The notes: generated by a model not told the origin, from the sequence alone. Shown: positions 1 to 20,000, numbered from the stretch's first letter. The stretch: DNA of 20,000 nucleotides from an uncultured virus (IMG/VR IMGVR_UViG_3300042509_001296) (IMGVR_UViG_3300042509_001296); one strand, 5' to 3'. A program made the numbers and translations.

Positions 1-900
1 TATCCAAAGAGTTCCCGTCCAGACAAACCCATCGCCCGGAAGTGAGCCAGCGGGAAACCCAGACGGGAGCGGATCATCGGCAATCCACAGGTCGCCCACA
101 GCGGGCGTTGTGGCTGGCGGCCACTTGGTAGCCTCACCCATGATCTTGGCGGCAGCACCCGTATCACCCTTTTGGCCAGCAGGCCCAGACGGACCCGTGT
201 CGCCCTTGATGCCTTGGATGCCTTGGCTACCGGCTGGCCCGGTTAGTCCAGTTGGGCCCTGCGAACCTTGCGGGCCCTGAGTACCAGCGTCCCCCTTAAG
301 GCCTTTTTCTCCCGGGATTCCTTGAGCCCCAGCAGGACCTTGGGTCCCCTGCGGACCTTGAGCCCCGGTATCGCCCTTGTTCCCTTGGACTCCTTGGGGG
401 CCAGTTTCCCCCTTAGGAATCGAGAGATTCAGCACAAAGTTGGGTGCAGTTCCCGTGATCGTGGCCGCCGCCGTGGCTCCTGCCTGAACAGCCCCTATAG
501 ATAGAGAGCATGGATCGCCCTTATCCCCCCTCGGCAGGGTTAGGTTCAGGGACTGAGTTGGGGCAGTTCCCGATAGGCTGGCAAACGCCGTTGGCCCAGT
601 GATGACCGAGCCGATGGTCAGCGTGTTCGAGGCCCCGGCAGGACCGGCTGGACCAGCATCCCCCTTAGGACCAGCGGGGCCCGAGGGGCCAGAAGGGCCG
701 GATGGGCCGGATGGGCCATTTGCACCCGGTGGGCCGACTTCCGCCTTATAGGGCAGTGCCTTCCAAGCCAAAGCCCCGTCACCGATCTTCCACTTCCCGG
801 TATCTACTTCGACCCCCGGCTCCCCGGCAGACAAAACAGGATTGACCTTCTGCCATTCAGCAGCGGTATCTCGTCGAAGTTGGATTCTCTGTGCTGCCAT
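1..900 (-). CDS. Collagen-like tail fibre protein with Mtd_N/hyaluronidase-N-like N-terminal domain (3'-truncated by window edge)
   Basis: Not in the ORF track; translated by hand. ATG at 900, open to base 1. MAAQRIQLRRDTAAEWQKVNPVLSAGEPGVEVDTGKWKIGDG..WKALPY, then long G-X-Y runs, two GTAP..LNL.(L/I)P.G repeats, and a WPP..P.VGDLWIADDP..PGDGFVWTGTLW module. Confidence 0.88.
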   Translation of the reverse strand, partial: MAAQRIQLRRDTAAEWQKVNPVLSAGEPGVEVDTGKWKIGDGALAWKALPYKAEVGPPGANGPSGPSGPSGPSGPAGPKGDAGPAGPAGASNTLTIGSVITGPTAFASLSGTAPTQSLNLTLPRGDKGDPCSLSIGAVQAGATAAATITGTAPNFVLNLSIPKGETGPQGVQGNKGDTGAQGPQGTQGPAGAQGIPGEKGLKGDAGTQGPQGSQGPTGLTGPAGSQGIQGIKGDTGPSGPAGQKGDTGAAAKIMGEATKWPPATTPAVGDLWIADDPLPSGFPAGSLPGDGFVWTGTLWI

Positions 901-903
901 AAG

Positions 904-993
904 TCACATCGGGCCATCTATGAACTCGATCAACAGGAGGGCGTCCTCCTCGGCGTCCCACTCATCCTCTACGGATACAAACGAGCGGGGCAT
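904..993 (-). CDS. Possible small acidic protein (29 aa)
   Basis: MPRSFVSVEDEWDAEEDALLLIEFIDGPM* fills the gap between two genes and ends 3 nt before the ATG at 900. No clear SD. Confidence 0.35.
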   Translation of the reverse strand: MPRSFVSVEDEWDAEEDALLLIEFIDGPM

Positions 994-1034
994 TGGAGCA
1001 ATCCATAAGGGAAGTCCTAGAAACTGGTCTGGTG

Positions 1035-1235
1035 TTACTTGTGCTTTACGCCAGCGATCTTGTCCTTCGCAAACTGGATCACCTCTGGCGTCCAGTGTTG
1101 GGCAGCCATGTCCTTGACCGCCTGCGGTGCGTCATCGGGCAGCGGGCGAGCGGGCGAGTAGGTGCAGGCCCACAGGGTTCCGTTGCGGTTCTCGATGTAA
1201 CTGATGACGCCGTGCTTTCCGATCGTCGTTCGCAT
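1035..1235 (-). CDS. Small tail-fibre-associated protein (possible assembly chaperone)
   Basis: 66 aa, 1-nt overlap with the upstream fibre gene. C-terminal VKDMAAQHWTPEVI resembles small proteins commonly found after phage fibre genes. Confidence 0.6.
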   Translation of the reverse strand: MRTTIGKHGVISYIENRNGTLWACTYSPARPLPDDAPQAVKDMAAQHWTPEVIQFAKDKIAGVKHK

Positions 1236-1762
1236 CAGAGGCTCCCCCGCAGCGGCGGATCGTCGGTCAAATATGTAAAGGAGACAGAGAAGCCGCTTCC
1301 GGGTTCTTCACCGTCCGTAATCACCATCACGGGGTCTTCTGTGACAGCGTATGCGAGACTCCCGATGATCTTGCCTTCGGACGAGATCACCACTCCGGCG
1401 TAAGGATTCCGCGAGGGTTGAACACTGGTCATGGTTTCCTTTATTGAAAACGGAAGCCCAAGCAGGGTGCTGTCGGGTCGCACGTCTGCGGCTTCAGCGG
1501 CTGAAACGCCGATGAACAGGGTGACGAGTTGACCACTGCGAACCCAGTATCCTGCGCACGACGTGTCGATGGTCGCGTCATTACCGGGCGCAAGAAACTG
1601 CGGCTGCCACTCGCCGCTGAACTGCGTTTCGCCCTCGACTTTCAAGAAGCCATCGCTGCCCAACGTGAGAGCGTTCCCCGCGTCAGCACTGACCGTAGAC
1701 GGGCCGGGCGGCCCCTTGAGGGACTGCCACCCGGCTCCGTCGTAAATCTTCGCGTCTTTCAA
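1235..1762 (-). CDS. Short tail fibre / receptor-binding tip protein
   Basis: Start reassigned to TTG 1762 (GAGGAG 7 nt upstream). N-terminal KIYDGAGW, GPPGP, VSADAGNALTLGSDG, then a GEWQP..GYWVRSGQLVTL..GLPF fibre C-terminal domain. Confidence 0.75.
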   Translation of the reverse strand: MKDAKIYDGAGWQSLKGPPGPSTVSADAGNALTLGSDGFLKVEGETQFSGEWQPQFLAPGNDATIDTSCAGYWVRSGQLVTLFIGVSAAEAADVRPDSTLLGLPFSIKETMTSVQPSRNPYAGVVISSEGKIIGSLAYAVTEDPVMVITDGEEPGSGFSVSFTYLTDDPPLRGSL

Positions 1763-1766
1763 TGGA

Positions 1767-2609
1767 TTACTCCTCAATCCAAAAGTCACCGATTGCTGCC
1801 GTAGCGGGCTGGGTCGGGCCCTTGGTCACGTTCACAGACCGACCATCGGCACCGGCCGGTCCATCCGCACCCGGGTCACCCTTATCGCCCTTCTCGCCCG
1901 GTGCGGCAGCGGCACCGTCTTCGCCCTTTTCACCCTTAGCCGCCAGCAGTTTCAGGTCATCAACCGGGCTGGTGATGATGCCGCGACTCGATTGGTTCAC
2001 GACGATAAAGGTCTGGCCAAACAGAGTCACAACGTCGTTGTTTTCGTATGACTCGTTCAGGTCGAACTCACCCCGGAAGGTAAGGCCAACCCCGTCCGCA
2101 CCCGCCACACCGTCAGTGCCCTTCGTAGCAAGGGTTGCCCACGCCGTCGTGTCGGTGATGTCCTCGTCGCCGTCCCCAGCGATCATGATGTAGGTGGTGC
2201 CCTGATAGGTCACTACATCGTTGACGTCATAGGCACTTCCATCCCACTCACCCTTGAAGGTAAAGCCAACGCCATCAGCACCCGGCGGGCCGTCTTGGCC
2301 CGGAGCACCATCAGCACCATTGGCACCGTCCTTGCCAGCAGGGCCACGAATGCCACCGACGTTGTTCCACTCCGTGCCCGTCCAGACGAGTCCGTCGCCG
2401 GGGTTGGTGCCAGCCGGGAAGCCAGCAGGAACCGGGTCGGCCACGATCCACATATCACCAACGTCAGGGGTGGCGGCCGGTGGGTAGACAGTGGCAGTGC
2501 CCTTGATGTCTACGCCCGAGCCATCCTTGCCGTCCACGCCGTCTTTGCCAGCGGGACCAACGATGGAGACCCATGCACTGCCGTCGAAAATGGATACGTC
2601 TTTGGCCAT
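1767..2609 (-). CDS. Collagen-like fibre protein with two CBM5/12-like repeats
   Basis: G-X-Y segments; FKGEWDGSAYDVNDVVTYQGTTY and FRGEFDLNESYENNDVVTLFGQTF repeats; GDMW..PGDGLVWTGTEW module. Confidence 0.85.
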   Translation of the reverse strand: MAKDVSIFDGSAWVSIVGPAGKDGVDGKDGSGVDIKGTATVYPPAATPDVGDMWIVADPVPAGFPAGTNPGDGLVWTGTEWNNVGGIRGPAGKDGANGADGAPGQDGPPGADGVGFTFKGEWDGSAYDVNDVVTYQGTTYIMIAGDGDEDITDTTAWATLATKGTDGVAGADGVGLTFRGEFDLNESYENNDVVTLFGQTFIVVNQSSRGIITSPVDDLKLLAAKGEKGEDGAAAAPGEKGDKGDPGADGPAGADGRSVNVTKGPTQPATAAIGDFWIEE

Positions 2610-2620
2610 TGCTCTTTCCC

Positions 2621-2815
2621 TTAGTTGTTGTTAATCCACACGGTTCCCGGCTTCGCACTTGCTGGCTGGGTGTTCTGCACTAGCACTTCCACTGACTCAC
2701 CGTCATCGCCCTTGTCACCTTTGTCGCCCTTGGGTCCGGGTGTGCCGCCTCCACCAACTCCAGTGATGGGGAGCCACTTACCCGCGACGGTGTCGAAGTA
2801 ATAGAGTTGAGCCAT
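2621..2815 (-). CDS. Mini collagen-like fibre/linker protein (64 aa)
   Basis: MAQLYYFDTVAGKWLPI, GPKGDKGDKGDDG, C-terminal QPASAKPGTVWI. Fits tightly between its neighbours. Confidence 0.8.
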   Translation of the reverse strand: MAQLYYFDTVAGKWLPITGVGGGGTPGPKGDKGDKGDDGESVEVLVQNTQPASAKPGTVWINNN

Positions 2816-2816
2816 G

Positions 2817-4499
2817 TCAGTAGGCCGCCTTCCAGCGGATGCCCGAGAAGTTTGCCTCGTTCGACCTCGCCCCGGGGCTACATGAGATGTCGCGGTTCTT
2901 GCTGCTCACTGAGCAGAATCCGTAGGTCACGGCAGAGCCGACGAGCCTCATCGCCAGCGGGTAACTCGCGTCCACTTCGGCAACAGGGAACTGCGGAGGA
3001 AGCCGCAGGGGAACCCACGCACCGCTGCCAGCACCGAATGACAGAGTCCCCTTGAGTTCGATGAACCCGCCGATCATCCTCGCCTGAATCTCGGTAGAAA
3101 CAGACTCCTTCGCCCCATCCATGCGCACCATCCATGTCCAATCAATGTCGGCGGGAGGAGGCTTCGTGCCACCGACGAGCATCAACTTCACCTCGTCAAG
3201 GACGGACTTCTTGAACTCAACAAGGGCAGGGTCGTTGATCGTTGGCGAGCCAAGCGGACTGATCGCGGTCAGTTTGTCATCGACCTGCTTGCGCGAGTAC
3301 AGCATCAAGGCCATCTGGTTGTCGAAGTCGGCCTTGCTGAAGGCGTCGGTGATCCGCATGAAGCGGTCATCGGTCTGCTTCTGCGTGTATACGTCAGCCT
3401 TAAGGGGGTAACGGAAGTCCGCTTCAGTCCGCGTGTAGATCGAGTCAAAGATCGTCTGGACTTGATTGCGGAGAAGATCGAGGGCTTCAACCCTGCCGTA
3501 CCGGGTGTCGGCGGTTGCGAGCGTGACGTATGGGGCGAGGTCAATGGCCGGAGCCGCCTTGCTCTCAAGGGCCTCCATCCTTGGCAGCAGGGCGTTCAGG
3601 GAGTCAAGGTCGGACTTGTAGACAAGGAACTCGTTCTCAAGCCCAATGTTCAAAACAAGACGATTCCCATAACCCTCGCCCGTGTCGGAGTAGCCGAGAG
3701 CGACAGGTGGCAGTAACGTGTCGCCAAAACCGTAAGCCTGCGACACGACGGTCTTGGCAAGGAACGGCTGCTGGTTGTCCTGCTTGCGGGCGTAACGGTC
3801 ATCGGACTCGACGCGGGTGTAGATCGAGTCGAACACCGCCTGCAACTGCGTGGTGATGAGCGTCGTGGTCGAGAGCGGGGCGAACTTGCCGTCTACTTCC
3901 AACTTTGTATAGGTGTCAGCCTTGTCAGACTTGAGGTCGATCCTCTCCTGCAACTGCCGTGCAGTCTCGGTGACGGCGAACAGGACTTGGTTCTGCACGG
4001 CATCGAGGTCGAGGGCACCTTCGTCCCGACACACCTTGATAGCGGCATCAGTCTCAGGCTTGGTGTAGTAGCCCGACAGGTCAACCGTTCCACCTCCGGC
4101 TGGGGAGAAGATGTCCACCATCTGCGGGTTGCTGAACGGCTTATCCAGTTCGTCACTGGTCAACTTCATCCACTTGCCGTCAGGGTCACAGGAGACGAGG
4201 GTGGACGGATTCTGAGGGGTCGGCTGGTTGGTGCTGCTCTTGACGATCTTGGCGATAGAGCGGTTCGGCCCCTGCACCACGACCGTGGTTTGGAACTCCT
4301 GCCTCACGATGGAGACAAGGGTGGCGGCATCCTTGTAGAAGTGCAGTCCATCAGCAACGTCCTTCCAGCACTCCTCAAGGGCAGCGGGGGTAGGGACAGT
4401 CGGTGTCGGGATCGGGCCGTCTTGAACAGTGACGGGAGAGCCGCCAGAGCCACCAACCTCAACCCATTGGCCGTTGCTATAGATGTTGAGAGTCTTCAT
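2817..4499 (-). CDS. Tail fibre-like protein with YT(K/R)xExD repeats and C-terminal putative receptor-binding domain
   Basis: 560 aa. Repeats include YYTKPETD, TYTKLEVD, IYTRVESD, IYTRTEAD, VYTQKQTD, LYSRKQVD. C-terminal W..ARMIGGFIELKG..LPPQFP domain. Confidence 0.8.
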   Translation of the reverse strand: MKTLNIYSNGQWVEVGGSGGSPVTVQDGPIPTPTVPTPAALEECWKDVADGLHFYKDAATLVSIVRQEFQTTVVVQGPNRSIAKIVKSSTNQPTPQNPSTLVSCDPDGKWMKLTSDELDKPFSNPQMVDIFSPAGGGTVDLSGYYTKPETDAAIKVCRDEGALDLDAVQNQVLFAVTETARQLQERIDLKSDKADTYTKLEVDGKFAPLSTTTLITTQLQAVFDSIYTRVESDDRYARKQDNQQPFLAKTVVSQAYGFGDTLLPPVALGYSDTGEGYGNRLVLNIGLENEFLVYKSDLDSLNALLPRMEALESKAAPAIDLAPYVTLATADTRYGRVEALDLLRNQVQTIFDSIYTRTEADFRYPLKADVYTQKQTDDRFMRITDAFSKADFDNQMALMLYSRKQVDDKLTAISPLGSPTINDPALVEFKKSVLDEVKLMLVGGTKPPPADIDWTWMVRMDGAKESVSTEIQARMIGGFIELKGTLSFGAGSGAWVPLRLPPQFPVAEVDASYPLAMRLVGSAVTYGFCSVSSKNRDISCSPGARSNEANFSGIRWKAAY

Positions 4500-4501
4500 G
4501 T

Positions 4502-5140
4502 TCAGTAGGCGTAGGCCATGGCTCCCGTGAATGTGACTCCGGTGATCTTGCCGTCTCCAACGACCCCGATGGCCCCGTCCGCGTTGAATCGGATGAACAC
4601 TCGGCGGTAGGTCACGCCCTGCTCAATGCCGAAACCGACCACAACCTGATCCTGCGGCGGCTTCGGGAAGTTGGCCGGGAGACGCTGGACCGTCGAGAAG
4701 GTGCCGAGGCTGGTAGTGGTGTAGGTGAGTTCTCCACGCAGTTGGATCATGCCGTTAAGGACTCGGGCCTCGATCAGGCCTGATCCAGCGACCTTCACGC
4801 ATGGTGTCCAAGGAAGGTCTTCGGGGACAGCCTTGCCACCCGCCATCAGCGAGCGAACAAGTTGGGCCACATGGGCGTCGAGTTCTTTGGTGTCGGCATC
4901 GGCAATCAATGCCGAAATCGCTGCCGCCTTTGCCGCAGGGGTGGAGAGCCACAGGTCGCCGTCTTTCCCTGAGTCAGGCTTGGCCTCCTGCTCGTAGACC
5001 GTCCCGCCTGAAGACAAGTTGGCAATGGCCCCATCTACTTCCGACTTGGTGTAGTAGTTGGCCTCAAGGTAGGCAATGTCGGCGTTGGCATCGAGGTCCG
5101 TCGAGCCGTACTGCTCGTTGCGTGTTTCGGTGTCGCTCAT
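4502..5140 (-). CDS. Short tail fibre-like protein, C-terminally paralogous to 2817..4499
   Basis: YYTKSEVD, KPDSGKDGDLWL, and PW..ARVLNGMIQLRG..LPANFP. Confidence 0.8.
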   Translation of the reverse strand: MSDTETRNEQYGSTDLDANADIAYLEANYYTKSEVDGAIANLSSGGTVYEQEAKPDSGKDGDLWLSTPAAKAAAISALIADADTKELDAHVAQLVRSLMAGGKAVPEDLPWTPCVKVAGSGLIEARVLNGMIQLRGELTYTTTSLGTFSTVQRLPANFPKPPQDQVVVGFGIEQGVTYRRVFIRFNADGAIGVVGDGKITGVTFTGAMAYAY

Positions 5141-6171
5141 TCAGTCACCTCTTCTTCGCTGCCATCTCGGACGGTGGTCGTGGTGAACGTCGGGAAGGCC
5201 ATGCCATCAAGATGGATAACAAGCGGAGCCCTAAGCAGCGGGATGGCAACAAGCGGGTTTTGGGCACTGCCGCCATCAACTCGCATATGGCATATGCCGG
5301 GTCCGGTTGAAGAGGTAGTGGTCGCCGTGCCGTAGACCGTGACGTTCCCAAAAAGGTCTGGGAAGCCGTTGCTGACCGGGAATGACCCCACTTCTGCGGC
5401 TGTGTCGATGGCGAACACAGTCGAATCCTTCTTTTGAATGCTGCCCCGCAACTCAATGGTCTGGCCGTCATAGAGGATTCTGTATTGGGGAGTCTTCCCG
5501 GCCGACGTAAGGGCGGTGGGGAGGTTGAGGGGCTGCCACTGAGGTTTCAGGTCAGTGTCATAAACAATCGTGTTGTTTGTGCTTAACCCGCCTACGGAGG
5601 TGTTCACAACAAGGCGGCCATTGACAGCCTGAGTGAGTTTGAGAGTGCGTGTTACCTGTACCTGTACCACCCCGTTGAGCCCCGTTGTCGAAGACCCCGA
5701 GAACAGAGTGAAGGCGTTGGCACTGATGTCCTGAAAGTCAAACAGGTCGGCCTTTGCGTTGAGCAGGCTGTCAATCTCTGTCTTGGAGTAGAGATCACCC
5801 GTCAGCAGGACTTGCCTTGAAGCACTCCCGGTAACGTCATAAACAAGCCGATTGCCCGTTGCGCTCATCGACAAGAAGGCGTCGATGGTGGGACTGACCT
5901 TCCACTTCACCCGCCTTAGGGTTATGTCTTGGGTTGTGCTTGTGAGGTCTGCCTTGAGTGCCAGTTCAGTGGTAGCGTCAACGTCCTTAACAAGGGCATC
6001 AACCTGCGTCTTGGTGTAGTAGTTGGTCAGGTCTACGCTTCCGCCACCGACCGTGATGCTTGAGATCAAGGCATCGACTTCGAGGTCCGTGTACACGCCC
6101 ACAATCCCCTTTGGTGCGGAGATTGACGAGGTGAAGGTGTTTACGGGTGTCGGCCTAACGGGAGCGGGCAT
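5137..6171 (-). CDS. Tail fibre-like protein
   Basis: VDLTNYYTKTQVD and LYSKTEIDSLLNAKAD repeats; C-terminal WQPLNL..PQYRI..IELRG domain; 4-nt overlap with the next gene. Confidence 0.78.
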   Translation of the reverse strand: MPAPVRPTPVNTFTSSISAPKGIVGVYTDLEVDALISSITVGGGSVDLTNYYTKTQVDALVKDVDATTELALKADLTSTTQDITLRRVKWKVSPTIDAFLSMSATGNRLVYDVTGSASRQVLLTGDLYSKTEIDSLLNAKADLFDFQDISANAFTLFSGSSTTGLNGVVQVQVTRTLKLTQAVNGRLVVNTSVGGLSTNNTIVYDTDLKPQWQPLNLPTALTSAGKTPQYRILYDGQTIELRGSIQKKDSTVFAIDTAAEVGSFPVSNGFPDLFGNVTVYGTATTTSSTGPGICHMRVDGGSAQNPLVAIPLLRAPLVIHLDGMAFPTFTTTTVRDGSEEEVTE

Positions 6172-6174
6172 GGG

Positions 6175-7605
6175 TCATACCTCAATAAGTGGCAGCAGAT
6201 ATTTGGTTCCGTTCACCACAACGGGGACTCCCCCGACCATGTAGGGTTGGGTGATGAACATTCCAGTTGGGTCTTCGCCAATGAAAGTCCCGTCCAACTG
6301 CTGCGTTGTTATGGAGTCTTCAAAGACAAACAGGGGCGAAGCAGTGGCGGATGGAGGTGCGGGGATTAACGGCAGGAGGTACTTCTTGCCGTTGACGAGT
6401 ACGGGCACACCACCAACCATCAAGGGCTGGTGAATCTCCAAGCCGTCTGCGGACAGACCAATGGGAAGTCCGTTCGGCTGCTGGGTAATCGCGGTGCTTA
6501 AGTAAGCCGGAGGGTTGGTGTTGCTGAACGGTAGGTTCGGGTCTGGCGGGGCAGTCCCAGTGGGGTCAATCCAGATCGCACCACCACCGGCGGGAGCGGG
6601 CGGCTCGGTGTCAGACACCAATACGGGTTCAGCGAAGTACCAGCCCGTCGCAGGGTCTTGGTCTGCCCGGAGATAGCCTTCTTCTGTGGGCGTCGGGAGA
6701 ACGTAGCCTTCGCCAGCAGCACGACCGGGCTGATTGCCGTACTGGAGGTTGCCAAAGTACCCGTAGTCGGCCAGCACCCAGCCGTCGCCGCCAATGGGGT
6801 CGGATGCACCGCCACCGCCGGAGAGGTCTTGCAGGCGAACGCGAGTGAACGTGACAGGCGTGTCTTTGAATGCCGCCTTAAGCGACATCTCCTCCGACCA
6901 CTGCTGGAGCGGGAGGTTGGACGAGGCAGTGACGCCAGTGACCGGGCCAGTGGCACTGGTGTCTACCGTGACATCGCCAGCGGTTCCGCCAGAGGCAGCC
7001 ACCACCCACTGAATGCCATCCCAAATGCTTAAGACGGTTCCATCAGGGGTAGGCTTGAGCCACATATCCCCGACGTTCTTTGCCGTAGGGGTCGTGGTTC
7101 CGCTGAACACAGACACCGCAGTGCCGTCAGCACCGGCTGGGCCTTCTGGTCCTTGGATAGGTCCAGTGGCTACCCACTTAGTGCCGGTCCACGAAAAGCC
7201 ATCGCCGGGGGATGAGCCAGCGGGAGCAGTGGCCGGAATGGGGTCATCAAGAACCCAGAGGTCACCGATCTCCGGGGTTCCCGGGGGCGGCCAGACATCG
7301 GCAACACCCTTGATCTGAATGCCTTTACCGGGGGCACCAGCAGGGCCAGCAGGGCCCGGAGTGCCAGCGGGGCCACGGGCCATGAGGTAGGGCAGTTCCG
7401 ACCAGCGAGTGCTGCCGGTGCCGATCTTTACCTTGCCGGTGGGATAGCCAATCTCATAGCCAAACTCGCCCGCCTCTAGGACGGGGTCGTTCTTGAGCCA
7501 TCCATCAGGGGTGTCCCTACGGACAATGACCCTCTGGCCCAACTGCTCGTATGAGTCGGCCTTGTTTTTTAGGCCTTCTCGGTGACTAGGTGGAACAAGC
7601 GACAT
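6175..7605 (-). CDS. Collagen-like tail fibre protein with Mtd_N-like domain
   Basis: RRDTPDGWLKNDPVLEAGEFGYE..KVKIGTGSTRWSELPY, G-X-Y run, GDLW/GDMW modules, duplicated C-terminal domain. Confidence 0.85.
   Translation of the reverse strand: MSLVPPSHREGLKNKADSYEQLGQRVIVRRDTPDGWLKNDPVLEAGEFGYEIGYPTGKVKIGTGSTRWSELPYLMARGPAGTPGPAGPAGAPGKGIQIKGVADVWPPPGTPEIGDLWVLDDPIPATAPAGSSPGDGFSWTGTKWVATGPIQGPEGPAGADGTAVSVFSGTTTPTAKNVGDMWLKPTPDGTVLSIWDGIQWVVAASGGTAGDVTVDTSATGPVTGVTASSNLPLQQWSEEMSLKAAFKDTPVTFTRVRLQDLSGGGGASDPIGGDGWVLADYGYFGNLQYGNQPGRAAGEGYVLPTPTEEGYLRADQDPATGWYFAEPVLVSDTEPPAPAGGGAIWIDPTGTAPPDPNLPFSNTNPPAYLSTAITQQPNGLPIGLSADGLEIHQPLMVGGVPVLVNGKKYLLPLIPAPPSATASPLFVFEDSITTQQLDGTFIGEDPTGMFITQPYMVGGVPVVVNGTKYLLPLIEV
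6178..6490 (-). repeat. Tandem duplicated ~43-aa C-terminal unit
   Basis: ITQQPNGLPIGLSADGLEIHQPLMVGGVPVLVNGKKYLLPLI vs TTQQLDGTFIGEDPTGMFITQPYMVGGVPVVVNGTKYLLPLI. Confidence 0.85.
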
Positions 7606-7623
7606 AAGGGCCCTTTGCCCTCT

Positions 7624-8172
7624 TTATGTCTTGGGTCGCTTCCACTGAGGCACATGCTTTTCCTTCACCTTGGAAATGGCGTCCTTCATGGACAGTGAAG
7701 GGTTTTTGGCGATTTCCTTCTTGGCCAACTCCTTGGCAATCTTGGGATTCAGGTCAACCGTAACGGGCGGGGTGTCGTGGGCATCTACGTTGATGATCCC
7801 CCTGACCTGAAGGTTCCGCTTTTTGGCTACCCGGCGAACATCCGACAAATCTGACACCCATGCTTCTGGGTCACAGTGGCCCCGCTTGTCCGACAGTCCG
7901 CTCATGTACTGCTTGCCGGTGATGTCTATCCCTGCCGCCTTAGCCTCACGGACTACCCGTTTGGCCATATGGATTGGCATATCGTCTATCCAGTTGCCAT
8001 CCAGCCTGCCCTGCTGGAATGCCCGGTCAGTGCCTGAAGTTCCGGGCGGCTGCTGAAGGGCACACATCTCCGCGAATCTAGGGTTCTGCCCGTCAGCCAC
8101 CATCTTCAGGTAGTGGTGTTGGACATGGGGGGCGGCGTTCGCAATGTCGAAAGGCATGGCTTCGGTAATCAT
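7624..8172 (-). CDS. Hypothetical phage protein
   Basis: 182-aa ORF with strong SD (AGGAGG) and ATGA overlap with the nuclease gene; basic C-terminus. Confidence 0.8.
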   Translation of the reverse strand: MITEAMPFDIANAAPHVQHHYLKMVADGQNPRFAEMCALQQPPGTSGTDRAFQQGRLDGNWIDDMPIHMAKRVVREAKAAGIDITGKQYMSGLSDKRGHCDPEAWVSDLSDVRRVAKKRNLQVRGIINVDAHDTPPVTVDLNPKIAKELAKKEIAKNPSLSMKDAISKVKEKHVPQWKRPKT

Positions 8173-8555
8173 CTGGTCCTCCTTTTAGTTCTGAGGCCCG
8201 CCACCCCACCGTCGCCATTCGGAGCCCCGATAGCCGCCGGAGGAGAGCGGCGTCGGGAATGGGCGGCAGGGGGCGGGCTGCACAGGTAGTCGATAGCCCT
8301 GTGAAGAAGTTCTGGGTTGTCTTTGAAGTTCCCTAGGCCTTTGTTACAGCACTGGCACAGAAGGCCCCTTATGGCCCCCGTTTGGTGGCAGTGGTCTACG
8401 CAGGCGGCATTCGACTTGTTGCATATTTTGCATTTGCCACACTGCTCCTCCGTCATCCGGCGGTACTGCTCTTCGGTCATGCGATAGCGGAGCCGGAGGT
8501 TTGCATACCTCTTGGTGGCCCTCTGCCTTTCGAGCATGGCGTTAAGCACAATCAC
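8169..8555 (-). CDS. Endonuclease VII-family (His-Me finger) endonuclease
   Basis: CKIC..VDHCHQTGAIRGLLCQCCNKGLG.FKDN signature of the recombination endonuclease VII family. GTG start overlaps the portal stop. Confidence 0.9.
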   Translation of the reverse strand: MIVLNAMLERQRATKRYANLRLRYRMTEEQYRRMTEEQCGKCKICNKSNAACVDHCHQTGAIRGLLCQCCNKGLGNFKDNPELLHRAIDYLCSPPPAAHSRRRSPPAAIGAPNGDGGVAGLRTKRRTR

Positions 8556-10669
8556 GCAGGCGATAACTCCGGCGGGATTTGCGGAGGTGGCCCACTAGGA
8601 GGTGCTTGTTCTTCTGGCGGCGGGCTGCCCTCTGGCGGCGGCCCACCGCTCACTTGTTCTGGTCCCGGCATTGGTGGCGGGGGCGGGGGCGGCTGGATCA
8701 TGAAGGGGCCATACTCGATGTCGAGCGACTTGCACCACGCCTGAAGCAGGGCATTGAGTGGCTGGACCTGACCCGTGGACGCGACTTGCTGGAGGATGGG
8801 GCCCAGTGTCTGGACGGCCATCTGCATACGCTCGACCTCAGAAGCCTTGTTGGGCTTGCGGGCGGAACCGGCCTCGATCCGGTAGTCGTACTCTCGGGCG
8901 AGCGAGTTGATGTCAATGGCCTGAACCATGGACTGCCAGACCTCGGCACCAAGGGGTCCAAGGATGGGGGCAACGTCTTCCTTCTGAAGGAGCCACCGTG
9001 CGGCCAAGGCTTCCTTCCTAGCCAACATCCCCATGGCATCTTCCAAGGCGTTGGCCATGTCATCAGGTCTTACCGAGATTTGCTCCGATTTGACCTGTGC
9101 TTCAGCCGCCGACCTGAACTGATTGCGAGTCATCCCATAGACCAACTCCGTGAGTCCGACCCGCTTGTCGAACATATCCATCACGGCCTGCATGATCTGC
9201 CATAAGTCAGGCGTGACCTGAGGGAGTTGGAAGACAGAGATCACATCATTGACGCTGCGGCCGAGGGTCTCGGACAACTCAATGAGGGAGAACCCGTTCT
9301 CTTCGTGCTTGAGAACTTGGTCCTTGATGTCATCCCCTGAAGCCTTGGCGACTCCGATCATGGTCTTGGAGGACACCATGATGCGGGTGGCAAGGAAGGA
9401 CAGGGCCCAGTTCAGGAACTTGAGTTCGCTCAGACCGGGCTTCAGGTGGCTAATGGGCCAGACGTACCCCGGCTTGCGGTGGAACTGAAGGGGAGTCCAA
9501 GGCCAGCAGGCAACGTCCGAGTAGAACGGGATCGGCCACCGGGTCTGGGTGAACAGGGTGGGCGGCAGGCCTGATTCGTCTGGCGGCTCAAGGGCAATCT
9601 CCTTAGAGCAGTTCAGGGGGTAATCAACTCCCTCTGCGACCACGACATAGCAGTTCTGGCCGAGGGAATCGAACATCCCTTGGAACTCTTGGGGGGCACC
9701 CTTGAGGTTGTGGCCGAACCCCGTCTTGCTCCAAATCTTCCAGTAGACGATCAGGTCGTTGGTCTTGCCGTTCCGCTTCTTGGACTTGTAGTCCCGGTCT
9801 TCTTCTTGGGAGCGGGCGACGTAACTCTCTAGGTGGCCCTTAAGGTCTTCCTTGTTCAGACCGTACTGGCGAGCGACTTCGTCAATCGGGTGAATACAGC
9901 GGCGGGCACACCACAGGATGTCTTCCTGTTCGTCGGCGTCCGGGTCGAGGACAAGGTTGTCCACCGAGTCAGCGAATGAGCCGACAATGCCGAACGTCTG
10001 GCCGGGTTCTGCCGAGGGGAGTTCCATCAACTCCGTCCACCACACCCCCATGCCCTTGATGATGCTCTCGTCTACTACCCTGCGGGAATGCTCCTTCAGG
10101 TTTAGTTCGACGGGCGTGTAGTTTAAGTAGGCTTCCATCAGCCCAGAGACCGCCGCCCTCATCTCCTCGATGTTGCCGACCTGCTGGGAGAGTTGGATGA
10201 AGGCTTGGATGCGGGGGTCCTGCATCGGCTGCCCGGTCATTGGGTCGATCTGCGGCGGGGCCGATGGATCAATCCCGAGAGCCACGGGGGTAATGACAGG
10301 GAACTTCCGGGGAGTCACCGTCCGCACTGGATTGCGGGCATAGATGACTGACCCGAACAACTTCACGGCCTCGAAAGCCTTGTTGACGGTCATCCTGAAG
10401 GACGGGGGCCCGATCTTGGCGTAGTCCCTGCCGTCAGCCCCAGCCTTCTTCCAGAACCAATCCCCGTGCCCATCGAAGAAGTTCATGCACTCCTTGGCGT
10501 CCTCCCTGAACGGGCGGGCGTGTTTCTCGGCCTGCTTGATCTTGGATAGCCAAGAGGTAGCAACCGAACGGAGGGCATCCTCCATCTTCTTTTGGTCGAT
10601 GGTGTCCTCGGGTAGCGGGGGCAGGCCGCCCTCGGAGCCCTCTGACGGGAGTTCTGCTAGTTCGTCCAT
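8552..10669 (-). CDS. Portal protein
   Basis: 705 aa, downstream of the terminase. RSAAEAQVKSEQ motif, EYDYRIEAGS, Pro/Gln-rich tail, as in podovirus-type portals. Confidence 0.8.
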   Translation of the reverse strand: MDELAELPSEGSEGGLPPLPEDTIDQKKMEDALRSVATSWLSKIKQAEKHARPFREDAKECMNFFDGHGDWFWKKAGADGRDYAKIGPPSFRMTVNKAFEAVKLFGSVIYARNPVRTVTPRKFPVITPVALGIDPSAPPQIDPMTGQPMQDPRIQAFIQLSQQVGNIEEMRAAVSGLMEAYLNYTPVELNLKEHSRRVVDESIIKGMGVWWTELMELPSAEPGQTFGIVGSFADSVDNLVLDPDADEQEDILWCARRCIHPIDEVARQYGLNKEDLKGHLESYVARSQEEDRDYKSKKRNGKTNDLIVYWKIWSKTGFGHNLKGAPQEFQGMFDSLGQNCYVVVAEGVDYPLNCSKEIALEPPDESGLPPTLFTQTRWPIPFYSDVACWPWTPLQFHRKPGYVWPISHLKPGLSELKFLNWALSFLATRIMVSSKTMIGVAKASGDDIKDQVLKHEENGFSLIELSETLGRSVNDVISVFQLPQVTPDLWQIMQAVMDMFDKRVGLTELVYGMTRNQFRSAAEAQVKSEQISVRPDDMANALEDAMGMLARKEALAARWLLQKEDVAPILGPLGAEVWQSMVQAIDINSLAREYDYRIEAGSARKPNKASEVERMQMAVQTLGPILQQVASTGQVQPLNALLQAWCKSLDIEYGPFMIQPPPPPPPMPGPEQVSGGPPPEGSPPPEEQAPPSGPPPQIPPELSPA

Positions 10670-10695
10670 GCAGGTTTTATGTCCGTGTCGGGTGA

Positions 10696-11019
10696 CTAAC
10701 GGGCATATCGCTTGCAGGCAAACCAGCGGCCACGGGAATCCTGAGCCACGCCCTGATCCGCCACCCTCATCCCTGACCGGGAATAGCAGCAGTTATTCAG
10801 GGCCTGCTCTGGGGTGCTACCCATGCCTACACCTTCATAGGAGTGGGGATTTCCGCCCGGGTGGAAGAGTCGGCCCGAGGAGGCCAGCAGGCTGGCAACC
10901 CCCTGAGCCGTAGCGGTGGCCGCCTTCTGTACGGGTCGGCACTGGCCATTGGCACAGTTCTGGCCATACGCAAGGCAGGGAGTCACGAACATGGCGAGAG
11001 TAAGGGCAAACTTACGCAT
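10696..11019 (-). CDS. Secreted Cys-rich minimal CAP/SCP-like protein
   Basis: Start reassigned to ATG 11019 (AAGGAG SD). Signal peptide MRKFALTLAMFVTPCLAYG, CANGQC, then GRLFHPGG..YEGVGMGSTPEQAL..GVAQ..GRWFACKRY, which parallels CAP motifs. Confidence 0.6.
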   Translation of the reverse strand: MRKFALTLAMFVTPCLAYGQNCANGQCRPVQKAATATAQGVASLLASSGRLFHPGGNPHSYEGVGMGSTPEQALNNCCYSRSGMRVADQGVAQDSRGRWFACKRYAR

Positions 11020-11021
11020 GG

Positions 11022-11354
11022 TCAGGACTCCTTCTTCTTGGCGGATTCGATCTTGGCCTTGGTGACGAGGGTCTTCAGTTCCTTCAAAAGTTCCGTACTG
11101 GGGTGGGCGGAATAGGCACCCCACTTACCCCATGCGGCTGCTGACTCGTTCTCTTTCCAGAACGGGTCATGGATGTGGCGAACTGAGGGCTTCTCAACAA
11201 AGCCAGCCTCGTCCGCGTACACAAGAATCGTGATGGTCGTGGAACCCGGCTTCCGAGTAACCCAGCCCATTGCAGGGTCTTGGGGCGAGAAGGGGTTCGA
11301 GTACCAAAGGACCATGTCGCCTACGGACAGGTCGGGTGCCTTGAAGTCTGGCAT
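11022..11354 (-). CDS. Hypothetical protein (small beta-rich domain)
   Basis: Start reassigned to ATG 11354 (GGAGG SD); 110 aa; LSVGDMVLWY start is SH3/KOW-like. Confidence 0.75.
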   Translation of the reverse strand: MPDFKAPDLSVGDMVLWYSNPFSPQDPAMGWVTRKPGSTTITILVYADEAGFVEKPSVRHIHDPFWKENESAAAWGKWGAYSAHPSTELLKELKTLVTKAKIESAKKKES

Positions 11355-11429
11355 TTCTTCCTCCAAAGAGTGCAGAACAAGTGGGGGCTCAACCCACGGA
11401 CGCAATCTTCAGGAGGGACTTACTAGAGA

Positions 11430-11443
11430 TCAACGGGCATTCG
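11430..11443 (-). promoter_or_regulatory. Repeated box CGAATGCCCGTTGA overlapping putative -35
   Basis: Identical 14-mer at 13965..13978. On the minus strand TTGATC-17 nt-GAAGAT follows. Confidence 0.5.
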
Positions 11444-13141
11444 TCAGGCGATCCAAGTCTCTGAGTACGAGTTAGGGGCCAAGTAAACTACCCCTGAGTT
11501 GCCTTGCTTCTTCTTCCTGTCCGCTGACCATTTGACGTACCACGGGTCCTCGATGTGCTGCTCGGGCTTGTGGTAAGCCGGGTCATAGGCACAGAGGTAT
11601 CGCAGGCAGTCCACTAAGTGGAAGTCACCGCGCTTGTTGGGCTCATCGGTCACCACCGAGGTCCCGGCAACATAGGTAACTTTCTTCTTGTACCGCTTCA
11701 TTTCCCGCTCAAGGTTGGGCATGGTGTGCCGCAGATACCGGAGTCTGGCGGTGCCGTCCGGGCGGATGTGCATCATGTTCCGCACGGTTTGCAGGCCAGC
11801 CAGAACGTCATCTGAGCCGGGAATGAAACTATGTCCGGTGACTTTGGACCGGATATTCAGGGCGGCCAACTGCTCCGTGTACTGCTCCTGCGGGCTGCGG
11901 CCTGAGCCAATGTCGGTCAAGCGGGCACCGTGGGCGTCAATCAAGAAGGCGTGGAACTGATGTCCCGTGACCTTCTTCTTGAACTCTTGGCCAAAGACGA
12001 TGGCATTGCAGTTGCGGATATAGAGTTCGTCGTAGAGAAGGATCATCTTTTCGTCGGGCGGAACTGCCGCAAACAGGATGGCAGTGACGGCGTGGCCCGG
12101 GTCAATCACGGCGTACTTGCACCAATCGTCTGGGATTTGCCCATTGGGTAGGCCTTCCCTGAGAAACCCGTGGATACTGGGGTTCCAGTTGGGGTAGACC
12201 AGAATGCTGTCCGTGATGAACTCACCCTCGGACCTCTGCCGGAGTACGTCATCCCCGATAGCCGACCAACGCTCGATGGCCTTACGTTTCTCGTCTTGGT
12301 CGATGTGCGGGTTATCTAAAAACCTGAGGGCGAATCTCCTGATGTCCTTGGTGTTGCCTTGCTCCTCGGCCTTCTCCGCTCGCTCATTGAGTCCGATCAA
12401 GGCTTCGTTCTTAGAATGGGGCATGGCTGACCAGTTGAATAAGCCCTTACGGTCAGCAAGGCGTGCCTGCATCTCCGGCACCCACGACTCATTGTTTAGG
12501 TCTTCGTCTATATGGACCCTATCCGCCTGAAAGCCTTGGGGTGGATCGCCCTCCGATGAGAAACAGTAAATGGTCCACCCATTGGTCAACTCACAGGAGT
12601 TCAGGTAGCCCGCCGACTTCAGCACCCACGAGAAACTCTTGATGAGTCTGGGCGGAATCAGGGGCGGGGCAGGCTTGGCTTCCTTCAGCCGCTCGGCATC
12701 CGCCACCGGGTCGAATGCCCTGAACTGGCCCGTCTTCTCGTCCCTGATGATCTTGAATGCCCCTGCACGAAACAGGTAGGGCACCACGACCAGACCGATG
12801 TGCTTCCAGTTCTGGCCGATGATGACGAGATTCCCTCCCTCTTTTCTGTACTTGCCTTCTACGGGATGGGTGCCAGTTGCGGCCCATGCGTCTTCTATGA
12901 AGGTACAGAGGGACTTGCCTGAACGATTACCCCCGATGACCAGCGTCTCGCTCGCTAGGCACTCATGGAACTCCTTCTGCTTCGGAGTCGGCCTGTATAG
13001 CCTTAAGGCTTCGATCCGCCTCGCGTTCAACTCGGACTGCAAAGTCCTCAGTTCGTCCCGCTGGAACTCCGAGATGCTCTGAACTGTCGGTAATGCCGGG
13101 GGTGGCTGAATGGGGATTGGGTGCTTCTTGCGCTTGGGCAT
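11444..13141 (-). CDS. terL: Terminase large subunit
   Basis: Q-motif YRPTPKQ, Walker A GGNRSGKS, Walker B RVHIDE, RNase H-like nuclease motifs AVIDPG and DFHLVDCLRY. Confidence 0.95.
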   Translation of the reverse strand: MPKRKKHPIPIQPPPALPTVQSISEFQRDELRTLQSELNARRIEALRLYRPTPKQKEFHECLASETLVIGGNRSGKSLCTFIEDAWAATGTHPVEGKYRKEGGNLVIIGQNWKHIGLVVVPYLFRAGAFKIIRDEKTGQFRAFDPVADAERLKEAKPAPPLIPPRLIKSFSWVLKSAGYLNSCELTNGWTIYCFSSEGDPPQGFQADRVHIDEDLNNESWVPEMQARLADRKGLFNWSAMPHSKNEALIGLNERAEKAEEQGNTKDIRRFALRFLDNPHIDQDEKRKAIERWSAIGDDVLRQRSEGEFITDSILVYPNWNPSIHGFLREGLPNGQIPDDWCKYAVIDPGHAVTAILFAAVPPDEKMILLYDELYIRNCNAIVFGQEFKKKVTGHQFHAFLIDAHGARLTDIGSGRSPQEQYTEQLAALNIRSKVTGHSFIPGSDDVLAGLQTVRNMMHIRPDGTARLRYLRHTMPNLEREMKRYKKKVTYVAGTSVVTDEPNKRGDFHLVDCLRYLCAYDPAYHKPEQHIEDPWYVKWSADRKKKQGNSGVVYLAPNSYSETWIA

Positions 13142-13625
13142 CTATGTACCGGACCTTCCCGTAGGTAACGACAGCCTGCTTGAGCCGCTTGTCGATCTCG
13201 TTCTCCAACTCCTCCTCGGAGTACAGGTCAATGGGCTTCTTGGCCCCGCCCTGCTCGGTGTTCTTAGAGGCCAGACGAACGACCATCTCTAGGATCGAGT
13301 TCCTCATCCGGCTGCCGGGAGGTGACTCGAAATACTGCTTCATCAGCAGGCCGGAGAAGCCATTGGCCCCTCCGAAGTAGTTCATGATGGACTCAAGCAG
13401 TTCTGCCGTATGGGGGATGTTGGACCCACCCCGCAGGACTGACTTAGAGAACTTGTCGAGTGCGTCGTTCTCCATCTTGACCAGAGAAGCCTTACGCTTC
13501 TTGGCCTTCTTGCACTTCAGACAGATGTTCTGATAGGAGGTCGTACACCCCAGTTGCCTAGGGAAATACTTTTGGTTCAGGGCCTTAGTCTCTCGGCATT
13601 CCTCGCACTGCCGATAGTCTTCCAT
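12963..13625 (-). CDS. Putative terminase small subunit / Zn-finger DNA-binding protein
   Basis: Likely start ATG 13625. CEEC..K....F..CLKC zinc motif; IDLYSEEELENEI segment; lies immediately upstream of terL. Confidence 0.6.
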   Translation of the reverse strand: MEDYRQCEECRETKALNQKYFPRQLGCTTSYQNICLKCKKAKKRKASLVKMENDALDKFSKSVLRGGSNIPHTAELLESIMNYFGGANGFSGLLMKQYFESPPGSRMRNSILEMVVRLASKNTEQGGAKKPIDLYSEEELENEIDKRLKQAVVTYGKVRYIDAQAQEAPNPHSATPGITDSSEHLGVPAGRTEDFAVRVEREADRSLKAIQADSEAEGVP

Positions 13626-13626
13626 G

Positions 13627-13914
13627 TCACTGCCTATCCAACTGGAGTACGGATGCAATCATGGGAGAGACGCTGCCTTCAGTGCCGTTCTCTCGGGCCT
13701 TCTGCATAAGGTCCCTGATGTACTCGCCCTTGGCCTGCTTCATCAGCACAGAGGCCATAGAGGGGCCATTGAGGTAGTCCTCGATAGAGCCACCAACGTC
13801 TTCAGCCGACAGATTGCTCTGCTGGCCGGTAGCCATAAACCGGAGACGCTGAAGGTCTGCGGGGCTGAGTTGGTGCTGCTGCTGGCCCGCTAAGGCCCGA
13901 ATCCGACCGCTCAT
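13627..13914 (-). CDS. Hypothetical protein
   Basis: ATG 13914 with GAGGAG 8 nt upstream; 95 aa; abuts the next gene. Confidence 0.7.
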   Translation of the reverse strand: MSGRIRALAGQQQHQLSPADLQRLRFMATGQQSNLSAEDVGGSIEDYLNGPSMASVLMKQAKGEYIRDLMQKARENGTEGSVSPMIASVLQLDRQ

Positions 13915-13964
13915 ATCCAAGGCTCCTCTTCAGGTATAGAAAATCGGCCCCAGAAGGCAGCCGG

Positions 13965-13978
13965 TCAACGGGCATTCG
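13965..13978 (-). promoter_or_regulatory. Repeated box CGAATGCCCGTTGA overlapping putative -35
   Basis: Identical to 11430..11443. On the minus strand TTGACC-17 nt-GATTTT follows. Confidence 0.5.
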
Positions 13979-14687
13979 GCCCTTCTTCGTCTATAGAACG
14001 CAGGGTGTCATACAGCCACCAGACCAACTCCATGATTCGGTAGGCACAGAAGCCACCGACCAAAAGCAGGAGTGGGATCAGGTATCCGGGTTCTGGCACT
14101 GCCACGGGGGTGAGTGCAGCCGCCCCGAACGACATCTGGCCTTGGGCACTGGTGAAGTTCCCACGACCGACCATGCTCACCGTAAGGTCTTCGGTAAGTC
14201 CGCTGGAAGTAAAGGAAACGATGTAGTTCTGATATGGAGAAAGGCTCACCGTAGTCCCTGACCCCGAGAGTTCAGAGGCGGTGATTTCTGCCGAGACAGG
14301 TCCATTGGTCATAAGCCAAAGGTCAAGGCGGTTCCCATTGGCGTACTGATAGGGCACGGTCAAGGTAAAGCCCTTACCCTCGGCACTGGTGGTGACGTAG
14401 GAGAGCCCGCCAACGTAGTACCCGTTCCCCGTGTTGAAGATTGCCACGCCGGGATCACGAGCCAGTGGCGTAGCCGGTGCCGAGGCCGTCAGCGAGTAGT
14501 TGATCCGGCCCGCCCCGCTGGTGACGTTGGCTTGCAGGGTGCCTGCGTTCCAGACACCCCAATCTTCGTACTCACTCAGCCGCTGCCGAATCTCTGAGTT
14601 GAACGTCTGGGCAGTGCCAGTGATCGTCCCGGCGTCCGCGATTTGCGAACCAAGGACAAGGAGCAGGGAAAGGGTCAGGGTCTTCAT
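13965..14687 (-). CDS. PEP-CTERM-like exported/surface protein
   Basis: Start reassigned to ATG 14687. Signal peptide MKTLTLSLLLVLGSQIADAG, Ser/Thr/Gly-rich beta body, AVPEPG followed by the hydrophobic helix YLIPLLLLVGGFCAY. Confidence 0.8.
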   Translation of the reverse strand: MKTLTLSLLLVLGSQIADAGTITGTAQTFNSEIRQRLSEYEDWGVWNAGTLQANVTSGAGRINYSLTASAPATPLARDPGVAIFNTGNGYYVGGLSYVTTSAEGKGFTLTVPYQYANGNRLDLWLMTNGPVSAEITASELSGSGTTVSLSPYQNYIVSFTSSGLTEDLTVSMVGRGNFTSAQGQMSFGAAALTPVAVPEPGYLIPLLLLVGGFCAYRIMELVWWLYDTLRSIDEEGPNAR

Positions 14688-14715
14688 TGGAGCGTTCCTT
14701 GGGAGGTAAACCACG

Positions 14716-14752
14716 GCGGGGGGGAGGGGCCATGCAACCCGCTCCCCCCCGC
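14716..14752. other. GC-rich intergenic hairpin
   Basis: Perfect 11-bp inverted repeat GCGGGGGGGAG (14716-14726) / CTCCCCCCCGC (14742-14752); no strong U-tract. Confidence 0.7.
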
Positions 14753-14802
14753 AAATCTCCCTCCGTTGCTGACCCGCTCCGTAGGCCAACAGCAGTGGAG
14801 GA

Positions 14803-15147
14803 TTACTCAGCGAAGGCGGCCTTGACTACCTCTTCACGGGCCTGCTGGCCAGCAGCATCGCTGGCCTTGGAGGCGTGACGGGCAGCCTTGCGACCCTCAC
14901 GGGCAGCAACAATGGTCGCCTTCTTCTCCTTCCGGGCGTTCTTTCGGACGAGGTGGCCACTGGCCGGGGGTGCGATGACAGACGAGTCCTCGACCACATC
15001 GACCTCGACCTCGGTGGTGCCGGGGACGGTCTTGACGGTGACATCCACCTCTTCCTGCACGACAGGGGTCTTGGCCGTGCCATGGCACGAACCAGCGTAG
15101 GCGTAAGCAGGGAAGGCGAAGGCGAGGGCGAGGGCAAACTTCTTCAT
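14803..15147 (-). CDS. Secreted hypothetical protein
   Basis: Start reassigned to ATG 15147 (GGAG SD). Signal peptide MKKFALALAFAFPAYAYA, acidic Val-rich segment, then a basic Ala-rich helix. Confidence 0.75.
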   Translation of the reverse strand: MKKFALALAFAFPAYAYAGSCHGTAKTPVVQEEVDVTVKTVPGTTEVEVDVVEDSSVIAPPASGHLVRKNARKEKKATIVAAREGRKAARHASKASDAAGQQAREEVVKAAFAE

Positions 15148-15166
15148 GGCGGGAATCTCCAAGGGG

Positions 15167-15619
15167 TTACTCAAACACTTGCGTCCAATAGATAGACCGA
15201 CCGTTATCGACCGACCCAACACCTATCTGCGTGTATCGGGAGTTCAGGATGTTCCTTCGATGTCCGGGCGAGTTCATCCAAGCAGTCATTACTTCTTGGG
15301 GCGTCCTTTGCCCATAGGCCACGTTTTCGCCATGGCCCATCTTGGAGTGGAACATCCTGCCTCTACTGGCTTGGACACCACTCCATGCTCTAGCGTCACT
15401 CATCAGGGCTGGCACTACATCTAACGGACGAAGGCCCCTAGAGGTTCGCTGGAGGTTGGTAAGTCGGATCACCTCTCTCTCGTAAGGGCTTAAGGGGTAC
15501 TTGGTTGACCGCTTGGCTGGTGTTGGTGTCGGTGGTGGCTCGGGAGGCTTGGGCTGACCTATCAGCATCAGGCCTGCGGCGAGCAGGAGGAGGGCGGCAA
15601 CTACGCGGAGCCTGCTCAT
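15167..15619 (-). CDS. CAP (SCP/PR-1, YkwD-like) domain protein with N-terminal signal/anchor
   Basis: EVIRLTNLQR..GLRPL..MFHS..GENVAYGQ.TPQEVMTAWMNSPGHRRNIL..YTQIGVG..YWTQVF, a canonical bacterial CAP domain. Confidence 0.93.
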   Translation of the reverse strand: MSRLRVVAALLLLAAGLMLIGQPKPPEPPPTPTPAKRSTKYPLSPYEREVIRLTNLQRTSRGLRPLDVVPALMSDARAWSGVQASRGRMFHSKMGHGENVAYGQRTPQEVMTAWMNSPGHRRNILNSRYTQIGVGSVDNGRSIYWTQVFE

Positions 15620-15637
15620 GGCCGGTGATCCCGGTTC

Positions 15638-15913
15638 CTAGAACAGGGGCTTCTTTGGTGCGGCGACCTCGGGCTGTTCGTCACAGATCAGGGCAATCAC
15701 TGTGTCACGGCACAACTTGGATGCTGCCGAATGCCCCTGAGTGTCAAGGCTTTCCTTGAGAGTCAGGAGCCGGGTGACTGCCTTCTTCTGGTAGGCCCCC
15801 TTGGCACTCGTGGGGTTGATCCACGAGGCCAAGAGGCCCCAGACGAACGGGGCTACTAGCAGGGCTACTGCCAGTGCCACGACTGCGATGACTGCAATGG
15901 AAGGAACTCCCAT
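15638..15913 (-). CDS. Small membrane-anchored protein
   Basis: N-terminal hydrophobic helix IAVIAVVALAVALLVAPFVWGLLA; AGGTGG SD. Confidence 0.75.
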   Translation of the reverse strand: MGVPSIAVIAVVALAVALLVAPFVWGLLASWINPTSAKGAYQKKAVTRLLTLKESLDTQGHSAASKLCRDTVIALICDEQPEVAAPKKPLF

Positions 15914-15927
15914 GAGCCACCTAAGGG

Positions 15928-16431
15928 TTAGTTCTTAGCCGAGTTGTAGTGGAGGCCCACCAGAACCCGGGTCAGTTCCGTATCGGCGTCGGTTTCGGCA
16001 AGGGCCATGCCAAGGCCTGCACCAGCGGCTGCTTCGCCACCAGCACCAACCGTGACCTCATCCCCAGCCGTGACAGTGCCAGCCTTGACCTTCGTCGGGC
16101 CAGTGACAACGCCATAGAAGACATCGTCAACCTTCACGCCCTCGGACGGGATGTACTCGTCCACCACGGCCACGATGGGGTCAGCAGCCGTAGCGAGGCC
16201 GGTAGCCTCTTCGAGGTTGCAGGCCACCAACTGGGTCGGGAGGAGGACAGCACCCGTCCGGTTACGGAGACAGACCACCCGGACTTCCCGGTTGGACAGG
16301 ACCGTACCTTCGCGGGGATCGGCATCCGTGAAGACCTTCACAGCACCGATGACGTTGTTGCCGTCCTTGACCGACTTGACGCCAAGGGTCATGCCTCGGC
16401 CAAACGGCGGATCAGAAGTCAGAACGCTCAT
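15928..16431 (-). CDS. Putative capsid decoration/cement protein
   Basis: 167 aa, directly after the MCP. Val/Gly/Ala-rich with GVVTGPTKV..AGDEVTVGAGG..GMALA, as in decoration proteins. Confidence 0.65.
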   Translation of the reverse strand: MSVLTSDPPFGRGMTLGVKSVKDGNNVIGAVKVFTDADPREGTVLSNREVRVVCLRNRTGAVLLPTQLVACNLEEATGLATAADPIVAVVDEYIPSEGVKVDDVFYGVVTGPTKVKAGTVTAGDEVTVGAGGEAAAGAGLGMALAETDADTELTRVLVGLHYNSAKN

Positions 16432-16470
16432 GTCTGTACTTTCTCTCTTGGGTTGATGTTAGGGGATGGG

Positions 16471-17607
16471 TCAGGCAGGGGTGATGTTCTGCAACTTGAA
16501 GAACGAGCGTGGGGACTTGAACTTCAGGTTGGCAAGGACACTCACTACATACCTATAGGACTGTAGGTCTTCGTTATAGAACGGGCCCTCCGCTGTCATC
16601 AGGCTCCCTTCCATGCACCGAAGTTCCATGTTCCCAATGGAGAGGCCATATCCACAGCCGCTTGGGACCGCGTACTCCGTCGTGACCTCCACGCCATCCT
16701 GCTCGAATACATCGGAGAAGCCATAAGACTTCAGACCATTGGTCCGAGTCACGATGGCCCGCTCCTTGGAGTCGAGTTTGTTGAGGTACTCGATGAACAT
16801 CTTGCGATCCAGAACGACCGTGTCGATTTGGCTCTCGCGTGTATCATTCCGCTTGGCCTGATGGATACCCTCTCGGGTAGCGAGGACACAGTTATCCGCC
16901 CAAGTCTGGGTAGCCGTGCCGTCCGCAGCACCCTTGAAATAGGTGCTTCCGTAGTTCACGATGATCGGGCTATAGAAGTCATACTCGGGGTCACACACGC
17001 CGTTCGGCCATACGCCTTCCATCTGGGAGCCAGCCACAGCACCGAGGCCGGTGTTGATGTTGGCGTAGATGTCGGCCGGGAAACCAAACGGGTCTTCCTT
17101 GTTGGCCGTCCGCTTGGTGCCATCATTGATGTTGATGGTGCCGTCGATGGCCATCATGGACTCGATGCCGTGGAACCGGAGTTCGTTACCGGCCTTTCCA
17201 CCGTCGATCCACACTTCCTTGGACAGATGCTGCTCCATCGACTCTTGGAGCCGTGACGCCATCTTGCCCGCTACATTGATGAGTGCCTGCTGACCTCGGT
17301 TCTCCAGCATCTCCTTCTTATAGATGCTGTCCGTTACCTGATAGCCACGGTACGGGAGTTCGGCATTGACCCACAGGTTCTGTCGTGCGAAGACACGCGG
17401 GGTCTCACCATTGTTTCCGGTTACAGGTTGATTCCTGTACCTTACTTCCCACTGAAGGCCACGCCCTCCCTGATTCATCACGACGTTACCCGAAGACTCA
17501 AGGAGCGAGAACACCTTGAACTTACGGAATGTGGTCAACTCCTCTTCTTTGAGGTAGTTGATAATGGTCGTGCCAATACTACGGGCCCAGTCAGTCGAAG
17601 AAGGCAT
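16471..17607 (-). CDS. Major capsid protein
   Basis: 378 aa between a scaffold-like and a decoration-like gene. Size and motifs (GGRGLQWEVRY, LQESMEQHLSKEVWIDG, FHGIESM, ANLKFKSPRSFFKL) fit an HK97-fold MCP. Confidence 0.85.
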   Translation of the reverse strand: MPSSTDWARSIGTTIINYLKEEELTTFRKFKVFSLLESSGNVVMNQGGRGLQWEVRYRNQPVTGNNGETPRVFARQNLWVNAELPYRGYQVTDSIYKKEMLENRGQQALINVAGKMASRLQESMEQHLSKEVWIDGGKAGNELRFHGIESMMAIDGTININDGTKRTANKEDPFGFPADIYANINTGLGAVAGSQMEGVWPNGVCDPEYDFYSPIIVNYGSTYFKGAADGTATQTWADNCVLATREGIHQAKRNDTRESQIDTVVLDRKMFIEYLNKLDSKERAIVTRTNGLKSYGFSDVFEQDGVEVTTEYAVPSGCGYGLSIGNMELRCMEGSLMTAEGPFYNEDLQSYRYVVSVLANLKFKSPRSFFKLQNITPA

Positions 17608-17620
17608 CTGCTCTATCCTT

Positions 17621-18733
17621 TCACATTAGGCCACGGGTGCTTGCATCATCCCGCAGCATTTGTTCAAAGGTCATCTTGGGCTTAGGTGCCCGGGTATCGT
17701 TTGTTGCAGTTCCCGCCGAGCGGCTTGGATTTCTCGATGCTTCTCGACGGAGGTACTGCATATTCTGTTGAGCCAAATCCGGGGCAGCAGGTTTAGGCGG
17801 CTCAGGTGCTGGTGCCGGAGGTGGTGCCTGCCGGGACTGCGACATGAACTGCTGAATCTGCTGCTGGAGTTGGCCTTGAGAGGCTTGCTGGGCATCAAAG
17901 GTCTGTGCCATCAGGTCCCGTTCCGTCTTAGTGACGGCGTAGTCCCATCTGGCCTTAGGCCCTTGAATGCCAAGTTCTCTTGCCTCTTCGACGTACTTAT
18001 GTACGAGTAACCCCTCCGGTGTGACATTGCCGGTTTGGGGATCGAACAGCCAATCACGATTTTGTTCCTCAATGGACTGAACGTAGGACTCGTTCTCCAC
18101 CTTTTGGAACTGCTGCTGGACAATCTCTTGGGCCTGCTTGGCGGCCAAATCCTGCACCATGGGACCCAGTGCTGCCTGTGGGTCCTCCAAGAACTTGCGG
18201 GCAAAGTCAGCCTTGTACTGCTGGTACTCAAGCAGTTCTTCGCGGGCCGAGATTGGGGCTTGGGGATCAATGATCTCCCGGCCTTCTTCGTCTCGGGTCA
18301 GGTATCGCTTATAGGAATCCTTGACCGAGGGAGGGTTCCACCACTTCGGCGTCTCCGGCTGCTTGGGCTGCTGAAGTTGCTGGGCCTGCTGCACCTGCTG
18401 GGACTGCGACTGCCGCCAAGCATCGAACTCCCGGCGGTGGGTCAGGTATTCCTGAGCGTAGGGGAGGACTTGCTGGTACTGGGCCAGAGATCGAGAGGCG
18501 GCCTTCTCCCGCTCCATGGCCTGATACAGGCGGGAAGCGATGGCCCGGTCATCTTGGCCCTGAAAGTCTGGGAGACGCTTGAAGGCATCCCAAGGAGATG
18601 TCTGCTGGGGTGCAGATCGCTCTACTGGTTGCGAGGGTTGACCAGAAGTGTCAACGCCTTGGGTGGGTGTTTCGACCGGATTCGACTGAATATCAGACGG
18701 CTGCGAATCAACTGGCGAAATATCGTCGCTCAT
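17621..18733 (-). CDS. Putative capsid scaffolding protein
   Basis: Disordered acidic N-terminus, Gln-rich helical body, Pro-rich linker, short C-terminal helix; directly upstream of the MCP; GGAGGAG SD. Confidence 0.7.
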   Translation of the reverse strand: MSDDISPVDSQPSDIQSNPVETPTQGVDTSGQPSQPVERSAPQQTSPWDAFKRLPDFQGQDDRAIASRLYQAMEREKAASRSLAQYQQVLPYAQEYLTHRREFDAWRQSQSQQVQQAQQLQQPKQPETPKWWNPPSVKDSYKRYLTRDEEGREIIDPQAPISAREELLEYQQYKADFARKFLEDPQAALGPMVQDLAAKQAQEIVQQQFQKVENESYVQSIEEQNRDWLFDPQTGNVTPEGLLVHKYVEEARELGIQGPKARWDYAVTKTERDLMAQTFDAQQASQGQLQQQIQQFMSQSRQAPPPAPAPEPPKPAAPDLAQQNMQYLRREASRNPSRSAGTATNDTRAPKPKMTFEQMLRDDASTRGLM

Positions 18734-18781
18734 AACTCTCCTCCAGAGGTGTGGCTCCAGAGGAAGTTTGAGTGTGCATGA

Positions 18782-19999
18782 CTATCTGGCAATGGGCATT
18801 CGCGGCATCATTCGGCCATAGGGTGTGCCTGATGCTTGTGGTACTGCACCCGGGATAGTCTTGAGAACACTGGGGGCATCACTTAACGCCTTAACCCTCT
18901 TGGCGTCTTCTTCTTTCTTCCACTTCAGGAACTGATCTTGGCTTTGGTCGGGCAGTTCGTCTCGCACCCCCGGCGTGAACATCTCGCTGAAGTTCACTCG
19001 CTTCTGCTGGTTCTTTGGGAGTAGGGATTGCTGGTGTTCGTTGTAGGCAGTCATTCCGCCCATGATCCCGGCGGCCATGGGAATCTCTTCGAGGCCCTCT
19101 CGAATAAGGCTCCTGCCGATAGCCGACAACCCGCCCTTTGCCGCTCCGGCAGCCCCGGCGAGGAGGGTGGGGTCAATGAGGTTCTGCAAAAACTCGTGAA
19201 CTGAACTACCGGCGTATGACGGGTACTCCCCGTACTTCTCCCGGTAGTAGGCGTCGTAGGAGGTGGCGTTCGTCTTGTACCGGGGGTCAGCGTCGTCCTT
19301 CATCCCTTGGAGTTGGGCGTACTTTTCTTCCTTTTCCGCAGGGGTCTTAGGGTCTCCCGGGAGTATGGGGGATACCTTGTTGGCTGCGTTCTTGATGTCC
19401 CGGTAGGTGGCTGGGTCATTGACTAAGGACTGATACGCCCCACCCCGATCTTTGCCGGTTCCTTGGTGAGCCCAGCACGAATAGGCGTTGTAGCCCGGAT
19501 CGAGCAGGTTGTTCATAAGCCAGCCCGCCGTGTACTCGGGGTTCTGCAATGCCCCGGCCCAGCCGCTCTCCCCGTACTCCCGGCCTTCTTTGGCGTCCCG
19601 GTTGCTGGCGTTGTCGTGCTGGAGCGTGTCAATCCGGCCCTGAGCCCACTGAGGGTACTGTGCCCTCATGCCCTCTAGTTGCTGATGCCGGTCAATGAAC
19701 TCCCGGTTGGCCCGCCACTGGTCAGCCTGCTGGTCGCCTTCGCTCATGAGCATGGGCGGCAAGGGGCCGTTCTTGGCTTCATAAGCCTTCAGTTCGTCGT
19801 TCGACCAGCCCCGGCCCTTGAACTCGCTGAGTTGCCTATTGCGGGAGTCCTTGAAGAGGGGCTCAAGATCAGCCGCTTTGGTGTCCGGGTCACCAGATAT
19901 GAGCAACTGCCTGAAGTCATCCCATGGGTTTGCGTCTACGTCATTGGTCATGGCGTAGGGAGCATCGAACACCATGCCCAAGGCATAGTCTTTAGGGTT
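18782..19999 (-). CDS. Hypothetical protein, possibly internal virion/ejection protein (5'-truncated)
   Basis: Frame stays open to the window edge beyond 19981. Gly/Ala-rich hydrophobic segments (LLAGAAGAAKGGLSAIG, MAAGIMGGM). Confidence 0.65.
   Translation of the reverse strand, partial: NPKDYALGMVFDAPYAMTNDVDANPWDDFRQLLISGDPDTKAADLEPLFKDSRNRQLSEFKGRGWSNDELKAYEAKNGPLPPMLMSEGDQQADQWRANREFIDRHQQLEGMRAQYPQWAQGRIDTLQHDNASNRDAKEGREYGESGWAGALQNPEYTAGWLMNNLLDPGYNAYSCWAHQGTGKDRGGAYQSLVNDPATYRDIKNAANKVSPILPGDPKTPAEKEEKYAQLQGMKDDADPRYKTNATSYDAYYREKYGEYPSYAGSSVHEFLQNLIDPTLLAGAAGAAKGGLSAIGRSLIREGLEEIPMAAGIMGGMTAYNEHQQSLLPKNQQKRVNFSEMFTPGVRDELPDQSQDQFLKWKKEEDAKRVKALSDAPSVLKTIPGAVPQASGTPYGRMMPRMPIAR
18790..18802 (-). 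promoter_or_regulatory. Repeated box CGAATGCCCATTG overlapping putative -35 of the scaffold/capsid operon
   Basis: 12/13 match to the other two boxes. On the minus strand TTGCCA-16 nt-CAAACT follows; ~57 nt upstream of the scaffold ATG. Confidence 0.5.
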
Positions 20000-20000
20000 A

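Follow-up and report, generated by a model that had tools for sequence, protein, structure and literature searches.

A four-strand module split between separate tail-fibre proteins suggests chained, branched and swappable phage fibres

The closest known counterparts of the fibre cluster described here are the docking peptide of Klebsiella phages and the serial long tail fibre of T4. In the podophages KP32, K11, and KP34 (also K1-5, G7C, and CBA120), a branching domain is located on the first receptor-binding protein and a conserved N-terminal docking peptide on the second (PMC13352976; PMC6872550). Docking peptides of the KP32 type are described as able to bear foreign distal domains, and the protein layers as stackable (PMC13352976). 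The present locus is similar in that about 40 conserved N-terminal residues precede unrelated distal domains. It differs in the receiving part, which in the KP32 type is a T4 gp10-like domain, whereas here the putative attaching end (plug) and the putative receiving end (socket) are halves of a module that is also present whole. Moreover, the sockets often form the extreme C-terminus, the shafts are collagen-like, and a bare connector of 64 aa is present. A T4 gp10-like branching domain was found neither by Pfam or PHROG matching of any fibre protein nor by a fold search with residues 95-210 of the 476-aa protein model.

In the T4 long tail fibre, gp34, gp35, gp36, and gp37 are arranged in series, are encoded by adjacent genes, and the distal one binds the receptor (PMC5537660). 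An end-to-end fibre made from several side-by-side genes would be common to both systems. No sequence relation between these fibre proteins and the T4 long-fibre proteins was found, and we know of no report of T4 joints being halves of a module that is whole elsewhere. T4 forms one unbranched chain, whereas two free sockets suggest two arms here. A more distant parallel is provided by chaperone-usher pili, in which the next subunit supplies an N-terminal extension that fills in an Ig-like fold missing one strand. The resulting chain is non-covalent, takes its order from pair specificity, and requires a chaperone and an usher. The likeness is by analogy and may extend to the donor-strand principle only, with no membership claimed: here a two-strand hairpin would add the missing half of a four-strand module in phage fibres made of trimers, and no pilin, chaperone or usher family was detected in the window by Pfam. 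A literature search on donor strand in bacteriophage tail fibers returned no related report, only an unrelated preprint. We consider it probable that the fibres studied here consist of several separately translated trimeric proteins, joined non-covalently via a nicked copy of a four-strand beta module, which suggests that host-binding fibres with chains, branches, and swappable parts arise by end-to-end snapping of separate fibre proteins.

Fibre gene cluster and the whole module

The window, i.e., the whole stretch of 20,000 nucleotides that was analysed, holds a tail-fibre cluster on the minus strand and belongs to a 65.6-kb phage with 94 ORFs on its coding strand. The fibre genes are as follows.

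6175..7605, minus strand: 476-aa root fibre protein (ORF; family alignment A4)
5137..6171, minus strand: 344-aa fibre protein (ORF), which has a distal domain of its own
4502..5140, minus strand: 212-aa fibre protein (ORF) with an internal lone first half, after which come a helical stretch and a distal knob
2817..4499, minus strand: 560-aa fibre protein (ORF) with a plug at residues 1-17 and a C-terminal distal knob
2621..2815, minus strand: 64-aa connector, consisting of plug, six collagen triplets, and socket
1767..2609, minus strand: 280-aa middle fibre protein (Pfam Collagen and CBM_5_12; alignment A2)
1235..1762, minus strand: distal fibre protein of 175 aa (TTG start), consisting of plug, short Gly-Pro stretch, and knob
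1..900, minus strand: residues 1-300 of a fibre protein of 1013 aa (Mtd_N, collagen, long-form module), which extends beyond the window and is complete on the contig

By Pfam, only the 476- and 1013-aa proteins have the kind of N-terminal domain that is usual in fibres attached to the virion. The 1013-aa protein matches Mtd_N (PF18454; N-terminal domain of phage hyaluronidase and Mtd fibres) with 54.5 bits, above the cut-off of 26.3, whereas the 476-aa protein stays under it with 22 bits and matches the N-terminus of PDB 6x3m (E 8e-6). The Collagen family (PF01391; cut-off 27.2 bits) is matched by the 280-aa (34.2 bits) and 1013-aa (67 bits) proteins. The 476-aa protein is composed of a hyaluronidase/Mtd-like N-terminal domain, a short collagen, a long-form module, a short module, a lone first half, and two copies of a conserved C-terminal repeat, after which comes the conserved N-terminus of the 344-aa protein. 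The order in the 280-aa protein is plug, collagen, long-form module, two CBM5/12-like units, collagen, and socket.

The whole module comprises about 40 residues in four strands, is intact within fibre proteins, and interrupts collagen-like or coiled-coil shafts. Strand 1 is followed by a Pro-rich loop and by strand 2 with GDxW; after a turn come strand 3, with hydrophobic-x-hydrophobic-aromatic followed by D/N-G, and strand 4, with W-x-x-hydrophobic. The long form has an insert of about 17 residues in the turn. The following whole copies were identified.

6991..7116, minus strand: short module, residues 164-205 of the 476-aa protein (first half 27.6 bits, second half 10.0 bits, residues 166-202)
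7159..7314, minus strand: long-form module, residues 98-149 of the 476-aa protein (first half 8.6 bits, with a partner second half)
2355..2507, minus strand: long-form module, residues 35-85 of the 280-aa protein (half-profiles)
1..144, minus strand: long-form module of the 1013-aa protein (first half 10.9 bits, with its partner)

The short copy had been recognized in a preliminary description of this DNA, which overlooked the three whole long-form copies in the 476-, 280-, and 1013-aa proteins. In the model of the 476-aa protein, which is poor overall (mean pLDDT 43.1), the four strands of the short module occupy residues 166-168, 181-186, 189-195, and 200-205, and those of the long form residues 98-102, 116-119, 135-139, and 144-149 (pLDDT 59-72).

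The module is a genuine and widely distributed unit. With a profile of three copies, matches at E<=0.001 were obtained in 792 representative proteins, a single protein containing up to 19 copies. The short module of the 476-aa protein belongs to an unnamed tandem four-strand fibre repeat (profile of alignment A1 and 553 units), membership being defined by a GDxW first half and a second half with an aromatic residue, D/N-G, and Trp, with 8-14 residues between. No Pfam family covers this tandem repeat. The long-form module is similar in pattern to DUF2793 (PF10983), yet its copies score 11.4 bits (E 0.31) and 7.5 bits (E 5), far under the gathering cut-off of 27. Solved structures provided no sequence match to this repeat and no strong likeness to the module in fold searches (best Z 5.2; Z 2.1 in the other search). 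The 150 best repeat proteins contain 828 whole modules, and a first half forms the protein end only once (P0117); 78 first halves of 8 bits or more are without a recognisable second half, mostly by divergence.

Half modules at gene boundaries

The gene boundary in the split form lies in the turn between strands 2 and 3, and the upstream protein either ends 0-6 residues past strand 2 or includes internal strands 1-2 without continuation, whereas strands 3-4 open another protein. First halves form the C-termini of the 64- and 280-aa proteins and occur alone inside the 212- and 476-aa proteins, whereas second halves form the N-termini of the 560-, 64-, 280-, and 175-aa proteins. The terminal copies are half units, the two halves not being in one chain. 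At two junctions, 2621/2609 and 1767/1762, one gene closes with a first half and the very next gene opens with a second half.

2624..2692, minus strand: socket, residues 42-64 of the 64-aa protein (13.9 bits), ending 2-3 residues past the conserved Trp
1770..1835, minus strand: socket, residues 259-280 of the 280-aa protein (17.4 bits)
4943..4999, minus strand: candidate for an internal socket in the 212-aa protein, residues 48-66 (unrelated profile 6.8 bits, family-tuned profile 19.0 bits)
6562..6624, minus strand: weak candidate for an internal socket in the 476-aa protein, residues 328-348 (2.7 bits, family-tuned profile)
4449..4499, minus strand: plug, residues 1-17 of the 560-aa protein (5.9 bits; homologues 8.4, 5.2, and 4.4)
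2759..2815, minus strand: plug, residues 1-19 of the 64-aa protein (motif and alignment A5)
2556..2609, minus strand: plug, residues 1-18 of the 280-aa protein (9.8-13.5 bits)
1715..1762, minus strand: plug, residues 1-16 of the 175-aa protein (6.2 bits)

All module and half-module strings listed in the preliminary description were recovered on the minus strand at the places given there. Its four sockets and four plugs stand as motifs, while their profile support is uneven: the 476-aa socket has 2.7 bits, and the 64-aa plug, which has a two-residue insert, was not detected by the second-half profile, whereas its aligned homologues score 15 bits. The position aligned with the 476-aa socket scores 9-20 bits in the relatives P0073, P0084, and P0114, and W345 and P348 of the 476-aa protein are invariant in alignment A4. 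Internal first halves might be complete structural units needing no partner.

The half-profiles derive from 553 whole modules found in unrelated proteins and are hence independent of this fibre family; both kinds of halves are matched by them, in agreement with the earlier view that the halves are parts of one module. A chance likeness of short, low-complexity termini to a common motif has a negligible probability in our assessment. The halves are indeed only about 12-20 residues long and some score only 3-6 bits, but no control terminus reached 6 bits (0/319 and 0/287), no halves were found at the wrong ends, and reversed sequences gave one first-half and five second-half matches at >=6 bits vs 35 and 33 real ones. 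Within the whole 65.6-kb phage, all half-profile matches of >=5 bits fall in these fibre genes.

Except for its two ends and a short collagen of six triplets, the 64-aa protein has no other part. Proteins of this type are conserved in 16 further database clusters (62-69 aa), with both ends kept. The monomer model (pLDDT 79.5; strands 3-8, 13-16, 44-46, and 59-62) is confident at both ends (pLDDT blocks 88, 82 and 88, 87, 86).

As proposed earlier, the halves are, judging by their sequence context, carried by separately translated genes. The plug genes start at ATG, GTG or TTG codons of their own, preceded by sequences resembling Shine-Dalgarno sites. The junction gaps measure between 2 and 738 nt and all three frame offsets (0, 1, and 2) occur, so that no single recoding event fits. 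The gene start at 1762 has the codon TTG rather than ATG; a GAGGAG, made by the last codons of the upstream gene, lies 7 nt upstream of it. The adjacent genes of the window are 1-11 nt apart in different frames and the contig comes from a metagenome bin, both of which would fit artefactual boundaries, i.e., assembly frameshift or nonsense errors, pseudogenes, or programmed recoding into one long fibre protein. We regard this explanation as highly improbable, given the plug genes' own starts, the varied gaps and offsets, and the same boundaries in independent assemblies and at least 28 database clusters. The stop that follows the first half is conserved: of the 109 database matches to the C-terminal part of the 280-aa protein, 32 end 0-6 residues past the first half, 28 of these also opening with a plug, and none runs on into a second half. 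A fused form was found neither among the 109 matches (154-490 aa) nor among the four longer homologues of the 175-aa protein.

The spacing across the nick matches that of the whole module. As counted by hand, the distance from the socket Trp to the plug aromatic is 9-12 residues in 12 of the 13 distinct junction pairs (15 in L079), in comparison with 12-14 in three whole short modules and 11 in the repeat consensus.

Polarity and co-occurrence in related phages

Fifty relatives were selected via an upstream 182-aa non-fibre gene, with upstream genes of the same phages serving as controls and a threshold of 6 bits. Second halves were found at 21/268 distinct N-termini (0/319 in controls) and first halves at 9/259 C-termini (0/287 in controls), with none at the wrong ends (0/268 and 0/259). 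The suggested co-occurrence of terminal plugs and sockets in related genomes, with fixed polarity, was borne out: 9 loci have both end types, 40 neither, 1 a socket only, and none a plug only, although this 2x2 table overstates independence, because the nine positive loci represent only three diverged clades (21-57% identity in alignments A2 and A3). The contig of the lone socket-only locus stops 3.7 kb downstream. Direct socket-plug adjacency recurs in three clades, and the pattern is found in further lineages (metagenome loci L155, L156, and L157).

These observations bear on a different explanation, which we regard as rather unlikely. The ends may be relics of gene fission or recombination inside a conserved module that is a favoured recombination site; the halves would then not be partners, the N-terminal piece being an adaptor to the tail, a baseplate protein or a chaperone, and the C-terminal first half capping a shaft. 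A conserved N-terminus with exchangeable distal domains fits any N-terminal adaptor, and partnerless internal first halves are common in unrelated repeat proteins (the 78 mentioned above). Such relics are difficult to reconcile with the strict polarity and the joint presence of sockets and plugs in the same loci, the recurrent adjacency, the conserved spacing across the nick, and a 64-aa protein made of little more than two ends. Furthermore, a cut-up fibre needs rejoining to reach the virion, and the virion-type N-terminal domain is confined to the 476- and 1013-aa proteins.

By motif reading, plugs and sockets are equal in number in the window (4/4), L114 (4/4), L082 and L085 (5/5 each), and L079 (3/3), and in each such locus two sockets on root proteins are left free and two distal proteins carry a plug but no socket. 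The counts from profiles only are unequal (window 2/4, L114 2/3, L082 4/5, L085 4/5) except for L079 (3/3); weak calls underlie the balance. Between positions, socket tails and plug heads vary, but within each orthologous position they are conserved across the clades. This pattern is what cognate specificity would predict, and it may count against unordered pairing, in which promiscuous ends would let the 64- and 280-aa proteins polymerise or mix into fibres of variable length and composition. Both-ended proteins could in principle self-polymerise, the same two half-profiles match all plugs and all sockets, and adjacency is unnecessary, as illustrated by the 738-nt insert between socket and plug genes in L118. 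Nonetheless, pairing without order seems to us quite improbable.

Proposed docking, branching and tip exchange

The proposed docking of the 175- and 280-aa proteins was modelled with three copies of the former and three copies of residues 241-280 of the latter. The complex reached an ipSAE of 0.60 (runs 0.58, 0.60, and 0.61), the best of three controls reaching 0.35, with partner pLDDT of 76-77 and contacts fully agreeing between runs. The ipSAE mark was reached by 116/157 solved complexes and 2/215 mismatched pairs in calibration; at 0.60 or below, only 18 of the 157 solved complexes passed, along with both passing mismatches, and the 3+3 copies and 9-row alignments differ from calibration conditions. 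By the verdict of the modelling tool, the complex lends weak support to the earlier proposal of trimer-trimer docking by strand complementation, a grade that also favours the fission and adaptor explanation. Plug-socket binding is hence inferred, and so are cognate pairs and branching, the latter two from gene order and counts.

In the preferred reading, which is that of docked, separately translated fibre proteins, the 476-aa root protein and the 212-aa protein would provide one free socket each. One of these would receive the 560-aa protein, and the other a chain running from the 64-aa via the 280-aa to the 175-aa protein. The outcome would be a branched fibre with several different distal knobs, whose tips may be exchanged through recombination at the conserved plug.

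The proposal of swappable adhesins is consistent with the homologues of the 175-aa protein. All four longer homologues share only the first ~40 residues with it (74-81% identity over 23-24% of the query), and their distal domains are unrelated beyond this N-terminus. Comparison of the sequences indicates that swapping has placed the N-terminus with the plug in front of unrelated distal domains. N-termini are likewise conserved in alignments A2, A3, and A5.

Genomic setting and content of the fibre gene row

On a contig of 97.7 kb, the window takes up positions 19295-39294 in reverse orientation. A unit of 65,577 bp is repeated 1.49-fold along this contig as a concatemer; between the concatemer copies, 604 of 606 mismatches fall within the first 1 kb, and the rest is identical over 31 kb. 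The G+C content is 57.6% in the contig vs. 44.3% in the whole bin, and thus the contig represents a phage genome within the bin rather than a host chromosome; probably it was put in the wrong bin or has no relation to the organism that the bin represents. All genes of the window are located on the minus strand. The head genes come first, then terminase, a P22-like portal, endonuclease VII, and the gene of a 182-aa protein; the fibre genes follow in a tight row. GenBank phages include no cultured relative of this phage and none for its 476-aa protein, the sole portal match there being from a Microcystis phage (24.5% identity). More than 120 related contigs were found in IMG/VR. The only portal relative in the genome collection (L149, 69% identity) comes from a marine Porticoccaceae MAG contig and gives no firm clue to the host. 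Two genes of the window outside the fibre row were recognized by domain:

8169-8555, minus strand: endonuclease VII gene (83.6 bits), between the portal and fibre genes
15167-15619, minus strand: gene of a CAP/SCP-domain protein (60.2 bits), among the head genes

The fibre proteins, named here by their length, contain a module of approximately 40 residues forming a four-stranded beta unit. Its first half (strands 1 and 2) is called the socket and its second half (strands 3 and 4) the plug; whole modules have either a long form, with an insert of approximately 17 residues in the turn, or a short form without it. In the order of transcription, the row reads as follows:

476 aa (root), minus strand: Mtd/hyaluronidase-like N-terminus, whole long-form module, whole short module, lone first half
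344 aa, minus strand: second in the row
212 aa, minus strand: lone first half and knob
560 aa, minus strand: N-terminal second half and knob
64 aa, minus strand: second half, six collagen triplets, first half
280 aa, minus strand: second half, collagen, whole long-form module, two CBM5/12-like units, collagen, first half
175 aa, minus strand: second half and knob
66 aa, 1035-1235, minus strand: right after the 175-aa distal protein
1013 aa, only its start in the window, minus strand: Mtd_N, collagen, whole long-form module

Every sequence string quoted in the preliminary description of these genes was found in its place. One correction concerns 1762, where the start is a TTG behind GAGGAG. In addition, three whole long-form copies had escaped it, and two of its eight half-copies are weak by profile.

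The 66-aa protein keeps the same place in the related locus L070, has no family match in Pfam and PHROG scans, and could be a fibre assembly helper. The counterpart of the 344-aa and 212-aa pair in relatives is a single protein of 363-404 aa, with the N-terminus of the former and the socket and knob of the latter. In the window (4502-6171), these two proteins are separated by an additional distal domain and by a gene boundary that is new, with an ATGA overlap at 5137-5140.

Whole modules and halves at protein ends

The whole module is a widespread unit. A profile of the short form from the window and two relatives (alignment A1), run against 1.84 billion proteins, matched 792 representative proteins at E ≤ 0.001, including 165 at 1e-10 or better, with up to 19 copies per protein. 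The matching proteins are long and fibre-like, and the unit alternates in them with coiled-coil or collagen-like stretches. In five member repeat proteins, no Pfam family covers the unit, and the Pfam matches obtained were discarded as spurious summed ones; DUF2793 matches the long form only marginally (E 0.31 and 5). None of the solved structures in PDB matches the module by sequence, the PDB matches of the fibre proteins being confined to collagen and to the hyaluronidase-like domain at the N-terminus.

For the 476-aa protein, the monomer model is of low overall quality (mean pLDDT 43.1) and was used only for the strand pattern of its two modules, each showing four strands (pLDDT about 58-72). 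On that reading, the gene boundaries would cut through the turn that joins strands 2 and 3. Fold searches with this model gave 7chu_A as the best match (Z 5.2, rmsd 2.1 over 50 residues, model residues 95-151), followed by the JBD30 baseplate chain 8rk3_a (Z 4.1, rmsd 2.3 over 47 residues), and also collagen XV/XVIII trimerisation domains (Z 3.3-3.4), and the best match of the 64-aa model had Z 2.1; all were too weak to name a fold.

For the analysis of protein ends, circularity was avoided by building half-profiles from unrelated whole units, namely, 553 units from the 150 best unrelated proteins, whose alignment was cut into first and second halves. Relatives were sampled via the 182-aa gene upstream of the fibres, which is unconnected with the motif; 49 of the 80 sampled loci had at least 3 kb downstream and, together with the window's own contig, constitute a set of 50 loci. 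At a threshold of 6 bits or more, the terminal halves in the fibre zone are located at the expected ends and never at the wrong ones, as the terminal bias proposed in the preliminary description would have it.

Half-profile matches at protein ends (fibre zone; upstream control genes)
Second half within the first 40 residues: 21/268 distinct N-termini; 0/319
First half within the last 25 residues: 9/259; 0/287
First half at N-termini (wrong end): 0/268; 2/319
Second half at C-termini (wrong end): 0/259; 0/287

Reversed sequences yielded 1 match vs. 35 in the real ones for the first half, and 5 vs. 33 for the second; among all 94 ORFs of the phage, matches of at least 5 bits occur exclusively in fibre genes. 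Chance resemblance of the ends to the module is scarcely conceivable and effectively excluded. Among the 150 unrelated repeat proteins, whole units number 828 and a first half ends a protein only once (P0117), and thus the split appears, on these comparisons, to be special to this phage group and a few other lineages (L155-L157). P0117 (1290 aa) ends 4 residues past the first half, and P0057, another protein of this collection, starts with a second half, possibly through a truncated gene call. The metagenome loci L155-L157 encode other plug and socket proteins, including another connector of 65 aa.

Co-occurrence, separate translation, and exchangeable tips

At 9 of the 50 loci, second halves at N-termini are accompanied by first halves that lack a partner; 40 loci have neither, none has a plug alone, and the single socket-only locus (L078) is on a contig ending 3.7 kb downstream. 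The nine positive loci fall into three clades and thus count as about three independent observations, not nine; their orthologues are 21-57% identical (A2 and A3, alignments of the 280-aa and 175-aa families). In all three clades, a gene ending in a first half is followed by a gene beginning with a second half. The split of the module, as originally described for the window, is confirmed and extends to a family of relatives.

Read at the motif level, plugs and free sockets are equal in number in the window and L114 (four each), L082 and L085 (five each), and L079 (three each); in each complete cluster, root proteins carry two of the sockets, and two of the distal proteins have a plug only. The counts by profiles alone are unequal (2 and 4 in the window), since several ends are below the threshold, and the apparent balance in every complete cluster is given little weight.

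The distinct junctions have stop-to-start gaps of 2, 4, 11, 12, 60, 62, 88, 580, or 738 nt and frame offsets of 0, 1, or 2, and the plug genes are preceded by Shine-Dalgarno-like sequences. These features bear out the claimed separate translation of the pieces and speak against recoding or an artefact, a highly improbable and effectively excluded explanation. Fused (Rosetta-stone) forms were not found: none of the 109 database matches to the C-terminal part of the 280-aa protein (154-490 aa) continues into a second half, nor was any fusion present among the four longer homologues of the 175-aa protein. Thirty-two of these 109 proteins end 0-6 residues past the first half, 28 of them also beginning with a plug, and the remaining 77 match by collagen only. 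The 64-aa connector recurs in 16 further clusters (62-69 aa) with invariant key positions at both ends. By hand count, the socket Trp and the plug aromatic residue are separated across the nick by 9-12 residues in 12 of 13 distinct pairs (15 in L079); the same spacing is 12-14 in three whole short modules and 11 in the repeat consensus. At the sequence level, the junction spacing is as expected for a nick in the central turn.

The four longer homologues of the 175-aa protein in the database (317-382 aa) have in common with it only the first ~40 residues (74-81% identity over 23-24% of the query), followed by unrelated distal domains. Thus, the plug acts as a conserved mounting piece, in agreement with the earlier proposal of swappable adhesins.

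Proposed assembly of the fibre and comparison with known systems

The monomer model of the 64-aa protein (mean pLDDT 79.5, pTM 0.55) has strands at residues 3-8, 13-16, 44-46, and 59-62, with confident ends and a loose middle. A complex of three copies of the 175-aa protein and three copies of residues 241-280 of the 280-aa protein, modeled with alignments A3 and A2, had an ipSAE of 0.60 (runs 0.58, 0.60, and 0.61) vs. 0.35, 0.00, and 0.00 in the controls; the partner pLDDT was 76-77, and all contacts agreed between the runs. Of 157 solved complexes, 116 reach the mark of the complex tool, and so do 2 of 215 mismatched pairs; at ipSAE ≤ 0.60, only 18 of the 157 passed, as did both passing mismatches. 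The job also departs from the tool's calibration in using its own alignments and multiple copies. The model lends weak support to a 175-aa/280-aa complex.

The assembly proposed in the preliminary description was upheld in part: all of it apart from the physical binding, which is predicted. We consider it fairly likely that the fibre consists of separately made trimers joined by re-forming the module from socket and plug. Donor-strand complementation in pili works similarly. The main rival holds that the ends are remnants left by fission or recombination and have some other binding target; it draws in part on the weak support from the complex model and has to be set against the co-occurrence of both halves in three clades, and we regard it as unlikely. 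The gene order suggests the 560-aa protein for one root socket and, for the other, a chain of the 64-aa, 280-aa, and 175-aa proteins. A variant that accepts the pairing and denies any fixed order seems quite improbable. Held more tentatively than the joining of trimers, at somewhat under an even chance, is the broader proposal of a portable split-domain connector: with a nick in its central turn, the module would act as a code of cognate plugs and sockets by which trimers from separate genes are assembled into a branched tree in gene order, with the bare 64-aa plug-collagen-socket protein as a spacer. In that case, the connector would be the phage-fibre equivalent of donor-strand complementation in pili and would give a simple rule for deducing from sequence how a fibre is built and for fitting it with new receptor-binding tips.

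Among known systems, the branched receptor-binding complex of Klebsiella podophages comes closest. Its second protein has an N-terminal peptide of 29 residues that docks on a T4 gp10-like branching domain in the first protein; this peptide can also bear foreign distal domains (PMC13352976). The classic serial fibre is the T4 long tail fibre, built from the products of four genes (PMC5537660). Unlike in these systems, the putative docking elements here are halves of one module that is also whole in the same proteins, the socket is often at the extreme C-terminus, the shafts are collagen-like, and there is a bare connector protein. Searches of the open-access literature retrieved nothing on a split-module fibre arrangement and nothing relevant on strand complementation or donor strands with tail fibres, nor did the matches listed for split collagen-like fibre genes show this arrangement in their titles and abstract openings.

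If the halves do pair, gene ends would tell the stacking order, the number of arms, and the tips carried in this widespread group of uncultured phages of ~60 kb. The plug would then be a defined handle of ~16-40 residues for swapping receptor-binding tips, the engineering principle being that of the Klebsiella phage docking peptide with a different and much smaller joint. The cluster would also provide a natural case of a protein module in cis and trans forms and a convenient system for studying how trimeric fibres tolerate gene fission.

A second type of junction follows the 476-aa protein, whose C-terminus is a conserved repeat (…LLPLI plus two residues; 6178-6204); the next gene opens with a conserved MPAP… N-terminus (6133-6171). 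Both stretches run uninterrupted inside the 476-aa protein, between two C-terminal repeat copies (about 6322-6384), and the pair is also present in relatives L001, L002, L067, L069, and L070. This junction is possibly a further split joint. Within one clade, two plug-bearing genes in the middle of the fibre row flank the gene of a small hydrophobic protein of 58-71 aa:

L082, 13118-13333: small hydrophobic protein gene
L084, 11997-12173: small hydrophobic protein gene
L004, 8083-8259: small hydrophobic protein gene

The related loci L090-L094, which are without the split module, share another recurrent type of fibre junction, a 244-aa protein with a conserved …TLYVIT motif at its end directly followed by a protein of 800-900 aa:

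L090, about 3144-3878: gene of the 244-aa protein ending in TLYVIT
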